Part shown: positions 1-64,000 of the stretch, piece after piece | Layout of the letters: each line of letters opens with the position of its first letter | How positions within the stretch are numbered: position 1 is the first letter of the stretch | Assembly: GCA_001805965.1 (NCBI GenBank) | Contig: MHHG01000057.1 | Location: 13,514 to 77,513 of the forward strand | Reading direction: 5' to 3' | Length of the DNA stretch: 64,000 nt | Source of the DNA: Omnitrophica WOR_2 bacterium RIFOXYA2_FULL_38_17 | GTDB lineage: Bacteria > Omnitrophota > Gorgyraeia > Zapsychrales > Zapsychraceae | The notes under the pieces: model-generated | Seen by the model: the letters and a program-made list of their open reading frames with translations, nothing else | Database searches by the model: none | Told to the model about the DNA's origin: nothing | Made by a program: the position numbers and the translations under genes

Positions 1-275
1 TGACCATATTTTGTATAATCAATATTTAGCTCTTCCATGCTCTTTTTCATTGCAGGTATAAATCCCCCTGGCGTTTCTGCGAAAAAGGCATCAACCATAT
101 CCTTTTCCACAATAACATTACGACCTTCTTCTCTTATAATACTTTCAGCCTTTTTAGATACTCTGAGCTCTGCAATACCGCGAATGAGATCCGGGATCTC
201 TAAAAGTATTTTTTGAAAATGTTGTTCAGTCGATTCATCCCAACTGATCTTATTCTGAGAATCATGTTCTGACAA
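1..275 (-). CDS. partial CDS (runs off the window edge), hypothetical protein; likely TTG start after a GGAGGT ribosome-binding site
   Basis: Open minus-strand frame from the window edge to about 275 (…EHDSQNKISWDESTEQHFQKILLEIPDLIRGIAELRVSKKAESIIREEGRNVIVEKDMVDAFFAETPGGFIPAMKK…). A GGAGG motif sits 5 nt upstream of an in-frame TTG. It is not in the ORF track because it is truncated. Confidence 0.35.
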   Translation of the reverse strand, partial: MSEHDSQNKISWDESTEQHFQKILLEIPDLIRGIAELRVSKKAESIIREEGRNVIVEKDMVDAFFAETPGGFIPAMKKSMEELNIDYTKYG

Positions 276-328
276 ATCATACCTCCACTTTAATATTAAT
301 CAAAGCTTTAACCGTTTACCAAAATCAC

Positions 329-694
329 CTACTTAATCAATTTCCCTACAACTTCTAACAATTCATCTGGGTCAAAAGGTTTTTTAATGTATGCATCGGG
401 CTCAGTAAAATCATGAAAATAATTATTTGCCTCATCATCACGAGATGTTATCAGGATAATAGGTATATTTTTCAAATCATTGTCTTTTTTTAATTTATTG
501 CAAAGCTCAAAACCATTAAGGACAGGCATTATTACATCAGATGTGATGAGGTCTGGCGGGTCACTTTTTATCACATCAAAGGCCTCTCTCCCATCCAAAG
601 CAGGCAAAACCTCATATCCTGCAGACTCAAATGTCAGGACCAGTAAATTTCTAATTTCAGGATCATCATCAACAACTAAGATTCTTTTTGCCAT
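329..694 (-). CDS. stand-alone response regulator receiver domain (CheY-like)
   Basis: Only 121 aa. Phosphoacceptor and acidic-pocket residues present (VVDDD…DLITSDVIMP…KKP). No output domain. Confidence 0.8.
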   Translation of the reverse strand: MAKRILVVDDDPEIRNLLVLTFESAGYEVLPALDGREAFDVIKSDPPDLITSDVIMPVLNGFELCNKLKKDNDLKNIPIILITSRDDEANNYFHDFTEPDAYIKKPFDPDELLEVVGKLIK

Positions 695-851
695 ATAAAT
701 CTCTCCTGTTAAATTAAGATATTTTCTTATAAATAACTCCTGCTTTTTCCTCGACAGGCAACAAGCCGTTCTCTTTGTATACTTTCTTTGCGATAATCCC
801 TTCTTGTCCTTTTCTTACTTTCCGCATTAGACATTTTAATATTAATCTTAT

Positions 852-1463
852 CTAAGCAGGATCGTCACATTTAGCAGGAACTTTATCTAGCAAGTCATGT
901 TCACTAATCTCTTTTTTTATTAGGTGTACGCCGCTTTCACTTATACTGCTCACATCCTCGATCGTATAAAAAGCATTTGGATTATATTGTTTAACCATAT
1001 CTACCAACCATGAAATTTCTGAACGTCTAACGATTATATATATAATATCAACCTTTCCGCTGAGGCCTTCTCCTTCTACCCTGGTCACTCCATAACCCTT
1101 ATTCTGTAAATATTCTATCAACCTGGAAGCTTTCTTACGTGTAATTATGCGAAGGATCTGGAACCCGATAGCCAATTTTTCTTCAATGATCATTCCCACA
1201 TACGTTCCCGTAGCAAACCCTCCTGCGAATCCTATATAACACAAAGGGTTCGATAGGTTCATTATGATCTGCCTAAAGGCAAATAACCATATGAGAACTT
1301 GAAAAAAACCGATCAGAGGGGCTATAAATTTCTTGTTCCTGGAAAGAAGCATTATACGCAATGTATCCATTGAAACATCACAGATCCTCGCCAAGAAGAT
1401 AAACATCGGCAACAAAAACCACTGATAAAACATGCTATTGTTATGAAATAACTCCATCATCAA
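852..1463 (-). CDS. UPF0316/DUF2179 (YitT-like) membrane protein
   Basis: N-terminal transmembrane helices followed by a C-terminal DUF2179-like region (GYGVTRVEGEGLSGK…IIYIIVRRSEI). Confidence 0.5.
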   Translation of the reverse strand: MMMELFHNNSMFYQWFLLPMFIFLARICDVSMDTLRIMLLSRNKKFIAPLIGFFQVLIWLFAFRQIIMNLSNPLCYIGFAGGFATGTYVGMIIEEKLAIGFQILRIITRKKASRLIEYLQNKGYGVTRVEGEGLSGKVDIIYIIVRRSEISWLVDMVKQYNPNAFYTIEDVSSISESGVHLIKKEISEHDLLDKVPAKCDDPA

Positions 1464-1637
1464 TTATCCTTTGTTAAAACTTAAAAAAACAAACAAAATC
1501 CCTAAATTCTTTTTTTGATTATATCGTGCATTATAAAATCTACTTTTATTATAGTAAGTAAAGGAAGGACAACACTATTTATTTCATCTTTTTTTACTAC
1601 AGGAATTAAAGAGAGCTGCCGGTAATAGCCACTATTC

Positions 1638-3698
1638 TCATTCTACCAGCTTGCCTTTTTTATAGATCCTTTCAGGCAATAATTTTCCGTTTCTATCATA
1701 CTTTTTTACAACTCCATCGAGCTCACCATCCACATAAGTATACTCATACATTAATATCCCATTTTCATAATACTCTTTCACAGTGCTGTTATCAGTGCCT
1801 TCATTATAAAATCCTTCCAGCTTTAAACTTCCGCTCTTATAATATTCCTTACAAAAAGTTTGCTTGTTGCAATAATCCACACAGGTAGTCCCCATGTTTG
1901 CTTCAGCATCAGGACACTCCCAATGTTTTTCACCTGTATCATAAGAATATATGCGAAAACCATCTTTTTCGGTGTAATCTTTTTTCTCATTAAAAGCTAT
2001 TTGCTCATATCTTACCTTTTTAATGAAATAACCAACCTTATACTCGTCGATCCTGACCAATTCTGCGTCTTTTAACCACTCTTTATTTATTTCAGGCAAA
2101 GCAAAGAATTGATCACTTTTATGTTTATAAAAGAACTGCTTTACCCTGCTCCTTAAAATATTCTGATTATACTGCGGGCTGGATATTTGAGAATCATCGA
2201 TATTATCCGGGAAATAAGCCTCCCCTGTCACTTTATTTCTAAGAACATAAAATGCCTGGCTGCTGCCGTTATATGAATAGAACTGAAACTGATTTATATC
2301 TTTTTGCAGGTCAGCATTTAGCTTTAGGTTAACTTTTTTTTCACCAAGAACGATCTTAACCCCTAAACTATTTTCAACAATATCATAAATAACAACCTGT
2401 TCTGGCCCAACCCAAACCTTTGTATCTTCAACTAAAGGAATTATTGATGTTATCCTATATTCGCTCACATTGAACTTTCCCTCTGCGGAATATTCACCTT
2501 TCTTATCTTTAAATTTTTCATAATCTTCTTCCCGTATCTTAAACAGTATATCTGAGCTATTAGATTTGTTATAAGGATTAACTATCTTAGTATCTTTGAG
2601 AATTGCTTTTATGGCATCTATCGAATCATGCTCGTATATAGACCCAAAGCCATAGCCCACAATATCTTCATGCCAGGTTAGGTCCTTACCAACTGCATAT
2701 TTCATGCTTGCATTTTTAAATTTATCTAATACCGCAACCTGTGCCTGGGGAAGGCCTTTTATGTCCTGGATCAGGTAAACATTCTTATATTTTAGTTCCT
2801 GTTTTTTCTTATAAAAATTATAATCTTGCCCTTCTGAGACTGAAACACTTTCTATTTGAGGTTCAATTTCTATTGAACCAGATATATTTAAAAGTTTGGG
2901 CTTTAATGATCCTATGTTAAGTATGTCCCAGCACCAAAACTTATTTATCAAAACAACAAATATAACCCCTAACACAATTAACTTTACTGTTTTTTTAGAA
3001 TTACGGGCTAAAAACTGATTTAATATGATCCATATGCCTATAACACCGTTGAAGACCATTTTAGCGAAAGAAATTGACCATTCTAAAGATACATTATAGG
3101 GATCCGTTTTAATTAAAGTCTTATTTGACAAATACTCAGTTATATGAATATCCCACAAATAAGAGAAAAAAGACTCAACCAATCCAAAGAGGAATAATGA
3201 AACCATGATTATTATCCCAACAAGTGCGAACTTGCTGAATTTTCGAGTCAAAGTCGCCAGAATAAACACCGGAACAATAAAATATAGCTTCTCATAAACT
3301 ATCTGAGGGATTGCCAATAAAATAAATTTAACTGCTACTCCATTGTTGATAAAAACTGCCACTTCAGACAATAAAGGTATTAATATCAAAAAAACAAGAA
3401 TAAATGATATCTTAGAAACAAGCAGTTCTTTTCGAGAAATTGGCCGAGTTAACCAAAATGCAGAATTCCCGACAAGCGCATCAACATGAATGAGCATAGG
3501 AACGATCACAATGATCATTAAATATTGCAATGATGCAATAAAGGAATTAATGTCCGTCAATTGTATCTGCATCTTGTAATTGTCAAGAAAGTAGCTTGTA
3601 TTGTTTAAAAAATAGAATAAAGCTAAAAGAGTCCATACGCCAATTAACCATTTTAATTTTGACAGGTCTTTTCTAAATATATGGGCACACATCTTCAT
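1638..3698 (-). CDS. ABC-2 type permease fused to a large extracytoplasmic domain and C-terminal YwqK/MORN-variant repeats
   Basis: About 6 N-terminal TM helices, then roughly 350 aa of soluble domain, then repeats of the type YYENGILMYEYTYVDGELDGVVKKYDRNGKL. Sits directly downstream of an ABC ATPase and a GntR regulator. Confidence 0.55.
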   Translation of the reverse strand: MKMCAHIFRKDLSKLKWLIGVWTLLALFYFLNNTSYFLDNYKMQIQLTDINSFIASLQYLMIIVIVPMLIHVDALVGNSAFWLTRPISRKELLVSKISFILVFLILIPLLSEVAVFINNGVAVKFILLAIPQIVYEKLYFIVPVFILATLTRKFSKFALVGIIIMVSLFLFGLVESFFSYLWDIHITEYLSNKTLIKTDPYNVSLEWSISFAKMVFNGVIGIWIILNQFLARNSKKTVKLIVLGVIFVVLINKFWCWDILNIGSLKPKLLNISGSIEIEPQIESVSVSEGQDYNFYKKKQELKYKNVYLIQDIKGLPQAQVAVLDKFKNASMKYAVGKDLTWHEDIVGYGFGSIYEHDSIDAIKAILKDTKIVNPYNKSNSSDILFKIREEDYEKFKDKKGEYSAEGKFNVSEYRITSIIPLVEDTKVWVGPEQVVIYDIVENSLGVKIVLGEKKVNLKLNADLQKDINQFQFYSYNGSSQAFYVLRNKVTGEAYFPDNIDDSQISSPQYNQNILRSRVKQFFYKHKSDQFFALPEINKEWLKDAELVRIDEYKVGYFIKKVRYEQIAFNEKKDYTEKDGFRIYSYDTGEKHWECPDAEANMGTTCVDYCNKQTFCKEYYKSGSLKLEGFYNEGTDNSTVKEYYENGILMYEYTYVDGELDGVVKKYDRNGKLLPERIYKKGKLVE

Positions 3699-3707
3699 TG
3701 TACTCTC

Positions 3708-4616
3708 CTATTTCTTGACCATTCTGTACTGTTTTGCCAGAATAACAAAGATCTCACGCAAAGTCATGCCCGCAGCAGAAACATCCGAATGATCTGGAAA
3801 TATTTTTTTAATTTTTTCTCTTGTTTGCTTGTCCGAATATTGAGAATCAACAAAATTAATAATTCTGTCCTTACACTGCACTGATAGCCATTCTTCAGGA
3901 TAATTTATTTTTTCACTAATAGCCTCTTTTAAAATGATCTCTATCGTGCGAAACCGGTTTTGCAAGGATTCTGTTTCCTCGACCAATCTTTTTTTACCCA
4001 AATGTATAATGCCAACCCAATCTGCCAATCTTTCAACTTCATGAATATCATGGGATGAAATAAAAATAGTCCACTCCTGGTTCTGGGTGATCTCCAACAA
4101 GCCATCAATGAACTCTTCTCTTACCACCGGATCCAGCCCGCTAAAAGGTTCATCCAGGATTAAAAGCTTAGGCCTGAAGGACAATGAAGAGACTAAAGCT
4201 GTCTTCATTTTCATTCCACGTGAGAATGTTTTAATTTTCTGTTTATATGGTATATCGAACTGCGCAAGAAGATCTTTACAGAATTTATCATCCCAAGTTG
4301 AATACATCGGCTTGCAATAATTTATCAATTGTTCGACCGTCATCCATTCAAGCAATTCCTGATTCTCAGAAACATATCCTATTTGAGAGACCTCTTTAGG
4401 GCTTAGCCTTTTAGAATCAACCCCAAAAACCGATATTATCCCCTTAGTTGGAGAAGTTATATCCATCATCATATTTATAGTTGTTGTTTTCCCTGCCCCA
4501 TTAGGCCCCAGAAACGCAAAAATACTTCCTTGGGGAACTTGAAGGTACAGGCCATCTACCGCAACAAGTCTCCCAAATCTCTTAGTTAAATTTTGAATTT
4601 CTATTGCGTAATTCAT
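3708..4616 (-). CDS. ABC transporter ATP-binding protein
   Basis: Walker A (GPNGAGKTTT), ABC signature (FSRGMKMK) and Walker B (LLILDEP). Confidence 0.85.
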   Translation of the reverse strand: MNYAIEIQNLTKRFGRLVAVDGLYLQVPQGSIFAFLGPNGAGKTTTINMMMDITSPTKGIISVFGVDSKRLSPKEVSQIGYVSENQELLEWMTVEQLINYCKPMYSTWDDKFCKDLLAQFDIPYKQKIKTFSRGMKMKTALVSSLSFRPKLLILDEPFSGLDPVVREEFIDGLLEITQNQEWTIFISSHDIHEVERLADWVGIIHLGKKRLVEETESLQNRFRTIEIILKEAISEKINYPEEWLSVQCKDRIINFVDSQYSDKQTREKIKKIFPDHSDVSAAGMTLREIFVILAKQYRMVKK

Positions 4617-4618
4617 TT

Positions 4619-5002
4619 TTACTCCTCATTATCTAAATTCCAATGACTCTTAACAGCGTCAATAACTTCTTTTTTATTTATTAATAGGCGCTTTGCTTCA
4701 ACCACTAATTTTTCAATTTCCGTATCAAGAATCTCCTTGCGCTGCAGATCGGTAGCCTCTTTAAGCTCACTTACAACACTGCCTATTCCAGGCTTAATTA
4801 TAAGCAATTTCTCTCTAACCAGATGCGCAATTACTTTCTGGGCTGTATTTGGATTAATTCTCAGGTCCTTGCTCAGTTCTCTAACCGAGGGAAAAGTGTC
4901 TCCTGGCCTTAACTGTTCTGAGACAATAGCCTTTTTAACCGCATAAATTATTTGTTCATATATAGGCACACCAGATTGGAATTTTATTGAGAAGTTGATC
5001 AT
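4619..5002 (-). CDS. GntR-family (YtrA-like) transcriptional regulator
   Basis: 127 aa with an N-terminal winged helix (PGDTFPSVRELSKDLRINPNTAQKVIAHL). Stop/start abuts the ABC ATPase, the typical ytrA-ABC arrangement. Confidence 0.8.
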   Translation of the reverse strand: MINFSIKFQSGVPIYEQIIYAVKKAIVSEQLRPGDTFPSVRELSKDLRINPNTAQKVIAHLVREKLLIIKPGIGSVVSELKEATDLQRKEILDTEIEKLVVEAKRLLINKKEVIDAVKSHWNLDNEE

Positions 5003-5101
5003 CCCTAAGTTCCTTTATTTACAAGTCAAACACATCCCAAGTGTAGTATGCAACATAGTACACCTGAATGTCAAGATTACCAAGGGACAATATAAAATTG
5101 G

Positions 5102-6406
5102 CTAAGTAAAGTGCACTTCTTTAGGGAGGGGTTTTATGAATTCCTGGCGCAGGCTGTAGGTGTAGGCGCCTTGTGTAGGTATAAGAAGGATATCCCCTTC
5201 TTCTATGCTTTTGCCGAAATATGAATAACCCCATAGATCATGTGGCGTGCAAAGCGACCCGAATACCATACAAGGATTTTCCTTCAAGGCCGGAGAACTA
5301 AGATTTATAACCGGGAAATAATCCATTTCGAAACGTTCCCATCCAATACTGTTCGTTCCGCCATCCGTAATTACAACGTCTTTATCTTTTTTATCGATAA
5401 CCTTAAGAAGTATATGCATCGCTTCATGGCTTAACCACCGACCAGGTTCAATACAAATATCACAATCCAGATATTTAAATATGTATTTTTCAAGCGCCTT
5501 AGAAAGCTTTTTTGAAAATTCTTCGATCGTGATTGAAGGCAAGTACCTGTGATCCATCCCTTCTGTAAGCTGAGGGTCCAGGCATTGTTTCAGTTTTCCC
5601 TCAGGTGTTGACCCGGGCTGCATCCATTCCCCCTGCTGTGGCCAATATCCTCCGCCAATATCCAGAAATTTTATCTTTTTAAGGATGTTCTTATCCATGC
5701 GAGACAGCATTTTCGCTATCCTTGACAGAAAAGCAACCTGCTTGCCAGCGTTAAGGTTCCAGCTTGAATGAAATTGAAGCCCACAAACATCAACGTTTTT
5801 CTTTTTTTTCGCTTCTTCAAAAAACCGGGGGACTTCTTTTAAAGGTATTCCAAATTTGCGCCAAAGGCCGTTCTCTTCGATCATCAGCCTTACTCCGGCA
5901 CGAATGCGGACGCCTGCCTTTGAAGCAACTTCATCCAGACGCGATAACTCGCCGAAACTATCTAACAGGACTGTGACCTTATCCGCCTGTCTTGTGCAGA
6001 GCATATGTTCATCATAAGTCTTTCCAGGCCCGCTGAATATTAACGAATTAGTTCCAAGTGAAAGCGCCTGGTTTAACTCCTTGCCGCTTGAGACATCGAT
6101 CCCGAAGCCTTCTTTAAGAAGTGTCTGTATAATGAACGAACTGTTGTTACTTTTTAATGCATAAAAGAATTTTGCGCTAGGAATCTCTTTAATGAACGCA
6201 TCGCGCATCTGCCTTGCCTTTCTTATCAATGCATTTTCATCAAATACATATAAAGGAGACCCGTTTTCCTCAACAATTGAAAGAAACTTTTTACGCTCGT
6301 TCAAAAATCCTGCAACAAAGCCCTCAAGCATTTCACGGCTCATCAGAGGTGTTTCATTTTTTAATATTTCGCGGGCTCTATCTAGCTGCTGTTTCACGTT
6401 CATCAT
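5102..6406 (-). CDS. PLP-dependent decarboxylase, alanine-racemase fold (Orn/DAP/Arg/carboxy(nor)spermidine decarboxylase family)
   Basis: PLP-lysine motif FFYALKSN, GIDVSSGKE, EPGR, CTPHD and GAYTYS motifs. Overlaps the upstream ATP-grasp gene by 29 nt. Confidence 0.75.
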   Translation of the reverse strand: MMNVKQQLDRAREILKNETPLMSREMLEGFVAGFLNERKKFLSIVEENGSPLYVFDENALIRKARQMRDAFIKEIPSAKFFYALKSNNSSFIIQTLLKEGFGIDVSSGKELNQALSLGTNSLIFSGPGKTYDEHMLCTRQADKVTVLLDSFGELSRLDEVASKAGVRIRAGVRLMIEENGLWRKFGIPLKEVPRFFEEAKKKKNVDVCGLQFHSSWNLNAGKQVAFLSRIAKMLSRMDKNILKKIKFLDIGGGYWPQQGEWMQPGSTPEGKLKQCLDPQLTEGMDHRYLPSITIEEFSKKLSKALEKYIFKYLDCDICIEPGRWLSHEAMHILLKVIDKKDKDVVITDGGTNSIGWERFEMDYFPVINLSSPALKENPCMVFGSLCTPHDLWGYSYFGKSIEEGDILLIPTQGAYTYSLRQEFIKPLPKEVHFT

Positions 6407-7685
6407 TTAATTCCATTTCAAAAATCAATTTTTGAGATATATCTTCGCACTGTTCTTCAAGATCTTGATCCAGGTACGGCCTGAAAAAAACATGTCCCAG
6501 AAGCCTGGATTCATAATCATTTGGTGGCATAACGATCCTATCGCCTTTAGAATGCTTCAAATTGCATCTTATGACCCTTTCATCGCTGAGTATTACCGAA
6601 GGATCAATATCTTTCAATATTCCATTTCTATCTGCCAGCAGATGCAATCCTATGACCTTCTGCCATTTTTCGATCTCAAAAGGATATACCGGCTTACACT
6701 CAGCAAAATCAAGCGCAGCTCCAAAAATATCAAAACCGCTGCTTTCCTTAATAAGAAATGGCAGGCAATCCCCTCCGGGCCTTGGCGTAAGCTCCAAAAT
6801 AAATATCTCACCTTTATAGATCTTAAAGTCAGCCATGGCCATTATTCTTTTTTCATCCAGGCTTTTAACAATATCATAAAGATAAGATCTCAGTTTTTTT
6901 TCAGTTACCCCCTCAGGAAGTTCAGCTGGCAATATATAGGCCGAAACGGTCCCGAAAGTTGCATTTTTATTGATTATCTTCTTTGTAAGACGCAATATAT
7001 TTAACTGGCCATCATCACAAATGAAATCACAGCTATATTCATCACCAGGGATATACTGCTCCATTACAAAGACTTCGTGAGGGTCATTGCTGACTAACAA
7101 GCTGTTTCCGGAATACATCCTGCCTCGCTTATCCTTCATTTTTTCCATGATAATTGAGCAGGCTTCTCGGCAAGATTCCTTGTCTTCGCACTTAAAAACA
7201 AGCTCGCTTCCACTGCCTGTCAGAGGCTTAATAATAGCTGGGCCCTCAAATTTGTCAAAAGAACGGGCAGCCTCTTCTTCATTGCGTATCAGGAAGACTT
7301 CCGGGCATAATATGCCGTCATCCTTGATTATTTTCTTGAAAGTATATTTTGACCGGCAGTTGATCACTGTATCAAGGCTGGGAAAAGAGACCGAAAATAT
7401 TTCAGCAATGACCGCTGTAAGAACCAAGGATTCGCAATCAAAACAAGCAAATCCTGATACAGCAAAATCATATTCATCCATTGCCTTTCTCAGAGACGCT
7501 ACAACAGAATTATGGTCCTCCAGATCAAGAAGGATCTCCATTGAGCTCTCAGGGTGAGAATTCTGCCATTTCGCTCTTTCTTCAAAATCTGTCAGAAAAA
7601 ACACCCTGTCGCCGAACTTTTCAATCAGTATCTCTATATAATCTGCCGTTGTTCCGACAACAACTATTCTGCTTTTACAAGACAC
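6378..7685 (-). CDS. ATP-grasp family carboxylate-amine ligase (L-amino-acid-ligase-like)
   Basis: ATP-grasp motifs (IIKPLTGSGSELVFKC; FVMEQYIPGDEYSCDFI; FILELTPRPGGD) with an N-terminal pre-ATP-grasp region. Confidence 0.7.
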   Translation of the reverse strand: MSCKSRIVVVGTTADYIEILIEKFGDRVFFLTDFEERAKWQNSHPESSMEILLDLEDHNSVVASLRKAMDEYDFAVSGFACFDCESLVLTAVIAEIFSVSFPSLDTVINCRSKYTFKKIIKDDGILCPEVFLIRNEEEAARSFDKFEGPAIIKPLTGSGSELVFKCEDKESCREACSIIMEKMKDKRGRMYSGNSLLVSNDPHEVFVMEQYIPGDEYSCDFICDDGQLNILRLTKKIINKNATFGTVSAYILPAELPEGVTEKKLRSYLYDIVKSLDEKRIMAMADFKIYKGEIFILELTPRPGGDCLPFLIKESSGFDIFGAALDFAECKPVYPFEIEKWQKVIGLHLLADRNGILKDIDPSVILSDERVIRCNLKHSKGDRIVMPPNDYESRLLGHVFFRPYLDQDLEEQCEDISQKLIFEMELNDERETAAR

Positions 7686-8614
7686 TTTTTTTCCTCTTCA
7701 ATGTTAGATATTATGTATAAAGGGCGGGCTTCAAGGCGGAATATGCGTTTCCATGAAAAATCTCCACAAAGAAAATCAACCTCTTCATATTGCTTTTCAC
7801 ATGCCTGCCTCATATGATACAGATTTATAACCTTTGCAACCCCAGGAAAATCAGCATTTGTACCCCCTGCAAAAAGAGTATAAACCCCATCACGTAAACA
7901 CCCAACATCAACTGCAGCTATCTCGTTCTCTATAATGACCGTTATTACCTTAAGCCAGCCTTTTTCCTTTACCAATTCCACAAGGTCCCTAAAGCTGTTG
8001 TAAAAACGACTATCGGCAAAATATGACTTATCGCCAAAACGGTCAATATTCATCTTAACAAGGATTTCTATATCCTCTGTTTCATCAAACCTGAATGAAA
8101 GGCTTCGAGCATAAAGGTTTTCAACTTCTTTTTTTATGGATTTTATGGACTTTCTGTTAAAAGTCCCATAATATCCATCCATACTAAACCCGAAGTTTTT
8201 AGGGTGAAAAAGATAACCTATCTCATCAACTTGAGAAATGTCTGACAAAGGTATTGCACCGGGGAGAATATACCGCAATGAATATTTTATGCCCTCATCT
8301 TTCATCCAGGCAAACATACTGTCAAGAACTTCCTTGTCTCGAGCAAAAATCCTGTTCTGCTCAAGCCATGTCTTACCATCCCAGACCTCTCCCGGAAAAT
8401 ATCCATAGCTGTCATTCTCTTCTATCCAGCTTAGCGGAAGAAATCCAACTAACTTTCCATCATCCTCTGCAACTACAAAAAAAAGCCTGCGGTTAAAATG
8501 TCTATTGAAACAAATACGAGCCTCCCAAAGATCAGTCAAGACTTCAGAAGGCATAAAGTGTTCCCATAGACGGCCACAAGCCTCTAGATCAGATTCACTA
8601 TAGATTGTTAGCAT
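7664..8614 (-). CDS. GNAT-fold FemAB/BioF2-like (Acetyltransf_6-type) acyl/aminoacyl transferase
   Basis: 316 aa. Overall resemblance to FemAB/CelD-like GNAT-fold proteins. Start overlaps the ATP-grasp gene by 22 nt and the stop abuts the SpeH-like gene. Confidence 0.4.
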   Translation of the reverse strand: MLTIYSESDLEACGRLWEHFMPSEVLTDLWEARICFNRHFNRRLFFVVAEDDGKLVGFLPLSWIEENDSYGYFPGEVWDGKTWLEQNRIFARDKEVLDSMFAWMKDEGIKYSLRYILPGAIPLSDISQVDEIGYLFHPKNFGFSMDGYYGTFNRKSIKSIKKEVENLYARSLSFRFDETEDIEILVKMNIDRFGDKSYFADSRFYNSFRDLVELVKEKGWLKVITVIIENEIAAVDVGCLRDGVYTLFAGGTNADFPGVAKVINLYHMRQACEKQYEEVDFLCGDFSWKRIFRLEARPLYIISNIEEEKKCLVKAE

Positions 8615-8615
8615 G

Positions 8616-9041
8616 CTAGTATCGATATTTTACGTTCGTAATGCAACTTTTCCCGCCAAAGAATTTTTTTGAAAACTCTTCTACAATACTAACATCATAC
8701 GGCTTACAGCTGAAAACATCCAGGTAAACTGTTTCTGTCATATTTGCAAAATGTGCGGAAATAAGCGACGTTTCGATCAATTGTACCATCGAAAAACCAG
8801 CCACTCTTTCATCTTCACCGAAATGAACGACTTGTGTTTCCCCAAATCGCTTCATTTCTATAAGGTCACATAGCTTTTTTACGAATTCTTTGATCTTCTC
8901 TTTGTTTCTTATTGTTTGCGGATCACAATCATAAATATCGATACTACTTGCTATACCCCATACTGTCCCTCTTGATGCCTCCTCGAGCATGTCGAATTTT
9001 GATGGTAATGCTTCCAAACAACAACCTTGAGTCTTTGCCAT
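8616..9041 (-). CDS. SpeH-like pyruvoyl-dependent decarboxylase (AdoMetDC family; AdoMet or arginine decarboxylase)
   Basis: 141 aa. The core …VQLIETSLISAHF…YLDVFSC… aligns to the SpeH ES-HISIHTWPE…D.F.C processing/active-site region, with T-S where ES is usual. Confidence 0.55.
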   Translation of the reverse strand: MAKTQGCCLEALPSKFDMLEEASRGTVWGIASSIDIYDCDPQTIRNKEKIKEFVKKLCDLIEMKRFGETQVVHFGEDERVAGFSMVQLIETSLISAHFANMTETVYLDVFSCKPYDVSIVEEFSKKFFGGKSCITNVKYRY

Positions 9042-9506
9042 TTTAACTCCTTTTTAAGTAATTTTTAGACTCATAAACTAATTTATCCCAACTTTTTACA
9101 GCTGAACTACAAATACTAACTATCCCGTTTAAAACTTCTATTTATAAAAAAACGTACTTCGAAAGGGTTATCAATCCTTTGGGGGATTGAACAACACAAT
9201 TATTAAAGTACGTCTAACTTTCTTTCCTTGTCAGGTCTAGATTTCATATCTAAACATTGCGATCAGTTTTTTACAACTGATATTTTTCTGGAACTTTCCC
9301 TCCTTTTTTTTATTTACAATTTAATAATAACAATTATTCACCAAATTGCTAATTATTTTTATTTTTTTTTAGTAATATTTTTTTTATGACTCGACGGTGA
9401 TAATTTGTTTTTTGCCCTATTCTATAAAAACCCCGCTTAAAGAAGATAATTATTCTTTTTTAAAAATTAAATGTAACTTATTTCACTTTTTCTTATCATT
9501 TATCTG

Positions 9507-10340
9507 CTAAGAACGATTCAAAGATTTGCCGCAATATTTGCAATATAAGGCATCTTTGTCATGGCTAAAAGCAGCACAGCTACTGCATTGCTTTCTGGAT
9601 TCTGAAGGGGTTTTGATCATATCAACGGTTACAATTCCGGCAGGAATAACAATAATACTATACCCTAAAAGCATAACTACGGCCGCCAATGCCTGGCCCA
9701 AAGCTGTTTTAGGGGAAATATCACCATAACCAACAGTTGTCAGCGTAACAATTGCCCAATAAATGCTGCGGGGAATGCTGGTAAACCCATTTACAGGCCC
9801 TTCCACAACATACATAAGCGAGCCCAAAACAATTACAATAGTAAGAACGGTAAAAACAAATATCATTATCTTACAAAAACTGACACGCAAGGCCTGAGTC
9901 AGGATTTTTACTTCTTCCATATAAGTAGCCAGCATAAGAACCCTGAATACCCTAAGCATTCTTAAATAGCGTATCGCCAGCAAATATCGCGTCCCCGGTA
10001 AAAATACATTAAGGTACGTTGGGATGATACCCAGAATATCTACGATCCCAAAGAAACTGCCGGCATATTTGGATGGGTTTTTGAAGGAATTAAGCCTAAC
10101 GATATAATCAATTGTAAAAAGAACTGTAAAGAACCACTCAACAGCATGCAGAATATTCCCGTAAGACCTATTAATTGCCGAGACACTATCAAGCATTACA
10201 GCAAAAACACTGATAACCACTGTAACAATCAGCAAAACATCATAAGCTTTACCTGCTGGAGTATCAGTTTCAAATATAATCTTTCGTATTTGTTCTTTGT
10301 TCAGCATAATGTAAAAAACCTTCTTTAAAAACATTAACAC
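9507..10340 (-). CDS. voltage-gated K+ channel (6TM, Kv-like) with C-terminal zinc-ribbon tail
   Basis: Selectivity filter TTVGYGD. S4 helix with R at every third position (RYLRMLRVFRVLML). C-terminal CxxC…CxxC. Real start probably at MLNKEQ (about 10307). Confidence 0.8.
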   Translation of the reverse strand: MLMFLKKVFYIMLNKEQIRKIIFETDTPAGKAYDVLLIVTVVISVFAVMLDSVSAINRSYGNILHAVEWFFTVLFTIDYIVRLNSFKNPSKYAGSFFGIVDILGIIPTYLNVFLPGTRYLLAIRYLRMLRVFRVLMLATYMEEVKILTQALRVSFCKIMIFVFTVLTIVIVLGSLMYVVEGPVNGFTSIPRSIYWAIVTLTTVGYGDISPKTALGQALAAVVMLLGYSIIVIPAGIVTVDMIKTPSESRKQCSSCAAFSHDKDALYCKYCGKSLNRS

Positions 10341-10400
10341 TAGTAAACTGGCTGGACAATATTTATTTAAGCAATTAAAAAAAGATCTTTGTCGCCTGAA

Positions 10401-10838
10401 CTACTCACCAATATCTTCATTCCACAGCTGTTGGCTGTTTTTTATAAACATCGCCATAAGCTCGCGGCATTCCTGGTTATCAGCGACCTCAACTTCTACG
10501 CCCCGCGACCTCATATAATCTTCAGGACCCTGAAATGTTCTGTTCTCTCCAATAACTATCTTTGGTATCCCGTATAGAAGCGCTGCCCCGCTGCACATAT
10601 CACATGGCGACAAAGTTGAGTACAATGTTGCTTTACGATAATCTGACGCTTTCATCCTGCCCGCATTTTCCAAACAATCCATTTCTGCGTGCAATATCGG
10701 GCTGCCTTTCTGAACCCTCCGGTTGTGGCCGCACCCAACTATTTTGCCATCAATAACAAGTACCGATCCAATAGGAATACCACCCTCTGCCATCCCTTTT
10801 TTCGCTTCATCAATTGCAGCTTCTAAGAATTTATCCAT
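10401..10838 (-). CDS. CMP/dCMP-type zinc deaminase (TadA/guanine-deaminase-like nucleoside deaminase)
   Basis: Zinc-binding motifs HAEMDCLENAG and PCDMCSGA. 145 aa. Confidence 0.75.
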   Translation of the reverse strand: MDKFLEAAIDEAKKGMAEGGIPIGSVLVIDGKIVGCGHNRRVQKGSPILHAEMDCLENAGRMKASDYRKATLYSTLSPCDMCSGAALLYGIPKIVIGENRTFQGPEDYMRSRGVEVEVADNQECRELMAMFIKNSQQLWNEDIGE

Positions 10839-10859
10839 ATTTTCTCCCTTTAAAACACA

Positions 10860-12083
10860 TTAAAGATCTTTTTTATCATTATTATTCAAAAATTCTCTTA
10901 TTTTGTATATGTATTGAGCATCATCTATTGTTGTATAATGTTCGCCGCTATCCACTAGATACAACTGTTTATTTGCGCTGCCATTACCATACAGGGATAG
11001 TGCCTCCTGACTTGGGATCAGCACATCTTTTTTTCCATGAATTATTAACCATGGAATCTTGATCTTATCGGAAATCCTTAGGGGCGATGAATTATCAACA
11101 TTAAATCCCAATTCCAAATTGACAAATGCTAAGCCCAGGACTTTTATCCTTTCTCTTAAAAATACAGGCACAAAAACCATTCTCTCAACAAACTTGTCAG
11201 CCATAATATCAATACTTGCAAAGCTTGAATCCGTGATAATCTTATCAAAGCAAGCGCCATCACTAACGGCTTGAATCAATGCCGCCCCTCCAAATGAAAC
11301 CCCATAGCCCACAATATTCTCTGCCAGGAATTTCTTTTCTTTGTTCAAATAATCAAACGCAGCTCGAATATCATATTTTTCTTTATACCCAAACGAAATT
11401 GTATGTCCGCCACTTTCTCCGTGGCCTCTAAAATCAAATATTAATACGTTATAGTTCAGTGAATGCCACAATTCAACCAAACTGAGAAAATTGGATTTAT
11501 TAGCCCCCAAGCCATGGCCTATTACGACAGCTTTGTTGCTATTTTTATTTGGAATGAACCAGCCTTTAAGGACTAAACCATCTTGCGTTCTTAACGAAAC
11601 TTTTTCCTGTTCAAGCATATATAATGTTTGAGGATCATACTTATCGCCAATCTTAGGACGATGTATACTAAAAGTAGCAAGCATATAAGGAAAGAGCATG
11701 CAAGTCCAAAGCACGGTGACTGTTATAAAATATACCAGTTTCTTGATTTTCAGATCAATGATCTTCTTGGACATGCCATTAGCTATCTTTTTAAATGATG
11801 ATCTCATTAGAAAAAGCATAATGGAAACAGAAGAAAAGAAATATAGATAGGCTATGACTTCTTTAAAAATCACCCTGCCCTGCATTATATAGCTGAGATA
11901 TATATTAATGAAGACAACAAGAACAAAATATGTGCCGATTTTTATAAGAATATTTTTTACAAGAACCTTGTCGATCATGTTTCTTCGGAAGAAAAACAAG
12001 TAAGCAGCACTAATTATTGGAAGGAAAAGATAAAACAATTCTGAAGGATATAAATTGAGCAAGTTTTTTATTGATCCAAGCAA
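10860..12083 (-). CDS. membrane-anchored alpha/beta hydrolase
   Basis: N-terminal TM helices, then an alpha/beta-hydrolase core with nucleophile elbow GYGVSFGG, HGLGANKSNF and a catalytic-His region (DSGEHY). Confidence 0.65.
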   Translation of the reverse strand: MLGSIKNLLNLYPSELFYLFLPIISAAYLFFFRRNMIDKVLVKNILIKIGTYFVLVVFINIYLSYIMQGRVIFKEVIAYLYFFSSVSIMLFLMRSSFKKIANGMSKKIIDLKIKKLVYFITVTVLWTCMLFPYMLATFSIHRPKIGDKYDPQTLYMLEQEKVSLRTQDGLVLKGWFIPNKNSNKAVVIGHGLGANKSNFLSLVELWHSLNYNVLIFDFRGHGESGGHTISFGYKEKYDIRAAFDYLNKEKKFLAENIVGYGVSFGGAALIQAVSDGACFDKIITDSSFASIDIMADKFVERMVFVPVFLRERIKVLGLAFVNLELGFNVDNSSPLRISDKIKIPWLIIHGKKDVLIPSQEALSLYGNGSANKQLYLVDSGEHYTTIDDAQYIYKIREFLNNNDKKDL

Positions 12084-12119
12084 TCCTTTTTCCCTTAAGA
12101 ATTATCACAAAGACCTTTT

Positions 12120-13727
12120 TTATTTCCGGCCTTTATCTTTTTTTGCTTTCACAAAAACTAAATCCTGTGTCTTTCCCCTAGCCTTGCCCTTTTTAAAAAA
12201 GGACAACACGATTTCAGCCTCATTAAATGGAAGCGTGATAAACGAGAATTTATCAAGTATCAATACATCCCTGATCTTTTCAGGCAATATATTGCATTTT
12301 TCATTAATGATCTCAATTAATTTCTTGGCAGTAAGACCGTCCCCTTTTCCGCGAGGGACAAAAAGCCGGGTCTTGCCCTTCATGTCAACTACAGCATCTT
12401 CGAACTCGGTATAATTATTAACATCCAGGTCATCCTGAAAAGAGTGCTGCAAAAGCGCCGCCAGAATATCTTCAGGGGAATTATCTTTTAATAGATCAAG
12501 TGACATTTCACGGTATTTTTCCAAAGGCGATGTTTTAATAATATTTTCAAGCTTGGTTTTTATCCTTAATTGTTTAGTCTTTATAATATCTTGTATCTTA
12601 GGAAGCTTTGCTTTCTTGATTTCAGCCTTTGTTCTCTTTGTGATAACCTGAAGCTTTCGATACTCAGACGGAGTGATAAAAGTAACCGCATTACCTGTCT
12701 TGCCTGCGCGCCCGGTTCTTCCTATACGATGGACATAAGCCTCGGGATCATGAGGAAGGGCATAATTAATTACATGGGTAAGATCATTAACGTCTAACCC
12801 GCGCGCCGCAACATCCGTTGCGACTAAAATAGTAATTGTTTTTTTCTTAAATTTACTAAGGATCCTTTCTCTTGAACCCTGAGACATATCACCGTGTAAA
12901 GCATCGGCATCATACCCTCGTTCCTGCAGCTGATGGGAAACAGAATCAACATCCACTTTTGTTTTGCAAAAAACAAGGCCGTAAAATTCATCTTCAATAT
13001 CAATGATCCTGCAAAGTGTTTCAAATTTATCATTCTTATGAACTTCAAAATAGATCTGATCAACTGTACTGACTGTCATCTGTGCCTTCTTGATCTTGAT
13101 AACATCATAATCGGGCATATAAGTCCTTGCTATCCTTAAGATCTCATCCGGAATTGTTGCTGAAAACAGCATCGTCCTTTTATTTTCAGGAGTCTGCTTA
13201 AGAATTGCGCCAACCTCTTCCAAAAATCCCATGTTCAGCATCTCATCAGCTTCGTCTAAAACCATATAAGATATCTTGTCTATTTTTAAAGTGCCCCGCT
13301 TTAAATGATCTAAAACACGACCGGGAGTACCGACAACAATATCAACGCCTTTCCTTAATTGACGTAACTGCAGAGAAATGGACTGGCCACCATAGATCGG
13401 CACAATATTAAATCTTTTTTTCCCTTTTAATGAATTGATCTCTTCTGCAACCTGAATTGCAAGCTCGCGAGTAGGCGTAAGGATAAGCACCTGAACATTG
13501 CGTAATTTTTCAGACATTCTCTCGAGTATTGGTATCCCAAAAGCAGCTGTTTTTCCAGTACCGGTTTGTGCCTGGGCAATAATATCCCTATCGCCCTTAA
13601 GCAACGCGGGAATGCATTTTTCCTGAATTGGAGTCGGGGCCTCAAACCCTTTTTTTTCCAAGACCTTAAGCATCTCGGATGATACACCTAAACTTTTAAA
13701 TATTTCCATTTTTTCCTCATTAACCAT
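12120..13727 (-). CDS. DEAD-box ATP-dependent RNA helicase (CshA/DeaD-like) with C-terminal extension
   Basis: Q motif, AQAQTGTGKT, PTRELA, DEAD, SAT and HRIGRTGRAG. Confidence 0.9.
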   Translation of the reverse strand: MVNEEKMEIFKSLGVSSEMLKVLEKKGFEAPTPIQEKCIPALLKGDRDIIAQAQTGTGKTAAFGIPILERMSEKLRNVQVLILTPTRELAIQVAEEINSLKGKKRFNIVPIYGGQSISLQLRQLRKGVDIVVGTPGRVLDHLKRGTLKIDKISYMVLDEADEMLNMGFLEEVGAILKQTPENKRTMLFSATIPDEILRIARTYMPDYDVIKIKKAQMTVSTVDQIYFEVHKNDKFETLCRIIDIEDEFYGLVFCKTKVDVDSVSHQLQERGYDADALHGDMSQGSRERILSKFKKKTITILVATDVAARGLDVNDLTHVINYALPHDPEAYVHRIGRTGRAGKTGNAVTFITPSEYRKLQVITKRTKAEIKKAKLPKIQDIIKTKQLRIKTKLENIIKTSPLEKYREMSLDLLKDNSPEDILAALLQHSFQDDLDVNNYTEFEDAVVDMKGKTRLFVPRGKGDGLTAKKLIEIINEKCNILPEKIRDVLILDKFSFITLPFNEAEIVLSFFKKGKARGKTQDLVFVKAKKDKGRK

Positions 13728-13980
13728 AAATATATTATTATTGATTTATATTGATGCCAAAACCATCTAGTACCAAGGTTCAAAGATTAGAATAGTTCCC
13801 GTATAAATTTAACTGATAGATTATAGACCACATTGTTGTTTTTTACTATAATAAAATATCCGTCAATATAATCACTATTATAAATATAACAACACACATA
13901 TCCAGGATTAAAGTAAACTTATTCTATTCACTATTTATATCCAAGTATAATTACCAAATTATTGTGTGAATTAAAATTAG

Positions 13981-14231
13981 CTAAGCTTTAATACAGTTTT
14001 TTAATATAGATAAGTAAAATCGCATGCAATTTTTTTCAACCTTTTTTGAATACTTTCTTAACATCATCGCAATATCACCTGTCCCGCAGCAGACATCAAG
14101 GAACATTTTTCCACCAGCCCTTGGGCAGCTTTTTTAGGCTCAATCAAATCTAGTCCGAATGTAAGAAAATGTTTAAGAATATCATATGTTTTAGCAACTT
14201 TATTGAATAATTTTTCGATTGGATTTTTCAT
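13981..14231 (-). pseudogene. frameshifted, truncated remnant of a UbiE/MenG-type SAM-dependent methyltransferase
   Basis: The ATG overlaps the kinase stop (ATGA). The first frame gives MKNPIEKLFNKVAKTYDILKHFLTFGLDLIEPKKAAQGL… then a stop. A -1 shifted frame continues LDVCCGTGDIAMML… (SAM motif I) and then degenerates after about 30 codons. Only about 250 nt remain of an expected ~700-nt gene. Confidence 0.5.
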
Positions 14232-15517
14232 TCATTATTGACAACCTGATCATAGATTAAGTTCCAGTCTACTTCAGTGAAAGGCACTGGTTCTCTGCCT
14301 ATTTTGGCATACTTTAATAAATCCTCTATCAATTCATCCATTCCTTGGGCCCTGATTACAATAAAGTCTATATCTTTTTTCCCTTCGTCATCAATTATAT
14401 CCTTATATCTTTTTTCTAATAAATGACTAAATCCAATTATTATCTTAAGGGGCGCTTTTAGATTATGAGAAACAATATAAGCAAATTGCTCAAGATCATC
14501 ATTTAAAAACTTTAGATTTTCTTCAGTAACCTTACGCTCAGCTATTTCTTTCTGTAAATGTTTTGTTTTTCTCTCAACTTGAATTCGCAAGATAAATATT
14601 AAAAACAAAGCCATGACAAAAACTATCGGGACCATAGCATTGAAAATATATTTTGCAACATCATTAAAAGTTACTTTTAGCTTAAATAAAGGCCTGAACC
14701 ATTTTTCATAAATAGTATCATATGTCCCGTCTGCAATTATAATCGCAAGCCCTTCATTAAGTGTTGCTAACAACTCTTTATCTCCATCTTTTACAGCAAA
14801 AGTAAAATCCTGACGAAAATCATCTATCTGGTTTACAGTAGGAACAATTGATTTAATATTCAGTTCTTTGAGTAATTCTAGGCCCATTAGCTCTTGACAA
14901 ATAACGGCATCATGCTTTCCCGATGCAAGCATCATCATGGCTTTTTCATAAGTCTCAACTGCAACAGTATTAATTTCACCATGCTTGCGAAGCATATATT
15001 CTTCAGCATTATCACCCTTCATAACAATTACTTCTTTATTTACCAAGTCCTTTATCGTTTTGATATGCCTGTCACCTTTTCTCACAAAAATTGCGCCATG
15101 CAGAGTTAAGTATGGAAATGTAAAATCATATATATCTTCGCGTTCTGGAGTACGCCCAACGAGCGGCAAGACCTGAATTTTTCCCAGAGCAAGGTCTTTT
15201 TTGATTTGATCCCAGGAACCTGCTGTAAAATCTACATTTCTGTCAACTGCTTCAAGTGCTGCCCTTAACAGTTCGACAGAAAATCCGTCAGCTTTGCCAT
15301 CTGGATCAATAAAGCAAAAAGGCGGGTATTTATCTTCCGAAGAAGCTTTAATAGTTTCTACGCTAGCATATACTATATGGTGAACATAAATGCACTGCAA
15401 CAATACAAGCAATAGAAGGCCAATAAACAACATGATGAATTTTGTTTGATCGTTGATTCTTTTACATATAATCATGTTTTGTTCCAAAATATGCGGTACT
15501 TTAGTCGGGCCAACCAC
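14228..15517 (-). CDS. periplasmic solute-binding (SBP_bac_3) sensor histidine kinase, truncated after the HisKA domain (no HATPase_c)
   Basis: Signal/TM, periplasmic SBP_bac_3 domain, TM, coiled coil, then HisKA (FAYIVSHNLKAPLKII). The ORF ends …EVDWNLIYDQVVNNE* exactly where the ATPase domain should start. Confidence 0.65.
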   Translation of the reverse strand: MVGPTKVPHILEQNMIICKRINDQTKFIMLFIGLLLLVLLQCIYVHHIVYASVETIKASSEDKYPPFCFIDPDGKADGFSVELLRAALEAVDRNVDFTAGSWDQIKKDLALGKIQVLPLVGRTPEREDIYDFTFPYLTLHGAIFVRKGDRHIKTIKDLVNKEVIVMKGDNAEEYMLRKHGEINTVAVETYEKAMMMLASGKHDAVICQELMGLELLKELNIKSIVPTVNQIDDFRQDFTFAVKDGDKELLATLNEGLAIIIADGTYDTIYEKWFRPLFKLKVTFNDVAKYIFNAMVPIVFVMALFLIFILRIQVERKTKHLQKEIAERKVTEENLKFLNDDLEQFAYIVSHNLKAPLKIIIGFSHLLEKRYKDIIDDEGKKDIDFIVIRAQGMDELIEDLLKYAKIGREPVPFTEVDWNLIYDQVVNNE

Positions 15518-15619
15518 TAATCATGTTCAGTTGAAACACTTATTTAATTACTGCATTTTACTCTCATATATTATTCTTTCAACTGATTTATAGTCAGGCA
15601 TGTTCAATAATCATCTTGG

Positions 15620-15680
15620 AAAAGAGGGAAAAATAAATAGCGGCAGGAACAAACTAGACAATTTGTCCCTGCCACTATTC
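15620..15680 (-). terminator. intrinsic terminator (12-bp stem AAUAGCGGCAGG/CCUGCCACUAUU followed by a U-run on the minus strand)
   Basis: Hairpin at 15636-15679. The minus-strand RNA then reads UAUUUAUUUUUCCCUCUUUU. Confidence 0.55.
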
Positions 15681-15837
15681 ATTACTGTTCACAGCCCAAT
15701 CGGATGAAACATAAATCCAGTTCATTTAAGCATATATATTAATTGGTTCGGGCACAACTTCAATTTGCCTGACCAAACAGATTCATATCACAATTAGCGT
15801 CAGACTCTCTTTAGCCTAAAAGGGTCTATCCCTAATT

Positions 15838-16644
15838 CTATTTATGCAAGTGCGCCGTTTTCCTGCTAAATTTAAATTTAAATGCCTCGGGTGGGTCCGG
15901 AATGGTTTTTACATATGCTTTAAATTCTTGATCAATAACCGGAATATCCTGCCCGAAATATTTTTTTAACAACCCTGCCCAATTATCTTTATCTAGCTCC
16001 TGATAAAATTCCCAGAATTTTGGTTCACCTAGCTTATTTGTTGCATACATAATAAATGCAGCAGCTATATTTCCTTCGTCATCATCCTTGTACTTATCCT
16101 GAAAGACCTCATTAAGCGACCAACGTTCTTCGGACACAAGCTTGACTAGCTGATAATACATTATCTGGTAGTCATTGCCTTTAAACCTCTTTCGCTTGCC
16201 TTCTTTAATCCGGCATATCCCCTCTTCAACACGCAAAGGGGCATCAGGGTTCAGTTCATAAAGGAACACGTGCATCATCTCGTGGACAGATGTAAGGCGA
16301 AATTCCTCGCTAAAGCGATAATGCACCTCCCTGTCATTGACCCTTGAAAATCCTTTATTTCTTAATTTTTCATAGAGAAAAACTTTTAATTTTGGGACCT
16401 TATTTATTCTTGGCAAATATTGCTCCGCCACATTAAACGAATATTCATAGATCCGTTTTGCCTCTTCAATGTTCCTATCGGCATAAGAACCTTTTTTGTA
16501 ATAAATAGAAAGATTCTGGGTTTCAGCTACTTCCCAATTATTCATACTGCAGCCGGACATAACCACTATGAATAACCCTATTGACCATATTAATTTTCTA
16601 TGTAGTGTCGGCTTCATATACCTAAAAAGCTCTCCTATCTTCAT
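15838..16644 (-). CDS. lipoprotein with HExxH motif (putative zinc metallopeptidase-like)
   Basis: Signal peptide with lipobox (VMSGCS). HEMMH motif (LTSVHEMMHVFLYE). Confidence 0.4.
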   Translation of the reverse strand: MKIGELFRYMKPTLHRKLIWSIGLFIVVMSGCSMNNWEVAETQNLSIYYKKGSYADRNIEEAKRIYEYSFNVAEQYLPRINKVPKLKVFLYEKLRNKGFSRVNDREVHYRFSEEFRLTSVHEMMHVFLYELNPDAPLRVEEGICRIKEGKRKRFKGNDYQIMYYQLVKLVSEERWSLNEVFQDKYKDDDEGNIAAAFIMYATNKLGEPKFWEFYQELDKDNWAGLLKKYFGQDIPVIDQEFKAYVKTIPDPPEAFKFKFSRKTAHLHK

Positions 16645-16720
16645 TTTGCACCTCTTTTCCGGGGACAGGTACCTATATTATTTAAATAGGTACTTGTCCC
16701 TTTCTACATCGATCCCATGT

Positions 16721-18789
<2,069 letters not shown>

Positions 18790-18793
<4 letters not shown>

Positions 18794-19368
18794 GATAATT
18801 CCTCCCCGATCAAAGAAGCCAGTTCTTCCCTTAGTCGCTCTTTTGCACGAAAGATAAGCACCTTAACCTTATCCAGAGAACAGTTAAGGATATTACTAAT
18901 CTCAGCGTAGCTGAATCCATGGTACTGCTTCAGGACAATGGCTTCTCTCTGTTCATAGGGAAGTCTCGTTATAGCCTTGCGTACATGATGGGCCCTTTCA
19001 TTTTCCGCAAGTATCTCACGGGAATTTTCTCCCCCGTCAGGAATTTCCCAAGGCTCATATCCGTCATTTCCTTCTGCTGCATACCACAAAGAAACCGTTT
19101 TGTTCCTTTTACGGATACGGTTTATGCATTGATTCCTTGCCACCGTAAAGATCCACGTTGAAAATGTCCTTTTTGAATCATAATAATCTTTATATTTAAC
19201 TACTGCCAGGAACACATCTGAAGCTGCTTCTTCCGCATCTGCCCTGTTACCCAAAAGGCCATAACAGAAGTTGATAATGCGCAGTTTATTACCCTGAAAT
19301 ATGCTTTTCATAGCGTCTTTATCACCATTTTGATAATCCTGCATCAATTGTTCATCACTTCGTTCCAT
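18790..19368 (-). CDS. ECF (sigma-70 family) RNA polymerase sigma factor
   Basis: Region 2 and region 4 motifs (…FTVARNQCINRIRKR…; …LKQYHGFSYAEISNIL…). Start chosen at MERSDEQ (RBS AGGAAT) rather than the longer ORF-track start, because the upstream part overlaps the promoter. Confidence 0.8.
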
Positions 19369-19392
19369 TGGGTATTCCTGACCTTTCATAGA

Positions 19393-19421
19393 GTTATACG
19401 CGGCAAGATCTGAAATGTTAC
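19393..19421 (-). promoter_or_regulatory. ECF-type promoter TGTAAC-N16-CGTATAAC (copy A, drives the sigma/anti-sigma genes; autoregulatory)
   Basis: Minus strand reads TGTAACATTTCAGATCTTGCCGCGTATAAC. This matches the sigW/sigX-class consensus TG(A/T)AAC-N16-CGTA. It is part of a 48-bp repeat (19384-19432). Confidence 0.6.
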
Positions 19422-20140
19422 AAAGTTTTTTTCTTAATAAGATAAAGATTGGGTTTCCAAGCAATAAAACCAATAAACACGATCACAAAAATCGTAAAGA
19501 TCCATTTTTGCCCTATATCTATAATAAGCTTGTTGTAATACAAGGAATTCCAGCATATGTGAATCATAACCCCGCAGGTAATACTTTTTGTAATATATGT
19601 CACAAAACATAAGAACGCGGAAAAGAAAAGCATAATGAAAAAAACATCAACTCCCTGAGGCAGATGAAAATAGGAGAAAACAAAAGTGACGATTAACGCA
19701 GGCACAACCCATCCCTTAAAATCACGCATCAAAGCATGAAAAAAAAGTCCGCGAAAGAAAAACTCCTCACAAAAAGGGATAAATGCAGCCAAAAACATAA
19801 ATTTTATAATTGGAAGACCTGCTGCCTCTGGGAGTGTCATATCTATAAAAATACGCTGAAAGATCAGAATAAGTCCAAATGAAATTGCAACTGCTCTCAG
19901 AATCATCGGATCATATGTATAATCCAATTTAAAATTAGGCACTGGCCTGAGCTTAAACCATATTAGTGAAGAAGTGAAAACCCATATATTGGGAATAATG
20001 ATCCTAGGCCAGGAAAAAGGACCGCTGTCAACACCTTGAAGGAATTTTACAAAGCTCATATTTATAAATATTATCAGAGCAACATATGCATATTCAAGCA
20101 TATTGCCTATTTTATTATGAATTTTGCTTTGTATCTTCAT
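19418..20140 (-). CDS. CPBP-family (CAAX/Abi/PrsW-like) intramembrane glutamic metalloprotease
   Basis: Motifs EEFFFRG (EExxxR), FSYFH (FxxxH) and HICWN (HxxxN). Polytopic. Its stop codon TAA lies inside the -35 TGTAAC of promoter copy A. Confidence 0.75.
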   Translation of the reverse strand: MKIQSKIHNKIGNMLEYAYVALIIFINMSFVKFLQGVDSGPFSWPRIIIPNIWVFTSSLIWFKLRPVPNFKLDYTYDPMILRAVAISFGLILIFQRIFIDMTLPEAAGLPIIKFMFLAAFIPFCEEFFFRGLFFHALMRDFKGWVVPALIVTFVFSYFHLPQGVDVFFIMLFFSAFLCFVTYITKSITCGVMIHICWNSLYYNKLIIDIGQKWIFTIFVIVFIGFIAWKPNLYLIKKKTL

Positions 20141-20191
20141 TCAACTGACCTCAAACAATAATTGCTACTAGTTTTCTAATTTTCATAGAAT

Positions 20192-20219
20192 TATACGCGG
20201 CAAGATCTGAAATGTTACA
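20192..20219 (-). promoter_or_regulatory. ECF-type promoter TGTAAC-N16-CGTATAAT (copy B, drives the CPBP protease gene)
   Basis: The second copy of the 48-bp repeat (20181-20228) differs at one position. It lies about 50 nt upstream of the CPBP start, which has a GAGGT ribosome-binding site. Confidence 0.55.
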
Positions 20220-20355
20220 AAGTTTTTTAATTATGGATAAGCACAACTTTCCCCTCATTAATAAAACGGCTTAGGAAATTAGACAATTCCCATGTTAACA
20301 AGGTCAACATTCACAACTGGGAAATACCTTGATAATTTAACTGCCTAATCCCACA

Positions 20356-21093
20356 TTAAATTAAAACTGTGGTCTTATCGTTAAAAGGATTTGTTCTCAT
20401 GGCAAAAAGAAAAAAATACGGATAATGGGTCTTTGTGTATTGCATGTAGCTAAGCCATTGTTTCATCAGACTGTTATAGCCTCGTTCAATATCACCTTTT
20501 GTATGAACTCTATCCACTTCTGATAGTTTTTTAAGGTCTCGCGCGGATAATTCTTCAGTAATATGAAATATTGCCATTAGCGTTTCAGTAAATGTCTCAT
20601 GTTCCAAAAGGGTAGGATTCTGCAATAAATTAGTAAGGAAACCCCTTTTGCTTTTCAAGAAGGCAGCTAGCTTATTTAGATCAACAGATTCAATATCTAT
20701 CTTTGACTTATATTTCTTCATCAATCGAAAAGCAGGCTTAAGATCAAGGTCACAGCTCCCATCATCACATACGATCCTTTTCTTTATCCTATCCAAGTTC
20801 TGATCAAATGCAGATAAATATCCCAACAACTGTTTTCCAAATTCACTAAAGAATACCTCGATTACCATATTCAATTTCCTCAAATTACTTTTCTTTTCCC
20901 ATTCATTTAGGACTTGATTAATAATAATCGATACTAAAAGCACTTCAATAAAGACAAAAGCAATATCTCCAAGAAGATAAATGAATATATGATGTGCATC
21001 TCTAAAAATCAGATAATGTATATAATAAAAAAGCGCAGATAATGCAATCATAACCACAGAAGCATATATTTTCCAATTAGGTTTTTTTCTCAT
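20356..21093 (-). CDS. hypothetical membrane protein (2 N-terminal TM helices plus a soluble domain)
   Basis: No recognisable motifs. ORF only. Confidence 0.35.
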   Translation of the reverse strand: MRKKPNWKIYASVVMIALSALFYYIHYLIFRDAHHIFIYLLGDIAFVFIEVLLVSIIINQVLNEWEKKSNLRKLNMVIEVFFSEFGKQLLGYLSAFDQNLDRIKKRIVCDDGSCDLDLKPAFRLMKKYKSKIDIESVDLNKLAAFLKSKRGFLTNLLQNPTLLEHETFTETLMAIFHITEELSARDLKKLSEVDRVHTKGDIERGYNSLMKQWLSYMQYTKTHYPYFFLFAMRTNPFNDKTTVLI

Positions 21094-21181
21094 CTTTATT
21101 CTCCGTCAATAATATGCTGTTTATGAATAATATTAACATCCCACATCTTCATCCAAATCTTATATTTTAGATAAATATCAC

Positions 21182-21970
21182 CTAATTCTTTACTGTTATT
21201 AGAACAAAAATAATTATGCTCAATAAAAGGCTAAAACCTACATGAAACCATTTTATCTCGAATGCCTTCATTCTCATCTTCACAAAATATTTTTGTCCAT
21301 AATGCACAATACTAACACCTAAGAGCAATGTTATAAGGATCAATATTATAAGATCAGAATAGTACATTAATTTTTCCTTCTGAACAAGTGCAGTATTTGC
21401 CAGGATTATTATCGAATAAATAATGACAGGCCCTAAAATAACCGCACATTTCTTCTTCAAGGAACAACTATCGTCTAACCCAAAATATGGCAGGCAATAA
21501 ACAAACAGTATCAAACTAATATAAAGAAAAACACCACCTGCGAGAAACGTAACATATATTGGTACGCCCAAAGAGTTTATTTTTATAACATCCCCTAAAT
21601 TAAAAATAAACGGGCTGACAAAAAGCATTATTGAATTAACGCCTGTTGAAACAAAGCCGATCAGAATAAAAGGAGTTGCCCACGCGCTTCTAAAAAAACG
21701 CAATATAGATAAAACTATTATTATGCCTATTGCTAATCCAAATATTATTCCGCCGCCTGAAATAAGTATTTTATGAAATGTGATGATCGGGGCTGTTACG
21801 TTATAAAGGACTGATCCACCAGACAAAGGGTTAAAATTTATTTTAGGAAAAGACCCGGTGATAAAATACACGAAGATAGAATGTCCGAATTCATGAAGGA
21901 ACAGGGATATGGAAAAGGCAAACACAGAACTACAAAAGAAAAAAATAACTAGTTTTATAAGTCCAGCCAC
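21182..21970 (-). CDS. polytopic membrane protein with HExxH in TM1 (M50/site-2-protease-like?)
   Basis: LHEFGHSIF sits in the first TM helix, as in S2P/M50 enzymes. No clear LDG motif. Confidence 0.3.
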   Translation of the reverse strand: MAGLIKLVIFFFCSSVFAFSISLFLHEFGHSIFVYFITGSFPKINFNPLSGGSVLYNVTAPIITFHKILISGGGIIFGLAIGIIIVLSILRFFRSAWATPFILIGFVSTGVNSIMLFVSPFIFNLGDVIKINSLGVPIYVTFLAGGVFLYISLILFVYCLPYFGLDDSCSLKKKCAVILGPVIIYSIIILANTALVQKEKLMYYSDLIILILITLLLGVSIVHYGQKYFVKMRMKAFEIKWFHVGFSLLLSIIIFVLITVKN

Positions 21971-22055
21971 AAATTCACCTTCCAGAAAAAGAAAAACAGC
22001 TTAATGATAATTTATCCATATTATCATATTAAAAAGCATATCTGTCACTGTTTAT

Positions 22056-22092
22056 TCCCAAAAAAGGGGCACGCACATAATGCATGCCCCTT
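22056..22092 (-). terminator. intrinsic terminator downstream of the Spy-like gene
   Basis: GGGGCAUGCAUUAUGUGCGUGCCCC followed by UUUUUUGG on the minus strand. Confidence 0.5.
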
Positions 22093-22116
22093 AAACTTCT
22101 TTAAAAAGGCTATACC

Positions 22117-22668
22117 TTATTTGGACATATGCCCTTTCTTCATTCCTTTTTTCATTTCTTTCATTTTTTCTTTTTGTTCTTCTGTCAATATTTCTTTTAA
22201 TGACATACAAGCATCAACGACCCTTTTTGCCTTTTCTTTTTTGACTTCATATTTTTTATCAATAAGCTCCTTCATTTTATCGCCATGAGTCTCATCATCG
22301 TACATCAAAGCCATCATATCCACCATTACAATATCAAGTTCAGCTTCTTTCATTATCAGGTCTTTTTTTAAAGCGGTCTTCACCTCTTTTATTTTTCCTA
22401 ACTGCTCTTCTGTTACTCCAAGCTCTTCCTGATCAGAATAGATCATTTTTACTCTTTTAAAGAACATATCCTCCATTGACATCTCATTACTTTCATCCAT
22501 CATCATCTTTGGCATACCTTCGGCTCGATGCATCATATTTGACATCCCTTTACCCTCATGCATCATTTTTGACATTCCTTGACCCGGCTCAGCAAATACC
22601 ATAGAAGTCATCGCTCCAAGCACTAACAACGCGCCGATCAATAACATTAAGTTTCTTTTCATTTCCAT
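22117..22668 (-). CDS. periplasmic Spy/CpxP/ZraP-family protein with Met/His-rich N-terminal repeats
   Basis: Signal peptide. Repeats of the type GMSKMMHEG / GMSNMMHRAEGMPKMMMD. Two LTxxQ-type motifs (VTEEQLGKIKE; LTEEQKEKMKE). Confidence 0.55.
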   Translation of the reverse strand: MEMKRNLMLLIGALLVLGAMTSMVFAEPGQGMSKMMHEGKGMSNMMHRAEGMPKMMMDESNEMSMEDMFFKRVKMIYSDQEELGVTEEQLGKIKEVKTALKKDLIMKEAELDIVMVDMMALMYDDETHGDKMKELIDKKYEVKKEKAKRVVDACMSLKEILTEEQKEKMKEMKKGMKKGHMSK

Positions 22669-22703
22669 TCTCCTTTCGCTTCAGTTTTAGATTTACAAAA
22701 TTT

Positions 22704-23075
22704 TTAATTCAGTAATCTTTCAACGCTGTGAAGAATATTGTTCGTATCAAAAGGTTTGCTCATAAAGAGATCAGCCCCCACTTCATCTGCTATGGTTCTT
22801 TCTACATCTTCATTTCTAGATGTTAAAATAATTATGGGTATGTTCTTGAATTTTTCATCCAGTTTTAGTTCGTTGCAAATATGATATCCATTGAATCCAG
22901 GCATAAAAACATCAAGGATTATCAGATCCGGATCAATAGATTTTGCAGTTTCCAATCCAACAAGACCCTCCTCTTCAGAAAAGACTTCATAACCAGCATC
23001 AGACAATAATTTTGTAAGCAGAGCCCGTGTTCCCCTGTCATCATCAATTATAAGAATTTTCTTATTCACTGGCAA
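22704..23075 (-). CDS. stand-alone response regulator receiver domain (paralog of 329..694)
   Basis: 123 aa receiver-only protein. Shares KNIPII(L/I)LTSR(D/N)ED with the first receiver. Confidence 0.8.
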   Translation of the reverse strand: MPVNKKILIIDDDRGTRALLTKLLSDAGYEVFSEEEGLVGLETAKSIDPDLIILDVFMPGFNGYHICNELKLDEKFKNIPIIILTSRNEDVERTIADEVGADLFMSKPFDTNNILHSVERLLN

Positions 23076-23188
23076 CCACCCCTCTGATCTTTTGAGTTCT
23101 TTAGCTAAATCAATTTTACCACTACTTAAAAAAAAGGTGTCGTTTCTTATATTTCAGAAAAGACACCTTTTTTTCTATTTTAGCAAAA

Positions 23189-23680
23189 TCATTTTACTCC
23201 TATAACTTTAACCTCAAAAGTTAATTCTTTTCCTGCTAAAGGATGATTGAAATCAATAACCAGCGCATTCTCTTTTATCTCTTTAATCATTCCCACCATT
23301 GGCTGTCCTGTGCTTGTTTCCATTTGCAGGACCATTCCAACTTCAGGGGTTTCTTCAGAAGCTAATTTATCTTTTTGTATCTCAACAACAGCTTCCGGAT
23401 TGATCACTCCATAAGCTTCGCTTGCAGGCACAACTACTGTTTTTTCTGCGCCTGGCTCTAATCCCTCAAGCGCGTTTTCAAGTCCAGGAATTATCATCTT
23501 GCTTCCTTGTGTATATACTAACGGCTCTTTTCCAACAGAACTGTCTACTACTTCATTATCAACTTTTAAAGTATAATCTATCGTCACTTCTTTACCGGCT
23601 GATATCATTTGCGCTTCCCCTTTTGTCTGCAAAAAACAAAATGTCATCATTAATGCAGCGATAAAAATTATTTTTTTCAT
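23189..23680 (-). CDS. FKBP-type peptidyl-prolyl cis-trans isomerase (secreted)
   Basis: Signal peptide plus FKBP core (VTIDYTLKVDNEVVDSS…PLVYTQGSKMIIPGLENAL). Confidence 0.75.
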   Translation of the reverse strand: MKKIIFIAALMMTFCFLQTKGEAQMISAGKEVTIDYTLKVDNEVVDSSVGKEPLVYTQGSKMIIPGLENALEGLEPGAEKTVVVPASEAYGVINPEAVVEIQKDKLASEETPEVGMVLQMETSTGQPMVGMIKEIKENALVIDFNHPLAGKELTFEVKVIGVK

Positions 23681-24088
23681 TTTGGCTCCTGATTAAGTTT
23701 ATTTATCCTACCTAAAAAGCATAATTGTATATGTTACTGCTATCAAATCGCATTTACTGAACCTTCGAATGCCAATTTGGAAAATAATGTGGAATTAAAA
23801 ATATGCTTATATCAAAAAATAAAAGCGTTTGAACTGAACTGCAAATGACAGATCAGCTTTTTCAATCCCAAAAAGTAATCAATTATTGCACAAATAAATA
23901 ATTTGTCAAACAATAGGTAAACAGATAATCGCATATAATGAAAAGTTTTATATGGTTAATATTGTGCTAACATACAGAAGCTTTCCACAAAAGTATTTAT
24001 TGTCGATTGTAAGGTAGCTGTGTTAATGTATTACGTTGCAGGCCTTGAAAAGATCATTATTATTAACATTTTAAAGAAAAGATAAAAA

Positions 24089-25414
24089 ATGTCGCTATTA
24101 AACAAATTAATCAACTTCTTAAAAATTGATGTCTGGCGTATCCGCACAAAAAACATATCAAAATTAAGGTCTTTTTGGATAACACAGTTAAGGATAATAC
24201 TTCTTTCGATCAGAGGTTTTGCTGAAGACAAATGTCAGCTGCGGGCCTCCGCGTTAACATTTTACTCTTTGCTATCGATAGTTCCAGTAGTTGCAATGGC
24301 TTTTGGCATTGCAAAAGGTTTTGGCTTTGAACAGATACTGGAAAAACAACTTATGACCAGGTTTCCAGGACAGGAAAGCGTTGTTGCCCAAATAATCGGT
24401 TTTGCTAATTCGATGCTAGAGAATACGAAAGGCGGGGTTATAGCAGGAATCGGTATAGCCATTCTATTCTGGACTGTTATTAAGGTTTTAGGCAATATCG
24501 AAAACTCATTTAATGATATCTGGGGCATAAAAAAGTCTCGCAGCCTTGGAAGAAAATTCAGCGATTATTTATCTATAATGCTTATCTGTCCGATACTTCT
24601 TATTATGTCCAGCAGCATGACTGTATTGATCACCAGCCAGGTCAAGCTTGTCTTATCAAAGATCTCATTGCTGGGGACATTAAGCCCGATAATATTGATA
24701 CTTCTTCAAATAATGCCTTATTGCGTAATATGGGTTTTATTCACGTTCATTTATATTTTTATGCCAAATACAAAAGTAAATCTTAAATCGGGATTATTTG
24801 GTGGCATTATTGCAGGAACGATTTATCAGGTCGTCCAGTGGGCATATATCACTTTTCAGGTTGGAGTAACAAAATATGGAGCGATATATGGGAGCTTTGC
24901 AGCTCTCCCTTTATTTCTTGTCTGGCTACAGATAAGCTGGCTCATTGTTTTGTTCGGGGCAGAAATCTCTTTTGCCGAGCAAAATGTTGAAACATATGAA
25001 TTTGAACCGGATTGCCTTAAAGCAAGCCATTCTTATAAGCGTTTATTGACCCTTAGAATCACCCAGCTTTGTATAAAATATTTTGTTGAAGGGAAAGAAC
25101 CATTAAATGCAAAAGACTTTTCTAATATTCTTGAGATACCTATACGATTAGTCAGAGACCTCCTCTATGATTTATCTGAGTCAGGGGTTCTAATTGAAGT
25201 AAAAACAAGTGAAAACAAGTCTTCTGCATATCACCCAGCTATCTATCTGGATCAATTAACAATAAAAAATGTCTTGAATATGCTGGATGAAAGAGGCATA
25301 AATAATATTCCTGTAGCTGAATCAAAAGAACTTGAAGTCTTGAAGCATTCTTTAAATACTTTTGATGAACAAAATAAAAGCTCTAAAGAAAATTGGATTC
25401 TGAAAGATATTTAG
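24089..25414 (+). CDS. YihY/BrkB (formerly RNase BN) family membrane protein with C-terminal cytoplasmic extension
   Basis: The N-terminal ~290 aa match the YihY family (LRASALTFYSLLSIVP…). A C-terminal extension of about 130 aa follows. Only plus-strand gene in this part of the window. Confidence 0.7.
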   Translation: MSLLNKLINFLKIDVWRIRTKNISKLRSFWITQLRIILLSIRGFAEDKCQLRASALTFYSLLSIVPVVAMAFGIAKGFGFEQILEKQLMTRFPGQESVVAQIIGFANSMLENTKGGVIAGIGIAILFWTVIKVLGNIENSFNDIWGIKKSRSLGRKFSDYLSIMLICPILLIMSSSMTVLITSQVKLVLSKISLLGTLSPIILILLQIMPYCVIWVLFTFIYIFMPNTKVNLKSGLFGGIIAGTIYQVVQWAYITFQVGVTKYGAIYGSFAALPLFLVWLQISWLIVLFGAEISFAEQNVETYEFEPDCLKASHSYKRLLTLRITQLCIKYFVEGKEPLNAKDFSNILEIPIRLVRDLLYDLSESGVLIEVKTSENKSSAYHPAIYLDQLTIKNVLNMLDERGINNIPVAESKELEVLKHSLNTFDEQNKSSKENWILKDI

Positions 25415-25484
25415 TATTATCTAAAAATATTAACCAGGGGAAATCCTTTATGAACTGTTGGCAATTCTTGAAATCCTCAAACTT

Positions 25485-26090
25485 CTACCAATCTCTTAAC
25501 TCGTAATCCTCAGCATCGTATTTTCCATTATCGTTGAGATCAAAATGCATCCCGTTCTGGTCTTTTAGGTGCTTGATCTCATGTTTAGGGGCATCTATTT
25601 TTTGCATTACTTCGATCTGATGTTTTATACATTCCAGCTCCACCTTTTGCCCTGTCCAAATATCATCAGGAACAGGAGTAGAGTGCTGATCTTTATAATC
25701 ATTGTACAGCTTAGAGTGAATGGAATCATGTGCAATAGAACCCGCGCACCACGTAACAGAATAGAAAGCCGTTCGATCAGCAATTTCATAGGTCGGCGGA
25801 GAAGTATACGCATTCATGCCGCTTTTTTCCGATTGTTTGATCACTCCAATATATTCTAAGACAATTTCGTATGCCTCCGGCGCTTTTTCTTCAAGCAGCA
25901 AGAGAGCCTCGTTGATCTGATTCTCAAATTCCCGAGTCCCTAAAACTGAAATGCCTCCGTTAGCCTTAAGATTGCCCGATTTAGCTTGCACATTGCATGA
26001 TAAAAAGACAAAAGAACAGAAGCTAAGAACAACTATCTTGAGAAAAAAACAAAACAGCCTTATTTTTTTTATATTCATCTTTACTTTCAA
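25485..26090 (-). CDS. secreted hypothetical protein
   Basis: N-terminal signal/TM. No motifs recognised. Confidence 0.35.
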   Translation of the reverse strand: MKVKMNIKKIRLFCFFLKIVVLSFCSFVFLSCNVQAKSGNLKANGGISVLGTREFENQINEALLLLEEKAPEAYEIVLEYIGVIKQSEKSGMNAYTSPPTYEIADRTAFYSVTWCAGSIAHDSIHSKLYNDYKDQHSTPVPDDIWTGQKVELECIKHQIEVMQKIDAPKHEIKHLKDQNGMHFDLNDNGKYDAEDYELRDW

Positions 26091-26145
26091 TAATAAGCTC
26101 TGGCATCAATTAAGTTTGAAAATCAATCCAATGAATTCAACAATA

Positions 26146-27303
26146 TCATTCCAAATAAGCTCTAGCTTCGTTTAATTTATCGTAGAGCTTCGGCAGCCAG
26201 GCCTCACCCCAGAACAGATAACAGCTGGTTTCTGCATCAAGAATAGCCTGTCGAGCTTTAGCTAATTTTTCCATTTTTTCTTTTGTCAATTTACCCTTAA
26301 CAAGCTGCCAATATCTTCCACTAACCTGACACAATTCTTCAATAGCTTTCTTTTGAGACCCAGATCCATTCCATTGCGCAAAATCATAACCGCTAGTAGT
26401 TGCCACATTCCATGCACCTGTGTTAACATTCGCTATCATCTTTGGTGGATGCGATTTTATATAATCAGAGAACTTAATCGTTTTAACTTTTGCTTCTTTA
26501 GATTTTATCTGTTCCAAAAGCGGCGCCCAAAAATACCCAAAGAAACCCGCATTATCATCGATCTGTCTAAACCACCCCCCATTCTCACCATCTGACCAGG
26601 TTGTTAAAAGAGGGTCTTTCGCAACTGAATATTTTTCTAACTGATTTTGGCTCTCCTTTAAGAACCATTCAGGGTTCAAGCCACTTTCCTGAGCGTTTGA
26701 CATATCCCGATGCCTTGGAATTATCGTTATTTGAACCCCGTCATATTCAGATGTGTACAGCTGGAAGGGATCAAGCGGCTTGCCGTCTTTTGGCTTAACA
26801 TGAACATGATCAACAACAACATATTCATAACCGGCTTTGATCAGCTCAGGTATCATCTCCATACAAAATGCCATTTCAGACGGCCAAAATCCTTTTGGAG
26901 CAATGCCGAAAGCCTTCTTAAATATTTCCTGCCCTTTATCCAGCTGCTCGGGCCAATCTTCTTTCGGTATAAGTGGAAATATAGGGTGATAATACCCCAT
27001 CCCGATGATCTCTATATTTTTTGCACGTCGATAATCTTCAAGCATCTTAGGAATATCCACGTAACAGCGGTACTTGTCAATTATATACGGATCCAAAAAC
27101 TGCTCGATCAGGACCCCGGAAAAATCGACATGAAACTCACCTTGGGGATATTTAAGTGCATATCGCACTGCCCGCTCATAACATTTCATTATCTGCTGAG
27201 CTTCCCAGTCATTGTGTTCGATAAGAAGCTTTAAATTATGCGGAGGCTGATGCATATGAAGCCCCATCGCATAAAAGAAATGAGAACTATTTTTTTTTGT
27301 CAT
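26146..27303 (-). CDS. glycoside hydrolase family 57-like protein
   Basis: N-terminal GLHMHQP (the GH57 HxHQP signature) and FWPSEMAF (WxxE-A catalytic-nucleophile region). Confidence 0.55.
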   Translation of the reverse strand: MTKKNSSHFFYAMGLHMHQPPHNLKLLIEHNDWEAQQIMKCYERAVRYALKYPQGEFHVDFSGVLIEQFLDPYIIDKYRCYVDIPKMLEDYRRAKNIEIIGMGYYHPIFPLIPKEDWPEQLDKGQEIFKKAFGIAPKGFWPSEMAFCMEMIPELIKAGYEYVVVDHVHVKPKDGKPLDPFQLYTSEYDGVQITIIPRHRDMSNAQESGLNPEWFLKESQNQLEKYSVAKDPLLTTWSDGENGGWFRQIDDNAGFFGYFWAPLLEQIKSKEAKVKTIKFSDYIKSHPPKMIANVNTGAWNVATTSGYDFAQWNGSGSQKKAIEELCQVSGRYWQLVKGKLTKEKMEKLAKARQAILDAETSCYLFWGEAWLPKLYDKLNEARAYLE

Positions 27304-27350
27304 AAATCCCTCCTTGATAAATTAGGCTTATATTTCCAGAACCAATACCT

Positions 27351-28628
27351 TCACTTCAGGTCAATACCTTTGTTTTTGCTATTGGCCCATAAATCCTTGT
27401 AAACAAGATACGATTTTCTCAATTGGCGCATATAAGGGCTTTTAGAGCCCTCACCCTGACTTGTGATCCCATACCACTCCGCACCTGAAACGGTCATGAA
27501 AGCTCCCGTATCATGTATCGATGGCGTTCCTCCAAGATACCATTGATCACACCATGAAAAAATAACACCACCTATGCTGTTCCCTACGCCATTCTTGCCA
27601 AAACGATTGTCCTCAATATCTTTCCAGGAATCCATATGATATCTTGCCTGAGCCCCATCATCATAAAAATGTTTCACTTTAGCCTGAAATCCATATTCAG
27701 TCAAAAATACAGGCCGATCAAAAGTTTCCTTAACTGTTTTCCATATCTCTTTAAAACCCCAACGATAACTATTCAAACCAAAAATATCAACAGCCGGGCA
27801 CAGCTTTGAAATCTCCGCCAAATTCACAAGGTCCAAATTACAAATAGCAACTGGATGATTTGGATCAATCTCATGTATAAGCTCAGCAGCTTCATTGACC
27901 AAAGTTAAAAATGCTTCAACCTGATTTTCGGCATTATCATGATCATAAGGATTAAAGTTCTCGTTTCCTAAAAGCCACATCAGCGTGTAAGGCTCATCCT
28001 TATGTTCTTCTACCATAACTCTCACGTTCATCAAAAGATCTTTTCTTTGCTGAGGGTTAGAATAATCTGTCCCATTTTCCCATTTAATATCAGATCCAAT
28101 TCCCCATTCACCAAAAAAATGACCGATAATGGTCATAATACCAAAACGCTTCTCAAGATCGCGGAATATTTCTTTATTTGGCGGATGCACAAAGGTAAGC
28201 TTTGATCCCGGATAAACATAAAGATCATTTATCCTCAGATCATTGCTCGGCATTTGATAAATACGGATAGTGTTAGCTCCCATGTCCTTCAAAAGCTGCC
28301 AGTCACCAACAGCCATCTCATCCGGATCTTGAATATCATTCGCATTTACATCAACCCAGGAATCATAAGCAAGATCATTCTTACCATTTTGATCCAGGTC
28401 AAGAATGCTCCAATCCCTCAATGTCTGCTCATCAGGACTATCCCCGACGACAGCAAAGTTATAAACAACCCCTTTTATAAAAAAAGGCACCCCATCAACT
28501 TTTAGCTCCCATTCTCCCTGCGCGTGCCGGACAGTTTCAACCTTTTTAGGCAAAGCATGACATACACTCACACTACTAATACAAAAGAATAAACAGCTCA
28601 AAAGTAACCCCATTCTTATACTTTTCAT
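27351..28628 (-). CDS. secreted clan GH-A glycoside hydrolase (GH5-like TIM barrel)
   Basis: Signal peptide. LLGNENFNP (acid/base NE) and FLTEYGF (nucleophile TE). Has an Asp-rich insert. Confidence 0.45.
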   Translation of the reverse strand: MKSIRMGLLLSCLFFCISSVSVCHALPKKVETVRHAQGEWELKVDGVPFFIKGVVYNFAVVGDSPDEQTLRDWSILDLDQNGKNDLAYDSWVDVNANDIQDPDEMAVGDWQLLKDMGANTIRIYQMPSNDLRINDLYVYPGSKLTFVHPPNKEIFRDLEKRFGIMTIIGHFFGEWGIGSDIKWENGTDYSNPQQRKDLLMNVRVMVEEHKDEPYTLMWLLGNENFNPYDHDNAENQVEAFLTLVNEAAELIHEIDPNHPVAICNLDLVNLAEISKLCPAVDIFGLNSYRWGFKEIWKTVKETFDRPVFLTEYGFQAKVKHFYDDGAQARYHMDSWKDIEDNRFGKNGVGNSIGGVIFSWCDQWYLGGTPSIHDTGAFMTVSGAEWYGITSQGEGSKSPYMRQLRKSYLVYKDLWANSKNKGIDLK

Positions 28629-29044
28629 TTTTTCCTTTCATAGAATTGTGAAAATTTTTTAGCTTATATTAGGATCAATCACAATTCTTAATAAAAACTT
28701 GTTGTTAAAGGATTTGAATAAATAGAGTTTAATTATCTGTTTTTATTATATTAACTTCTAAGTAATGTATTATTGCTTCAGCTACAAACTTATTGCCAAT
28801 AGGCGACCAATGTCCCGCAGTAAGAGGGTTTTCTGTGTTGCCCTTCTTTTTCCAATAATCTAGATCGCTAAATTTTTCCAGACCAAATCCACATCATATT
28901 CATTTGACCCTACTTCTCTTCCATCCTGATCAACTTGAAGAAATTGAATTTCTTTATACATGTTAATAATACGAAATAACCCTTCTAAGAAAAGCAAAGC
29001 TATAATCATAGTAATAGATACAACAATAACAGGGAATATCTTTT

Positions 29045-30190
29045 TCACCTTACAATCCTAACTTTTCCAACAACCTGCTTCATAAAAAACACAGAGGACA
29101 GGGACATCATGCTAAGCACAGCACCTGCAATGAAAGGTATACGATAATTGATCAACCACAACAATCCCCCAACAGCCGGAAGAATGACTGCAGCAAGATG
29201 ATTTATTGTAAAACTAACAGCCGTGCTTGGCGCAAAATCTTTTGGGTCAGCTATTTTCTGAAAATACGTCCTTATAGCAATGGCAAAATTAAAAAATATA
29301 TGATCAATGACGTATAATCCTGCAATGAGAATGCGCGATTCAACAAAAGCATAACTAATAAATATAACTATCAAGCTGCTGTATTCAAGCATCAAAATCC
29401 GCTTTTCCCCAAAGCGTACAATTGCCTTGCCTATAAGAGGCGCAAAAAAGTAATTGATAATATTATTCACTACAAACAGAAGAGTTATTTGCTGTACCGA
29501 GAAATGGAATTTCTTGACTAGCAAGAAAACTGAAAACACAACAAAGATCTGCCTTCGCGCACCGGACAACAATGTCAGCAGATAGAAAAGAAAATACTTT
29601 CGCTTAAATATCATTTTTTTGTGCTGTTTCGGTTTGCCCTTATCAACAGGGTCTTGTGTAAAAGCCCATGCCCCTGCAATAACCACTAAAAATCCAATAA
29701 CAAAAAATAATACCTTAAAGCTCAGGTAGGGAAACAATAAATAAATAAAAACTCCTATACCTATACTCGCGGCTGAAGACAGGCTTCGTTGTAATCCTAA
29801 AAATATTGGCGATTCATGCTCATCAAAATACTGAAGCGTCAAAGATTGATTAGTCGTCTCATAATAATGAAATCCCAAGCTCATAACTAATGTTGTCAGC
29901 ATCAATCCGGAATATGTAGGAAAAATTCCGGTAAGCATCACCCCTGCCCCAAGTATCATTATAGAAACTGATGATAAGCTATGCTCCTTTATAAAATGCA
30001 AGAAAAATATAACTAACAACGCCAAGAATCCTGGTATTTCTCGAACAGACTGTATCATTCCAACATGAAAACCACTGATTCCGGCAATATCAACAGCAAA
30101 ATTATTAAATAATGTACGCCAGCCCTGCAACCCAACAGCCGCTGCAACAGTAAGAACGATCAAATAGCGATACATAGGACGCTTTTTCAA
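29045..30190 (-). CDS. MFS-type transporter
   Basis: About 12 TM helices, with the 6+6 organisation typical of the major facilitator superfamily. Confidence 0.55.
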   Translation of the reverse strand: MKKRPMYRYLIVLTVAAAVGLQGWRTLFNNFAVDIAGISGFHVGMIQSVREIPGFLALLVIFFLHFIKEHSLSSVSIMILGAGVMLTGIFPTYSGLMLTTLVMSLGFHYYETTNQSLTLQYFDEHESPIFLGLQRSLSSAASIGIGVFIYLLFPYLSFKVLFFVIGFLVVIAGAWAFTQDPVDKGKPKQHKKMIFKRKYFLFYLLTLLSGARRQIFVVFSVFLLVKKFHFSVQQITLLFVVNNIINYFFAPLIGKAIVRFGEKRILMLEYSSLIVIFISYAFVESRILIAGLYVIDHIFFNFAIAIRTYFQKIADPKDFAPSTAVSFTINHLAAVILPAVGGLLWLINYRIPFIAGAVLSMMSLSSVFFMKQVVGKVRIVR

Positions 30191-30232
30191 ATATTAATTA
30201 CCTATTCTCTTTTGAGGTATTTTTACGACTTA

Positions 30233-31630
30233 TCAAAATTTTATATTTATTATTCCAGCAGAAACCAGAGCTTTGATAGTAATGATAATACCAATCAAGA
30301 TAATAAAACCAGCACTAAAAAGAGGCAAAATTTCTACAAATTTATTTTGGGCATTTGAACCCAACAAGAATTTATGTGACCTTATTACTAATATCCCTAT
30401 TAAGATCAAGACGATTGCCAAACCAAGACTAAAAGCCAATATCAAAGACAGGCCAAATACTATCCTATTCATTGAAATAGCTGCCATAAGCACAACTAAA
30501 GCTGCAGGACACGGGACCATTCCTCCGGATATACCTAACATAAAAAGGTTCGTTAATCTTAACTTTTCTTCAGGAATATGATAATGCTCTTTACCGTGCT
30601 CATGTTTATGATCATGATGGTGATGTCCCAAAGCATTCCTTCCTCCAGATATCGATCTCTTCATCATAAAAATACCAACAATTAAAATCATAAAACCTGA
30701 AATAAAATTAAACCACGGATACATCTGTTGCGGTAGAATAAATTCTGAAAGATACAATACCAATATTCCCATAAGAACAATACTTCCAACATGAGTAACT
30801 GTCACAACGCCACCTAATAAAATAGCTTCACGAATTGTGGCTCTTTCACCAACAAGATAAGCTGCTGCGATTGTCTTGCCATGGCCTGGGCTCAAAGCAT
30901 GAAATACGCCTATCCCTAATGCAATAAAAAGCGAAACTATAATAAACCATGGGCTGAGCTTTTCCTTTTTTAATATACCGGTCAATCCATTATCTTTAGT
31001 TATTGATTTATTTTGATCGACAATATGCTCTATTTTTGTTTCTTGTTGAACAACTGTCTCTGCTGGAATATCATTCTGATATGAAAATTCACATTTGAGA
31101 ATCCGATTATTCTGTTCAGAACTTAAAATCTTAGATATACCGCTATCTCGAATAAAAATATTCATTTCACCCAAAGCCACATCAGGAAAATTATTATCAT
31201 TTAAAACAATTGAGTGTTTACCCTTTGCAAGATCATTGATCAATATCACAAAGTTCAACCTTATCTGCATATGGTCACCAGGCAGTTCCTTCAATTCACC
31301 TATTTCGTAAACAATTTCCTTTTTTTTATTATCGATCTTAAATTCAAGCTTAGAAATTATATCTTTAGCAAAAGAAAATAAAAATAAATTTTTTTCTGCT
31401 GAATCAATAGATCCATTTTTATCTTTATCTGCTTTAATTAAATTAACTTTTGCTAATATACTTCCAAAAACCGAATCATATTTGATCATAACAGCCTGAT
31501 TTGCTACATTTATTTTTGTTGCCTGATAAACTTTATCCGGTTCATGCGCAAATCCCCTTCTTGAAGACAAGAACAATAAAGCACAAATCAAGAAGCTTAT
31601 TAATTTTATTCTGAAATTGTTATTTTTCAT
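30233..31630 (-). CDS. rcnA: RcnA/NicO-family Ni/Co efflux permease fused to a ~240-aa N-terminal periplasmic domain
   Basis: HALSPGHGKT, a His-rich loop (HHHHDHKHEHGKEHYH) and GISGGMVPCPAAL all match E. coli RcnA (HGLEPGHSKT / His-rich loop / LTGGLIPCPAAI). An N-terminal signal peptide and soluble domain precede the permease. Start trimmed to MKNNNF. Confidence 0.7.
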   Translation of the reverse strand: MKNNNFRIKLISFLICALLFLSSRRGFAHEPDKVYQATKINVANQAVMIKYDSVFGSILAKVNLIKADKDKNGSIDSAEKNLFLFSFAKDIISKLEFKIDNKKKEIVYEIGELKELPGDHMQIRLNFVILINDLAKGKHSIVLNDNNFPDVALGEMNIFIRDSGISKILSSEQNNRILKCEFSYQNDIPAETVVQQETKIEHIVDQNKSITKDNGLTGILKKEKLSPWFIIVSLFIALGIGVFHALSPGHGKTIAAAYLVGERATIREAILLGGVVTVTHVGSIVLMGILVLYLSEFILPQQMYPWFNFISGFMILIVGIFMMKRSISGGRNALGHHHHDHKHEHGKEHYHIPEEKLRLTNLFMLGISGGMVPCPAALVVLMAAISMNRIVFGLSLILAFSLGLAIVLILIGILVIRSHKFLLGSNAQNKFVEILPLFSAGFIILIGIIITIKALVSAGIINIKF

Positions 31631-32444
31631 AAGTATATTCGATCGCTTGGTCGGAGCTGACATCGTCGTTGCCAATATCAATTACTCTAATAGAAGAATG
31701 AACTTGATACCAGGGAACCTTGCTAACAGCCCTTGGACGTGGCTTCATAGTTGAAGAGCCGCCATCATAACAGCGCTTAATTCCCCATTTTCCATTATTT
31801 GATTTTCCTTCATGATTATGCCCGTAAAGAATAGCGTCTACCGATATGCCTTTGCCCATTGCATCCATTAAGACCTTTTTTAATTTTCTAGAATCTTTAA
31901 GCTGATGAACAGGCCTTGCATCAAAAGGATGATGATGAAGATAGATAACGCGCTTTTTACAGGCACGAACATCTTCGCCTTCCAAGATATTGCGAAGTTT
32001 TAAAAGCTGATCTTTGCCTAATTCACCTTCGGCCCATATTTTGTCATACCAGTGTAACTCAGACATCATAGAATCCAAGCCAATAAAGGCCACATCCTGA
32101 ATAATATTTTTTATTGGATAATCTGCTTCATCCTTAAAAAAATGATCCTGGAATATCTTAACAAATTTTTTATCACCTTTGTTCCCTGTTCCATAATCAT
32201 GATTTCCTGGAACCACAAGGATATCTTCAAAGCCTGCTTGCTTTAAACATTCAAAGCCTAACTTAAGATATTCATAACTATCCTGATAATTAGCGTTGTC
32301 AACAAGGTCTCCTGTAATGACAATCACAAATTCCCTGGCATTAACTTTAACAAAGTCTCTAAGCCTCTCAACAATAACCAAAAATCTCTTCCCAAGATCC
32401 CTATACCCAACATGAAGATCGCTCAAATGTATTATTTTTTTCAT
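31620..32444 (-). CDS. calcineurin-like metallophosphoesterase
   Basis: Motifs HLSDLHVG, GDLVDN, GNHD and GHNH. Confidence 0.8.
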   Translation of the reverse strand: MKKIIHLSDLHVGYRDLGKRFLVIVERLRDFVKVNAREFVIVITGDLVDNANYQDSYEYLKLGFECLKQAGFEDILVVPGNHDYGTGNKGDKKFVKIFQDHFFKDEADYPIKNIIQDVAFIGLDSMMSELHWYDKIWAEGELGKDQLLKLRNILEGEDVRACKKRVIYLHHHPFDARPVHQLKDSRKLKKVLMDAMGKGISVDAILYGHNHEGKSNNGKWGIKRCYDGGSSTMKPRPRAVSKVPWYQVHSSIRVIDIGNDDVSSDQAIEYTYEK

Positions 32445-32561
32445 AGAGACATTCTATCAAACCCGCCATATTTTGCAATTTTCTTGAAATATGTTTTAAA
32501 TAAGATTCGGCAAAGCACTTTTAGAAATGTTAAATTGAAATATCCTTAGCACTAAAATAAA

Positions 32562-35216
32562 TCATTTTAAAATAAGCGGCAGGTCACTGGCAGGGGAAAT
32601 ATTGATTATCACTGGAATAAAACCATCAACACTGATACTGTCAAGAGGCTGATATAACAATGGCAAGGGAACACCTTCACTGTCACGCCTTATCTCAAAG
32701 TTCATCTGAGCTGGATTAAGGTCGATACCACCATACTTTGCCTCTTCTGTTGACGCACGTGCAACATCATCTTGGACAACCATCTCTTCACTTTCAGCCG
32801 CGGACGATGCGATCATAGCATTATCATTTAGTTCTTCTTTGCTTAAATACCCTGACATCTGAGGGGGCAGGTACATGAACATACCTGTATGATCAAATTC
32901 AGAATCATCAAAGGCCCCTTCTGTTTCCCTACCTAACACATCAACAACATTTTTGAATCCTAAACTATTATGAAAGCCTCTTGCACCATCATCTGCAGGC
33001 TCAGAGTAGATAAGGCCTTGAAGGTCCTCTATCACAGTATCATCTGAAATAGCTTCTCTTGTAACATGCGCAACTAACTTGGTAGCCAATCGCTGACCCT
33101 GCGCACTCGGCAAAACCTCAACAGCATCTATATAGTATGCATATATATCATTGTCAAACACACTTTTACTTAGATCGGCAAGTAATTCACTATCAAATGA
33201 TGCCTTTTTCTTGCAATACAATATCATTCCTTTTAAATTCCTATTTTGATCACGAACAACATACAACCTTGGATCTTTAGCATTAAACGTCGGATCAATT
33301 GTTTTACTATATGCCATTGCCCAATCAAGCTTGCTAATCTTTGCAAACTCTTCAACGCCGTAAGTATTATCACCATCTATCTGACGTAAATCTTCAAATT
33401 CTCTAATTGAATCTAAGATCTTTTGATGGTCTGAGACAATTTCACCATAGAGGCTAGGCGCCTTCTCCTCAGATAGGTCTACAAAATCAAAAACATCCTG
33501 CTTATATTGAAAATTCGGTTTTACTTGAGACACACGCTCAGCCATCATTTTTTCCCTGGCAACACTGTCTTGGGATCCGTCTGATAATTTCACCCAAATC
33601 TCGCCAGCCTTAGTATGACCGATCCCAAGCAATCGAACCTCGCCAAACAAAGGGCCAAGATCAGACCAATCCTTATACAGCAAAGCTTCTATTATAAGAT
33701 CAGCATTTGTAAAACCACCTCTTCTGTTAGAACCGGAAATCTTATAAAAAACATTTTTATCATCACGGTCTTGATAAACCTTCGCTTTACCTACTCCCCA
33801 TATTCGTGTTTTTTTGCTGACATCAAGTTCCTCATCACTTAAAAATCCTTCAAATTCGCTAAGCCCCTCTAATTTATTACGCATTCTTTCAATGCCAGAT
33901 CCATTTATATCTCTAATCCAGCTTAAATATCTATCAGTATTCGATTGTTCTTCTCCCTCAGCATTAAGACGATCAAGCATAGTTCCAAGCATTGAATTGT
34001 CAATACCAGGAACAGCTGCGCTTCTATATTGGTGTAAATTGATCTTAACTTTCCTTAGATCCCTTATTTGAGCCTTTAAGCTTGCTTGCTGAAATTGGGA
34101 CAGGTTATTAACATCATCTCTAATGTCCAGGACCTCCTGAGTTAACATTGCCAGATCGCCCCCACCCGAAAAATACTTTCTGGGAATTATCTGCTGTGAT
34201 ACAGGATCATAACTGTCCTTCACATAATCGTATACGCCTTCTTTAAATGCCATCAAATAACGCTTGTAGATTTTTTCATTAGCACTTTTATCCTCAATAT
34301 CAACACCTTTTACTTTGGCTTTATCAACATATATCTTTCCCAAAAGCGATTCTTTAAGCCTTTGCTTGTACCAGGATGCCAATATCATGGACTGAAATAT
34401 CTGCCTTAGGTTTGAAAATGTTTTTCCAGAATTAACTTCCTTTTCGATCTCAGGAATTATAAGGTCTTTGACTATTTCCGAAGACATACCGCTAATAACC
34501 TCTTTATCCCCTGACATAAGCTCTTCCATTCCCGACAAATCTTTACGAAAATGCTGCTGCAACGCCACATAATCTTCTTCGAGCATGATCTTCAAATGGC
34601 TTTCTACAACAAATGCACTCATTCCATTCTCATATACAACTGCTTTCTCAGGAATTATCCAGATTTTATTAAAAGTGTTCATGGGTATATCTGCCGTCCC
34701 ATATCTATCCAAAGCCTTTTCATATACCCTGTCCCAAAATTCCTGACCCAACTGTTCTTCAGGATACATTAATGAAGCCGATAGCTGTTTTAGCAAATAA
34801 TCCTGGGCTAAAAGGTCCCTGCCCATTTCAGTTAATCCAAATTGCTCCGGAATAATTCTGCCTTTCTCGTAAGGAGAAAGGTTAACCCACATCTGTTCTT
34901 CAGGAACAGTCAATGCCGCCAAAAAGTATTTGATCATCTTGCTTGATTCATCTTCAAATTCCTCGTTCTCTAATTGATCATCACCGGGAACAACAAAGAA
35001 ATCAATTTCTAACGGATTTTCAGCATAGACCGTCAGCCCCTTTATAATGGCTGGAGAATATACCTGAGTAGGCTGTAAGATCGTTTGTGGGGCAGGTAAT
35101 GCTATTGGCTGCGCATAGGCTGCTGTGCCTGCAGGCAAAATAATCTGAAGCAGGAATACTATTGCCATAAAGACATTTGCAAAACTCATAATTTCTGACT
35201 TTCTCTTTATTATCAT
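32562..35216 (-). CDS. large secreted protein (884 aa) with C-terminal GNAT-like acetyltransferase domain
   Basis: Signal peptide. The C-terminus carries GNAT motif A-like (VEVLPSAQGQRLATKLV) and motif B-like (GARGFHNSLGFKNV) segments. The rest is unrecognised. Confidence 0.4.
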   Translation of the reverse strand: MIIKRKSEIMSFANVFMAIVFLLQIILPAGTAAYAQPIALPAPQTILQPTQVYSPAIIKGLTVYAENPLEIDFFVVPGDDQLENEEFEDESSKMIKYFLAALTVPEEQMWVNLSPYEKGRIIPEQFGLTEMGRDLLAQDYLLKQLSASLMYPEEQLGQEFWDRVYEKALDRYGTADIPMNTFNKIWIIPEKAVVYENGMSAFVVESHLKIMLEEDYVALQQHFRKDLSGMEELMSGDKEVISGMSSEIVKDLIIPEIEKEVNSGKTFSNLRQIFQSMILASWYKQRLKESLLGKIYVDKAKVKGVDIEDKSANEKIYKRYLMAFKEGVYDYVKDSYDPVSQQIIPRKYFSGGGDLAMLTQEVLDIRDDVNNLSQFQQASLKAQIRDLRKVKINLHQYRSAAVPGIDNSMLGTMLDRLNAEGEEQSNTDRYLSWIRDINGSGIERMRNKLEGLSEFEGFLSDEELDVSKKTRIWGVGKAKVYQDRDDKNVFYKISGSNRRGGFTNADLIIEALLYKDWSDLGPLFGEVRLLGIGHTKAGEIWVKLSDGSQDSVAREKMMAERVSQVKPNFQYKQDVFDFVDLSEEKAPSLYGEIVSDHQKILDSIREFEDLRQIDGDNTYGVEEFAKISKLDWAMAYSKTIDPTFNAKDPRLYVVRDQNRNLKGMILYCKKKASFDSELLADLSKSVFDNDIYAYYIDAVEVLPSAQGQRLATKLVAHVTREAISDDTVIEDLQGLIYSEPADDGARGFHNSLGFKNVVDVLGRETEGAFDDSEFDHTGMFMYLPPQMSGYLSKEELNDNAMIASSAAESEEMVVQDDVARASTEEAKYGGIDLNPAQMNFEIRRDSEGVPLPLLYQPLDSISVDGFIPVIINISPASDLPLILK

Positions 35217-35435
35217 TTAATATTCCTATTAATATAGCTCTTGCTAATAAGTATAACTTAAAGCGCAATATTATACCAAAAGAGTTCCTTAACTACTGGA
35301 TTGCATCTGGCAATGTCCGCAAAGAAAGAATATTGCCTTGCTCAAAAAAAGCCAGAAACAACTTTTCAAGTAAATGAAAGGCTTTAATATATTCGTAGTT
35401 CAAATGTAATAGGATCAATCAACTTGAAGAAAAGT

Positions 35436-37967
35436 CTATTGTTTTGGGAGCAAATTATCTGTATATATCTCGCTTATTCCATAAGAACCCATAAATTGCT
35501 CTGCTTCAATTTCAGTATTTACCGTATGAACATATGTTGGAATATTCATTTCGGCTAATAGCTTAGGTAAGTCCGTTTTAGCTAAGTTCGGGGGCATCGT
35601 TACTGCAAAGGGTCCTTTAAATTCATTTACCCATTTCAATATATCATTTTTTGTACCTTTATATCTGTAAAGCGTCCAGATCACTCTGTTATATCCAAGC
35701 TTCTTGACAACAGAATAATTTTCAGGCTCATAGATCTGAGGAATAACCCTGTTTTCATAATCCTGCATTCTCTCTGATATTAGTTTTAAAGCTTGAATAT
35801 TATCGCCTTTAACATCAGTAATTAAAGTTGCAGATAAATTATTTTCAAGCCATTGTACCAGATCATCAAATGAAACACTCTTAAGATCAGAACTATCATC
35901 AAGCACCTCATTAAATTCTTTTAGTGAAGGCGGCATTTTATTCCCAACTATTTTTGCTTTTTGATAATATCCCTCAAAATCATGTACGCATACCAAATGA
36001 TTATCACTTGTAAATGAAAAATCGATTTCAAAGTACAAAAATCCATCTTTAAAATTTCTATCAATAGCTTTTAAACTATTCGTATATGTTCTATCATCTA
36101 TTGCCCCTCCAGCATGGGCCACACGTTGCACTTTAAAATTAGAGCCTAACTGTAATGCATCGCGTATCTCATGCGCACTTAATTTAATATTTTCCCTTAA
36201 TTTCCATTTTTTTAAATAATTTCCTCTTGTGCCTAATACGGCACAACAGCCTCTATCACCTAAATTATGGTCAATCTTATTCATTTTTGCACAATCATCT
36301 ATTAATAAAAAGTGACTTGTTATCTTGTCGTCTTCTAAAATATCAAACAAAGTTTTATTCCTTGGAAATCTGTTAAAGTTAAATATTAAGGTTGTTTTAA
36401 AGGCATCATCAAACCTAAGCAAAGCAGGGATGTTGAACTTCCTTTCATCTATCTGCACAACTCGCTCATGCAAATCTATTTTTATAAATTCATCGATCCT
36501 TGGAAATTCCCAAAAGGCTAAAGCATCCTTTCTCCATCCTTTTAAATTTTTATGGATCAGTTTTACTTCGTCATTTTTTACCTTTGTGTCCAGCAAATCC
36601 CTTCCCAATCCCACATCTCCTTTAAATCCTATAAAAGGAAGTACTGTCGGGCTAATATCCAAAGTTGACCCCAATCTATTTATCTCCTTTGAGTTCTTTA
36701 ACTGAGGATCAAAGATCATAAAAAGATTCCTTCTTTTCCCTAGATTCAATAGCTCATAAGCAGTATTCCTCATAGCAAGATGATCTGATTGCAAAACAAT
36801 TACTGTTTTTTCTGCATAAGGAGATATAGCAATTTTGTCAATGAATTCGGCAATCAAATATTCAGAACATGAAACCGCATCTAACATTTTGTTTGACCCG
36901 CTTTCAGATATTTTATTCTCACATCTTTGCGAAACATGTCCTACAGGTGCATGTGTACCCAATGTTAATATAAATATCCCGAAAGGCTTGTCTTTTTTTG
37001 ACTGATCAATGAAACTATCATATGCAATATCTAATAAAGAATCATCAAACAAACCCCAATTATTCAAATATGCCTTGTCGGGTAACCTGTCAAGCAATTC
37101 AGCATTACCATATACATCATCAAAATTATGCGTTTTAAAATATTTATCCTTGCCTGCAAACCTGATATCCGCTCCCCCGAAGAAAGAAAGACGGTATCCC
37201 TGATCATGGAGCAAATCTCCCAAGCAGACAGCCTTTTGTAAAAAAGTATCCATTCCTGACATTGCATTACCGTGAGATGTCGATATTAATGGCACCCCGC
37301 ATTGACTTGCGACTATGCCACCCATTGTATTGTGAGCATACTCTACCTGGACAATATTTGAAAAATCAATTCTTTTTGTCTTAATTTGTTTTATATATCT
37401 ATTTAAACCAGGAAAAATTGCCGGATCAAAATAGGTTCTTTCCATGCTTTCTGCATATATAACGATTAAATTCTTTTTCAGCTTGTCATTATGCTCAAGG
37501 TTAGGCTTCAAATAATGCTCACTAAAACTCTCAGAGCTTGTTTTTACAAAATATAGATTTTTTAGATCATGCACTGCAGGGTTCAATAAAATTGAAATAA
37601 ACTGGACAAAATATAGGAAGATCAATAAAGCCTTATTGCTGTTAATTGCGGTATCTTTTTTCTTTATAAAAACAATCAGCACAAATATTCCAATAGCTAT
37701 TATTGCAATAATTGAAAACCCTATGAGATTTGACAAATGTGCGAATCCTGAGCCATTAAAACCATATTTCAAATGAAATATAACAGACTCATCAATACCA
37801 TAGGAAGTAATTTCATCGGAGATAAAATAGAATAAGTTTAATAAAAGAGAGGCTACTGTTAAAAATAAAAGTATTAAAGTGTTAAATAAGCTTACTTTTC
37901 TTCTACGAAGAACAAATCCAAATATCAGAATAAAAACAAGAGATAAGTACAGATGTGGATTATTCAT
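35436..37967 (-). CDS. fusion of membrane-anchored LtaS/OpgB-like sulfatase-family phosphotransferase and C-terminal glycerophosphodiester phosphodiesterase (GDPD) domain
   Basis: N-terminal 5 TM helices, a sulfatase/alkaline-phosphatase-superfamily core, and a C-terminal GDPD signature (VAHAGG…NSLKAI…FEIDFSFTSDNHLVCVHD). Confidence 0.6.
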   Translation of the reverse strand: MNNPHLYLSLVFILIFGFVLRRRKVSLFNTLILLFLTVASLLLNLFYFISDEITSYGIDESVIFHLKYGFNGSGFAHLSNLIGFSIIAIIAIGIFVLIVFIKKKDTAINSNKALLIFLYFVQFISILLNPAVHDLKNLYFVKTSSESFSEHYLKPNLEHNDKLKKNLIVIYAESMERTYFDPAIFPGLNRYIKQIKTKRIDFSNIVQVEYAHNTMGGIVASQCGVPLISTSHGNAMSGMDTFLQKAVCLGDLLHDQGYRLSFFGGADIRFAGKDKYFKTHNFDDVYGNAELLDRLPDKAYLNNWGLFDDSLLDIAYDSFIDQSKKDKPFGIFILTLGTHAPVGHVSQRCENKISESGSNKMLDAVSCSEYLIAEFIDKIAISPYAEKTVIVLQSDHLAMRNTAYELLNLGKRRNLFMIFDPQLKNSKEINRLGSTLDISPTVLPFIGFKGDVGLGRDLLDTKVKNDEVKLIHKNLKGWRKDALAFWEFPRIDEFIKIDLHERVVQIDERKFNIPALLRFDDAFKTTLIFNFNRFPRNKTLFDILEDDKITSHFLLIDDCAKMNKIDHNLGDRGCCAVLGTRGNYLKKWKLRENIKLSAHEIRDALQLGSNFKVQRVAHAGGAIDDRTYTNSLKAIDRNFKDGFLYFEIDFSFTSDNHLVCVHDFEGYYQKAKIVGNKMPPSLKEFNEVLDDSSDLKSVSFDDLVQWLENNLSATLITDVKGDNIQALKLISERMQDYENRVIPQIYEPENYSVVKKLGYNRVIWTLYRYKGTKNDILKWVNEFKGPFAVTMPPNLAKTDLPKLLAEMNIPTYVHTVNTEIEAEQFMGSYGISEIYTDNLLPKQ

Positions 37968-38001
37968 TTAAAGTTCATTATCTTTTATAACATTGTATTT
38001 T

Positions 38002-38424
38002 TTAGTCATTTTTGTGCTCTTCAACGAACTTCATACATGCCTTTGCTATATCCTTGATGGATATCATTCCTATCAATTTATTATCATCAACTACAGGAAC
38101 ATGCCGGAAATTAAGCCCGCTCATCATATGATATACATCAAAAATTGATGTGCCAGAAGTAACCGTTGAAGGATGTATTGTCATAACCTCTTTCACATGA
38201 ACCTTTTCAAGATTCAAACTTTCAGGGACAACTCGCCTTAGAACATCCCTTTCAGTAAAAATACCGACGATTTCATCCTTATCATTACAAACAGCCATCG
38301 CGCCAATATTCCTGACAAACAGTTCTTTTATAGCCTCCATAATAGTGACCTCTTGCGATATCTTCCCCACCCTTTTTGCCATTATATCGCCAGCTGTTAA
38401 TGCTGATATTTTTTTTGCTAACAT
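38002..38424 (-). CDS. CBS domain-pair protein
   Basis: Two CBS motifs in 140 aa. Confidence 0.8.
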   Translation of the reverse strand: MLAKKISALTAGDIMAKRVGKISQEVTIMEAIKELFVRNIGAMAVCNDKDEIVGIFTERDVLRRVVPESLNLEKVHVKEVMTIHPSTVTSGTSIFDVYHMMSGLNFRHVPVVDDNKLIGMISIKDIAKACMKFVEEHKND

Positions 38425-38585
38425 TATCCCCCCCCTTGATTACATATTACCAAATTTTATTTCAACATAACAAACAATGCTAAATATTTCAGTTTTCTTT
38501 TCTTTGATTTACAATACATCGTAGCTATCACATAAATCAAGGATAATTAGCTTTTTTGTGCCGCAAGGAAACAAAATAATAAATA

Positions 38586-38627
38586 AAAAGGCCGCTCATT
38601 TAAATGACCGGCCTATTTATTCCGTTG
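38586..38627 (-). terminator. intrinsic terminator (GGCCGGUCAUUUAAAUGAGCGGCC + U-run) in the riboswitch-1 leader, just upstream of the CBS gene
   Basis: An 11-bp stem with one mismatch, then UUUUUAUUUAUUAUUUU on the minus strand. Confidence 0.6.
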
Positions 38628-38744
38628 GGGTCTTGCGGTGGAATTCCAGGGACTAACACAAACTTAATAAATAATTTTGCGCTAGTCCCTGGGGCAATAA
38701 CAGTCCGTCGCTCGGGGGCGGTTGGCAACGGTGCTATTGATCAT

Positions 38745-38795
38745 AATAAAAAAGACCTGTCCCTTATAAAAAGAGACAAGTCTTTTTCAGTAAAA
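38745..38795 (-). terminator. intrinsic terminator immediately 3' of riboswitch-1 aptamer (expression platform)
   Basis: GACUUGUCUC…GGGACAGGUC hairpin followed by UUUUUUAUUAU on the minus strand. An A-run on the other side makes it look bidirectional. Confidence 0.55.
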
Positions 38796-38814
38796 ATATC
38801 TACGCCTTTTTTTC

Positions 38815-38900
38815 GATTCGGCAACTGGCTATCCATTTCTTTGGACCCTTTAGCTTTGCGTCCCTGGGTTGCCCCAGGTTTGCCATTTTCGTCGTTATGC
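38815..38900 (-). promoter_or_regulatory. GEMM-I (c-di-GMP class I) riboswitch aptamer, copy 1
   Basis: Minus-strand RNA reads …AAAAUGGCAAACC-UGGGGCAACCCAGG-GACGCAAAGCUAAAGGGUCC…GGAUAGCCAGUUGCCGAA. P1 is GGCAAAC/GUUGCC. P2 is capped by a GCAA (GNRA) tetraloop. The GGGACGCAAAGC core is conserved. Confidence 0.7.
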
Positions 38901-38968
38901 CCCCTACTAGTTAAGTATATAACACATATAGTAAACTAGCAAATAAGGAGCGTTTATTCCTTTATAAA

Positions 38969-39868
38969 CTAACCACAATTGTAACAACTCTGCTCAAATT
39001 TCTCCCCGTTTGCCAGATACACTGTTAATTCCATGAATTCGCATGTTTTACTGTCTGAACATGCTGAACAATCAGTCTTAAGCCCAATATCAGCGCACCT
39101 TGCGCCTCCGGTGCTTGATTCACATCTATAGCATATACCATCAACATCCGGCAGCTCTTCAACCACACAATTGCCATCACATTCTGTACAATCTGAAAAG
39201 TTTAACAGATCAAAAACAGTGCAATCCTCTTGTCCTGCACTAACCAGCTCTTCAATGTCTTCATTAATCATTTTATAATTATCTGATATTTCGATAACAT
39301 CATCACCTTCATAATCCAGCTGATCTTCAGAATAATTCTCAGGCTCAATTTTTGAAATCAGCACAATTGTTTTGTCTTTTGCCTTGTCCTCATTAACATT
39401 TGTTTCAAATGTTAGTTCTTCGGGAATAGATTCAACATCTTTTTCATCAGATGTCTCTGTTACTGCCGGTATTTCTACACAAGAATAGCAGTCCTGACCA
39501 CCAGTCATTTTTTCAATTGCCAAACATTGAGCACCAGGAATAGATGTGCAGAATTCACACATATCCTTTGTAACAAGCCCTATATCCCCGCAAGTTTGGA
39601 TGATTTGCACCTGCACAACTTCTGCAACAGGTTCATTAACTGCTTTCTTAGTAATCTTTGCTTCTACTTGTTCAGGCTTAACTGGCACTTCTTCTTTAAA
39701 CAAATTTTCATATGTCTTTTCCGGCACCATAACATTAGAAACCTCCAGCTGTTTCTTTTGTTCATATTCTTCTATGGTTTTATTTGTCACAACCTTTTTC
39801 GAGCAGCCTACAATCGCTGCAGAGAATATGACCATTCCAACAACTGCAAAATATTTTATTTTATACAT
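38969..39868 (-). CDS. Cys-rich lipoprotein (secreted, many CxxC/CxC pairs)
   Basis: Lipobox AIVGCS. About 24 Cys, clustered in the C-terminal half (CYRCESSTGGARCADIGLKTDCSACSDSKTCEF…CYNCG). Confidence 0.5.
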   Translation of the reverse strand: MYKIKYFAVVGMVIFSAAIVGCSKKVVTNKTIEEYEQKKQLEVSNVMVPEKTYENLFKEEVPVKPEQVEAKITKKAVNEPVAEVVQVQIIQTCGDIGLVTKDMCEFCTSIPGAQCLAIEKMTGGQDCYSCVEIPAVTETSDEKDVESIPEELTFETNVNEDKAKDKTIVLISKIEPENYSEDQLDYEGDDVIEISDNYKMINEDIEELVSAGQEDCTVFDLLNFSDCTECDGNCVVEELPDVDGICYRCESSTGGARCADIGLKTDCSACSDSKTCEFMELTVYLANGEKFEQSCYNCG

Positions 39869-39880
39869 ATAGCACCTCTC

Positions 39881-41959
39881 TTACTTTTTGCTCAATTGAT
39901 CTATATTTTTATCAGCAATCATCTTTGGTACGCTGATAGTTATCGAGATATTGCCATCACTTAAGACTTCTTCAGACTCCACTTTAATAATACTTTCAAC
40001 TCCGTCTATATCAACATTATACAGCTCTGAAACTTCCTGCTGAATGCGTTTTAAGGCCATATTCTGCGTCATTTTTCTTTTTATCTCTTCAGTTGAACTC
40101 TTCAAATTTACGACCGGGAACACCCTGGTCATAAAAACTCTTTCTTCCTTTTCTTTCACATTTGGGTCAAAAGAGAACACTTTAATGCTATCTGCCATAT
40201 AATCCGAAACATAAATTTTACCATCATTACTTTCTATTGATGTTAGATTAGGAAAATAGCTTGGGCCCTTTCCGGCAGAACCAAACTCCATGACATATTT
40301 TCCTTTATCGTCGAGGATGTAAATCTTATTTGTTCCTTTATCTGCAATGTAAAGATATCCATTCTCATCTAGAGTAAAGTCAACCGGCTCTTTAAACTCC
40401 ACCTCATCGAGAACGCTGCCTATTACCCTAAGGACCTTTCCATCTTTATCGAATACCTGTATACGCCTATTCTTGTAATCAAGCACATACAATTGGTCCT
40501 TATCATCAAATTCAATATCTTTTGGCAAAAAGAAAGTACCTGGCTCTGCGCCTGATTCTCCGATAGTTTCTGTTAATCTGCCAAACGAGTTAAGATATAT
40601 TCCTTCCTCACTAAAAACCTGTATTCGATGATTCTTTGTGTCCGATACATAAATATAGCCGTCCTTGCTAACTGCAACACCTTGAGGGCTATTAAACTCA
40701 CTCGTATTATTCCCTTTTTTGCCAAAACTATATTGAGATGTCCCATCTTCATTTAAAAACTGTATACGGTTATTTCCTGTGTCGGCAATGATCATTTTCC
40801 CGTCATTATAAACATATATAGTCTTCGGGCCGTTCATGCCCAAAACATTCTCGTCTGCTTTTGCTATCAGTGATTTATTTTCTCCTTTTAGCAATATTTT
40901 CCCGTTAGTGTCAGAAAGCGAATACAAGCCTTTCTTTTTCACAAATCTTATATCAACTATATTTTCTCCAGCATATATGGATGAGTCATAATCCAAAACA
41001 GGTGTAATATATTGAACAGGATGCAGTGATGTTTTGTTGCTACCGCTAACCTGCATCATCTGCACTCTCTTATTTCTAGCATCCGCTATCAAGATCTTAT
41101 CCTTAGATGCGGCGGTGATATTTTCAGGCAGATCAAATTGGCCACGGCCCTCTCCGCGGGACCCGAATGAGAACAAAGCCTTTCCATCCTGATCTAGCTT
41201 AACGATCTTATTTTTATTGCTCTCTATAATGTAAATATCCCCTCGCTCATCAACATCCAATGCAACAGCATAATATAGAGGATTATATCCATTCTCGACA
41301 TTCGTTATATCTATGGCATCATCTGAACCTTGCGGATATTTCACGATCCTTCCACTTTCATTAAAAAGCAAGTACATGCTTTGTTCTTTATCAAAAACTA
41401 TGTCCTTAGGCGTTTCTTCAATTTGCTTTTCACTTAAAAACGCTCCATGAGGGCTAAACTTCAATATTTTATTAGTTTTATCATCAACGACATATATATA
41501 TCCAAGCATATCAATTGCAACATTTGACGGAGACTTAAATTGCCCGGGAACAGAACCTTCATTTCCAAGCTCATACAGAACTTCTCCGCTGGGCCTGAAA
41601 ACCTGCACTCTGTTATTACCTGTATCAGCTACTACAACATCACCCTCCCTTGTTAATGCTATTGTTTTAGGCTTATACATTTGGCCCAACTGAGACCCTT
41701 TTTCTCCGAAAGCCACTTTAAGAACTCCTTCACTGGTAAAAACAGAGATCTTCGCAGTACTTTCATCTAATATATAAACATCCCCTGAAGATGAAACTGC
41801 AATATCAACCGGCTTCTCTATTCCAGATTTTAACTCTCTTATAAAGCTAACCTTTTCCTCACAATTCCCTTTAGAGCTTACAAGAACAAATGTCACTATT
41901 AGAATAGTTAAAATACCGATTTTTGAGGTTTTGATCTGATTCACATGATACCTTTTCAT
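39881..41959 (-). CDS. secreted NHL-repeat beta-propeller protein (about 12 NHL repeats)
   Basis: Signal peptide. Repeated NHL signatures (GQFKSPSNVAID…YVVD; NNRVQVF; NKRVQMM; NNRIQFL; NHRIQVF; NRRIQVF). Confidence 0.8.
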   Translation of the reverse strand: MKRYHVNQIKTSKIGILTILIVTFVLVSSKGNCEEKVSFIRELKSGIEKPVDIAVSSSGDVYILDESTAKISVFTSEGVLKVAFGEKGSQLGQMYKPKTIALTREGDVVVADTGNNRVQVFRPSGEVLYELGNEGSVPGQFKSPSNVAIDMLGYIYVVDDKTNKILKFSPHGAFLSEKQIEETPKDIVFDKEQSMYLLFNESGRIVKYPQGSDDAIDITNVENGYNPLYYAVALDVDERGDIYIIESNKNKIVKLDQDGKALFSFGSRGEGRGQFDLPENITAASKDKILIADARNKRVQMMQVSGSNKTSLHPVQYITPVLDYDSSIYAGENIVDIRFVKKKGLYSLSDTNGKILLKGENKSLIAKADENVLGMNGPKTIYVYNDGKMIIADTGNNRIQFLNEDGTSQYSFGKKGNNTSEFNSPQGVAVSKDGYIYVSDTKNHRIQVFSEEGIYLNSFGRLTETIGESGAEPGTFFLPKDIEFDDKDQLYVLDYKNRRIQVFDKDGKVLRVIGSVLDEVEFKEPVDFTLDENGYLYIADKGTNKIYILDDKGKYVMEFGSAGKGPSYFPNLTSIESNDGKIYVSDYMADSIKVFSFDPNVKEKEERVFMTRVFPVVNLKSSTEEIKRKMTQNMALKRIQQEVSELYNVDIDGVESIIKVESEEVLSDGNISITISVPKMIADKNIDQLSKK

Positions 41960-41996
41960 TTTTTTCTCCTCTCTACAATTAATCCCATAAAAAAAG

Positions 41997-42035
41997 GCCT
42001 ACCCTTTACAAAAAAGGATAGGCCTTTCTTTTTTA
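41997..42035 (-). terminator. intrinsic terminator between riboswitch-2 aptamer and NHL gene (expression platform)
   Basis: GGCCUAUCC…GGGUAGGCC hairpin followed by UUUUUUUAU, then the RBS GAGGAG and the ATG of the NHL gene. Confidence 0.6.
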
Positions 42036-42059
42036 TTATATGAACTACACCATTATTTC

Positions 42060-42145
42060 TTTTCGGCAACTGGCTATCCATGTCTCAGGACCCTTTAGCT
42101 TTGCGTCCCCGGGTTACCCCGAGTTTGCCTTTATCGTTTATGCCC
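42060..42145 (-). promoter_or_regulatory. GEMM-I (c-di-GMP class I) riboswitch aptamer, copy 2
   Basis: Minus-strand RNA reads …CGAUAAAGGCAAAC-UCGGGGUAACCCGGG-GACGCAAAGCUAAAGGGUCCUGAGACAUGGAUAGCCAGUUGCCGAA. P2 has a GUAA tetraloop. Near-identical to copy 1 in the conserved cores. Confidence 0.75.
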
Positions 42146-42347
42146 CCACTTGCACAAACAAAAAAAAGAGGCTAATTCTTTTTTAAGAATCCGCCCCTCT
42201 TTTTCTCAAGTATAGAACGTAAAAAACAAAAATGCAAATTTCTTTCAAAAATATTCTTAAAACACATAACGTTCATTGAACTTTAAGATAAAGCCCCTTA
42301 TATAAATAAGGGGCCTTATCTTGGATCATGATTGTTATACAAAATTC

Positions 42348-42752
42348 CTACTTAGAAACCCAGCTGCCATCTTCTAATTGTATTTTTTCTCCAGCCTCAG
42401 CATTTTCTCTCTGTGTTTGAGCAAAAACCTTTTCTATAGTTCCCATAGCCTCAGTTAGTCCGTTTTGCACAGCAATGGTCCTATAAATAACCTTCCTATC
42501 AATATTCTCGGCAGTTACTATACTTTTAACTTCTTCTGTTGCCGATAAAGCTTCAACATATCCCTTATTATTCTCTCCTATTTTCCCCTCGCTCTTAAGT
42601 GAGCTAAGAGCATCATAACGGTCGCGCCTGCCTTCTAAGGCAGATTGAACTTCTGGCGTCATTTCTTTTATGCTGTATTTGCTTTGAGCTAGTGCCTGCC
42701 CGACAGACAAGGTGATCAAACATGCTAACACTAAAATAATAATTTTCTTCAT
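42348..42752 (-). CDS. ydbL: YdbL-like periplasmic protein (DUF1318)
   Basis: Signal peptide. Conserved DUF1318-like core (RRDRYDALSSLKSEGKIGENNKGYVE). Third gene of a ydbH-ynbE-ydbL-ordered trio. Confidence 0.55.
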   Translation of the reverse strand: MKKIIILVLACLITLSVGQALAQSKYSIKEMTPEVQSALEGRRDRYDALSSLKSEGKIGENNKGYVEALSATEEVKSIVTAENIDRKVIYRTIAVQNGLTEAMGTIEKVFAQTQRENAEAGEKIQLEDGSWVSK

Positions 42753-42765
42753 CTATATATCCTCC

Positions 42766-42987
42766 TTATTTTTTAACAGGTAAAGCTTCTTTAGGCTTCT
42801 TTCCACTAACATAATCTTCAATGTCATTAGCCGTATTTTGCAAACCCTTAACATCAACAGTTATATGCGCATTGATCGTAATTGGCCTGTTTGGATCACC
42901 TACGGCCTTAACTGTACAACCGGCAAAACAAATAGCCAGCAATACCCACAAGATTCTTTGTTTATAAATATAATACATACGCTTCAT
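42766..42987 (-). CDS. ynbE: YnbE-like small lipoprotein (DUF1375)
   Basis: 73 aa with lipobox FAGC. RPITINAHITVDVKG resembles E. coli YnbE EPITINMNVKIEHEI. Confidence 0.6.
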   Translation of the reverse strand: MKRMYYIYKQRILWVLLAICFAGCTVKAVGDPNRPITINAHITVDVKGLQNTANDIEDYVSGKKPKEALPVKK

Positions 42988-42993
42988 CCTTTC

Positions 42994-43992
42994 TTAAGAC
43001 TTTTTAAAAGAATATTTTAATAAATTTCTTATCCCTCCTTCTATATTAAAATCAACGGTTACATTAACATCCAAATTCATTTCTTTACTCTGCAATAAGA
43101 TATTAGAACTAAGGCTTTGATCATTTTCATTATAAACACGCACTTGGCCTTTATCCACCGCAAACAGCTCCCCTCTTTTTATCGCATTAATCAGCTTGTC
43201 AGTCTTCGCTTGATCCGGTATGTAAGCCATTAATGCTGCCAATAAAACTGCATTCAGCTCAGAACCCTGATTCATGTTAAAATCACACTCAATATTCTCG
43301 ATGCCACCCGCCAGACCATTTAAAAATATATTTCCAGATACTTTTCCTTTTACATTTGAAAGAACAGGAGGATAAATATGTTCAAGCATTGCAGAATTTA
43401 AACCTTCAAGCTGTAAATTTATTTTAAAATCCGGCTTATTCAAATAAACATCTGCATTGCCTTTGACAAAACCATCACAAGTTTCAAGATTTATATCAGA
43501 AAGCTCTATTTTTTCTTGGCTTATATTAATCTTAGACGTTGTGTCCTTTGCTATTACCCCTTGTACATCTATTCTCGATACCTTTAAACTTCCTTTAAAA
43601 TTATAACCTTGTTCTTGTTCTAATGTAATATCTGCATCTTCAATGTTTGACCCTTCCGATTTTAAATCCATGCCATTTAAATCGATTATTGAACCAAAGG
43701 TCTTTTCAGAGAACAATTTATACAAATTCACAACCCTAAATTCGTCTATATCAATACCATACAAAACATTATCGGAAACAAGATCCATTTCTATTTTCTT
43801 GATTGTCATCATGCCCAAAAAGCTGAATTTCTGTTGTGATACTTTGAAACTCTTTAAACTGAACCCAGAATCTGGTTGATTCGCGATAAAAGATATCATT
43901 GCAACAGTTGCTTGAGGCTTATTCAGGCCCCAATAAACTGCACCTGCAAACAATAGCAATATTAATAAAAGCCAAATAAATAATTTTTTCAT
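42994..43992 (-). CDS. short YdbH/AsmA-like periplasmic protein
   Basis: N-terminal TM anchor followed by a beta-rich soluble region. Called from its position upstream of the ynbE/ydbL homologs, as in Enterobacteria. 332 aa against about 880 aa for E. coli YdbH. Confidence 0.4.
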   Translation of the reverse strand: MKKLFIWLLLILLLFAGAVYWGLNKPQATVAMISFIANQPDSGFSLKSFKVSQQKFSFLGMMTIKKIEMDLVSDNVLYGIDIDEFRVVNLYKLFSEKTFGSIIDLNGMDLKSEGSNIEDADITLEQEQGYNFKGSLKVSRIDVQGVIAKDTTSKINISQEKIELSDINLETCDGFVKGNADVYLNKPDFKINLQLEGLNSAMLEHIYPPVLSNVKGKVSGNIFLNGLAGGIENIECDFNMNQGSELNAVLLAALMAYIPDQAKTDKLINAIKRGELFAVDKGQVRVYNENDQSLSSNILLQSKEMNLDVNVTVDFNIEGGIRNLLKYSFKKS

Positions 43993-44046
43993 TATGTGAA
44001 ATTTATATCATTTCAACAAAATTTAATAGCAAGCCTGTCTTAAATT

Positions 44047-44703
44047 CTAAGTTTCTTCAGTATCTATCATCCTCTTCGCTCCAAAAACCAACGTAAGCAA
44101 AAAACAAACAATTCCAAGAATATAAAAGAAACCACTATAACGTTCAATCAATAATCCTTTTTCTGTCTTATAAAAATCAGCTTTTTCCTTTTCATACTGT
44201 TCTAGCTCTTTCATCAGCGGCATTCTTTGCTTCCATAGTTCTTTTCCTTCAACATCATCCACAAATCCACCCCGTTCTGCTGCAACCTTCACTTTTTCCT
44301 CCTCTAGAGAAAGCCTTTCTTTTTCTATGGCCCTGCTCTCAGCCAAATAATCTGCATACTTGCCAACTGGACGCGCATTCCCCCAAAACCCTTTTCTTAT
44401 CACCTCATTAGGACCTATTGATTCATAAAGGCGATCATTATCCTCACTCCTTATCTTAAGGTCTTCCTCTTTCTTTTCAATTGAAAGATACCAAGCTCGG
44501 CCATCTTTATCCTTTCCCAATAAAATATCGTATAACTTCCTGTCGATTTTCTCAATTTTACCTTGTAAAACACCTATATTGCTAAATATGGGTGGCGCTA
44601 AGACTTTTTCTGACAAAAAGAATGATATTGGGCACATCAGCATTATTATAATTTGAAACAAACAACCGATCTTAATTCTTTTTTTATTTTGTTTTTTATT
44701 CAT
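44047..44703 (-). CDS. bitopic membrane protein (N- and C-terminal TM, central coiled coil, PVGKY motif); paralog of 45445..46095
   Basis: Same architecture and shared motifs (RPVGKYADY vs APVGKYKKV; KELWKQRMP vs KALWAQRLP) with the 216-aa protein. Confidence 0.4.
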   Translation of the reverse strand: MNKKQNKKRIKIGCLFQIIIMLMCPISFFLSEKVLAPPIFSNIGVLQGKIEKIDRKLYDILLGKDKDGRAWYLSIEKKEEDLKIRSEDNDRLYESIGPNEVIRKGFWGNARPVGKYADYLAESRAIEKERLSLEEEKVKVAAERGGFVDDVEGKELWKQRMPLMKELEQYEKEKADFYKTEKGLLIERYSGFFYILGIVCFLLTLVFGAKRMIDTEET

Positions 44704-44762
44704 AATTAAATCCAGGTATATAGCCAGTTTTGGCTAATTAAAGAACTAGTTCTTACATAATA

Positions 44763-45350
44763 TTATAAATTACAAAAAGGGCAGCGTGTTCGATATTGTT
44801 CATAGTTCAATCCGCATGAACCACAAGCCTTCATTTCTTCGATCTCTTTTTTTTGACTGCCAAATGATTTTTTACCGTATGCTCCGGGATACGCCCTTTG
44901 AACTTCTACCATACAATCCGGGCACATACCATAACCGCCGGATGGGTCAGTTAACGGTAACCTGACATAACATCTGTCACAAAACATCTTTGCGCATTTA
45001 GGACAAAAATAAAAGTCATTGCCGCCCATAAGCACCAAAGATTCACTAGTTGTAGATTTATTGCATGATTCACAACTTGCAGCCATTATCATCTCAGGAG
45101 TAACTCTTAGAACAGATTTTCTAGCATCATATATTATCTCTACATCATGGCAATATGGGCTGTTCAAATAACCATTAACTTCCTCTTCCATATGGCAAGT
45201 GCCAAAATTACTATAATCCCTAGCCGTTGATGAACTCTTATATCTCACAATAACTACATAGCCATCCCTCTTAGCCATCTCATTAGCGATCTCAGGATCC
45301 GTTTTTCCAGGATATTTCTCTCTTAGGTACTCTATGCCGATAGAGCTCAT
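44763..45350 (-). CDS. cytoplasmic multi-zinc-ribbon protein
   Basis: At least three CxxC…CxxC pairs (CPKCAKMFCDRC; CPDC; CGSCG…CPFC). Confidence 0.45.
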   Translation of the reverse strand: MSSIGIEYLREKYPGKTDPEIANEMAKRDGYVVIVRYKSSSTARDYSNFGTCHMEEEVNGYLNSPYCHDVEIIYDARKSVLRVTPEMIMAASCESCNKSTTSESLVLMGGNDFYFCPKCAKMFCDRCYVRLPLTDPSGGYGMCPDCMVEVQRAYPGAYGKKSFGSQKKEIEEMKACGSCGLNYEQYRTRCPFCNL

Positions 45351-45444
45351 AACAATCCCCTTTCAGCTAAACTTTGACACAAATAAAATACTTTCAAGAT
45401 TTGTTTCTTCAATTTAATATCTTTGGTTTATTTTTCAATAATGA

Positions 45445-46095
45445 TCAGTCCGTTATACCAGCAAAACCGGTCATAGCACCTAAAATACCTAACACTCCTA
45501 AGATAATAAAAAAGCCACTAATAAAATTATTTAATCTTCCCTTTGGGGATTTATTATATTCCTCTATTCGTCCCTCATATTCATCAATATCCTTCACAAA
45601 AGGTAGTCTTTGAGCCCAAAGAGCTTTAACTTCTTCATTGTCAACAAGCGGCCCTCTTTCTTTAACAATGCGATTCTTTTCACTTTGCCATTTAATACGA
45701 TCTTTGGCTATTTGCTCCCTTAATTTAACCACTTTCTTATATTTTCCTACGGGTGCCAATGAACCAGAACCTAATCCTTTTTTAATGATCTCCCCTTCAG
45801 GAATTGAATCGTAAAGAATATCTGCTTGCTGTGTCTTCCAATTCAGATCAAAATCCTCTTTTTTTATCGCTGCATATAGGTCCGCCTTCTCAATATCAAC
45901 TCTCTCAAGAACTTCATATAATTTTTCATATATTTCTGAAATTTTAGAAATTTGAGGGCTAATGTTTCCAAATGAAGGACGCTGAAACTTAGGAAAGATA
46001 TTAAATGATATAATAACTGTAACAATAGAGATTATAATGACTAAACATCCAAACTTTTTATTTTTTTGTCTTTTGTTTTTAATTATTGTTCCCAA
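45445..46095 (-). CDS. bitopic membrane protein, paralog of 44047..44703; first gene downstream of riboswitch-like element 3
   Basis: N-terminal TM, coiled coil, PVGKY motif, C-terminal TM. RBS AAGGAG. Confidence 0.4.
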   Translation of the reverse strand: MGTIIKNKRQKNKKFGCLVIIISIVTVIISFNIFPKFQRPSFGNISPQISKISEIYEKLYEVLERVDIEKADLYAAIKKEDFDLNWKTQQADILYDSIPEGEIIKKGLGSGSLAPVGKYKKVVKLREQIAKDRIKWQSEKNRIVKERGPLVDNEEVKALWAQRLPFVKDIDEYEGRIEEYNKSPKGRLNNFISGFFIILGVLGILGAMTGFAGITD

Positions 46096-46246
46096 AGCAT
46101 TCTCCTTTTATACATAATAATTTCAAAAGCTATAACCCCTTCACTGGTCATTAACAATTGAAATTGAAACTTCAATCAGTATATTCTATATATTCACAAG
46201 TATATTAGCAATCGCTATTTATGTACTTTGGTCAAGATCAAATGGC

Positions 46247-46286
46247 AAAAAAAATACCCCTAGGTCCCTAGAGGTTATTTTTTTTA
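46247..46286 (-). terminator. intrinsic (bidirectional-looking) terminator between element 3 and the 216-aa gene
   Basis: A8, hairpin ACCCCUAGG/CCUAGAGGU, then T8. On the minus strand the hairpin is followed by U8. Confidence 0.5.
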
Positions 46287-46290
46287 AATT

Positions 46291-46472
46291 AAGCCGATAA
46301 AGATGGGATCTGTGTCCCACCGCACTTCGGCAACTCAGCCACCATATCGCCCGTCAACCGCGCTCATTATCTTTATTTGCCCCATAACTTCAGTGGGCCT
46401 TCCCGGTCTTAAACGACTTCAGGTCTGTAGTTTTGTGCCCTCGGGTTTCCCGGAGTTTACCTTTATCGGCTT
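46291..46472 (-). promoter_or_regulatory. divergent GEMM-like riboswitch element, copy 3 (expanded P3, altered core)
   Basis: Enclosed by a 12-bp helix AAGCCGAUAAAG/CUUUAUCGGCUU. It contains CGAUAAAGGUAAAC, a GAAA-capped hairpin, GGGCACAAAAC in place of GGGACGCAAAGC, and the 3' GCUGAGUUGCCGAA. Confidence 0.4.
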
Positions 46473-46656
46473 AGTTCAAATATAACATATAAAACCTCGT
46501 CTTACAAATGAACAACACAAATTTTTTATTAATCTGACCTTTTTTCATGCAAAATTTGAGCCTAAACCACGTCGATAATTGAAATTCTCCTATAAAATTA
46601 TTAAAAATTGATTTAGAATGATAATAAAGAATAATACTTTATAGGAGAATATTAAT

Positions 46657-47856
46657 ATGAGAAGCATTGAGACCTTAGAGCAATTTTATGAACTAATGCA
46701 CGAGACAAAATCAACCAGAAGAGTATTATCCTGCCTTCATTTTAGGAATGAACCTTATTCAGATGCCCATATTGCACCTCTTAAGGAAGCATTAATGTAT
46801 TTAAATAGGATTCCGGAAGCAAATGGTCAAAAATGCCTTAAAATTAATGATAAAAAAACCATCCATCTTGACCTTGCATATGAGATCGGGGAGCTAAAGA
46901 AGGATATTTTTTTTCTTGAAAATAACGAGCCTGATTTCTTTAAAATGCTTTCTAACCTTCATGAAAACTTTAACAAAGAAGTATCAGAAGGCGTTAACAA
47001 ATTAAAAGATATCCATTTCAAGGTATTTATTACAGATCGCGATGGGACTGTTAACAATTATTGCGGACGGTATGCCTCTTCTATCCAGTCCGCATATAAT
47101 GCAGTTTTCCTATCGCGCTTTGCACAATGCTGTGCTGATAATTCAATAATCCTTACATCTGCTCCTCTTGATAACATCGGGCTTGTGGATCTAAGCGTAT
47201 CCCCAAAGAATGCTTTTGTCTTTGCAGGATCAAAAGGCCGTGAATACTTCAATAAAGAAGGCAGAAGGTGCCAATTCCCTATTGCCCAAGAAAAGCAAAA
47301 TATCCTCAATATACTCAATGAAAGATTGGGCAAGCTTGTAAAAGAACCAAAATACCTGCAATTTTTCTTAATAGGCTCAGGACTACAATATAAATTTGGA
47401 CAGACAACCATAACAAGGCAGGATATTACCAAGACAATTCCTGAAGATGAATCCTTAGCCTTTAAAGAAACTATCGAAAACATTATTAAAGAGATCGACC
47501 CTGAAAGTAAATATTTTAGAATTGAAGATACCGGAAAAGACCTTGAACTTATATTGACCATTCAAAGCAGCAATGATTCTAAAGATCTCAAGGACTTTGA
47601 TAAAGGCGATGGGGTCCTTTTCCTTAATAACGATTTAAAATTAGGTATGGAAGCCGGCCCCAATCTTATATGCGGAGACACAAGCTCGGACATACCAATG
47701 ATATCATCTGCAATTGATAAATCCGATGATGTCTATTCGATTTTTGTAACTAAGGATGATGCTTTAAAAGAAAAGGTTAAAAACACCTGCAGGAATTCAA
47801 TAATAGTTTCTGAACCCGATATCTTAGTAACTATACTCAATAATTTAGCGCAATAA
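46657..47856 (+). CDS. HAD-superfamily phosphatase (trehalose-6-phosphate-phosphatase-like) with N-terminal extension
   Basis: HAD motif I FITDRDGTVNNY and motif IV ICGDTSSDIPM. Confidence 0.5.
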   Translation: MRSIETLEQFYELMHETKSTRRVLSCLHFRNEPYSDAHIAPLKEALMYLNRIPEANGQKCLKINDKKTIHLDLAYEIGELKKDIFFLENNEPDFFKMLSNLHENFNKEVSEGVNKLKDIHFKVFITDRDGTVNNYCGRYASSIQSAYNAVFLSRFAQCCADNSIILTSAPLDNIGLVDLSVSPKNAFVFAGSKGREYFNKEGRRCQFPIAQEKQNILNILNERLGKLVKEPKYLQFFLIGSGLQYKFGQTTITRQDITKTIPEDESLAFKETIENIIKEIDPESKYFRIEDTGKDLELILTIQSSNDSKDLKDFDKGDGVLFLNNDLKLGMEAGPNLICGDTSSDIPMISSAIDKSDDVYSIFVTKDDALKEKVKNTCRNSIIVSEPDILVTILNNLAQ

Positions 47857-47858
47857 AA

Positions 47859-47890
47859 AAGGGGACAGAGCTTTGGCTCTGTCCCCGATA
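47859..47890. terminator. bidirectional intrinsic terminator between the convergent HAD and PilZ genes
   Basis: GGGGACAGAGCUUUGGCUCUGUCCCC, a perfect 11-bp stem, flanked by an A6 and a U-run on the minus-strand side. Confidence 0.65.
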
Positions 47891-47900
47891 AAACAATATA

Positions 47901-48287
47901 TTAGCTTTCCCCTTCTTTAGCCAACCACATTTCAATCTCTTTATAGAAAGCCGCTCTTTCCTCTTCTCCCTCTATCTCTATCTTCACTGCAGTTTCAAAG
48001 AAATTTGCCAATTTCCTGGAACTCTCAGACCTAACAACTACCCCAACATAACCACTTTCCATATGCATTAAAGGATTACTGACTTTCATCGTCAGGGTTG
48101 CACCCACCGTATACTGTTTTTGAGAATTAAAACATATGCCTGTAACACTGATGTTAGTGGAAGTAGCAACTTCCCATCCATCAACCTCAGGCACTGGGTC
48201 AATCTGCTTAAACCGTATAAGGTGCGGCTTAGTGATCCTTTTTCCTACCCTTTTATGATCGTATTCAGCCATATTCTTTACTCCCAT
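47901..48287 (-). CDS. PilZ-domain protein (putative c-di-GMP receptor)
   Basis: RxxxR (KRVGKR) and N-x-S-x-x-G (NISVTG) motifs about 25 residues apart in a 128-aa protein. Confidence 0.6.
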   Translation of the reverse strand: MGVKNMAEYDHKRVGKRITKPHLIRFKQIDPVPEVDGWEVATSTNISVTGICFNSQKQYTVGATLTMKVSNPLMHMESGYVGVVVRSESSRKLANFFETAVKIEIEGEEERAAFYKEIEMWLAKEGES

Positions 48288-48342
48288 TTTATAATTTTAA
48301 AAACAACATTTATATTATAACTGAAAAATCAAAATTTACGAA

Positions 48343-48957
48343 TTAAAAACTGCTAATATTCTCAAAGAAAGACCTTATTAAACGTGGATTCTTTATCCCT
48401 GGTGCAGTTTCAAGTCCGCTAGAAACATCAACTGCAAACGGATTAACCTGGCCAACCGCTTCTTTTACATTATCAGGATTCAATCCTCCCGACAATATGA
48501 TCGGCTTATCAAATTTTTCTTTGCTAATGAGGTCCCAATTAAACTTTTCTCCAGTCCCCCCATAAGCATCCTTTTGATACGCATCAAACAAATACGCATC
48601 AACTTTATACTTCTTTACCTCTTCTGGAAGGAACACGGCTCCCACCCTAAAAGCTTTAATTATCTTTAAATCCTTAAACCGCTTACAATAAACCGTTGTT
48701 TCATCTCCGTGAAACTGAACGGTATTGATCCTCGTGAATCTGCACACATCAATGACCGCACGCTCTTTTTGATCCACAAAAACACCAACAGGGGTAATGA
48801 AAGGCGGCAATGCCTCAATTATTTTTCTGGCCTTGCTTGGCGAAACATACCTGGGGCTTTTCTTGTAAAAAATAAAACCTAATGCATATGCCCCATAATA
48901 AACTGCTTTTAAAGCATCTTCCGTATTTGTAATTCCACAAACCTTAACTTTTACCAT
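48343..48957 (-). CDS. trpF: phosphoribosylanthranilate isomerase
   Basis: The VKVCGIT start and TIM-barrel PRAI motifs. Overlaps trpC by 14 nt. Confidence 0.85.
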   Translation of the reverse strand: MVKVKVCGITNTEDALKAVYYGAYALGFIFYKKSPRYVSPSKARKIIEALPPFITPVGVFVDQKERAVIDVCRFTRINTVQFHGDETTVYCKRFKDLKIIKAFRVGAVFLPEEVKKYKVDAYLFDAYQKDAYGGTGEKFNWDLISKEKFDKPIILSGGLNPDNVKEAVGQVNPFAVDVSSGLETAPGIKNPRLIRSFFENISSF

Positions 48958-49735
48958 ATATCACTTCCTGTATTTTTTTACCGATATCCTGTTCTCTCAT
49001 AAAAGTCTCACCTATTAGAACAGCATTCGCACCTAACTTATAAATTTTATTTATATCCTCATGCGTTTTAATTCCACTTTCAACCACTATGACTTTTTCC
49101 CTCGGTATCTTGCCTATTAATCTTTCTGAAATACCAAGATCCACATCAAAGGTCTTAAGGTCCCTGTTGTTTATCCCTATTATTTCTGCATCAGCAAATA
49201 AAGCCCTTGCCAGCTCTTTTTCATTATGTATTTCAACTAAACAATCAATATCCAACCTTGATGCAAGCTCAATAAATCTTCTTAAAGTGTCATCATCTAA
49301 AGCTGCAACTATCAACAATATGGCACTTGCACCATGAACTCGCGCTTCATAAATTTGCCCTTCATCAACAAAAAAATCCTTCTGGAGAACAGGCACGTTT
49401 GTATTGTTTGAAACATCTTCCAGATAGCGCATATCACCAAGAAAATATTTATCCTCAGTCAGAACAGAGATAGCTGCAGCACCATTTTCCTGATAAGCCT
49501 TTGCGATCTCTAAACAATTGAAGTCTTTTCTTATAACACCTTTGGAAGGTGATGCTTTTTTTATTTCTGCAATAAGATTCAGCTTCCCGGGTTCAGAAAT
49601 TTTCTTTTTAAATATCTCATAGTGTGTATACTCAGAGCCTTTAAGCTTCTCCTTAATTATCTCATATGCTGCTTGGCGACTTTTAACAAGCTCTTTCTTG
49701 TAAGCAAGAATCTCTTCTAGAAATTTTTCACTCAA
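48944..49735 (-). CDS. trpC: indole-3-glycerol phosphate synthase
   Basis: IGPS motifs (IAEIKKASPSKG; VLTEDKYF; INNRDL). Confidence 0.85.
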   Translation of the reverse strand: MSEKFLEEILAYKKELVKSRQAAYEIIKEKLKGSEYTHYEIFKKKISEPGKLNLIAEIKKASPSKGVIRKDFNCLEIAKAYQENGAAAISVLTEDKYFLGDMRYLEDVSNNTNVPVLQKDFFVDEGQIYEARVHGASAILLIVAALDDDTLRRFIELASRLDIDCLVEIHNEKELARALFADAEIIGINNRDLKTFDVDLGISERLIGKIPREKVIVVESGIKTHEDINKIYKLGANAVLIGETFMREQDIGKKIQEVIYGKS

Positions 49736-50790
49736 TTCAAATTTCCTTTATTAACTAAAGGGATGCGTTCTGTAAAGTTCTTCAGATCCTCTAACTTTTT
49801 TCGTGCCTTGCCGCTATCAATTGATTCTCTTGCAAGACTTAGGCCTTCATTAATTGATTTTGCTTTATCTGCTATATAAAGCGCATATGCTGCATTTATA
49901 AGGACTATATCCCGTTTCGGACCCCGCTCTCCGTCTAGGATAGTTTCAAATATCTTCAGATTCTCTTTCAGGTCGCCACCCTCAAGGTCTCTAAGCTTGG
50001 AACGTGATATGCCTATCTCTTCGGGATCAATATCATATGAAATAACTTCCTTGCCATTATACTCTGCAATAAATGTTTTATCTGTCGTTGTGATCTCATC
50101 TAAACCATCATTTCCATGAACAACCACTGCCTTCTTTAAACCTAAATTCTTTAAAACATTTGCGAGTGGCTCAACATAATCCCTTTTATAAACTCCCATG
50201 ATCTGATGCGTTGCCTTCGCCGGATTAGTTAGCGGGCCTAGAATATTAAATATCGTTTCTACTCCAAGCTCCTTTCTAACAGGCGCAACATATTTCATTG
50301 AAGGATGATGCATTTGAGCAAACAAAAAAACAATGCCGACATCATCTAAACATTCACCGGCATACTGCTCCCCGATCTTTAAATTAATCCCTGCAGCCTC
50401 AAGAACATCCGCGCTTCCACACTTACTTGAAACTGAACGGTTACCATGTTTTGCAACAGGCACGCCTGCTCCGGCAACAACAAAAGCTGCTGTTGTAGAA
50501 ATATTAAAAGTATTCTTTTTGTCGCCACCTGTCCCGCAAGTATCCAGGACTGTTCTATGATGCGTTTCAATACCAACAACAAATTTGCGCATAATCTTTG
50601 CAGCTCCAGTTATCTCATCTATTGTCGGACCTTTTGCCCTTAATGCAAGCAGGAACTCAGCAACCTCGTTCTTTGATGCTTCCCCAGACATTATCTGCTG
50701 CATAACCATTTCAATCTCTTCTCTGGTCAAGCTGAACTTATCTTTGATCTTTTCAATATGCTCTTTCATAATGGTCTCCAAAAAAAACAA
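49732..50790 (-). CDS. trpD: anthranilate phosphoribosyltransferase
   Basis: LDTCGTGGD, HGNRSVSSKCGSADVLE. Confidence 0.9.
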   Translation of the reverse strand: MFFLETIMKEHIEKIKDKFSLTREEIEMVMQQIMSGEASKNEVAEFLLALRAKGPTIDEITGAAKIMRKFVVGIETHHRTVLDTCGTGGDKKNTFNISTTAAFVVAGAGVPVAKHGNRSVSSKCGSADVLEAAGINLKIGEQYAGECLDDVGIVFLFAQMHHPSMKYVAPVRKELGVETIFNILGPLTNPAKATHQIMGVYKRDYVEPLANVLKNLGLKKAVVVHGNDGLDEITTTDKTFIAEYNGKEVISYDIDPEEIGISRSKLRDLEGGDLKENLKIFETILDGERGPKRDIVLINAAYALYIADKAKSINEGLSLARESIDSGKARKKLEDLKNFTERIPLVNKGNLN

Positions 50791-50802
50791 TTAGAAATAA
50801 AG

Positions 50803-51366
50803 TTATAGTTTTAAGAAATTGTTCAATATCTTCTTGCCTTCAGTTGTCAAAATAGATTCAGGATGGAACTGGACACCCCACAAATTATAACTTTTATGAT
50901 GTATTCCCATTATCTCGCCGTCATCTGATCTAGCAATAACGTTAAGACACTCAGGCATTGTTTTTTTATCTGCAACAAGAGAATGGTATCTTGTTGCTTC
51001 GAAGGGATTTGCGACATCCTTAAATATACCTTGATTGTCATGCTCAATCATTGAAGTTTTACCATGCATCAGTTTTTTTGCCCTAACAATCTTTCCGCCA
51101 TATGCATAACAAATAGCCTGATGTCCTAAACATACGCCTAAAACAGGTATTTTGTCCGCAAATTCTTTTATTATATCAACCGATATACCTGCCGCCTCAG
51201 GCCTTCCCGGCCCGGGAGAGATCACTATCTTTTCAGGTTTCATCATATTAATATCTTCAATTGAAATCTCATCATTCCTGAAAACTTTTAAATCTGCCCC
51301 TAGTTCACCAAAATACTGAACAAGGTTGTATGTAAACGAATCGTAATTATCTATCATTAATAACAT
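50803..51366 (-). CDS. trpG: anthranilate synthase component II / class I glutamine amidotransferase (TrpG/PabA type)
   Basis: GVCLGHQ catalytic Cys and the HPES motif. Sits with trpDCF. Confidence 0.8.
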   Translation of the reverse strand: MLLMIDNYDSFTYNLVQYFGELGADLKVFRNDEISIEDINMMKPEKIVISPGPGRPEAAGISVDIIKEFADKIPVLGVCLGHQAICYAYGGKIVRAKKLMHGKTSMIEHDNQGIFKDVANPFEATRYHSLVADKKTMPECLNVIARSDDGEIMGIHHKSYNLWGVQFHPESILTTEGKKILNNFLKL

Positions 51367-51397
51367 GATAATGCTCCTTTATCTTATCAATACATGA

Positions 51398-52660
51398 TCA
51401 TTCTTTTTCCCTGCGAGTAACAGCACCAAGGCCTTGTAATTTTTTCTCAAGGTCCTCATATCCTCTTTCCAAATGATATATCCTGTGGATCTCAGTCACA
51501 CCTTTAGCCGCTAGCCCTGCAATAACCAATGCGGCTGATGCCCTAAGGTCTGAGGCCATTACCGGTGCCCCATAAAGCTCTTTTACGCCTTGAGATATCG
51601 CATTGACTCCTTCTCTTCTTATATTCGCTCCCATTCTGTTGAGCTCGGCAATATGAATAAATCTATCAGGATAAACCTTATCTGTGATAACACTAACACC
51701 CTGGGCCATTGTCATAAGCGCCAGAAATTGAGCCTGGAGGTCAGTAGGGAATCCGGGATATGGATATGTTGTAATACTCGTAGGATTTATTATTTTTTTA
51801 CTCTTTACCTTAATAACACCATTTTCATTATAAACCTTGACTCCGGCATCACCAAGCTTATCAACTAAGGCCATTAAATGCGATGTATCAGCTCCTAGTA
51901 TAGAGATATTACTCCTTGTCGCAGCAGCCATTATGATATATGTTCCAGCCTCTATTCTATCCGGGATCACTTTATAATTAACACCGCTAAGCTTTTTAAC
52001 ACCTGTAATTACCAATCTCGGACTGCCCTTCCCTTCGATCTTAGCGCCCATTGCAATAAGCATATTCGTAAGATCTTCTATCTCGGGTTCACATGCAGCT
52101 GCCTCAATTACAGTCTCGCCTTTAGCTAAAACAGCAGCCATCATAACATTTGCCGTTGCAAGTACGGAAGATCCAAATCCGCCGCCCAAATACATTTGTG
52201 CACCTTTTAGTTGCCTGCATCTGGCAATTATATAACCGTTCTCGATCTGTATTTTTGTTCCTAAAGCTTTTAATCCTTTTAAATGCAGATCTACAGGCCT
52301 TATACCGATAACGCATCCTCCAGGAAGCGAGACTTTAGCTATTTTTAATTTTGCTAAAAGAGGGCCCAAGACACAAAATGAACCCCTCATAGTGGAAACC
52401 AGCTTATAATCAGCGACTGATTTTAATTTTTCCCCGGAAGTGATCTTTAACTTATTATCATTGAATTCTACTTGCTTTCCTAGCGACCTAAGAAGCTCAA
52501 CCATCGTGGTAGTATCGCGTAAATGCGGGACATTTCTTATAATGCAAGGTTCATCGGTCAATAAAGTTGCAGCCATTATCGGTAAAGTTGCATTCTTTGA
52601 TCCGCTTATTTTAACTTCACCCTTAAGGGGTTTTCCGCCTTCTATTATTAATTTTTCCAT
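51398..52660 (-). CDS. murA: UDP-N-acetylglucosamine 1-carboxyvinyltransferase
   Basis: Full-length EPSP-synthase-fold MurA (KISGSKNATLPIMAA…; active-site Cys in …LPGGCVIGIRP). Confidence 0.9.
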   Translation of the reverse strand: MEKLIIEGGKPLKGEVKISGSKNATLPIMAATLLTDEPCIIRNVPHLRDTTTMVELLRSLGKQVEFNDNKLKITSGEKLKSVADYKLVSTMRGSFCVLGPLLAKLKIAKVSLPGGCVIGIRPVDLHLKGLKALGTKIQIENGYIIARCRQLKGAQMYLGGGFGSSVLATANVMMAAVLAKGETVIEAAACEPEIEDLTNMLIAMGAKIEGKGSPRLVITGVKKLSGVNYKVIPDRIEAGTYIIMAAATRSNISILGADTSHLMALVDKLGDAGVKVYNENGVIKVKSKKIINPTSITTYPYPGFPTDLQAQFLALMTMAQGVSVITDKVYPDRFIHIAELNRMGANIRREGVNAISQGVKELYGAPVMASDLRASAALVIAGLAAKGVTEIHRIYHLERGYEDLEKKLQGLGAVTRREKE

Positions 52661-52672
52661 ATTATTTAAGCT

Positions 52673-53476
52673 CTAATGTGATTGTTTAACTGCATAAATT
52701 ATTCTGTCTGTTCCTACATAATCTTTTTCAAACGTGACCTCTTTATAATCTTGATACTGATAAAATATTTTTTCAACTCCTGATCTTTGACCATCGCCGA
52801 TCTCAAGAAATAACATTCCCTCACACGCAAGCAGATCTTTTGAACTTCTGATTATATCCCTGTAAAACCTTAACCCATCTTCTCCCCCGTCTAAAGCTAT
52901 CATCGGCTCACATTTAACTTCGGCAGGCAAATTACTGAGATCTGAGGTTTTTATATACGGCGGATTTGAGACAATTATATCGTATTTTTCACCATAGCAA
53001 TATGCTTCTTTAAGAAATACAAAAGCATCCCTATTATAGAAGGATATATTATTCCTAACAAAATTCTTATCTGCATTACTTTCAGCTAACTCAATAGCAC
53101 CCCGGGAAATATCGACAGCATCCACTCTGCAGCTTTTAATATTTTTCGCAATAGAGACCGCAATGACCCCGCTGCCTGTTCCTATATCCAGAACCCTAAG
53201 ATCTTTTTTTGAAAGCTCTTTCATTTTTCGGACTACAAGGTCGACCAGCAGTTCAGTTTCTGGCCGAGGTATGAGGGCCCGTCTGTCAACATTGAACTCC
53301 GAACCATAGAATTCAGTATTCCCTACAACATATTGAACAGGCTCACCGTTAAGCCTTTTTAATTGCATTTTATGTAAACGTATTTTCTGACTTTCGGTCA
53401 AAACGTATGGCTCGGAATATAGCTCATGCCTGGAACAATTCAAAACAGATGTCATCATCAATTCATTTTCCGTCAT
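52673..53476 (-). CDS. prmC: release factor glutamine N5-methyltransferase
   Basis: The NPPY motif (VSNPPYI) and SAM motif I (VLDIGTGSG). Overlaps prfA by 4 nt. Confidence 0.85.
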   Translation of the reverse strand: MTENELMMTSVLNCSRHELYSEPYVLTESQKIRLHKMQLKRLNGEPVQYVVGNTEFYGSEFNVDRRALIPRPETELLVDLVVRKMKELSKKDLRVLDIGTGSGVIAVSIAKNIKSCRVDAVDISRGAIELAESNADKNFVRNNISFYNRDAFVFLKEAYCYGEKYDIIVSNPPYIKTSDLSNLPAEVKCEPMIALDGGEDGLRFYRDIIRSSKDLLACEGMLFLEIGDGQRSGVEKIFYQYQDYKEVTFEKDYVGTDRIIYAVKQSH

Positions 53477-54534
53477 TGAGTACGCTCCTCAATATCAGCC
53501 TTGATTAATGCATCACATAATTCGTCAAGCTCGCCATCAAGAACATTCTGAAACCTATATGTTGTAAACCCTATCCTATGATCAGTTATCCGCCTGTCTG
53601 GAAAGTTATATGTGCGTATCTTCTCGCTTCTGTCTCCGGAACCAACCTTAAGCTTTCTATCCTTTGTTTCTTTCTCATTATTCTCGCGCTCCATCTTCTC
53701 ATGCAATCTAGCACGCAGGACCCTCATTGCTTTGTGTTTGTTCTTCAATTGTGATCTCTCATCCTGACAAACAACAACGATCCCTGTAGAAAGATGGGTT
53801 ATCCTTATAGCAGAATCTGTTGTATTAACGCTTTGCCCGCCAGGCCCTGAAGAGCGGAAAACATCTATCTTAAGATCCTTTGGATCAATGATGATCTCAA
53901 TTTCCTCGGGCTCAAACAGAACCGCTACTGTTGCAGCAGAGGTATGAATTCTGCCAGATGTCTCAGTAGTAGGGACCCTTTGAACTCTATGGGCACCACT
54001 TTCCCACTTCAAATACTTCTCAGCACCTACACCACTCATGCTAAAAATAACTTCCTTATAACCTCCTGCTTCAGATTCATTGCAACTTATCTGCTCAACT
54101 TTCCACCCTTTCCTATCGGCAAACTTAGTATACATCCTATACAGGTCTGCAGCGAAAAGACTTGCTTCCTGCCCGCCAGTCCCGGCACGGATCTCAAAAA
54201 TAAGATTTCTGTCTTTGACCTTTTTCTTTGGATTGGTAAGATTCTCGAGCATTACAATAAGCTCAGCTTGTTTAGCTTTGAGGTCCTCTTTTTCAGCCTC
54301 TGCCAACTCCTCAAAAGCCTTATCCTGGCTTTCCTTTAACAAAATATCAAGCTCATTTAGCTGACCTACAGTCTCTTTATACTCATTAAACGTATTAACA
54401 ACTGGAGTAATATCAGAATATTCCTTAGCTATTTTTTGATACTTACTTTTATCAGAAATAACTTCTGGGTCTGATAAAAGCTGCTCTAGTTCAGCAAATC
54501 TGTCCTTAATTTTTTCGTATTTTTCGAGATTCAT
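53473..54534 (-). CDS. prfA: peptide chain release factor 1
   Basis: The GGQ motif (SGPGGQSVNTTDSA) and the PxT-type decoding region (RVQRVP). Confidence 0.95.
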   Translation of the reverse strand: MNLEKYEKIKDRFAELEQLLSDPEVISDKSKYQKIAKEYSDITPVVNTFNEYKETVGQLNELDILLKESQDKAFEELAEAEKEDLKAKQAELIVMLENLTNPKKKVKDRNLIFEIRAGTGGQEASLFAADLYRMYTKFADRKGWKVEQISCNESEAGGYKEVIFSMSGVGAEKYLKWESGAHRVQRVPTTETSGRIHTSAATVAVLFEPEEIEIIIDPKDLKIDVFRSSGPGGQSVNTTDSAIRITHLSTGIVVVCQDERSQLKNKHKAMRVLRARLHEKMERENNEKETKDRKLKVGSGDRSEKIRTYNFPDRRITDHRIGFTTYRFQNVLDGELDELCDALIKADIEERTQ

Positions 54535-54671
54535 TTATGGTTCTTTCTTAAAACATTTTTGGAAGAACCTGATCTCACCGATTTTTAATATTTACACAAA
54601 TGTAATCTTAAGTACATTTATGCCGATCAGCTCAATCAGGGCTTTGCGTTAATCAGAACAGCCTTTGCCTA

Positions 54672-54878
54672 CTACTTCTTCTTATTTGTATAACGTTTTT
54701 CAAACCTTTCGATGCGTCCGGCAGTATCAACGAACTTCTTATCGCCAGTGAAAAACGGATGACACTTTGAACAGATCTCAACACGAATGTTCTTTTTTGT
54801 GGCGCGAGTATGCATAACTTCACCGCACGCGCAAGTTATCGTTGTTTGTATGTATTCTGGATGAATATCTTTTTTCAT
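54672..54878 (-). CDS. rpmE: 50S ribosomal protein L31
   Basis: MKKDIHPEY…C..C…C..C zinc ribbon. 68 aa. Confidence 0.9.
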
Positions 54879-54900
54879 TTCTTCTTTCTCCTTAAACTTA

Positions 54901-56268
54901 CTAATTATTCAAGTTGTTTAAAAACTCTTCGTTTGTTTTGTGTTTACTTATCCTATCGATCAATAACTCCATTGCTTCAGCGGAATTAAGGTCATTAACT
55001 GCCTTCCTTAGTAACCATATACGCTGAAGGTCATCTTCGGGAAGCAGTTTTTCTTCGTGGCGAGTATTTGAACGCTTAATATCTATCGCAGGATAAATCC
55101 TTCTTTGGAAAAGAGTCCTATCCAATTGCAATTCCATATTACCTGTTCCTTTAAACTCCTCGAAAATAACTTCGTCCATTCTGCTACCAGTATCAACCAA
55201 TGATGTGGCAATAACAGTGAGACTGCCGCCTTCTTCAACTGCACGTGCTGCGCCAAAGAATCTTTTCGGTTTATGAAGCGCATTTGAATCAACACCACCA
55301 GAAAGGATCTTGCCGCTGTGTGGGACAACCGTATTATAAGCCCGTGCTAACCTTGTGATACTGTCCAATAAAATAACAACATCCCGACCATGCTCAACCA
55401 GGCGTTTCGCTTTTTCAAGAACCATTTCAGCAATCTGAACATGGCGCTCTGCAGGTTCATCGAATGTTGAAGATATAACCTCGCCCTTTACGCTTCTTTG
55501 CATATCCGTAACCTCTTCCGGGCGCTCATCAATAAGAAGTACCATTAAAACTCCGTCAGGATTGTTCTCAGTGATCGAGTTTGCGATCTTCTGCAAAAGG
55601 ACAGTTTTTCCGCTGTAAGGAGGGGCTACTATTAAAGCCCTCTGTCCTTTTCCCAGCGGAGTAAGAAGGTCCATGATCCTCATTGAGATTTCCTTCGGTG
55701 TCGTTTCAAGAAGGATCCTGTCCTGTGGATACAAAGGCGTTAAATTATCAAAAAATATCCTGTCCTTGCACTTTTCAGGATTCTCAAAATTAACTGCCTC
55801 CACTTTCAAAAGAGCAAAATACTTCTCCCCTTCTTTTGGAGGACGAATATGCCCGCTAACAGTATCGCCTGTCTTAAGGTCAAATCTCCTTATTTGTGAA
55901 GGAGAGATATATATATCGTCCGGACAAGGCAGATAGTTATAATTCACACTTCTTAAGAAGCCAAAACCTTCTCCCAAGATCTCTAAAGTCCCTTCACCAA
56001 ACATTAACCCTGCCTGCTCAGCTTTTGCCTGAAGAATCTTAAAAATAAGGTCCTGCTTTCTAACTCCGCTAACTCCGGCAACCCCCACGTCTTTAGCAAA
56101 CTTAGTAAGTTCTCCCATCTTCATATTCTTTAATTTAGTAATATCCATCTGTTCACCTGATGGTTTTATTACTTTCTTTGGAGCAACCTTTTCTTTAACG
56201 ATTGCATCTTTTTCCATTTCATTTTCCCCCTCTATCACTTTTTTTTCTTTAGAAGAATCTTTTGCCAT
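54901..56268 (-). CDS. rho: transcription termination factor Rho
   Basis: The Rho N-terminal domain, Walker A (PPYSGKT), Q-loop and R-loop motifs. The first 17 codons overlap coaE, so the real start may be MEKDAIV at 56217. Confidence 0.95.
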
Positions 56269-56840
56269 ATTTCTTTCACCTGTTCTTTAGTTTCAATTAA
56301 ACTTCTGGAATTATCTATAATTATATCCGCAAGACGGATCTTCTCTCTCAAGGGCATCTGCATCTTTATCCTTCTTATCGCCTGCTGCTTTGAGATCTTG
56401 AATTTTTCGACTGCCCTTTCGATCTGCTGCTGCCTTTTTGCCTTCACGACAATTATCCAATCAACATAACGGTGAAGATTCGATTCAAACAAAAGCGGCA
56501 CATCAACAACAACCAAATACTCCTTTTTACGTTTATTATAGCGCCTGATCTCTTCACCAATAGCATTCTTAACCGCCGGATGAATAATAGCCACTAACTT
56601 ATCAAGCTTTTCTTTATCGCTGAAAACGATATCAGCTAATTTTTTCCTGTTTATCTCATCTCCGTCAACAATAGCTTTGCCAAAAACCTTTATGATCCGA
56701 TCGTAACAAATACCGCCCTTTTTCATTTGATCATGAGCGATCTTGTCAGCATCAAGGACCTTGGCCCCCAATTCCTGGAATGACTTTGATACCGATGTTT
56801 TACCCGTGCTTAAACTTCCTGTAACGCCTAAGATCACCAT
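56235..56840 (-). CDS. coaE: dephospho-CoA kinase
   Basis: P-loop [13 protein letters not shown] and the CoaE fold. Confidence 0.85.
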
Positions 56841-56845
56841 AAGCT

Positions 56846-58258
56846 TTAGTCCACTTTCAATGATTCATACAACGTTTTGTATTCTTCTGCAGACTTATTC
56901 CAGGAAAAACAAACTGATATTGCCTGCTCTACTAACTTATGAAATCTTTGCTTATCTTTATAAACCTCACTTGCAACTTTAATAATCTCCACAAAACTAT
57001 TCCTGTCATATTTATCAAAAATAAAACCATTGCCTTTGCCTTCTTTATTATCATGAGGTATGACCGTATCTATAAAACCTCCTGTTTTGTAAACAATAGG
57101 CACTGTTGCATATCTGAAAGCAATTAGCTGACTTAATCCGCAAGGCTCATATATAGAAGGCATCAAGAACATATCACTTCCGGCATATATCTGATGAGCA
57201 AGATGCTCATTAAACTCAAAGCAAGCGGCTATCTTTTGAGGATATCTTTCCACAAACCTTGAAAGCTTTTCGTAGTAGCGCTCTTCTCCCACGCCTTGTA
57301 TTACAACTTGAATATCAAGCGTCATCAATTCATCCAGAGCTTGTGTTAGCAGGTCTATCCCCTTCTGATGAGATAATCTTCCGACCAAGCCAAAGACCGG
57401 CACCTCGTTGCTGCATTTAAAACCAACTTCCTTTTGAAGCCATTCTTTATTATCTATCTTGTCTGAATCAATGTTCTCGTTTGAATACTTGACATTTATA
57501 AGGTCATCCTTTTGCGGATCCCAGATCTCATAATCCAAACCGTTAAGTATACCGATCAACTTTTCGCCCTTTGACAATAATAAATGTTCCAATCCAAAGC
57601 CAAATTCCCTTGTCTTTATCTCTTTAGCATACTGTTTGCTTACCGTAGTTACCTGATCCGCATAATAAATCGCACCTTTAAGCAAATTAACACTTCCATA
57701 AAATTCAAACAACCCATGGTCGAACAATTCATTTCTTAATCCTAATTTTGGAAAATCCCTTCGATCAAATATCCCCTGAAAAGCCAGATTATGAATCGTT
57801 TGGATCGTTTTTATATCCTTGAATATTTCGCATTGACCAAACCTTTCCTTTAAGTAAACAGGGATCAATGCTGTTTGCCAATCATGGCAATGAATAACAT
57901 CAATATCAATATTCAAATTCTTGATGGTCTCGAGTATCTTCAAACAGAAGAAGCTAAACCTTTCAAGATTATCATGAAAGTCGCCATTATTATCACCATA
58001 CAAGCCATCTCTATAAAAGTATTTTTCATTATCTATAAAATAAACATCTATGTTTTTTCCGATTGTAGTTTTTGAAACATCGCTACTTACTTTTTCAACT
58101 GCATTTCCCTTATCTTCAATTGACCTATACTTAGGTAAGAATAAAACAGCTTCCACGCCGATCCTTTCAAGCGCTAAAGGCAAGGCCCCACACACATCGC
58201 CGAGGCCTCCTGTTTTAGCAAAAGGAACGATCTCCGAAGAACACATGGCTATTTTCAT
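56846..58258 (-). CDS. glgA: glycogen synthase (GT5)
   Basis: N-terminal KTGGLGDV and GT-B glycogen-synthase motifs. Confidence 0.85.
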   Translation of the reverse strand: MKIAMCSSEIVPFAKTGGLGDVCGALPLALERIGVEAVLFLPKYRSIEDKGNAVEKVSSDVSKTTIGKNIDVYFIDNEKYFYRDGLYGDNNGDFHDNLERFSFFCLKILETIKNLNIDIDVIHCHDWQTALIPVYLKERFGQCEIFKDIKTIQTIHNLAFQGIFDRRDFPKLGLRNELFDHGLFEFYGSVNLLKGAIYYADQVTTVSKQYAKEIKTREFGFGLEHLLLSKGEKLIGILNGLDYEIWDPQKDDLINVKYSNENIDSDKIDNKEWLQKEVGFKCSNEVPVFGLVGRLSHQKGIDLLTQALDELMTLDIQVVIQGVGEERYYEKLSRFVERYPQKIAACFEFNEHLAHQIYAGSDMFLMPSIYEPCGLSQLIAFRYATVPIVYKTGGFIDTVIPHDNKEGKGNGFIFDKYDRNSFVEIIKVASEVYKDKQRFHKLVEQAISVCFSWNKSAEEYKTLYESLKVD

Positions 58259-60834
58259 TAAGCGATCTCTCTCATTTCAAGCCAATTACTACCAATTTTC
58301 ACTGTTACAGTAACAGGGACAGATAATCTTAAAGGCGTTTCCATCAAACTCCTTACCAATCCAGCCACTTCATCTTGTTCTTTTTTGACAACATCAAAGA
58401 CCAATTCATCATGAACTGTTATGATCATCTCCGATTCAAGTTTTCTTTTCTCAAGATCATTTTGAATATTGATCATTGCAAGCTTCATAAGGTCAGCCGC
58501 AGAGCCCTGAACCGGTGTATTGATTGCCTGTCTTTGAGCGAATTGCCGTACTGACATATTCTTACTTCTTATCTCAGGGATATATCTTCTTCTATTCAGA
58601 AGAGTGCGGACAAATCCTTGCTCCTCACATTCTTTGATAGTATCATCCATGAATACTTTTACTTTTGGATACCGGGCAAAATACTTATCTATAAACATTT
58701 GAGCTTCTTTTTGTGATACCTCAAGGTCTTTTGACAAACCAAAGGAACTCATGCCATATACAATCCCGAAATTAACACGCTTTGCTGAATTCCTCATGTC
58801 TTTAGTCACTTTTGATTCTTCGACATCAAAGATCAGAGATGCTGTGTACTGATGCACATCTTGACCGTCATCAAATGCCTTCTTTAATGTTTCGTCTCCT
58901 GAAAGGTGCGCTAAGATTCTTAATTCAATTTGAGAATAATCTGCGGCAAGCAATATCCTGTCGTCAGACGAAGGGATTATTGCCTTTCTGATCTGAGCAC
59001 CCAACTCTGTACGTATCGGTATATTCTGAAGATTAGGGTTCCTTGAGCTCAATCTTCCTGTTTCTGTGCCATTCTGCACAAAGCTTGCATGTATCCTGCC
59101 GGAATTGCTGTCCACCAAAACTGGCAGCGCATCTATATATGTTGATTTTAGCTTTGCTAATTGCCTGTGCTCCAGGATCAGCTTCGGGAATTCATGATCT
59201 TTTGCAAGTTTAGTTAAAACACTTTCATCTGTTGAATAACCTGTTTTTGTTTTCTTAACAGCAGGGTATTTCATTTTTTCAAACAAAATAACGCTAAGCT
59301 GCTTAGGTGAATTAATATTGAACTCTTCACCGGCAATATCGAATAGGATCTTCTTCAAGTCTTCTATTTTCTTATCACAGCTTATTGAAAGCCCTTTGAG
59401 CAACTCAACATCAATCTTCACTCCGCACCTTTCCATCTTTGACAGGACTAAAGCAAGCGGGATCTCAATATCATTGAACAATGACAATAAGGACTTCTGT
59501 TCAAGCTCTCTTGAAAGCATTGGGAACAAATGATAAATATTTTCTGTTTCATGGGATATTTTATCCTGCTCCGAAACTGAAACTTTTAAATACTCCCATG
59601 ATAGATCACTTATACTATATGAAGTCCTTGAGGGATTAAGCAAATAACCTGCTAACATAACATCAAAACAGCCATTTAATTCGCAACCTTGCGAAGCTAG
59701 CGCTTTACTAGCACCTTTAATATCAAATGTTATCTTTGTTATATTTGCATCACTAAATATATCCTTCATCCCATCTATCATATCTAGCTTCAATCTAAAG
59801 ACTTTAGCTCTTCCTACTGAGAAATAAATGCTATTGCTTTCAAAAAGTTCATCAACCGTGCTACTTAAGAAGGAAACCTTACCTTGTTCCTTTATATCTT
59901 CAACAATTTCATTTATGTCTGACTTGTTTCTCAAAGAACGTATATTAATATCTTCAACCATCTTAACTTCCGACGACAACTCATCCGCCCATTTTCTAAA
60001 TTCAAGGTCTTTATATATCTCGTAGAGCAGTTTATTATCAGCCTTTTCAACCTTTAATTGATCAAGATCAAAATGAAAAGGCACTGTTGTCTCAAGGATA
60101 GCTAGCTCTTTTGAAAAAAAGGCTGATTCTTTATTTTCTTGTAGTTTTTCCCTGAGCTTTATAGGAGTTACTTCCTCAATATGCTCATATATATTTTCAA
60201 GATCATCAAATTCGCTTAAGAGCTTCTTAGCGGTTACCTCGCCGACTCCCATTACTCCCGGTAAATTATCAGATTTATCCCCTGCCAACCCTATATAATC
60301 AACAATCCTTGAAGGCTCAAATCCAAGATCCTTTTTAACATCCTCATAACTCAGCACGACATCTTTCCGTGAATTGAATATCTTTACGTTCTCGCCAAGC
60401 AACTGATACATATCTTTATCATCGCTGACAATAATTACTTCTAACCCTTCGTCAGATGCCTTATTTGAAAATGTTGCGATTATATCATCCGCCTCATATC
60501 CGCCAAGTTCAAAAATCATCAAATTATGCGCTTTAATAACATCCTTTATTATCGGTATTTGGCTTACCATATTATCAGGCATCGAAGGTCTTTGGACCTT
60601 GTACTCTGCATATTTTTCTTCCCGATATGTTTTCTTCTTAGAATCAAAGCAAACTGCCAAATAATCAGGCTTATGCTCTCTAAGTATTTTTCTCAATATA
60701 TTGCAAAAACCATATACTGCATTAGTAGCCTGGCCCTTGCTAGTGGCTAATTCTCTAATAGCGAAAAATGCCCTGTAACATAGTCCATGACCATCAATTA
60801 AAAACAATCTTGACTTATCTGTCTTGTTCATCAA
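58258..60834 (-). CDS. polA: DNA polymerase I
   Basis: 5'-3' exonuclease N-terminal domain, a 3'-5' exonuclease-like region and a family A polymerase domain (motif A DYSQIELR, motif B …RRxAKxxNFGxxYG…, motif C VHDE). Confidence 0.95.
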   Translation of the reverse strand: MMNKTDKSRLFLIDGHGLCYRAFFAIRELATSKGQATNAVYGFCNILRKILREHKPDYLAVCFDSKKKTYREEKYAEYKVQRPSMPDNMVSQIPIIKDVIKAHNLMIFELGGYEADDIIATFSNKASDEGLEVIIVSDDKDMYQLLGENVKIFNSRKDVVLSYEDVKKDLGFEPSRIVDYIGLAGDKSDNLPGVMGVGEVTAKKLLSEFDDLENIYEHIEEVTPIKLREKLQENKESAFFSKELAILETTVPFHFDLDQLKVEKADNKLLYEIYKDLEFRKWADELSSEVKMVEDINIRSLRNKSDINEIVEDIKEQGKVSFLSSTVDELFESNSIYFSVGRAKVFRLKLDMIDGMKDIFSDANITKITFDIKGASKALASQGCELNGCFDVMLAGYLLNPSRTSYSISDLSWEYLKVSVSEQDKISHETENIYHLFPMLSRELEQKSLLSLFNDIEIPLALVLSKMERCGVKIDVELLKGLSISCDKKIEDLKKILFDIAGEEFNINSPKQLSVILFEKMKYPAVKKTKTGYSTDESVLTKLAKDHEFPKLILEHRQLAKLKSTYIDALPVLVDSNSGRIHASFVQNGTETGRLSSRNPNLQNIPIRTELGAQIRKAIIPSSDDRILLAADYSQIELRILAHLSGDETLKKAFDDGQDVHQYTASLIFDVEESKVTKDMRNSAKRVNFGIVYGMSSFGLSKDLEVSQKEAQMFIDKYFARYPKVKVFMDDTIKECEEQGFVRTLLNRRRYIPEIRSKNMSVRQFAQRQAINTPVQGSAADLMKLAMINIQNDLEKRKLESEMIITVHDELVFDVVKKEQDEVAGLVRSLMETPLRLSVPVTVTVKIGSNWLEMREIA

Positions 60835-60919
60835 AATTCGATAGTTATTGTATATTTTTTATTGATCTACTATTGGATAATTTAAATTTTGTTATTGGAA
60901 AATCTATATTATTTGGAAA

Positions 60920-61780
60920 CTAAAAAGACTCATTTGGGATAATGGAGAGCACTTCTCTAAATTTATTCTTCGCCGCAACATAATTCCCCGACTCCAACAA
61001 TTGCATGGCCTGATTTGTCTTCGACGCGGCGATCTCTTTAATGAACTTAGTTGCACATTTTGTGCGTTCATCCTTGATCACAGAATCATCAGGCGATAAA
61101 GCTAACGCGTTGTCATACTCGTCAATAGCTTCATCATATCTACCATTATAGCAATAACTCCTTCCTTGTTGATAATGGGCCTTCGACCTATTTATTCTCT
61201 CTTTTAATTTTTCTTCTTCTGCTTTAACTAATTCCTGGTTGAACTTTTCAGCATCTATTCTGATAGTCCACTGCTTATACTCAGGATGTATCTTGATCAT
61301 TTCCTGCTTTGCCCTCTCAGTCCAGTGATCCTGAGAGCTTCCAAGCTCATATCGCATTTTAAAATTGCGAAAGGCATCTTCTAATTTATTTATTTTTTGG
61401 TAAAAATAAGCCAGATTCATATATGACGGCAGATATTTTTGGTCTACTTCTATGGCCTTCAAATAAAACTTCTCAGCATTTCCATCAAACCCGATTTGTT
61501 CAGAAATAATCCCTAAATCATTGAAAATAGCCGGATTCTCTAATCCTAATGCTATTGCTTTACTATAAAATGTGAATGCGTCACTGAGATTGCCCTTCTG
61601 TTGTTGCTCATAACCCTGTTCACGATATTCTTCCGCAGCCTTGAGTTTTTCATCTTCAGCTTGTGAAATATTCTGAGTTATGATTAATGATATGAAAAAT
61701 AGAAGAGTAAATAATCTAAAAAAATACTTAAAATGTTTTTTCTTGTGATTAAGCATAATATATAATTCAGACTTTGGCAA
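60920..61780 (-). CDS. TPR-repeat protein (secreted or membrane-anchored)
   Basis: N-terminal hydrophobic segment followed by several TPR units (…AEEYREQGYEQQQKGNLSDAFTFYSKAIAL…). Confidence 0.6.
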   Translation of the reverse strand: MPKSELYIMLNHKKKHFKYFFRLFTLLFFISLIITQNISQAEDEKLKAAEEYREQGYEQQQKGNLSDAFTFYSKAIALGLENPAIFNDLGIISEQIGFDGNAEKFYLKAIEVDQKYLPSYMNLAYFYQKINKLEDAFRNFKMRYELGSSQDHWTERAKQEMIKIHPEYKQWTIRIDAEKFNQELVKAEEEKLKERINRSKAHYQQGRSYCYNGRYDEAIDEYDNALALSPDDSVIKDERTKCATKFIKEIAASKTNQAMQLLESGNYVAAKNKFREVLSIIPNESF

Positions 61781-61854
61781 GAAATATTATTGATCTACTC
61801 TTGCCTTAAAAACATGACACAAAATAATTAATTAATATCCTTAGTGTTTATAAA

Positions 61855-63063
61855 CTATTGACTTACAACTTCAGGCACTTTATCAAAGTAATCGGCATCA
61901 CTACCTATTAGATTAGCCTTTTCCTTTATTAATCGCAAGTAATTATCTACTTCTTTTTCTTCATTCAGCAATACCGCCCCAACCAAGCAATCCCCGCTCA
62001 AAAACACTTCTCTAAGAGCTCCTTTTTCTTCAACAAATCTCCGTTTTTGCGAGACACCCTCAGTTCTTATAATATTGCCAATTAAAAAAATTGAAAATTC
62101 ATCATATTTCGCTGATTCAACTGGTAAAGAATAAGATCTTGTTATGCTTTCATCATTTACAACAGAAGCTACTACTTTACCGTGTTCATCAAGAGCTTCT
62201 TTATTATAAAAAACAATATCTGCTGCCTGATCTTTTATAGTAGCTATACCATCAACAGCATAAACATTATCTAAGCTAGTTTTAAAATCAGAATTGACCA
62301 TGATCCTTGTATTAAAATTAACACCGGATTCTCTTAGCAATCTTAAGTCAGCGTTGACATCAAAAATCACCATTTGAGACACAATGACCTTTTGGGATTT
62401 CAGCTTTATTGCTTTTACATCCTTTTCCCCAAGAACCTCAACGATCCTCTCATTTAAGACAATATGAATTCCTTTTTCATCAAGCTGCTTTACAATATTT
62501 CCGATAACGATATCATCAAAAATATTCGATAAAAAATTGTTCTTTTCTAAGATCAAATATACTTCTTTTCCTCTTTTTGCCAAAGCAATAGCCAAATTTA
62601 GCCCTGAAAATGAATCTGTCTGAACAGAAACAGTATCTGTTGTATCAATGGCCTTAGCTATCCCTTCTATATCTTTTAACTTTTTCATCCCAAATACGCC
62701 AACCCTTGCTTTGCCTTTAATATCAGGAAAAGCATTTAATGGGAGGTCACAAATAATCAGGACATCATAGTCGATTTGATCTTTTGCATCAGTGAAAACT
62801 TTACATCTGTTAAAATTAATCCTAGTGATCTGCCTGTCGCAAATCACGTCTATCTTATTATCCTGATAATACTTTTCGGGACGACAATACAGCTCGCTAA
62901 GCTGGACATCTTTTGACAAATAATCCGCAAACAGATTTCTATCATATGGATAAAAACCATCCACTGATAAGATCGATATTTCGTTTTCTTTATCTTTCTT
63001 TCTTATTTCCTCAGCCGCTTTAACCCCAGCTGGTGAACTGCCTATAATTAATATCTTTTTCAT
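61855..63063 (-). CDS. FAD/NAD(P)-binding pyridine nucleotide-disulfide-type oxidoreductase
   Basis: N-terminal Rossmann motif (ILIIGSSPAGVKAAEE) and a second dinucleotide-binding motif (VGVFGMKK…). Confidence 0.5.
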   Translation of the reverse strand: MKKILIIGSSPAGVKAAEEIRKKDKENEISILSVDGFYPYDRNLFADYLSKDVQLSELYCRPEKYYQDNKIDVICDRQITRINFNRCKVFTDAKDQIDYDVLIICDLPLNAFPDIKGKARVGVFGMKKLKDIEGIAKAIDTTDTVSVQTDSFSGLNLAIALAKRGKEVYLILEKNNFLSNIFDDIVIGNIVKQLDEKGIHIVLNERIVEVLGEKDVKAIKLKSQKVIVSQMVIFDVNADLRLLRESGVNFNTRIMVNSDFKTSLDNVYAVDGIATIKDQAADIVFYNKEALDEHGKVVASVVNDESITRSYSLPVESAKYDEFSIFLIGNIIRTEGVSQKRRFVEEKGALREVFLSGDCLVGAVLLNEEKEVDNYLRLIKEKANLIGSDADYFDKVPEVVSQ

Positions 63064-63077
63064 TATTTACCACTCAC

Positions 63078-63935
63078 TTATAATTGGGCTTTAAACGCCT
63101 CAATAGCATTTTTCATTAACATAACAACTGTGACCGGACCGACTCCTCCGGGAACTGGCGTTATATACGAGGCTTTTTCTTTTGCAGAGTCGTATTCAAC
63201 ATCACCAACAATTCCATTTTCACTTCTGTTAATACCGACATCTATGACTATTGCACCTTTTTTGATCATATCCCCCTTTATCAATGATGCAATGCCAACA
63301 GCAACTATCAATATATCAGCGTTCTTAACATGCCCCTCTAGCTTCCCTGCCTCACTGGTCCCAATATGACAAACTGTCACGGTCGCAAATTCTCTCAATA
63401 ATAACAAGCAAAGCGGTTTTCCCACGATAGAGCTCGAGCCCACTATCACAGCTTCTTTTCCGCGTAAATTAACGCCTGTTGACTTTATATGTTCCATGAT
63501 CGATGCAGGCGTACATGGCACTATTTTTGTTTCTCCAAGAACCATCTTTCCGATATTCGCGATGTTGATACCTTCGAGGTCCTTTATAATATCTATGTGA
63601 TTTGCAACTAAATTGTAATTGATTTGATCAGGAACAGGCTTATGGATCATAATCCCATTCACGCCCGCATCATTATTAAGGGCACAAACAAGATCTTCTA
63701 ACTTTTCTTGACGGACATCTGCTGGAATGGTTTTTAATTCATAGTTTATGCCTATATATTCGGCAACTTTTTCCTGAGACTTAGCATAGGCACAAGTTCC
63801 ATGATCTTGCCCTATGACGATATTAACCATTTTGGGGACTTTATTAAATTCCTTTTTTAGTTTCTCCACTTCACTTTTCAGAGAATCCTTTACTTTTGAC
63901 GCCAATATTTTTCCATTTAAAACACGAGCAGACAT
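63078..63935 (-). CDS. folD: bifunctional 5,10-methylene-tetrahydrofolate dehydrogenase/cyclohydrolase
   Basis: FolD motifs (…TPVPGGVGPVTV…; GINR; PCTP). Confidence 0.9.
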   Translation of the reverse strand: MSARVLNGKILASKVKDSLKSEVEKLKKEFNKVPKMVNIVIGQDHGTCAYAKSQEKVAEYIGINYELKTIPADVRQEKLEDLVCALNNDAGVNGIMIHKPVPDQINYNLVANHIDIIKDLEGINIANIGKMVLGETKIVPCTPASIMEHIKSTGVNLRGKEAVIVGSSSIVGKPLCLLLLREFATVTVCHIGTSEAGKLEGHVKNADILIVAVGIASLIKGDMIKKGAIVIDVGINRSENGIVGDVEYDSAKEKASYITPVPGGVGPVTVVMLMKNAIEAFKAQL

Positions 63936-64000
63936 CTTTTCCTTTAACTTTTTATTAGCGCTAAACTTGAGTTAAAAGCTGCAAAAAGCATCTCGATTGC

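Follow-up and report, generated by a model that had tools for sequence, protein, structure and literature searches.

The GEMM-I family of class-I c-di-GMP riboswitches (RF01051) includes Vc2 from Vibrio cholerae, Cd1 from Clostridioides difficile, and Bc1 and Bc2 from Bacillus thuringiensis. To our knowledge, neither NHL propellers nor AsmA-like, YnbE and YdbL proteins have been described as GEMM-I targets, and we know of no riboswitch control of the E. coli ydbH-ynbE-ydbL operon. The annotation of this operon (NC_000913.3) is putative intermembrane phospholipid transport. A survey of c-di-GMP-I elements counted 347 doublets and 12 triplets, and a 7-kb region of Desulfobacca acetoxidans holds several GEMM-I elements with ORFs between them (PMC9481103). 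Bc1 has a long dual-terminator platform in which the terminators lie 28 bp apart and which can mask the ligand response (PMC11218506).

The whole stretch of DNA analysed here (the window, 64 kb) likewise has several GEMM-I elements gathered in a few kb with intervening ORFs, resembling the Desulfobacca acetoxidans cluster, while the host phylum, in contrast to the RF01051 examples, is Omnitrophota (WOR_2). The three copies resemble RF01051 in their P1/P2/P3 three-way junction with a GNRA-capped P2 and a G20/A47/C92 pocket, in their conserved GGCAAAC and GACGCAAAGC cores, and in their 5'-UTR position with an intrinsic terminator. Copies 1 and 2, like their orthologs, differ from it in belonging to a short-P3 subtype that lacks the 11-nt receptor. 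Copy 3 shares with type-1 RF01051 elements the GAAA tetraloop and a receptor-like motif, and departs from them in that its P3 is extended by 64 nt and that an unusual helix of 13 bp can sequester the aptamer.

Three class-I c-di-GMP aptamers on one strand

When the whole window was scanned against 4227 Rfam families (cmscan, gathering thresholds), exactly three matches to the GEMM-I clan (CL00126) were returned, all on the minus strand and within 8 kb, with E-values from 8e-14 to 1e-8. This bears out an earlier note on this DNA, which had proposed three GEMM-I riboswitch-like leaders on one strand. The Rfam models gave no c-di-GMP-II match in the window, and no riboswitch of a second ligand class was detected there.

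38816..38893, minus strand: copy 1 aptamer, short-P3 GEMM-I subtype with a GCAA P2 loop (RF03167, 67.6 bits, E 7.8e-14)
42061..42138, minus strand: copy 2 aptamer, short-P3 GEMM-I subtype with a GUAA P2 loop (RF03167, 64.8 bits, E 4.9e-13)
46326..46471, minus strand: copy 3 aptamer, type-1 GEMM-I with a GAAA tetraloop (RF01051, 57.3 bits, E 1.4e-8)

Our own model, R1, scored copy 1 at 98.5 bits and copy 2 at 103 bits. Two further matches of the same clan exceeded their own gathering scores and were masked as overlaps; these are probably RF01051 on copies 1 and 2. The architecture that the earlier note quoted was found as stated, with CGAUAAAGG-CAAAC, a GNRA-capped P2 (GCAA, GUAA, GAAA), GGGACGCAAAGC and GUUGCCGAA, the counterparts in copy 3 being GGUAAAC and GGGCACAAAAC. 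A hairpin with a U-run, also claimed there, lies 3' of all three aptamers.

38750..38786, minus strand: copy 1 terminator T1, 16-bp stem and U-run, -20.1 kcal/mol, 5' arm GACUUGUCUC
41993..42027, minus strand: copy 2 terminator, -22.1 kcal/mol, 5' arm GGCCUAUCC
46247..46275, minus strand: copy 3 terminator, ACCUCUAGG/CCUAGGGGU and U8, hairpin 46275-46256, -10 kcal/mol

That a ribosome-binding site and gene start come next in each case fits copy 2, where the ATG (41959) is 35 nt from the terminator, and loosely copy 3, whose TTG (46095) is about 145 nt away; copy 1 fits it in no simple way, with about 320 nt ahead of the CBS start (38424) and a second terminator-like hairpin among them.

In an alignment of 15 related aptamers, assessed against shuffled and slid controls, 95.4% of the cells are paired and 11 of the 20 pairs show changes on both sides; the observed values were reached by none of 500 shuffles, and the slid controls fall to 20-42%. 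The probability that these are chance resemblances rather than functional RNAs is therefore negligible, given window-wide E-values of 1e-8 to 1e-13 against 4227 families, covariation over 15 homologs, and a placement ahead of orthologous genes that is kept where the proteins of the lineages are only 44% identical. The Rfam matches and the covariation together effectively refute this reading, and copies 1 to 3 are genuine class-I c-di-GMP (GEMM-I) aptamers.

A canonical ligand pocket under a variant label

The nucleotides G20, A47 and C92 (Vc2 numbering), whose role in the pocket has been described (PMC11218506), are present in all three copies. G20 and A47 occur in 15/15 aptamer rows and C92 in 14 aligned rows, the C92 of copy 3 being taken from the Rfam alignment. 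This canonical pocket makes c-di-GMP the predicted ligand of all three copies.

Copies 1 and 2 nevertheless match the Rfam model c-di-GMP-I-GGC (RF03167) best and not RF01051, with scores above the gathering score (67.6 and 64.8 versus 59), which the earlier note had not foreseen, and the same holds for most orthologs. This class is said to have been described as an orphan variant by Weinberg and colleagues in 2017, and the label raises the possibility that copies 1 and 2 belong to it or to the c-AMP-GMP class and bind a ligand other than c-di-GMP. We consider this very improbable. The RF03167 consensus carries its defining G, at position 47, after the P2-closing GC (GACGCGAAgC), whereas A stands there in 15/15 aptamers (GACGCAAAGC), so the pocket is canonical; position 20 is G, where c-AMP-GMP variants typically have A. 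The high RF03167 score arises from the short P3 (with a loop of about 11 nt) and the P1 layout that copies 1 and 2 have in common with the variant, not from the pocket, and the GGC label on these copies is a labelling artefact.

Copy 2 and the NHL-propeller operon

Copy 2 probably heads an operon that comprises an NHL-propeller gene and a Cys-rich-lipoprotein gene.

42209..42238, minus strand: promoter-like TTTGCA-18-TATACT of the copy 2 leader (consensus scan), identical in the sister species (L167)
42155..42200, minus strand: hairpin and U-run between promoter and aptamer, kept in the sister species (L167)
39881..41959, minus strand: NHL-repeat beta-propeller, 692 aa, with an N-terminal signal or anchor (Pfam NHL 3.5e-47)
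38969..39868, minus strand: Cys-rich acidic lipoprotein, 299 aa, lipobox ...AAIVGC (sequence reading)

A same-strand GEMM-I element lies upstream of eight out of ten NHL orthologs (L167, L168, L170, L172, L173, L174, L176 and L177), with the orthologs at 44-82% amino acid identity and two of them from named Omnitrophota. Three of these eight loci (L168, L170 and L177) carry tandem doublets, in contrast to the window, where each aptamer appears to head its own transcription unit. The domain of the 299-aa lipoprotein recurs directly 3' of NHL in L167, L168, L170 and L171 (tblastn).

The terminator arm GGCCUAUCC is complementary to the 3' strand of the aptamer P3, GGAUAGCC (duplex -11.7 kcal/mol), and the orthologs retain (G)CCUAUYC in the 5' arm while linkers and loops diverge. 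When transcripts stop short of the 3' arm, pairing of the 5' arm with the aptamer has a mean probability of 0.45-0.86 in 11 of the 12 switches tested from outside the window, and in most of them its partner is the P3 3' strand. The ortholog switch L177B shows a compensatory change, with GGGACAGCC in the aptamer and GGUCUGUCUC in the arm (duplex -16.2 kcal/mol, equalled by 1.7% of shuffled arms). For copy 2 of the window, the pairing probability in the corresponding transcript is only 0.11, and its duplex energy does not differ significantly from that of shuffled arms (p about 0.07). Since the terminator is always part of the full-length MFE structure, switching, if it occurs, has to be kinetic.

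The complementarity between the P3 3' strand and the terminator arm, together with the compensatory change in an ortholog, implies that copy 2 would act as an OFF switch. Without ligand, GGAUAGCC would pair with GGCCUAUCC to form an antiterminator and permit read-through; with c-di-GMP bound, the aptamer would be locked, the terminator would form and transcription would stop. The switches might instead be of the ON type, with c-di-GMP binding blocking termination and inducing the envelope genes. GEMM-I switches of both types are known and Bc2 is ON (PMC11218506), the in silico antiterminator of copy 2 is weak, and ligand binding by copy 3 would release UCUUUAUCGGCUU, a helix partner described below, which in principle would be free for another partner. 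However, the terminators lie 20-35 nt past the aptamers without overlapping the P1 3' strand, and the linkers hold no segment that is conserved or could pair with the terminator arms. The only complementarity that is conserved joins P3 of the aptamer to the 5' arm of the terminator; it has OFF geometry and covaries in L177B. An ON mode thus seems unlikely, and we think it quite probable that the locus as a whole is best explained by three bona fide GEMM-I aptamers with terminators, of which copy 2 is an OFF switch.

Copy 1, its spacer and the genes beyond

Copy 1 is a close paralog of copy 2 and shares with it the aptamer as well as the beginning of the linker; its surroundings are as follows.

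38914..38942, minus strand: promoter-like TTGCTA-17-TATACT upstream of copy 1 (consensus scan, pattern match only)
38578..38742, minus strand: structured non-coding spacer, 165 nt, with two long hairpins and T2 (MFE z -9.2)
About 38582-38622, minus strand: terminator-like hairpin T2 within the spacer (folding)
38002..38424, minus strand: CBS-pair protein, 140 aa (Pfam CBS 6e-26)
35436..37967, minus strand: fusion of an LtaS-type sulfatase and GDPD, 843 aa (Pfam Sulfatase 1.3e-26, GDPD 6e-6)

The spacer has an MFE of -68.2 kcal/mol (z -9.2), reached by none of 200 shuffles, versus only -57.1 (z -4.0) on the plus strand, and its GC content is about 50%, compared to 36.7% in the window. It has no Rfam match at E<5 and no homolog in the other loci. 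Like Bc1, copy 1 has two terminator-like hairpins, and its start codon lies about 390 nt from the aptamer; its terminators are about 130 nt apart, as opposed to 28 bp in Bc1, with two extra, very stable hairpins between them. Promoter-like sites 3' of the terminators are possible in this AT-rich DNA, where the consensus scan gave 64 sites against 52.6 expected.

Gating of the CBS and LtaS-GDPD genes by copy 1, as the earlier note had it, is not established. The 165-nt element with its own terminator intervenes, and the T1 arm GACUUGUCUC does not match the P3 3' strand of copy 1 (duplex only -3.6 kcal/mol, versus -11.7 in copy 2). Full-length LtaS-GDPD orthologs occur in many phyla, and at 160 of their loci there was neither a GEMM-I element (0/160) nor an upstream CBS gene (0/160). 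Copy 1 may terminate constitutively, use another pairing, or control only the 165-nt RNA segment.

It is also possible, if somewhat doubtful, that copy 1 is a recent duplicate with an uncoupled platform, which binds its ligand without regulating the CBS and LtaS-GDPD genes, these having a promoter of their own after T2. The close paralogy of aptamer and proximal linker to copy 2, the mismatched terminator arm, the absence of GEMM-I and CBS genes from the ortholog loci, and T2 followed by a promoter-like site (38483-38454) ahead of the CBS gene all argue for this reading, as does the 91 nt 3' of the 299-aa homolog in the sister species, which contains no copy-1 aptamer, although that contig stops too soon to rule out a copy further downstream. 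The non-responsive, dual-terminator Bc1 provides a precedent (PMC11218506). On the other hand, copy 1 retains a fully intact aptamer, with the top Rfam score among the three, and an alternative, bipartite pairing can join the arm to two aptamer segments, AGGGACG and GGUC (-9.4 kcal/mol, p about 0.08).

Copy 3 and its six-gene run

Copy 3 probably heads a six-gene operon.

46479..46507, minus strand: promoter-like site ahead of copy 3, TTGTAA-17-TATATT, with TG (consensus scan)
46291..46303, minus strand: UCUUUAUCGGCUU, the 3' partner in a 13-bp helix with the aptamer 5' strand AAGCCGAUAAAGG (46472-46460)
42348..46095, minus strand: six-gene run (ORFs, Pfam, homology)

The 64-nt insertion lies in the P3 loop and extends P3, and the receptor-like motif is CCUGAAG/UAUGG. 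In folding, the 13-bp helix competes with P1, J1/2 and G20; its duplex energy is -23.7 kcal/mol (z -5.5), and it is unique among the 12 switches compared. Such a helix could sequester the aptamer 5' strand, and its formation would be mutually exclusive with ligand binding. In thermodynamic models the terminator is insensitive to it, having a probability of 0.94 with or without the helix.

The run encodes membrane proteins of 216 and 218 aa, which are paralogs (39% identical, E 5e-39), a 195-aa Cys-rich protein, a 332-aa AsmA-like protein, a 73-aa YnbE-like lipoprotein (homology E 1e-6) and a 134-aa YdbL/DUF1318 protein (homology E 1e-12, Pfam 2e-19). The last three follow the order of E. coli ydbH-ynbE-ydbL, that is, a membrane-anchored AsmA-like protein, a small lipoprotein and a DUF1318 protein. 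Unlike YdbH (879 aa), the 332-aa protein is part of a family of its own, whose members are about 335 aa long and of which 9/34 have Pfam AsmA matches, and it has no direct similarity to YdbH.

Envelope genes and the PilZ neighbour

The downstream genes had been described as encoding envelope or secreted proteins, which is mostly so, given the signal-anchored NHL propeller, the Cys-rich lipoprotein, the paralogous membrane proteins, the AsmA-like protein and the YnbE and YdbL/DUF1318 homologs. The statement that none is a classical GEMM target has to be softened, since the NHL genes of the orthologs adjoin secretin, MshE/T2SS-E, T2SS-F and pilin genes. The compact regulon was inferred from proximity only. 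Part of that proposal was a neighbouring PilZ protein.

47901..48287, minus strand: protein of 128 aa carrying PilZ motifs, located outside the riboswitch cluster on its upstream side

Both motifs (RVGKR and NISVTG) are indeed present, but the Pfam PilZ match falls below the cut-off (E 0.004, 17.9 bits versus 22.5). A motif search saw no GGDEF or EAL genes in the window.

To conclude, all three elements are new additions to a well-known RNA family, for which clusters and tandem arrangements have been documented before. A conserved and interpretable switching design is found only in copy 2, ahead of the NHL-propeller gene, and automated annotation would give elements of the copy 1 and 2 type the wrong label.

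Three GEMM-I aptamers and their ligand pocket

When the 64-kb window is searched with the Rfam covariance models at their curated thresholds, only three RNA elements are returned, and all of them belong to the GEMM-I clan (CL00126) and lie on the minus strand.

38893-38816, minus strand, copy 1 aptamer (RF03167, 67.6 bits, E 7.8e-14)
42138-42061, minus strand, copy 2 aptamer (RF03167, 64.8 bits, E 4.9e-13)
46471-46326, minus strand, copy 3 aptamer (RF01051, 57.3 bits, E 1.4e-8)

The claim of an earlier note on this DNA that three GEMM-I elements stand in series is thus borne out by clan matches with E-values from 7.8e-14 to 1.4e-8; the observation is real and well past chance, and the motifs quoted in that note are present in the sequence. 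The gathering scores are 35 bits for RF01051 and 59 bits for RF03167; copies 1 and 2 lie over the latter, while copy 3 scores 51 bits against RF03167 and falls under it. In the RF01051 search that the note had proposed, copy 3 exceeds the gathering score, and copies 1 and 2 have the clan member RF03167 as their best match. Two more same-clan matches, each over its own gathering score, were hidden because of overlap, and we infer that these are RF01051 on copies 1 and 2. The second proposed model, c-di-GMP-II (RF01786), has no match in the window, either at its gathering score or at E<5.

The shared architecture is also supported by covariation in a set of 15 related aptamers, which comprises the window copies and those at orthologous loci. 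In the P1/P2/P3 junction 95.4% of the cells are paired and double changes are found in 11 of 20 pairs, values that none of 500 shuffles match, and slid controls drop to 20-42%. The P2 loops are of the GNRA type in all three copies (GCAA, GUAA and GAAA). Copy 3 is a type-1 GEMM-I: its loop is GAAA, it has a CCUGAAG/UAUGG motif that resembles a receptor, and its P3 is lengthened by 64 nt. Copies 1 and 2 are without the 11-nt receptor.

G20, A47 and C92 are stated to be important ligand-contacting positions (PMC11218506). All three are found in every window copy and in all orthologs; G20 and A47 are invariant across the 15 aptamers, and C92 is also present, although the copy 3 row is clipped in the alignment of our own covariance model and its C92 was read from the Rfam alignment (GUUGCCGAA). 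For the Vc2 numbering, we take G20 to stand right before the P2-closing GC and the first base after it to be A47. The c-di-GMP-I-GGC class is an orphan variant in which position 47 is G, the middle letter of 'GGC'. The RF03167 consensus reads GACGCGAAgC, compared to GACGCAAAGC in copies 1 and 2 and GGCACAAAAC in copy 3, and membership in the GGC variant is rejected since pocket position 47 is A, not G, in all sequences here. The high RF03167 score is explained by a short P3 and a P1 layout held in common, not by the binding pocket. Similarly, A20 is the mark of the c-AMP-GMP (GEMM-Ib) variants, and this assignment is rejected because 15 of 15 aptamers carry G20. Judged by their pocket sequence, all three copies are filed as canonical c-di-GMP-I aptamers, with c-di-GMP as the predicted ligand. 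That the Rfam 'GGC variant' model picks up aptamers with a canonical pocket is a practical caution for automated annotation.

Copy 2 and the NHL propeller

Copy 2 is followed by a 692-aa gene whose product is an NHL-repeat propeller carrying a signal or anchor at its N-terminus; next comes the gene of a 299-aa Cys-rich lipoprotein. A GEMM-I aptamer of the same subtype lies directly upstream, on the same strand, in 8 of 10 propeller orthologs (44-82% identical), two of the orthologs carrying Omnitrophota names. The arrangements, with loci of the fetched relatives denoted by L-numbers, are as follows.

L167 (sister species), L172, L174 and L176: single upstream aptamer
L173: single upstream aptamer with an insertion of ~40 nt
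L168 4720-4939, L170 4716-4939 and L177 1076-1359: tandem doublets upstream of NHL-propeller operons

L171 has a partial match only, and no GEMM-I was found at L169. The tandem aptamer doublet is a known 'digital' arrangement; at L168, L170 and L177, which come from uncultured lineages, each doublet consists of one aptamer subtype and each aptamer has its own terminator. Two of the aptamers, L173 4773-4892 and L177 1221-1359, both from other lineages, carry hairpin insertions of 40-69 nt at one shared unusual site, which has the GGGAC that follows P2 on one side and the GC closing the outer P2 pair on the other. Their Rfam scores fall under the gathering threshold, that of L173 being 29.6 bits.

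The domain of the 299-aa lipoprotein recurs in the gene 3' of the propeller at four loci. The corresponding genes at L170 (7118-12121) and L171 (7184-12151) are giant, encode more than 2000 aa and run off the locus, and they include a region resembling the window's Cys-rich lipoprotein. At L174 and L176, genes for MshE/T2SS-E, T2SS-F, pilin and PilM/N come next after the propeller, at L177 the propeller comes after a secretin gene, and at L172 a second, divergent RF01051-type GEMM-I (4176-4279, minus strand) faces a pilin-like operon (N_methyl, DUF4900). The association between GEMM-I and the propeller is therefore conserved, and through it the propeller is linked to the machinery of type IV pili or of type II secretion. 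The earlier view that no classical GEMM targets are involved is softened by the orthologs, whose propellers adjoin pilus and T2SS genes and so come closer to the classical targets than the window by itself would suggest. The literature searched for GEMM elements linked to NHL repeats, or for riboswitches in Omnitrophota, yielded nothing relevant.

Upstream of the copy 2 aptamer, a terminator-like hairpin with a U-run (window 42155-42200, minus strand) lies inside the predicted 5' UTR, between the aptamer and a conserved promoter-like TTTGCA-18-TATACT. This hairpin is kept in the sister species (L167 145-195), which lacks the first terminator downstream of the YdbL gene, and the hairpin may also serve to terminate the upstream operon.

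Proposed switching logic of copy 2

An intrinsic terminator is found downstream of the aptamer in all three copies, and the computed hairpins are stable, in agreement with the hairpin and U-run described earlier for each. A candidate antiterminator can be recognized for copy 2 and its orthologs by a conserved terminator 5' arm, and copies 1 and 3 do not fit this pattern. Across loci the arm keeps (G)CCUAUYC while the sequences of the linker and the terminator loop diverge, and the copy 2 arm GGCCUAUCC is complementary to the 3' strand of the aptamer's P3, GGAUAGCC. When transcripts were folded after truncation just before the terminator 3' arm, so as to score arm-aptamer pairing, the mean pairing probability was 0.45-0.86 in 11 of 12 non-window switches, and the partner was mostly the P3 3' strand. 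The exceptions are L168A and L172rev (the divergent second GEMM-I of L172), whose arms pair elsewhere in the aptamer, and L176, where the MFE partner is not the P3 strand. The L172 divergent arm pairs with the P2 3' strand rather than P3 (-15.6 kcal/mol, p 0.007). In addition, L177B, one of the two switches at L177, shows a compensatory change, with GGGACAGCC in P3 and GGUCUGUCUC in the arm (duplex -16.2 kcal/mol).

For window copy 2 itself the arm-aptamer pairing probability is just 0.11, and its duplex of -11.7 kcal/mol is not significant when compared to shuffled arms, as is the case individually for most switches. The argument hence rests on conservation, the truncated folds and the L177B covariation, and not on shuffled-arm energies. 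In the proposed mechanism, the terminator 5' arm would pair with the P3 3' strand when ligand is absent, which would form the antiterminator, and a ligand-locked aptamer would leave the arm free, allowing the terminator to form. Because the terminator is the thermodynamic winner in every case, control at copy 2 would be kinetic. Provided that the element switches at all, these models indicate that copy 2 is probably an OFF switch.

Copy 1 and its structured spacer

Copy 1 has an intact aptamer closely paralogous to that of copy 2, and the paralogy extends over the first ~25 nt of the linker. Its terminator arm GACUUGUCUC, however, forms a duplex of only -3.6 kcal/mol with its own P3 strand and would fit a GGGACAGCC-type aptamer better (-9.5 kcal/mol); an alternative, weaker bipartite pairing reaches -9.4 kcal/mol. 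About 320 nt separate the copy 1 terminator from the start of the CBS gene, and this interval contains a 165-nt spacer (38742-38578, minus strand) with a GC content of ~50%, compared to 36.7% for the window. The spacer is non-coding and folds into two long hairpins and a terminator-like hairpin of its own, with an MFE of -68.2 kcal/mol (z = -9.2) on the minus strand versus -57.1 kcal/mol (z = -4.0) on the plus strand. It matches no Rfam family at E<5, blastn-short finds no relatives across all fetched loci, and a 20-aa ORF inside it has no ribosome-binding site. A promoter-like site lies downstream of the spacer.

The earlier note had copy 1 gating the CBS and LtaS-GDPD genes, which is argued against by the arm mismatch, the 165-nt spacer and the comparative survey. 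Among 160 LtaS-GDPD ortholog loci (2.4 Mb, many phyla), neither a regex nor our own covariance model detects a GEMM-I; the weak matches score 14-18 bits, the one at L129 is not confirmed by Rfam, and none of the loci has a CBS gene upstream. The copy 1 aptamer is also absent from the 91 nt after the sister-species lipoprotein gene, which is weak evidence as the contig ends there.

A dual-terminator GEMM-I, Bc1, fails to respond to ligand (PMC11218506). Given this precedent, copy 1 may be uncoupled, may work through the bipartite pairing, or may control the structured RNA itself; the aptamer may gate, or simply precede, a 165-nt RNA that is exceptionally stable and strand-specific and has its own terminator. 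Such an RNA could be a c-di-GMP-controlled small RNA, or an undescribed second sensor domain in series with GEMM-I. The combined reading, in which copy 1 is the front end of a composite RNA that has lost its antiterminator and copy 3 has a non-terminator output, seems unlikely.

Several other features of this region deserve mention. A 111-aa ORF (window 38604-38939, plus strand) that public annotations list as a gene runs antisense to the aptamer and terminator of copy 1 and to the structured spacer, so that the gene call is probably spurious. On Rifle-aquifer metagenome contigs and on two MAGs (GCA_001806045.1 and GCA_001805995.1) the CBS protein and its neighbours occur in identical form. 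The poly-G ribosome-binding site of the CBS gene (window 38428-38435) is G8 here and on two public contigs and G9 on two others of the same species, a difference that may reflect either polymorphism in length or an artefact of sequencing. The full-length fusion of an LtaS-type sulfatase and GDPD (window 35436-37967; L007-L166) is found at 40-48% identity in very distant taxa, including Omnitrophota, Desulfobacterota, Planctomycetia, several CPR phyla and DPANN archaea, a distribution that suggests horizontal spread.

Copy 3 leader

In copy 3 the 5' strand of the aptamer (AAGCCGAUAAAGG, 46472-46460), which takes in P1, J1/2 and G20, can form a 13-bp helix with UCUUUAUCGGCUU (46303-46291). This helix has an energy of -23.7 kcal/mol (z = -5.5), and nothing similar is seen in the other eleven switches compared. 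By its predicted base pairs, it and the ligand-bound fold exclude each other. Coupling of the helix to the copy 3 terminator was considered and rejected, as constrained folding shows no link and the terminator probability is 0.94 in both states. The output of copy 3 may not involve the terminator; since the modelled helix buries the transcript 5' end together with the pocket, it may act on RNA stability or processing. A homolog search with the 216-aa protein encoded by the first gene after copy 3 found only itself (named Omnitrophica WOR_2 bacterium GWF2_38_59), which makes this gene an orphan. A trehalose-6-phosphate-phosphatase-like gene (T6PP; window 46657-47856, plus strand; T6PP_N and T6PP_C, E 8e-88) points away from the promoter region of copy 3.

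Genes after copy 3 and the PilZ-motif neighbour

The two membrane proteins encoded after copy 3 are paralogs (39% identical, E 5e-39), and the same run includes a Cys-rich 195-aa protein and a 332-aa membrane-anchored protein. The latter belongs to a family of ~335 aa with 244 representatives, which is AsmA-like, Pfam AsmA being detected in 9 of 34 members (best E 6.7e-12). Its gene is adjoined by those of a YnbE-like lipoprotein (E 1e-6) and a YdbL homolog (E 1e-12; Pfam DUF1318, 2e-19), an arrangement of the YdbH-YnbE-YdbL type. The previously proposed ydbH/ynbE/ydbL trio hence stands as AsmA-like, YnbE and YdbL, but not with a YdbH ortholog, which is rejected as there is no direct similarity (BLASTP E ~1, hhalign probability 0.2%, 332 versus 879 aa). 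A single-sequence AlphaFold model of the 332-aa protein was unusable (pLDDT 38).

The nearby protein described earlier as PilZ-domain (47901-48287, 128 aa) has both PilZ c-di-GMP-binding motifs, RVGKR and NISVTG, but scores 17.9 bits against PF07238, under the cut-off of 22.5. Its gene, which is located upstream of the riboswitch cluster on the far side of the T6PP-like gene, follows a trpF-like gene and closes the run that includes it, and its tie to the riboswitches is one of proximity only. A motif scan of the window for c-di-GMP turnover genes found no GGDEF or EAL.

Comparison with known systems

The name GEMM-I reflects the association of these riboswitches with genes of the environment, membranes and motility (PMC7266159). 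A survey counted 347 tandem doublets and 12 triplets and described three clusters, seven riboswitches in total, in a 7-kb region of Desulfobacca acetoxidans (PMC9481103), so that the presence of several GEMM-I elements within 8 kb is an established pattern. Compared to these systems, what is new lies in the phylum of the host, in a propeller target that is conserved, in a candidate target of the AsmA-like/YnbE/YdbL type, and in the peculiar features of copies 1 and 3. The earlier observation is confirmed and its interpretation supported in part. What mainly stays puzzling is the structured RNA that follows copy 1, together with the copy 3 helix that sequesters the aptamer.

To conclude, the understanding of GEMM-I riboswitches is left unchanged by these results, which extend a textbook riboswitch class to a phylum, Omnitrophota, that is known chiefly via metagenomes. 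They would tie an orphan NHL surface protein, which in relatives sits by secretin, MshE-type ATPase and pilin genes, to c-di-GMP signalling, and they suggest a c-di-GMP input into an AsmA-like/YnbE/YdbL envelope module.

Follow-up and report, generated by a model that had tools for sequence, protein, structure and literature searches.

A c-di-GMP-I-type riboswitch in Omnitrophota is followed by a conserved two-hairpin RNA module and a second terminator, and may gate a small RNA

Introduction

To our knowledge, few riboswitches gate a non-coding RNA instead of an mRNA; the best studied are the B12-controlled EutX and Rli55. EutX of Enterococcus faecalis and Rli55 of Listeria monocytogenes are reportedly small RNAs gated by AdoCbl riboswitches. 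An ANTAR target consists of two adjacent hairpins with 6-nt loops bearing A1 and G4, the second of which overlaps a terminator. The Omnitrophota are an uncultured phylum of very small cells, in which regulation is almost unknown. For c-di-GMP, the cases of a riboswitch gating a non-coding RNA are few and poorly understood, namely merRNA (PMC3627812) and the antitoxin RNAs of Clostridioides difficile (PMC11477304). In the latter organism, c-di-GMP-I riboswitches are tabulated upstream of RCd11 and RCd12, which serve as antisense antitoxins in type I toxin-antitoxin systems, and one riboswitch is an orphan (PMC11477304). The merRNA of Bdellovibrio bacteriovorus is a massively expressed non-coding RNA that contains a c-di-GMP riboswitch and has been proposed to serve as a c-di-GMP sponge (PMC3627812). 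SreA and SreB of Listeria, as summarised in PMC3627812 from Loh et al. 2009, are terminated riboswitch RNAs that act in trans.

We analysed an Omnitrophota locus in a 64-kb stretch of DNA (the whole of which is referred to as the window), in which a c-di-GMP-I-type aptamer is followed by a terminator (T1), a module made up of two hairpins (hpA and hpB) and a single-stranded tail, and a second terminator (T2). Because a conserved two-hairpin RNA and a second terminator come next, the c-di-GMP switch most likely controls a small non-coding RNA rather than the next gene directly; that the locus gives rise to a self-contained transcript of ~330 nt, gated by the riboswitch and finishing at T2, has in our judgement about an even chance of being correct.

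The layout predicted here from sequence (own promoter, T1, conserved non-coding module, T2) resembles that of EutX and Rli55, in that the riboswitch and an intrinsic terminator would choose between a short and a long RNA, the module being present only in the long form, and in that the transcript would start at a promoter and finish at a terminator of its own and would not be the 5' UTR of a coding gene. Unlike in EutX and Rli55, the ligand would be c-di-GMP instead of B12, and the module has no ANTAR dual-hexaloop site, the hpA loop being 10-12 nt long, the hpB loop 5-7 nt long, AU-only and variable, and T2 not being overlapped. As in C. difficile, the same aptamer class stands in front of a non-coding RNA and not an ORF; unlike in C. 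difficile, no toxin ORF lies opposite the module, where the antisense ORF is without coding signature, and the module has no sequence relationship to the C. difficile RNAs. Like merRNA, the locus would have a c-di-GMP-I riboswitch within a stand-alone non-coding RNA of several hundred nucleotides, with no conserved ORF directly downstream; whereas merRNA is defined by its expression, the RNA predicted here would carry a regulated terminator in its interior, followed by a conserved module. Two terminators in series are also a feature of tandem c-di-GMP-I and heterologous tandem riboswitches (PMC9481103). Unlike in the known tandems, the second element in the window is not a recognisable aptamer, having neither a c-di-GMP aptamer nor any Rfam match, and in one relative (L010) a copy of the module follows each pair of aptamer and terminator, an arrangement not described for known tandems. 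As with SreA and SreB, a riboswitch-derived RNA may base-pair in trans; their effector is the short terminated riboswitch, whereas the candidate effector here lies downstream of the regulated terminator.

Results

We found that riboswitch copy 1 contains a c-di-GMP-I-type aptamer at 38816-38893 on the minus strand, matching RF03167 (c-di-GMP-I-GGC; gathering score 59) with 67.6 bits and E=8e-14, in agreement with the original prediction of an aptamer at 38815-38900; copy 2, in the same window, matches this family with 64.8 bits. A match above the gathering score places the aptamer in the c-di-GMP-I clan (CL00126; RF01051), and two weaker overlapping matches from the same clan, presumably those of RF01051 to copies 1 and 2, also exceeded their own gathering scores but were suppressed by clan competition. 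The ligand-contact positions in the alignments are G, A and C (in GGCAAAC, GACGCAAAGC and UGCCGAA), the A being located after GACGC in GACGCAAAGC. We take these to be the equivalents of G20, A47 and C92 in the Vc2 aptamer (crystal-structure numbering). The middle-contact G of the GGC variant, whose definition we inferred from the Rfam model consensus (GACGCGAAG in RF03167), is absent, the aptamers here and in the relatives reading GACGCAAAG. Because of this mismatch, the aptamers were not classed as GGC variants, despite scoring best with that model; the copy-1 aptamer is of the standard c-di-GMP-sensing riboswitch class, and is predicted to bind that ligand.

A consensus scan located a promoter-like site upstream of the aptamer (38914-38942, minus strand; TTGCTA-17 nt-TATACT), and TTGC[TC]A...TATACT was likewise found in the sequences of the relatives L014 and L010; the riboswitch transcript is predicted to start near 38907. 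Just upstream of aptamer stem P1 lies a 5' G-run, GGGGGC (38899-38904, minus strand), which, as seen in the sequence and the alignments, is kept in both riboswitch copies (1 and 2) as well as in the relatives, and may be part of the expression platform. This run is complementary to GCCCCC of the hpA loop; its duplex with the loop reaches -16 kcal/mol, compared with -9 kcal/mol when it is paired to the T1 5' arm.

The first terminator had been placed at 38745-38795 and was recovered as a hairpin and U-tract at 38745-38788 (minus strand). T1, the expression platform of the riboswitch, has an 18-19 bp stem flanked by an A-tract and a U-tract (-23 kcal/mol), and is kept in five copies with three compensatory pairs. 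It starts 27 nt past the aptamer and has U6 after the stem, as expected of a terminating riboswitch, in which a stable GC-containing hairpin with a U-tract lies within ~50 nt of the aptamer. In truncated folds of the window sequence, the 5' G-run paired with the 5' arm of T1, whereas in the folds of L014 and L010 the same run paired instead with the 3' strand of the aptamer, and no single conserved antiterminator linking the aptamer state to T1 was identified in the folds of these three sequences.

The second terminator, T2 (38578-38621, minus strand), is formed by the stem GGCCGGUCAUU/AAUGAGCGGCC, A/U-extended at its base, and by the tract U5AU3AUU (-19.3 kcal/mol), the hairpin occupying 38582-38621 and the U-tract running down to 38578. 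It is kept in all four lineages. The "perfect" terminator announced at 38586-38627 is real, but its stem contains one G.G mismatch. We found no antiterminator competing with T2 and no alternative pairing that would regulate it, and in the RNAalifold consensus T2 and the module hairpins fold independently; T2 is apparently strong and unregulated, and is likely the predicted 3' end of the long transcript.

Between the two terminators lies the structured module (38622-38744, minus strand). Hairpin hpA (38695-38739, minus strand) is a stem of 16 bp closed by a C-rich loop, AACCGCCCCC(G) (38714-38723), that does not vary among the copies; 97.5% of cells are paired, a single pair has changed in a compensatory way (C-G to U-A), and three other changes are one-sided but compatible. 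This hairpin, which precedes hpB, went unmentioned in the original prediction. Hairpin hpB (38646-38692, minus strand) consists of an 8-bp and a 10-bp stem separated by a 3x3 internal loop and capped by an AU-rich apical loop, both loops being variable, and has two compensatory pairs (G-C to A-U and A-U to G-C); several G-U pairs are present, which place the fold in the minus-strand RNA. The 10-bp hairpin CCAGGGACUA...UAGUCCCUGG noticed earlier is real, but it is in fact part of this interrupted hairpin of ~18 bp. The single-stranded tail (38622-38645, minus strand) is variable in its first half and conserved in its second half, CCCCAACGGAAU(AAA), in alignment A2; it carries two GGA motifs and a second C-run, and no consensus pairing was predicted in it.

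Compared with shuffled sequences, the minus-strand leader as a whole (z=-10.3) and the module (z=-8.1) are far more stably folded. Five colinear copies of the module, from four related Omnitrophota lineages, align without indels, and the consensus has 50 pairs, with 97.4% of cells paired compared with about 40% when the partner columns were slid. Since the homologues, at ~77-87% identity, all come from one narrow clade, the covariation evidence comprises only three compensatory pairs, a number reached by only 3 of 500 shuffles; many one-sided changes pass through G-U pairs, fitting a minus-strand RNA. Variable columns numbered 0 of 12 in the hpA loop, an invariance that is not statistically significant by itself, and 0 of 15 in the distal tail, while the hpB loops and the proximal tail vary freely. 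The segment, which might have shown neither conservation nor covariation in homologous leaders, shows both, and, because its own fold is preserved through compensatory changes, we consider that the module is under purifying selection for a two-hairpin fold, as judged from the alignments.

Rfam searches of 38380-38960 at E<=10 gave only the aptamer as significant, and no family matched 38578-38744 beyond generic hairpin and terminator noise; matches to Thr_leader, rliE, PyrG, PyrR and mir were rejected, being sub-threshold and fitting terminators or hairpins. The hpA-hpB module represents a previously undescribed RNA motif, the arrangement around it being of a known type. We also rejected competition of the hpB arms with aptamer stem P2, with which they have the strings CCAGGGAC/CCUGGG in common, because the A-U to G-C change in hpB occurs while the aptamer stays A/U, and because unit B of L010 has a different P2 (CCUACC/GGUAGG) and the same hpB.

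In L010, the block of aptamer, T1, hpA and hpB is tandemly duplicated, giving a true tandem in which one c-di-GMP-I-type aptamer follows another and a separate terminator serves each. The fold is maintained in both copies of the module, through compensating substitutions that differ between them, and the internal copy is conserved yet has neither tail nor T2. At riboswitch copy 2 of the window, by comparison, the terminator ends ~30 nt before a start codon with the ribosome-binding site between them, so the module is no generic feature of these switches. The module is single-copy: nhmmer with a module profile revealed no further copy in the window or the related loci, and the one related genome gave one match. 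Riboswitch, module and T2 are 100% identical in nine population contigs of the window lineage. We scanned public collections with the pattern GCCAACCGCCCCCG-N9-13-GTTATTGC. In the genomes, L014 was the sole true homologue, and a match in a Bacillota ABC-transporter gene (L013) was due to chance, as were the single metagenome match, in a GC-rich coding region (L012), and all eight viral matches. The absence from the metagenome scan counts for little, because the scan missed L001, a contig known to carry the locus. The leader is wholly absent from the more distant methyltransferase homologues L015, L016 and L017.

The structured segment had been described as part of the ~150 nt before the gene for a CBS-domain protein. 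It does not directly adjoin this gene, because another ~155 nt intervene between T2 and the CBS start codon at 38424. Within this stretch, a promoter-like block (38511-38540, minus strand; TTGATT-18 nt-TATTGT) is conserved in four lineages, in which CTTGATTT and GATGTAT are the sole invariant blocks of an otherwise variable spacer; CTTGATTT-N-GATGTAT is positioned as -35 and -10 elements, with the start codon of the methyltransferase about 30 nt further on, and with TATTGT as the -10 element and an 18-nt spacer the promoter would be of moderate quality only. The block is likely an independent promoter of the downstream genes, a function predicted from its composition and position. In the relatives it is followed by a methyltransferase operon (methyltransferase, 95-aa membrane protein and CBS gene), whereas in the window lineage the first two genes (the methyltransferase and the 95-aa ORF) have been deleted and the CBS gene alone is left. 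The deletion is marked by a remnant at 38456-38480 (minus strand), representing the 3' end of a SAM-dependent methyltransferase gene, which was identified by BLAST of the leader against the relatives and by alignment. The first intact downstream gene is that for the CBS-domain protein (38002-38424, minus strand; 140 aa; PF00571), with a G8 run at 38428-38435 as its ribosome-binding site; homologues of this protein were found at 53-54% identity. Riboswitch, module and T2 have been retained in the window lineage despite the loss of the two genes behind the block. Riboswitch and downstream genes are on the same strand and adjacent in every lineage, as cis regulation likewise predicts.

On the opposite strand, a 111-aa ORF (38604-38939, plus strand) has no Pfam match. 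Its substitutions are spread evenly across codon positions (e.g. 7/10/14 and 15/10/15) and relatives have frameshifting 1-nt indels in it, supporting the earlier view that it is spurious. Gene callers have annotated a spurious ORF of 111-123 aa antisense to the riboswitch RNA in public assemblies.

Discussion

We propose that the Omnitrophota locus would be a transcription unit of ~330 nt with its own promoter, in which the c-di-GMP-I aptamer and T1 would decide whether polymerase stops after ~160 nt or reads on. Read-through would add the non-coding module, with the invariant C-rich loop of hpA, hpB and the C-rich, GGA-containing tail, and transcription would then finish at T2; since polymerase that passes T1 would make the module and then stop, c-di-GMP would control whether a structured small RNA is made. 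For the genes downstream, transcription would probably start from their own conserved promoter behind T2. The module would most likely act through its conserved single-stranded C-rich stretches, which could pair with G-rich RNA, such as the 5' GGGGGC run of the riboswitch or G-rich ribosome-binding sites, or alternatively could bind a protein.

Any trans-acting role is conjectural. When the hpA loop and the tail were searched by RNAduplex against the 64-kb window, the best matches were in coding regions, and we report no trans target because none of them was at a start codon; the sole complementarities noticed, post hoc, were G/C runs of 5-7 bp. A regex search found no Hfq, CsrA, GGDEF or EAL signatures in the window, a result that concerns the window only and is uninformative for the rest of the genome. 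We put forward only tentatively, as a possibility that we would not favour on balance, that the module is an undescribed c-di-GMP-switched regulatory RNA pairing in trans with the GGGGGC run or G-rich ribosome-binding sites, or else an orphan-riboswitch two-input gate. Pairing in trans, if true, would constitute an RNA-level feedback, or a relay spreading the second-messenger signal.

The data may also be explained by a two-input cis attenuator, in which the riboswitch promoter would feed the operon past T1, controlled by c-di-GMP, and then past T2, controlled by the module, so that hpA, hpB and the tail would act as a second sensor, for a ligand, a protein or an RNA, in a tandem logic gate. 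An aptamer and terminator, a structured RNA and terminator and then same-strand genes make up the layout of heterologous tandem riboswitches (PMC9481103), the module is conserved and structured, and the riboswitch is linked to the same operon in all lineages. However, the two-tier attenuator that the original prediction entertained is now less likely, given that alternative pairing between module and T2 was not found, the consensus showing them to be independent, and that a conserved -35/-10-like block stands between T2 and the genes; in addition, the module has two separate long hairpins and no multi-helix junction with a conserved core, and the internal module of L010 is conserved without the T2 that it would have to control. 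We regard this explanation as unlikely, though deserving of attention. Improbable, in our view, is a stand-alone riboswitch RNA or c-di-GMP sponge, in which the aptamer would be functional and the hairpins and T2 would only stabilise the RNA or insulate its folding, a reading that overlaps with the gated small RNA but assigns no sequence-specific role to the module. Such a reading would agree with the self-contained unit having its own promoter and terminator, with the precedent of Bdellovibrio merRNA (PMC3627812) and with the stabilisation typically provided by long stable hairpins and a strong 3' terminator; but the short form terminated at T1 already has the aptamer, so a stabiliser downstream of T1 would gain little, and the other loops drift but the hpA loop and the distal tail do not vary, suggesting sequence-specific recognition.

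Three further explanations bear on the nature of the module itself. The original prediction had seen in it a degenerate copy of the aptamer core and suggested a decayed tandem aptamer, that is, a relic of a tandem c-di-GMP-I riboswitch, the commonest tandem type (PMC9481103), of which T2 survives. Two hairpins with a terminator loosely mirror an aptamer with a terminator, and one exact 9-mer, CCCAGGGAC, is common to module and aptamer; but the local alignment was matched by 88 of 1000 dinucleotide shuffles and so lay within chance expectation, the relatives read CCCGGGGAC and then ACACAGGC or UCACAAAU at this site without keeping the 9-mer, and the c-di-GMP models did not match the module even at E<=10. 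No homology to the aptamer was detected, compensatory changes keep the fold for which the module itself is selected, and the real tandem of L010 has the module twice besides its two aptamers, so that a decayed aptamer is largely refuted and very improbable. We attach a similarly slight probability to leader-peptide attenuation, in which the position of a ribosome on a short ORF would set T2. The predicted 20-codon ATG ORF (38682-38744, minus strand; 20-26 codons among the copies, MINS.VANRPR.T.CYC..) does exist, overlapping hpA and hpB; it is open in 5/5 copies, and half of its variable columns (6 of 12) fall on third codon positions. We judge it to be non-coding, and not a leader peptide: its ATG lies inside the T1 U-tract, is not preceded by a Shine-Dalgarno sequence and is replaced by TTG in L018; the stop is not fixed in position, so that lengths of 20 to 26 codons occur; the amino-acid replacements (T/A/P, D/V, R/G) are non-conservative; there is no regulatory codon run; and the ORF finishes inside hpB, 60-75 nt before T2. 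Moreover, its nucleotide changes are those preserving RNA pairing, the third-position changes being exactly those that keep the hpA pairs. The least probable explanation is that the palindromes function in DNA and not in RNA, as operator or recombination sites or as a mobile-element relic. Although hpA and hpB do form long inverted repeats upstream of a putative promoter, their pairing is kept via G-U wobbles, which would be mismatched in duplex DNA and in RNA from the opposite strand, the arm sequences drift while pairing stays, and the module is single-copy and lies between two terminators on the riboswitch strand.

For annotation, the locus is a caution that the target of a riboswitch is not necessarily the next gene. 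The cis two-gate explanation, if true instead of a gated small RNA, would make the module a candidate new class of orphan regulatory RNA. If the c-di-GMP-gated small RNA is true, a new structured RNA motif that Rfam lacks would be gained, together with a clear hypothesis on when it is made, and signalling from a second messenger to a small RNA would extend to the Omnitrophota.

Aptamers of the c-di-GMP-I clan

Rfam searches located aptamers of the c-di-GMP-I clan at 38816-38893 on the minus strand (copy 1; 67.6 bits, E=8e-14) and at 42061-42138 (copy 2), the top model for both being the "GGC" variant, RF03167. The aptamer alignment showed GACGCAAAG in place of the RF03167 consensus GACGCGAAG, both copies having A, not G, at the variant-defining position; the three ligand-contact positions are therefore G/A/C, as in ordinary c-di-GMP-I aptamers. 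Judging from this alignment, we treat the copy 1 aptamer as a putative c-di-GMP sensor of the standard kind, built on a GGC-like scaffold; automated annotation would wrongly label both copies as GGC variants. Directly 5' of aptamer stem P1, and outside the Rfam model, a GGGGGC run (38899-38904 in copy 1 and 42142-42147 in copy 2, minus strand) followed by AUAA(A)CGA is kept in both copies and in all relatives. Since its partner in the folds is either the 5' arm of the first terminator (T1) or the aptamer 3' strand GCCAGUUGC, this run may be part of the expression platform.

The layout of copy 2 is ordinary: about 30 nt, including the ribosome-binding site, separate the end of its terminator from the start codon. 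At the start of its leader, between a promoter-like site and the aptamer, is a conserved hairpin, GAGGGGCGGAUUCUU...GAAUUAGCCUCU, with a U-run after it (window ~42160-42200, minus strand; in relatives, L019:668-700, L010:800-846 and L023:~155-195); it resembles a terminator, or a stabiliser of the 5' end, ahead of the riboswitch. A third aptamer of the clan (46326-46471, minus strand) matches RF01051 at 57 bits, with 64 nt inserted into its second hairpin. In this region (46183-46471, minus strand), a terminator (46256-46275) comes after the aptamer, and an AT-rich spacer of ~160 nt, containing a promoter-like TTGCTA-17-TAGAAT, then leads to the next ORF; the aptamer may be another riboswitch detached from its apparent gene.

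Structure and conservation of the copy 1 leader

The copy 1 leader, on the minus strand throughout, has a promoter-like site, TTGCTA-17-TATACT (38942-38914), 5' of the aptamer. T1 (38745-38788, -23 kcal/mol) starts 27 nt 3' of the aptamer and combines a hairpin of 18-19 bp with a U6 tract. The 167-nt stretch 3' of T1 folds into four parts: hairpin hpA (38695-38739, 16 bp, loop AACCGCCCCC), hairpin hpB (38646-38692), an unpaired C-rich tail (38622-38645) and a second terminator, T2 (38578-38621, -19.3 kcal/mol). Folding is much more stable than for shuffled sequence, at z=-10.3 for the whole leader and z=-8.1 for the module alone (hpA, hpB and tail). The original prediction of an aptamer, two terminators and a second structured segment is thus borne out by the Rfam match and the stable folds and was, if anything, understated; hpA is an additional hairpin before hpB. 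The predicted 10-bp hairpin CCAGGGACUA/UAGUCCCUGG is present as hpB, but is really about 18 bp long with an internal loop, and T2, described as perfect, contains one G.G mismatch.

The exact protein of the CBS gene, the first intact gene 3' of T2, was found in many groundwater metagenome contigs and two GenBank MAGs, and a neighbouring protein was annotated from Omnitrophica WOR_2 bacterium GWF2_38_59. In nine population contigs the leader was identical to that of the window save for the length of the G tract in the CBS ribosome-binding site. This site is a G8 homopolymer (38428-38435, minus strand), G9 in three of these contigs (L001, L003 and L009), the sole difference across the 541-nt leader; the cause could be strand slippage that alters the distance from SD to ATG, or else noise from assembly. 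Only this lineage has the tract; the relatives have GGAGGA instead. Three further lineages, all in one narrow clade, were reached through homologues of flanking proteins: L014, from a Candidatus Omnitrophota MAG, whose leader is the same as in L019-L022; L010, from a Logan assembly; and L018, which overlaps L011. Common to all is the synteny of DUF1318, riboswitch 2 with an NHL-repeat protein and a Cys-rich lipoprotein, and riboswitch 1, in that order. Scans of public collections were exact-pattern searches, and negatives from the metagenome-collection scan are weak, since it missed a JGI contig (L001; 3300025081, Ga0208953_1000188) known to contain the pattern.

Five module copies from the four lineages aligned without any indel, and RNAalifold recovered hpA, hpB and T2. 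Over 50 pairs, 97.4% of cells were standard pairs, versus about 40% with partner columns slid. Double compensatory changes occurred at three pairs (C-G to U-A in hpA; G-C to A-U and A-U to G-C in hpB), a number matched by just 3 of 500 column shuffles, and T1 also covaries, with three compensatory pairs. At least eight more one-sided changes pass through G-U pairs, which are tolerated in minus-strand RNA and not in duplex DNA or antisense RNA, making a DNA-level element extremely unlikely. In unpaired regions, no column varies in the hpA loop or the distal tail CCCCAACGGAAUAAA, but changes do occur in the hpB loops and proximal tail; with few, closely related sequences, this contrast is suggestive rather than significant. 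The second segment is therefore conserved and covarying, and the module is a conserved two-hairpin RNA, not previously described, between T1, putatively regulated by c-di-GMP, and T2.

Decayed aptamer and coding alternatives

The original prediction had offered a decayed tandem aptamer, a two-tier attenuator or a small leader peptide as possible readings of the second segment; the first and the last of these should be replaced. Likeness to the aptamer comes down to a single common 9-mer, CCCAGGGAC; the local alignment of aptamer and module was equalled or bettered by 88 of 1000 dinucleotide shuffles, no c-di-GMP model in Rfam matched the module at E<=10, and in the relatives CCCGGGGAC stands at this site, the sequence after it being unrelated. 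Descent of the module from an aptamer is accordingly very improbable. Equally hard to credit is a leader peptide encoded by the 20-codon ORF (38682-38744, minus strand), which starts within the T1 U-tract without a Shine-Dalgarno sequence. L018 has TTG in place of its ATG, its stop codon shifts so that the length varies from 20 to 26 codons, and its replacements include T/A/P, D/V and R/G; seven of the 12 variable columns lie in stems, where all but one keep pairing. On the plus strand, the 111-aa ORF (38604-38939; equivalent at 845-1216, minus strand, in L014, and also in L021 and L022), rightly called spurious, has substitutions spread evenly over codon positions and 1-nt indels in relatives. 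We judge both ORFs to be non-coding. Public gene calls for several assemblies include a hypothetical protein of 111-123 aa on the strand opposite the riboswitch and module, and its removal from annotations is advisable.

Tandem units and the region 3' of T2

The L010 leader has the order aptamer A, T1, hpA, hpB, 10 nt, aptamer B, T1', hpA', hpB', tail and T2, so the module is duplicated along with the rest of the unit, and every substitution that distinguishes its two copies preserves pairing. Among tandem riboswitches, those of the c-di-GMP-I class are the most frequent, with 347 doublets (PMC9481103), and are described without an extra conserved module, whereas in L010 a module follows each terminator. 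Aptamer B contains a 42-nt insertion between GGGAC and GCAAAGC (L010:4506-4547) and the L018 aptamer a 51-nt insertion at the same place (L018:13-63). Both insertions are structured and lie at the junction of the two aptamer hairpins, beside a ligand-contact position, and Rfam gave only split, sub-threshold matches for these aptamers.

Between T2 and the CBS start (38424) lie ~155 nt more of AT-rich sequence. Across the four lineages, the spacer after T2 varies throughout apart from two blocks that never change, CTTGATTT and GATGTAT, arranged as TTGATT-18-TAT(T/C)(G/C)T about 30 nt 5' of a SAM-dependent methyltransferase start codon. In relatives, the operon comprises the methyltransferase, a 95-aa membrane ORF and the CBS gene, the first two lying between leader and CBS (L014:1337-2342, L010:4933-5937 and L018:403-1122). 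Both have been deleted in the window lineage, where nothing but the final ~25 nt of the methyltransferase gene is left (38456-38480, minus strand); despite this deletion, the riboswitch, module, T2 and promoter-like block are intact.

A probable riboswitch-gated small RNA

The module might be a second sensor controlling T2, in a two-input cis attenuator. A search of the module for sequence competing with either T2 arm found none, which speaks against such an attenuator and leaves it doubtful. A role as sponge or stabiliser is less probable still. The invariant C-rich hpA loop exactly complements the conserved GGGGGC run that borders copies 1 and 2 on the 5' side, with a duplex energy of -16 kcal/mol, and its CCGCCCC is complementary to GGGGCGG of the copy 2 5' hairpin; both are short G/C matches picked out post hoc, and with all partners invariant, covariation has no bearing on them.

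The simplest interpretation is an independent transcription unit, which would consist of a promoter, a c-di-GMP aptamer, the regulated T1, the non-coding module and a constitutive T2. c-di-GMP would set whether a ~160-nt or a ~330-nt RNA is made, and genes 3' of T2 would depend chiefly on a promoter of their own. Truncated folds gave candidate antiterminators that differ between lineages, and c-di-GMP might turn the switch either on or off. The B12-gated small RNAs EutX and Rli55 are built in the same way, from a promoter, riboswitch, regulated terminator, non-coding module and final terminator. For c-di-GMP-I riboswitches, cases in front of non-coding RNAs have been listed in C. difficile (PMC11477304), and one lies inside the Bdellovibrio merRNA (PMC3627812). 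The module is a new motif within a known type of arrangement, and the locus is most likely a riboswitch-gated small RNA.

Follow-up and report, generated by a model that had tools for sequence, protein, structure and literature searches.

The Cd1 element in the leader of the flagellar operon of Clostridioides difficile is a validated OFF switch: in the bound state, the aptamer is compatible with a separate downstream terminator, and in the free state an antiterminator competes with them (PMC9262584). Riboswitches of the c-di-GMP-I type can also be arranged in tandem, e.g., Bc3-5 of Bacillus thuringiensis (survey in PMC9481103). In the aptamers Vc2 and Bc1, a spacing of 27 nt separates a contact G from a contact A, G20 and A47 in the former and G11 and A38 in the latter (position correspondence taken from PMC11218506). 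The OFF mechanism of c-di-GMP-I riboswitches is already known; what is new in the locus described here is the cargo, the phylogenetic and genetic context, and a caveat for annotation. We are fairly confident that the aptamer in question belongs to a class I c-di-GMP riboswitch (GEMM-I) that would be transcribed from its own promoter and would control an operon for an NHL-repeat protein and a lipoprotein by transcription termination, as a Cd1-like OFF switch. This reading is based on comparative analysis of sequences and on calculated folds. We infer the direction of the switch from features that were computed, namely the aptamer, the terminator, the promoter motif, a conserved complementarity, and the linkage to the downstream genes.

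Within the window, by which we mean the whole 64-kb stretch of DNA that was analysed, an Rfam scan found three c-di-GMP-I-clan aptamers, all three within 8 kb. They head successive operons and do not serve one shared gene; the element treated here is copy 2 (Table 1). Its match to RF03167 reaches 64.8 bits, above the gathering score of 59 (E-value 4.9e-13 for the 64-kb window and 3.8e-15 locally), which bears out the aptamer placed at 42060-42145 in the original prediction. A second model of the clan also scores above its own threshold and is masked by clan competition in Rfam. The structured region after copy 1 gave no credible match in a permissive Rfam scan. The window has a G+C content of 36.7%, and the chromosomal neighbours are ordinary (trp genes, aroA, rho, prfA, polA, and glgA). 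Both products of the operon have matches at 100% identity, the NHL-repeat protein in "Omnitrophica WOR_2 bacterium RIFOXYB2_FULL_38" and its Cys-rich partner in "GWF2_38_59"; the exact NHL gene is also carried by a 62-kb JGI metagenome contig. Omnitrophota are a phylum known almost solely from metagenomes.

Table 1. Coordinates of features at the copy 2 locus and of the other c-di-GMP-I-clan aptamers in the window.
Feature	Position	Strand	Remarks
DUF1318 (ydbL-like) gene, 134 aa	stop end 42348	minus	upstream neighbour of riboswitch copy 2
Hairpin T1	42322-42285	minus	just past the DUF1318 stop codon; -25.7 kcal/mol, z -6.3
Sigma-70-like promoter (putative)	TTGCAT 42237-42232; TATACT 42214-42209	minus	17-nt spacer
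Hairpin H2	42205-42160	minus	20-bp stem between an A-run and U8; -21.6 kcal/mol, z -4.9
c-di-GMP-I-clan aptamer, copy 2, 78 nt	42138-42061	minus	Rfam covariance model
Switching strand GGAUAGCC	42079-42072	minus	3´ strand of upper P3; predicted antiterminator partner
A/U-rich linker from aptamer to terminator		minus	36 nt
Intrinsic terminator, 5´ arm GGCCUAUCC	42024-42016	minus
Intrinsic terminator, 11-nt loop	42015-42005	minus
Intrinsic terminator, 3´ arm GGGUAGGCC	42004-41996	minus
Terminator U7 tract	41995-41989	minus
RBS GAGAGGAG	41973-41966	minus	6 nt 5´ of the ATG
NHL-repeat ORF, 692 aa	ATG 41959, end 39881	minus
Cys-rich lipoprotein ORF, 299 aa	39868-38969	minus	begins 12 nt past the NHL stop codon
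c-di-GMP-I-clan aptamer, copy 1	38893-38816	minus	Rfam
c-di-GMP-I-clan aptamer, copy 3	46471-46326	minus	Rfam

Relatives of the locus were collected from two sides. The NHL protein has thousands of homologues, and genomic surroundings were sought for seven of them, one of which had no record. A scan of one genome per species with the signature GACGCAAAGC-N4-GGGTCC-N4-12-GGATAGCC returned 115 stretches, found in many Omnitrophota MAGs, Acholeplasmatales, Anaeroplasmataceae, Erysipelotrichaceae, Butyrivibrio, Geobacter, and Planctomycetota bins. In eleven loci (L002, L003, L006, L012, L016, L020, L034, L040, L044, L067, and L070), an NHL homologue with 41-92% identity lies directly 3´ of the aptamer. 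Nine of these loci are from Omnitrophota MAGs or from metagenome contigs nearly identical to such MAGs, and L044 was binned as Planctomycetales. Tandem pairs of complete riboswitches precede the NHL gene in five of these loci (L003, L016, L020, L034, and L044), the second unit having its own terminator where it was read (L003, L016, L034, and L044). No aptamer was found upstream of the NHL homologues in Scalinduaceae (L004), in L005, or in a radical-SAM-linked group (L007-L009), and the link to the riboswitch therefore does not extend to the whole protein family. A search of the literature found no paper linking Omnitrophota, NHL proteins, and c-di-GMP riboswitches.

All the structural elements of a transcriptional OFF riboswitch, the type of arrangement originally proposed, can be recognized at copy 2, the antiterminator as a predicted pairing, and the arrangement is conserved in the relatives. 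The terminator with its U7 is where it had been expected, downstream of the aptamer and without overlap, and the RBS and ATG follow right after it; the gap between aptamer and terminator, given earlier as ~20 nt, had to be corrected to the length in Table 1. With its A/U extension, the terminator folds at -26.8 kcal/mol (z -6.5), and none of 200 shuffles folds equally well. A simple terminator scan skipped both this terminator (nominal loop >8 nt) and hairpin H2 because of its rule on loop length, and direct folding found both. In L002 and L070, pairing of the terminator is maintained through G-U wobbles.

The 5´ arm of the terminator can form eight pairs, with one bulged C, with GGAUAGCC, and this is the best duplex site for the arm. 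In individual leaders, the duplex energies are weakly better than those of shuffles (p ~0.06-0.2). The complementarity is kept in 27 related leaders despite differing linkers and loops, these leaders coming mostly from one phylum and so not being fully independent. The 5´ arm reads CCUAU(U)C in all NHL-linked leaders and in 11 more leaders from Omnitrophota and related PVC bins that precede other genes; the linkers span 14-36 nt, and linker sequence and loops vary among the leaders with this motif. In L002, it is the bulged base that has changed (C to U), and the changes in the stem are wobble-compatible. Of 128 aptamers of the subtype, 17 are followed by CTATCC within 130 nt, against 1.5 expected from shuffles, and none of 126 has it upstream.

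When leaders were cut just before the 3´ arm, the minimum-energy fold paired the motif with GGAUAGCC in 22 of the 27 leaders and with the aptamer in 25. In the nascent minimum-energy folds of copy 2 and L070, the partners of the arm are AAAGG and GCC in the aptamer, and the GGAUAGCC:CUAUCC pairing is not used. For copy 2, the calculated energies are -28.4 kcal/mol for the nascent minimum, -25.3 kcal/mol for the enforced canonical antiterminator, and -14.1 kcal/mol for the ligand-free consensus aptamer. Either alternative pairing disrupts the binding pocket, so the logic of the switch would be unchanged; the exact register of the antiterminator in copy 2 is one that we infer from the relatives.

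The proposed switch would work as follows. At low c-di-GMP, the 3´ half of the aptamer would be free and GGAUAGCC could pair with GGCCUAUCC to form the antiterminator, such that RNA polymerase would read through to the genes. When c-di-GMP is high, its binding would lock the three-helix junction and GGAUAGCC would be retained in P3. With this strand held, the terminator and its U7 would form and transcription would stop ~30 nt short of the ATG. No other fold of the full-length leader is as stable as the terminator fold (-49.7 vs -32.5 kcal/mol), and the decision must therefore be kinetic, as is common for such switches.

That the terminator fold always wins at full length could also be read to mean that there is no ligand-dependent OFF switch at all, and that copy 2 is instead an ON or translational switch, or a constitutive terminator accompanied by a relic aptamer. 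The nascent minimum-energy fold of copy 2, which is without the canonical antiterminator, speaks for this reading as well, as does a report that the related Bc1 is locked OFF in vivo (PMC11218506). We nevertheless consider it very unlikely. As the terminator lies outside the aptamer, a bound aptamer cannot block it, which argues against an ON switch. Designs that look like ON switches on the same strand are built differently: in L019 and L117 from Bacillota, GGCUAUCC and a U-run come directly after the aptamer, and a strand of the aptamer is itself the terminator arm, which is by its layout an ON arrangement and the opposite design. The leader fold leaves the RBS unpaired, so no translational component is seen. 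A relic aptamer is difficult to reconcile with the finding that aptamer, complementarity of the arm, and linkage to the NHL gene are all conserved across 41-92% protein identity. The comparative evidence, taken together with the folds, would make OFF the natural reading of copy 2.

The identity of the ligand depends on how the match to RF03167 ("c-di-GMP-I-GGC") is understood. This model outscores the other models of the clan for copies 1 and 2 and for all NHL-linked relatives. We take the "GGC" of its name to stand for G20/G47/C92, in line with the model consensus, and the GGC variant is not known to have an established ligand. In the junctions, the consensus sequences of RF03167 and RF01051 have a single conserved difference, GACGC-G-AA vs GACGC-A-AA. 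The discriminating base is A in copies 1 and 2 and in 16 of 16 NHL-linked aptamers, so that the G in place of A47 that marks the GGC variant is absent from all of them. Nor was the G variant seen in any of 102 aptamers in the retrieved loci, although the retrieval pattern itself requires A. In the Rfam alignment, G10 (42129), A37 (42102), and C73 (42066) of copy 2 are equivalent to the ligand contacts G20, A47, and C92 of Vc2, and the spacing from G to A is 27 nt, equal to that in Vc2 and Bc1. With these contact bases, c-di-GMP is the probable ligand, and the canonical G/A/C triad makes this assignment likely for copy 2. The G20 equivalent, which lies in AAAGGCAAAC, is G, and the A20 signature of cGAMP riboswitches (GEMM-Ib) is thus absent. 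Some members of the compact-P3 subtype from Bacilli have A at this position.

The fold of the aptamer is supported by P2, where 96.3% of cells are paired among 31 related aptamers, compared to 23-43% with the partners slid, and where all six pairs show changes on both sides. The pairs of P3 are fixed by the retrieval pattern and hence uninformative for covariation. The P2 loop is GUAA, of the GNRA type. The tip of the compact P3, CCUGAG...CAUGG, bears a loose resemblance to the 11-nt tetraloop receptor that is not kept among the relatives.

One could argue from the same observations that the aptamer is a specificity variant for another ligand, e.g., another cyclic dinucleotide, given that RF03167 is the best model throughout the NHL-linked group and both copies, and that the compact P3 lacks an obvious 11-nt tetraloop receptor. 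We judge this to be highly improbable in view of the A at the diagnostic position in copy 2 and all 16 NHL-linked aptamers, the absence of the G variant from the 102 aptamers (retrieved, as noted, by a pattern that requires A), and the G at the G20 equivalent. The higher score of RF03167 is most simply explained by a shared compact P3 (GGGUC...GAUAGCC). This carries a warning for annotation, in that clan competition in Rfam labels the whole compact-P3 subtype as the "GGC" specificity variant, also where the defining base is the canonical A.

The leader appears to have a promoter of its own. The TTGCAT-17-TATACT sequence in the original prediction looks real: it is the only such match within the window, and it recurs ahead of the homologous riboswitch in distant relatives. 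TTGC(A/T)T-17-TATACT is found ahead of the aptamers in all three leader groups, and TTGCTA-17-TATACT precedes copy 1; in the other leader groups and copy 1, the aptamer follows 18-30 nt after TATACT. Together, these comparisons are good evidence for a dedicated leader promoter. A terminator had also been proposed behind the ydbL-like gene, and hairpin T1 was found there. T1 is likely to be the terminator of the upstream operon; it is present with a better U-run in L070 and absent from L002.

A second terminator-like hairpin, H2, lies between promoter and aptamer and had been overlooked. It is confined to the clade of the window (the window, L002, and L070) and absent from copy 1 and all other NHL-linked leaders, relative to which it looks like an insertion. 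No further copies of H2 were found within the window, and no promoter was seen in the 22 nt that separate H2 from the aptamer. A predicted transcription start ~7 nt after TATACT (near 42202) would put H2 right at the 5´ end of the transcript, followed by U8. H2 could be a second terminator that insulates the leader from the upstream operon, an attenuator, or a 5´ stabilizing hairpin. With regard to insulation, L002 is the leader that is without T1. A hairpin at the very start of a transcript might just as well stabilize the mRNA. That H2 is instead the main control point in this clade, as attenuator or insulator, with most promoter-derived transcripts ending upstream of the aptamer or with a unit that relies on processing or read-through, would fit a 20-bp hairpin and U8 ~5-45 nt after the predicted start that is kept in all three members and that, if efficient, would stop transcripts ahead of the aptamer, but this is a decidedly improbable account, since copy 1 and all other NHL-linked leaders keep the promoter without H2 and the three members are so closely related that conservation among them says little. 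The description of the leader as an independent transcription unit accordingly holds as far as its own conserved promoter is concerned, and is complicated by the presence of H2 before the aptamer.

The OFF switch proposed for copy 2 would act on two genes. The first encodes a protein with a Pfam NHL match (PF01436, E-value 3.5e-47). It had been described as a ~690-aa 12-bladed propeller, and the assignment and size hold; its AlphaFold model (pLDDT 88.9), however, has two six-bladed propellers (~36-305 and ~322-597) followed by a conserved C-terminal alpha/beta domain (607-683), and not one ring. A hydrophobic helix at the N-terminus (4-28) is a signal or anchor, and homologues have typical signal peptides. 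Among solved structures, the best matches are NHL domains from Thin, TRIM71, TRIM2, and Brat; being eukaryotic, they are uninformative for function.

The second gene, to judge from its distance to the NHL stop codon, is co-transcribed. Its product has the signal sequence MYKIKYFAVVGMVIFSAAIVGC, in which we read by eye a hydrophobic core and a lipobox, IVGC, with Cys22, in agreement with the pattern [LVI][ASTVI][GAS]C. This agrees with the 299-aa lipoprotein that had been proposed, except that the number of Cys is 19 and not about 24. Eighteen of the 19 are in three copies of a ~40-aa module, C-x-D-[IL]-G-L...C-x2-C...C...C-[YF]-x-C. The protein has no Pfam match, and nothing in Pfam was found at E-values up to 10 for it or for the ORFs of unknown function upstream. 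Its relatives are few: two protein searches returned five and nine, the nine being the cluster representatives among 1.84 billion with an E-value of 0.001 or better. In L003, the gene following the NHL gene encodes a 606-aa lipoprotein with 71 Cys and ~12 copies of the six-Cys module. Both the NHL protein and the lipoprotein are presumably exported.

In another group (L006, L012, and L040), the gene behind the NHL gene is instead one for an MshEN/T2SS-E-type ATPase. The same riboswitch design is found in Omnitrophota or PVC bins before type IV pilin-like genes (L062, L082, L092, and L093) and before response regulators (L017, L085, L102, and L105). This recurrence of the design may point to a common envelope and pilus regulon that would be expressed at low c-di-GMP. 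Omnitrophota appear to use c-di-GMP riboswitches with a stereotyped terminator before recurring envelope- and pilus-related genes, which gives a sequence handle on the regulon. The conserved riboswitch also offers a regulatory context that can be tested for this cargo pair, whose lipoprotein is built from a six-Cys repeat that occurs in very few protein clusters. A further possibility, put forward tentatively and rather unlikely, is that the double propeller and the lipoprotein form a conserved and previously undescribed envelope module of Omnitrophota. Such a module would be part of a c-di-GMP-repressed regulon to which the type IV pilin-like proteins and the response regulators would belong as well, and a single riboswitch design with the CCUAUC terminator, in places doubled in tandem, would gate the whole set. 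In that case, the riboswitches would mark genes that are turned on at low c-di-GMP in a largely uncultured and possibly host-attached phylum, and the ~40-aa six-Cys repeat would represent a new domain family.

Compared with the systems described previously, copy 2 shares with Cd1 the class of aptamer and a separate downstream terminator; an antiterminator made from the 3´ part of the aptamer and the 5´ strand of the terminator competes in Cd1 and is predicted for copy 2. The two differ in phylum (Bacillota vs Omnitrophota) and in that copy 2 has a compact P3, a GUAA loop on P2, and GGAUAGCC in the 3´ strand of P3 as the putative switching strand. The cargo of Cd1 consists of flagellar genes, whereas that of copy 2 is an NHL propeller and a Cys-repeat lipoprotein. 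With the GEMM-I aptamers of the Vc2 type (RF01051), copy 2 has in common the three-helix junction, its conserved strands AAAGGCAAAC and GACGCAAAGC, and the G/A/C contacts. Its P3 is much shorter and without a clear 11-nt tetraloop receptor, unlike copy 3 in the same window, which is of the classical long-P3 type. RF03167 is the best-scoring model and shares the compact P3 sequence, but copy 2 has A where the consensus of that model has G, and it is not a GGC variant at the defining position. Finally, the tandem c-di-GMP-I systems have their counterpart in the five relatives with paired riboswitches, whereas copy 2 itself is a single unit.

The three c-di-GMP-I-clan riboswitches of the window (copies 1 to 3) lie spread over about 8 kb, each heading one of a series of successive units on the same strand. 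Copy 3 precedes six ORFs, mostly without known function and with DUF1318 as the last; copy 2, the switch under study, precedes the genes of the NHL protein and the Cys-rich lipoprotein; and copy 1 precedes those of a CBS protein and an 843-aa sulfatase/GDPD protein. Because only one weak hairpin separates the stop codon of the Cys-lipoprotein from the copy 1 promoter, chaining of transcription from the copy 2 unit into the copy 1 unit by read-through is possible.

Copy 3 carries a GAAA loop and a CCUGAAG/UAUGG receptor. A segment 3´ of its aptamer, CUUUAUCGGCUUA, shows complementarity to the 5´ end of copy 3, UAAGCCGAUAAAG, with a separate terminator and U8 beyond it; the expression platform of copy 3 is therefore unlike those of copies 1 and 2. 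The hairpin H2, present once in the window and limited to its close clade, may act as an insulator, an attenuator or a 5´ stabiliser. Between the copy 1 terminator and the CBS-domain gene lies a very stable structure that ends in a terminator of its own and belongs to no Rfam family. It may represent a small RNA not yet described or, under copy 1 gating, a second element of the leader.

Features of the riboswitch cluster and of related loci (window positions unless a locus of a relative, L, is named)
Feature	Position	Strand	Description
Riboswitch cluster	35436-46471	minus	three riboswitches with their units
Structured region	38585-38745	minus	~160 nt, relatively G+C-rich; -65.4 kcal/mol, z -7.8
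Six-Cys-repeat lipoprotein	38969-39868		~40-aa repeat, C-x-D-[IL]-G-L..CxxC..C..C[YF]xC
Six-Cys-repeat lipoproteins	L003 5118-6938, 6919-7785		same repeat
H2	42160-42205	minus	terminator-like, 20-bp stem + U8; between conserved promoter and copy 2 aptamer
DUF1318 (YdbL-like) gene	42348-42752	minus
73-aa ORF	42766-42987	minus	immediately 5´ of DUF1318 gene
Copy 3 and downstream platform	46245-46471	minus	classical long-P3 type
MshEN-domain ATPase gene	L006 5525-7231

Lipoproteins whose genes adjoin NHL genes share an undescribed six-Cys repeat, present three times in the window protein and about 12 times in one from L003 (606 aa, 71 Cys). No Pfam family matches the repeat, and very few relatives were found among 1.84 billion cluster representatives. 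In one group of relatives (L006, L012 and L040), the gene after the riboswitch-controlled NHL gene encodes a T2SS-E/PilB-like ATPase with MshEN, a known c-di-GMP-binding domain; in L006 this gene is succeeded by one for T2SS-F.

The 73-aa ORF and the DUF1318 gene resemble the ynbE-ydbL pair of E. coli, albeit without a supporting Pfam match. Among aptamers of the compact-P3 subtype, to which copies 1 and 2 belong, two from Subdoligranulum/Eubacterium bins (L019, L117) have the same aptamer strand GGAUAGCC followed after 13 nt by GGCUAUCC and a U-run, an ON-type design in which that strand itself forms one terminator arm. Many members of the subtype, from Bacilli, Acholeplasmatales and Erysipelotrichaceae (L015, L022, L031, L041, L053 and others), have A rather than G at the position equivalent to the ligand-contacting G20 of Vc2 (AAAAGCAAA), the signature reported for cGAMP-sensing variants.

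Follow-up and report, generated by a model that had tools for sequence, protein, structure and literature searches.

A c-di-GMP-I riboswitch of a large environmental subfamily with an extended P3 helix and a putative terminator stem formed by its 5' end

Background

The archetype of the c-di-GMP-I (GEMM-I) riboswitches, Rfam family RF01051, is Vc2 of Vibrio cholerae. Positions conserved in this aptamer are G20, C22, A23, A25, G32, A35, G42, C44, G45, A47-A49, G83 and C92 (PMC3764141). In the ligand pocket, one guanine pairs with G20 and its partner with C92; A47 is intercalated, and A48 makes a further contribution (PMC3764141, PMC5888326). The C22-G45 pair is normally highly conserved and receives an A-minor contact from A49, which supports stacking on the ligand (PMC3764141). 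Specificity for related dinucleotides is set at positions 20 and 92: the G20A change leads to recognition of cGAMP, and the combination G20A/C92U to recognition of c-di-AMP (PMC7288161).

Several described members of the family present different ways of using the aptamer. The pilM riboswitch of Geobacter, which belongs to GEMM-Ib, is an ON switch whose terminator takes the 3' (A) strand of the aptamer, including the equivalent of C92 (PMC9262584). Bc1 of the Bacillus cereus group carries two terminators; the first (T1) unfolds upon ligand binding and the second (T2) persists and masks the response (PMC11218506). In Bdellovibrio bacteriovorus, an orphan GEMM-I RNA called merRNA has been proposed to act as a sponge (PMC3627812).

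Our present results concern an element of this family found in a 64-kb stretch of Omnitrophota DNA, here called the window. The element is the third c-di-GMP-I copy in the window. It shares with Vc2 the three-helix junction, the GAAA-capped P2, the receptor-like internal loop of P3, the pocket made of G20, A47, A48 and C92, and C44 together with a bulged G83. It differs in having U22-A45 in place of C-G, G at position 43, a distal P3 extension of about 60 nt and a P1 of about 4 bp with a 2-nt bulge. We consider it likely that this is a c-di-GMP-I riboswitch from a large environmental subfamily, with its own promoter, a canonical pocket, the P3 extension and a terminator stem (T1) that is formed by the extreme 5' end, works with ON logic and is followed by a second terminator (T2).

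Results

Identity and arrangement of the element

A full-length c-di-GMP-I aptamer was found by Rfam cmscan at 46471..46326 on the minus strand (RF01051, 57.3 bits against a threshold of 35, E = 1.4e-8, model positions 1-87). By family membership, the third copy is thus a genuine c-di-GMP-I (GEMM-I) riboswitch. The other two aptamers of the window lie at 38893..38816 and 42138..42061 (Rfam). For both of them, as well as for some relatives of the third copy, the best-scoring model is RF03167 (c-di-GMP-I-GGC), a family of the same clan whose consensus has G47 (GCGAA), in contrast to GCAAA of RF01051. All three copies have A47, and we do not adopt the c-di-GMP-I-GGC label for copies 1 and 2; it reflects competition between related Rfam models. 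The third copy itself scores 51 bits with RF03167, for which the threshold is 59.

The element begins at about 46475 and reads, 5' to 3' on the minus strand, AACUAAGCCGAUAAAGGUAAAC-UCCGGGAAACCCGAG-GGCACAAAAC...GAGUUGCCGAAG-UGCGGUGGGACACAGAUCCCAUCUUUAUCGGCUUAAUUUAAAAAAAAUAACCUCUAGGGACCUAGGGGUAUUUUUUUU. All motifs quoted in the initial annotation were found on this strand: the 5' motif CGAUAAAGGUAAAC at 46468..46455, the 3' motif GAGUUGCCGAA at 46336..46326 and the GAAA-capped hairpin at 46455..46440 with its loop at 46449..46446. It was right in describing the element as GEMM-like, with a P3 that is enlarged and a helix that encloses the whole. The features of the locus, all on the minus strand, are as follows.

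46479..46507: sigma-70-type promoter, TTGTAA, 17-nt spacer and TG-extended TATATT (promoter scan; conserved in relatives)
46459..46473: 5' arm (X), made of the P1 5' strand, J1/2, G20 (46461), G21 and U22 (fold and relatives)
46326..46471: c-di-GMP-I (GEMM-I) aptamer (RF01051 match)
46435..46460: P2 hairpin, pairs G21-C46 and U22-A45, 6-bp stem with one C.C mismatch, GAAA loop 46449..46446 (cmscan and relatives)
46434..46432: A47-A49, 3' of P2 (cmscan)
46332..46432: P3 with the tetraloop-receptor-like CCUGAAG/UAUGG, an extra G at 46420 and the bulged G83 position (cmscan and relatives)
46350..46413: distal P3 extension, consisting of the P3b stem, an ACC/GGU stem, a GGGAAG loop, a GCCC...GGGC hairpin and an AAGA segment (cmscan insert and relatives)
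46302..46321: linker hairpin H4 (GGUGGGA-CACAGA-UCCCAUC), between the aptamer and the 3' arm (fold; relatives)
46290..46304: 3' arm (X'), AUCUUUAUCGGCUUA (fold and relatives)
46278..46289: position of the T1 U-tract, degenerate here (AUUUAAAAAAAA), with 3 U in the first 9 nt (comparison with relatives)
46247..46275: T2, canonical intrinsic terminator with an 8-bp hairpin at 46275..46256 followed by U8 at 46254..46247 (terminator scan and folds)
46211..46183: promoter-like site between T2 and the 216-aa gene (promoter scan)
45445..46095: 216-aa gene with a TTG start and an AAGGAGA Shine-Dalgarno sequence, no Pfam family, downstream of the element

Relatives of the element

A search of 5.8 billion sequences detected nothing related to the 216-aa protein except the protein itself, and relatives of the element were therefore sought by RNA sequence. 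The 24 contigs examined that encode the protein fall together into one locus, and this locus has the element in identical form. A scan of metagenomes with the pattern GCCGATAAAGGTAAAC-N12-20-GRCACAAA returned 78 loci with the same 5' end, representing about 70 non-redundant elements. About 50 of these have aptamers of 134-165 nt (the third copy measures 142 nt in the same way), and in nearly all of the elements a 3' arm able to form 9-16 bp follows, usually at a distance of 21-36 nt. The 18 relatives tested with Rfam were all full-length matches scoring 59.7-84 bits, above the 57.3 bits of the third copy; the long ones span 134-169 nt. The nearest relative shares 73% identity with the third copy along the entire unit, and the element recurs unchanged in another assembly from the same organism.

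Genomes were scanned separately, one per species, with the pattern AAAGGTAAAC-N12-22-GRCACAAARC for cores with U22-A45. Several of the matches combine the exact 5' end, the receptor region and the 3' end of the third copy with a long P3, among them two from Omnitrophota and one from Planctomycetales. Members of the subfamily occur in Omnitrophota, Planctomycetota and other phyla.

The core and the ligand pocket

Numbering follows Vc2 and agrees with the list of conserved positions in PMC3764141. In this numbering the core of the third copy reads G20 G21 U22 A23-25 ... G32AAA35 ... G42 G43 C44 A45 C46 A47 A48 A49 A50. In the Rfam model alignment, AGGGCACAAAAC aligns to ggGACGCAAAgC position for position with three substitutions, and the length of the core equals that of the consensus. 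Bases that contact the ligand are retained (G20 at 46461, A47/A48 at 46434/46433 and C92 at 46330; cmscan alignment), and C92, although it lies outside the search pattern, is invariant in all 49 aligned relatives. C44 (C46437) is kept as well, and the bulged GG in GGUGGCUG aligns at the sequence level with AG of the model, that is, with the G83 position of the cross-helix pair C44-G83. The initial annotation had assigned changes to those junction nucleotides that contact the ligand. This is not borne out: G20, A47, A48 and C92 are all present, and the "changed core" arose from an error of register, the core being neither shorter nor rearranged.

Two of the differences from the consensus are compensatory swaps which preserve pairing, C22-G45 to U22-A45 and G50-C to A50-U; the usual identity of the 22-45 pair is thus absent, with the pair itself kept. 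A43G is the only unpaired change in the core. The U22-A45 core was encountered at no fewer than 120 genome loci, next to otherwise canonical aptamers, and the matches listed come from Omnitrophota, Nitrospirota, Acidobacteriota, Planctomycetota, Bacillota, Chloroflexota and other phyla. Position 43 is G in 66 and A in 56 of the 122 natural matches listed. Fifty compact examples with U22-A45 align as textbook GEMM-I aptamers, and their P2 covaries richly; RNAalifold run on a plain MAFFT alignment of the compact aptamers recovered P2 alone, because P3 was out of register there. U22-A45 is a common natural variant within the c-di-GMP-I family, in no way peculiar to this locus, and gives no ground for exclusion from the family.

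c-di-GMP is the predicted ligand, and nothing in the core points to a new one. Since the apparent changes in ligand contacts are compensatory swaps in what looks like a standard c-di-GMP sensor, no new ligand need be invoked and a false lead is removed. Least probable of all the explanations weighed here is a specificity variant preferring 3',3'-cGAMP, c-di-AMP or pGpG, which could appeal to the replacement of the conserved, A49-contacted C22-G45 (PMC3764141) by U-A, to G at position 43 and to the capacity of second-shell changes to shift affinity, but which has to face an unchanged G20 and C92 (A20 of GEMM-Ib being absent), intact A47 and A48, a swap that keeps the pair and spans many phyla in otherwise canonical aptamers, free interchange of G43 and A43, and a sub-threshold RF03167 score with A at position 47.

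P2, P3 and the P3 extension

The GAAA loop of P2 is invariant in 49 of 49 relatives and the P2 stem is perfect in 45 of them, so the C.C mismatch sets the third copy apart from most of its kin. In this family a GNRA tetraloop on P2 docks into a receptor within P3, for which CCUGAAG/UAUGG is the candidate here. The extra G of the receptor (46420) was seen only in the third copy among 31 aligned relatives, which read CCUAAG or CCUACG.

The cmscan alignment places an insert of 64 nt (46413..46350) at the distal end of P3, where the Rfam model has 6 nt. The aptamer is 146 nt long, compared with 87 positions of the model, which means about 59 extra nucleotides. An expansion of P3 by additional helices, as proposed in the initial annotation, is thus confirmed; its size had been put too high, at about 90 nt. 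In the 31 relatives the extension follows the consensus CAGRCC-U(A/C)(A/G)-UUGUCU-AA-ACC-GGGAAG-GCCC[variable]GGGCA-N4-AAGA-[variable]-GGU-UGA-GGRCRA-UAUGG-YGGCUG. The stem adjoining the receptor, P3b, covaries in these relatives (one column pair, for example, is UA in 13, UG in 12, CG in 5 and AU in 1), and the inner stems are conserved in sequence.

In the alignment, the extension is placed beyond the tetraloop receptor, far from the pocket, and this distal site would seem to tolerate extra RNA without disturbing the pocket. The conserved ACC-GGGAAG-GCCC...GGGCA...AAGA...GGU part may be an accessory domain of one of several kinds: a tertiary brace, a site for a protein or a second ligand, or a timing device. 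A pseudoknot between the extension and the 3' arm was also considered. The 8-bp match of AUAAAGAU (46376..46369) with AUCUUUAU (46304..46297) was dismissed as chance, the longest match between extension and 3' arm averaging 6.30 in 43 relatives, against 6.38 for shuffled extensions.

The closing helix

The enclosing 12-bp helix described earlier, AAGCCGAUAAAG (46472..46461) with CUUUAUCGGCUU (46302..46291), is real, and its full length is 15 bp (46473..46459 with 46304..46290, including one G.U). The minimum-free-energy fold, which has -82.1 kcal/mol and z = -4.8 relative to shuffled sequences, contains this helix. The 3' arm of the helix starts about 25 nt past the aptamer and can pair with the 12-15 nt at the very start of the transcript. 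The helix buries the P1 5' strand, J1/2, G20, G21 and U22, and therefore excludes the ligand-binding fold. The fold constrained to contain the aptamer is less stable than the closing-helix fold by 23.7 kcal/mol, a value from which the energies of the ligand and of tertiary contacts are left out. Relatives carry a hairpin of different sequence in the place of H4.

Conservation of the helix is evident from the comparison of relatives. The search pattern held its 5' strand only, and the 3' arm is complementary in 49 of 49 aligned relatives. Ten core pairs are complementary in about 100% of the 49 sequences, and two flanking pairs switch between AU and GC, in six sequences each. Pairing reaches 82% in register and only 28-52% after the partner strand has been shifted. 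In a Nitrospiraceae aptamer whose 5' sequence is different, a complementary arm is present too, giving 14 bp in a gap-free scan and 17 bp when extended by eye. The initial annotation had called such a helix unusual for the class. This holds among about 100 U22-A45 aptamers sampled from genomes, of which a few have helices of 13-14 bp, several of these being chance matches rich in A/U; it does not hold for the long-P3 subfamily, of which the helix, present in nearly all relatives, is a hallmark. Being rare in the U22-A45 sample and near-universal in close relatives, it marks the subfamily rather than the whole class.

Terminators

A stable helix with a U-tract directly 3' of it acts as an intrinsic terminator. 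In most relatives, a U-tract directly follows the 3' arm of the closing helix: the first 9 nt past the arm contain 5.67 U on average, compared with 2.91 in background windows, and six or more U in these 9 nt are found in 62.5% of relatives versus 6.5% of background windows. The closing helix is conserved, covaries and has this tract on its 3' side, so it looks like the stem of a terminator. Most likely, it is the stem of the intrinsic terminator T1 that competes with the aptamer. A terminator with a whole 150-nt aptamer as its "loop" would be unusual, and this counts against such a reading. With only 3 U in the 9 nt past its 3' arm, the third copy has a weak tract; T1 may therefore not terminate here, and most transcripts would be expected to stop at T2.

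T2 forms in both the free and the aptamer-constrained folds. The run A8 at 46285..46278 precedes its hairpin and can lengthen the stem. Under a strict rule (ordinary hairpin and U-run within 140 nt), T2 was found in 45 of 64 relatives. The adjoining "bidirectional terminator" of the initial annotation corresponds to this hairpin, at 46275..46256, and its flanks of A8 and U8 are as described; the terminator scan called it on the minus strand only, and, as read from the sequence, G.U pairs of the hairpin become C.A mismatches on the plus strand. A match to the Rfam "trpB motif" at 46244..46316 (25.6 bits, E = 0.14, threshold 59) was set aside and is read as resemblance to a terminator hairpin.

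A classical antiterminator was looked for by eye, and no complementarity of the free 3' arm or of the aptamer to the T2 stem was found. Such a reading is also disfavoured by the formation of T2 in both folds. With T2 predicted regardless of ligand, it is not obvious how binding of the ligand could affect expression of the 216-aa gene.

Promoters and neighbouring genes

The predicted transcription start lies a few nucleotides before the 5' arm. A promoter of the form CTTG-17-TGnTATAtT precedes the invariant GCCG in nearly all of the 69 relatives with enough upstream sequence, and by a crude measure based on the last hexamer it ends 8 nt before GCCG in 31 relatives.

The first downstream open reading frame is co-directional with the element in 44 of 57 relatives and convergent in the remaining 13; in relative L103, for instance, trpF-trpC-trpD converge with it. 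At least ten relatives have a TGnTATAAT box that ends 7-10 nt ahead of the ATG start codon of the following gene, as is characteristic of a leaderless mRNA transcribed from a promoter of its own. Together, the convergent neighbours and these boxes point away from a classical leader and towards a self-contained RNA. The genes downstream of the relatives have no Pfam family in common. Products confirmed by Pfam are PilZ, CARDB and DUF4416, several have no match, and a Cys-rich protein of about 100 aa without a Pfam family recurs. By eye, from their N-terminal sequences, other downstream proteins resemble GH1 glycosidases and RsmE.

Discussion

We propose the following course of events for members of the subfamily. 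In the absence of ligand, the 5' and 3' arms would pair, enclose the whole aptamer and form the T1 stem. If c-di-GMP is captured during transcription, the 5' arm would be held in the pocket, T1 would be blocked and the polymerase would read on. The T1 5' strand is the very start of the transcript and competes with the aptamer, which implies ON logic; the switch would be under kinetic control, with H4 delaying the 3' arm and, as we infer, giving time for ligand binding. T2 would be a second, ligand-independent terminator in most members including the third copy. There, with or without ligand, T2 would probably stop most transcripts and leave an RNA of about 225 nt; the 216-aa gene, if it is controlled at all, would then rely on read-through of T2.

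The proposed arrangement resembles pilM in the homologous aptamer fold, in mutual exclusion of aptamer and terminator and in prevention of the terminator by ligand. It differs from pilM, which has A20, senses cGAMP and has its 3' (A) strand sequestered, in that the third copy would sequester the 5' (P) strand including G20. A long expression platform and tandem terminators would be shared with Bc1; T1 of the third copy is deduced from the family and its U-tract is weak. Both Bc1 terminators are described as typical rho-independent sequences (PMC11218506), whereas the T1 stem of the third copy would join the extreme 5' end over a long range to an arm further downstream. Nothing in the third copy gives evidence of a co-factor protein like Zur.

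As to the biological role, a self-contained c-di-GMP-binding RNA is a serious rival to a leader, and the molecular switch would be the same either way. The unit of promoter, aptamer, T1 and T2 would then be a stand-alone transcript, not the leader of the next gene, and would serve as a c-di-GMP buffer or sponge, or as a ligand-gated RNA, either because it has two isoforms, one terminated at T1 and one at T2, or because its 3' arm becomes exposed only on ligand binding. We regard this as possible, though not as the likely answer. It accords with the conserved promoter of the unit, with a strong T2 in both predicted states, with the convergent next genes (13/57), and with the boxes before next genes in at least ten relatives and the promoter-like site past T2 in the window. 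There is also a precedent in merRNA (PMC3627812), likewise a GEMM-I aptamer in a self-contained terminated transcript with no obligatory downstream ORF. That RNA, however, is 445 nt long, lineage-restricted and known from its massive expression; relatives of the third copy mostly have a co-directional gene. The co-directional gene follows soon after in 44 of 57 relatives, some members (L138, L148, L166, L168 and L170) have a second hairpin without a U-tract and so resemble plain ON switches, and a helix that destroys the pocket would be odd for a pure sponge.

A bolder and rather doubtful version of this idea is that the long-P3 members form a distinct, undescribed GEMM-I subclass, in which the extension is an accessory domain and the promoter-aptamer-T1-T2 unit is a c-di-GMP-gated small RNA instead of a leader, often situated just upstream of leaderless genes.

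The initial annotation saw the third copy as either decaying or a specificity variant. This dichotomy is wrong, because conservation in dozens of relatives extends to the core variant, to the long P3 and to the closing helix; the features taken for decay are conserved ones. It is unlikely that the copy is an eroding riboswitch that no longer switches. Such erosion would be consistent with the three departures specific to its lineage, namely the P2 mismatch, the extra G in the receptor and the degenerate T1 U-tract, and with an Rfam score below those of all 18 tested relatives. Against it, that score is still far above threshold, the promoter, the pocket bases, the GAAA loop, the consensus of the P3 extension, the 15-bp closing helix and T2 are intact, and single mismatches and receptor variants are seen in functional aptamers as well. 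By the same three departures, the third copy is slightly eroded.

Transcriptional interference is very improbable. Ligand-dependent read-through would here repress the promoter of the next gene or, where that gene is convergent, yield antisense RNA; promoters directly past T2 in several relatives and the convergent neighbours would suit it, and antisense-acting riboswitches are documented (PMC9943018). T2 is strong and predicted in both states, however, so little read-through is to be expected.

Our preferred reading remains a c-di-GMP switch with tandem terminators. What may be new about it concerns the subfamily as a whole: a P3 extension that is conserved, a terminator for which the P strand at the extreme 5' end is used, and self-contained units with frequent tandem terminators, next to separate downstream promoters. 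This raises the question whether many "riboswitches" in uncultured phyla are self-contained c-di-GMP-responsive RNAs. In the Omnitrophota, three c-di-GMP aptamers are placed within 8 kb of genes whose products are cell-envelope proteins or proteins of unknown function.

Three c-di-GMP aptamers and their genes

Within window positions 35436-48287, 8 kb of one strand holds three c-di-GMP aptamers. The genes behind them code for a CBS protein and an 843-aa protein, for an NHL-repeat protein, and for a pair of 216-aa and 218-aa proteins, which are paralogues (39% identical) matching no Pfam family. Besides the third aptamer, which belongs to the riboswitch unit with a putative terminator T1 followed by a second terminator, T2, the region includes:

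38816-38893, (-) strand: c-di-GMP-I aptamer, best Rfam model c-di-GMP-I-GGC (67.6 bits)
42061-42138, (-) strand: c-di-GMP-I aptamer, best Rfam model c-di-GMP-I-GGC (64.8 bits)
47901-48287: PilZ-like 128-aa ORF near the three aptamers, a weak match (17.9 bits, under the cut-off)

The GGC-variant label of aptamers 38816-38893 and 42061-42138 was dropped because both carry A at position 47 (GCAAAG), a residue that by sequence identifies them as ordinary GAC-type c-di-GMP-I aptamers. By eye, a hairpin with a preceding A-run and a U-run is found 40-60 nt past each of them; the terminator scan of the region listed neither hairpin. No long closing helix, the inferred stem of the ligand-controlled terminator T1 in the riboswitch unit, is obvious at these two aptamers.

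Genes next to the unit in relatives

The commonest gene downstream of the long-P3 subfamily, the first ORF past the riboswitch unit, codes for a protein of ~100 aa with the consensus ..FIRVY....D...I..HLLIYGDLSG.C..C...D.K.. (relatives L095, L131, L154, L156-L160, L163-L165, L178 and L184). This recurrent protein has no Pfam match. In relatives L127, L131, L139, L153, L154, L157, L159, L163, L165 and L174, the stretch past the second terminator carries a TGnTATAAT box whose end lies 7-10 nt ahead of the start codon (ATG) of the gene behind the riboswitch unit. This suggests that the mRNAs of these genes are leaderless and have a promoter of their own, immediately behind a riboswitch and tandem terminators.

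In Omnitrophota the riboswitch element retains its place beside the 3' end of trpC-trpF, as seen in the window (46657-48957), L095 and L103. The element and trpC-trpF share a strand in L095 and are convergent in L103; in the window, the two are separated by the insertion of the PilZ-like ORF and of a trehalose-6-phosphate phosphatase gene in reversed orientation.

Possible further pairings, and departures of the window copy

In the printed tails of L138, L140 and L095, the T1 U-tract together with the end of the 3' arm of the closing helix can, by eye, pair with an A-rich copy of the 5' arm located downstream; in L140, for example, GGCUUACUUUUUUC is complementary to GAAAAAAGUAAGCC. Such pairing may form an additional alternative hairpin when ligand is bound. 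An 8-bp complementarity in the window, between AUAAAGAU of the P3 extension (46369-46376) and AUCUUUAU of the 3' arm (46297-46304), is not enriched among relatives and was therefore taken as chance rather than real pairing.

Two departures are peculiar to the window copy. Its P2 stem contains a C.C mismatch (46452/46443), and its tetraloop-receptor motif has an extra G at 46420, so that it reads CCUGAAG instead of CCUAAG or CCUACG.
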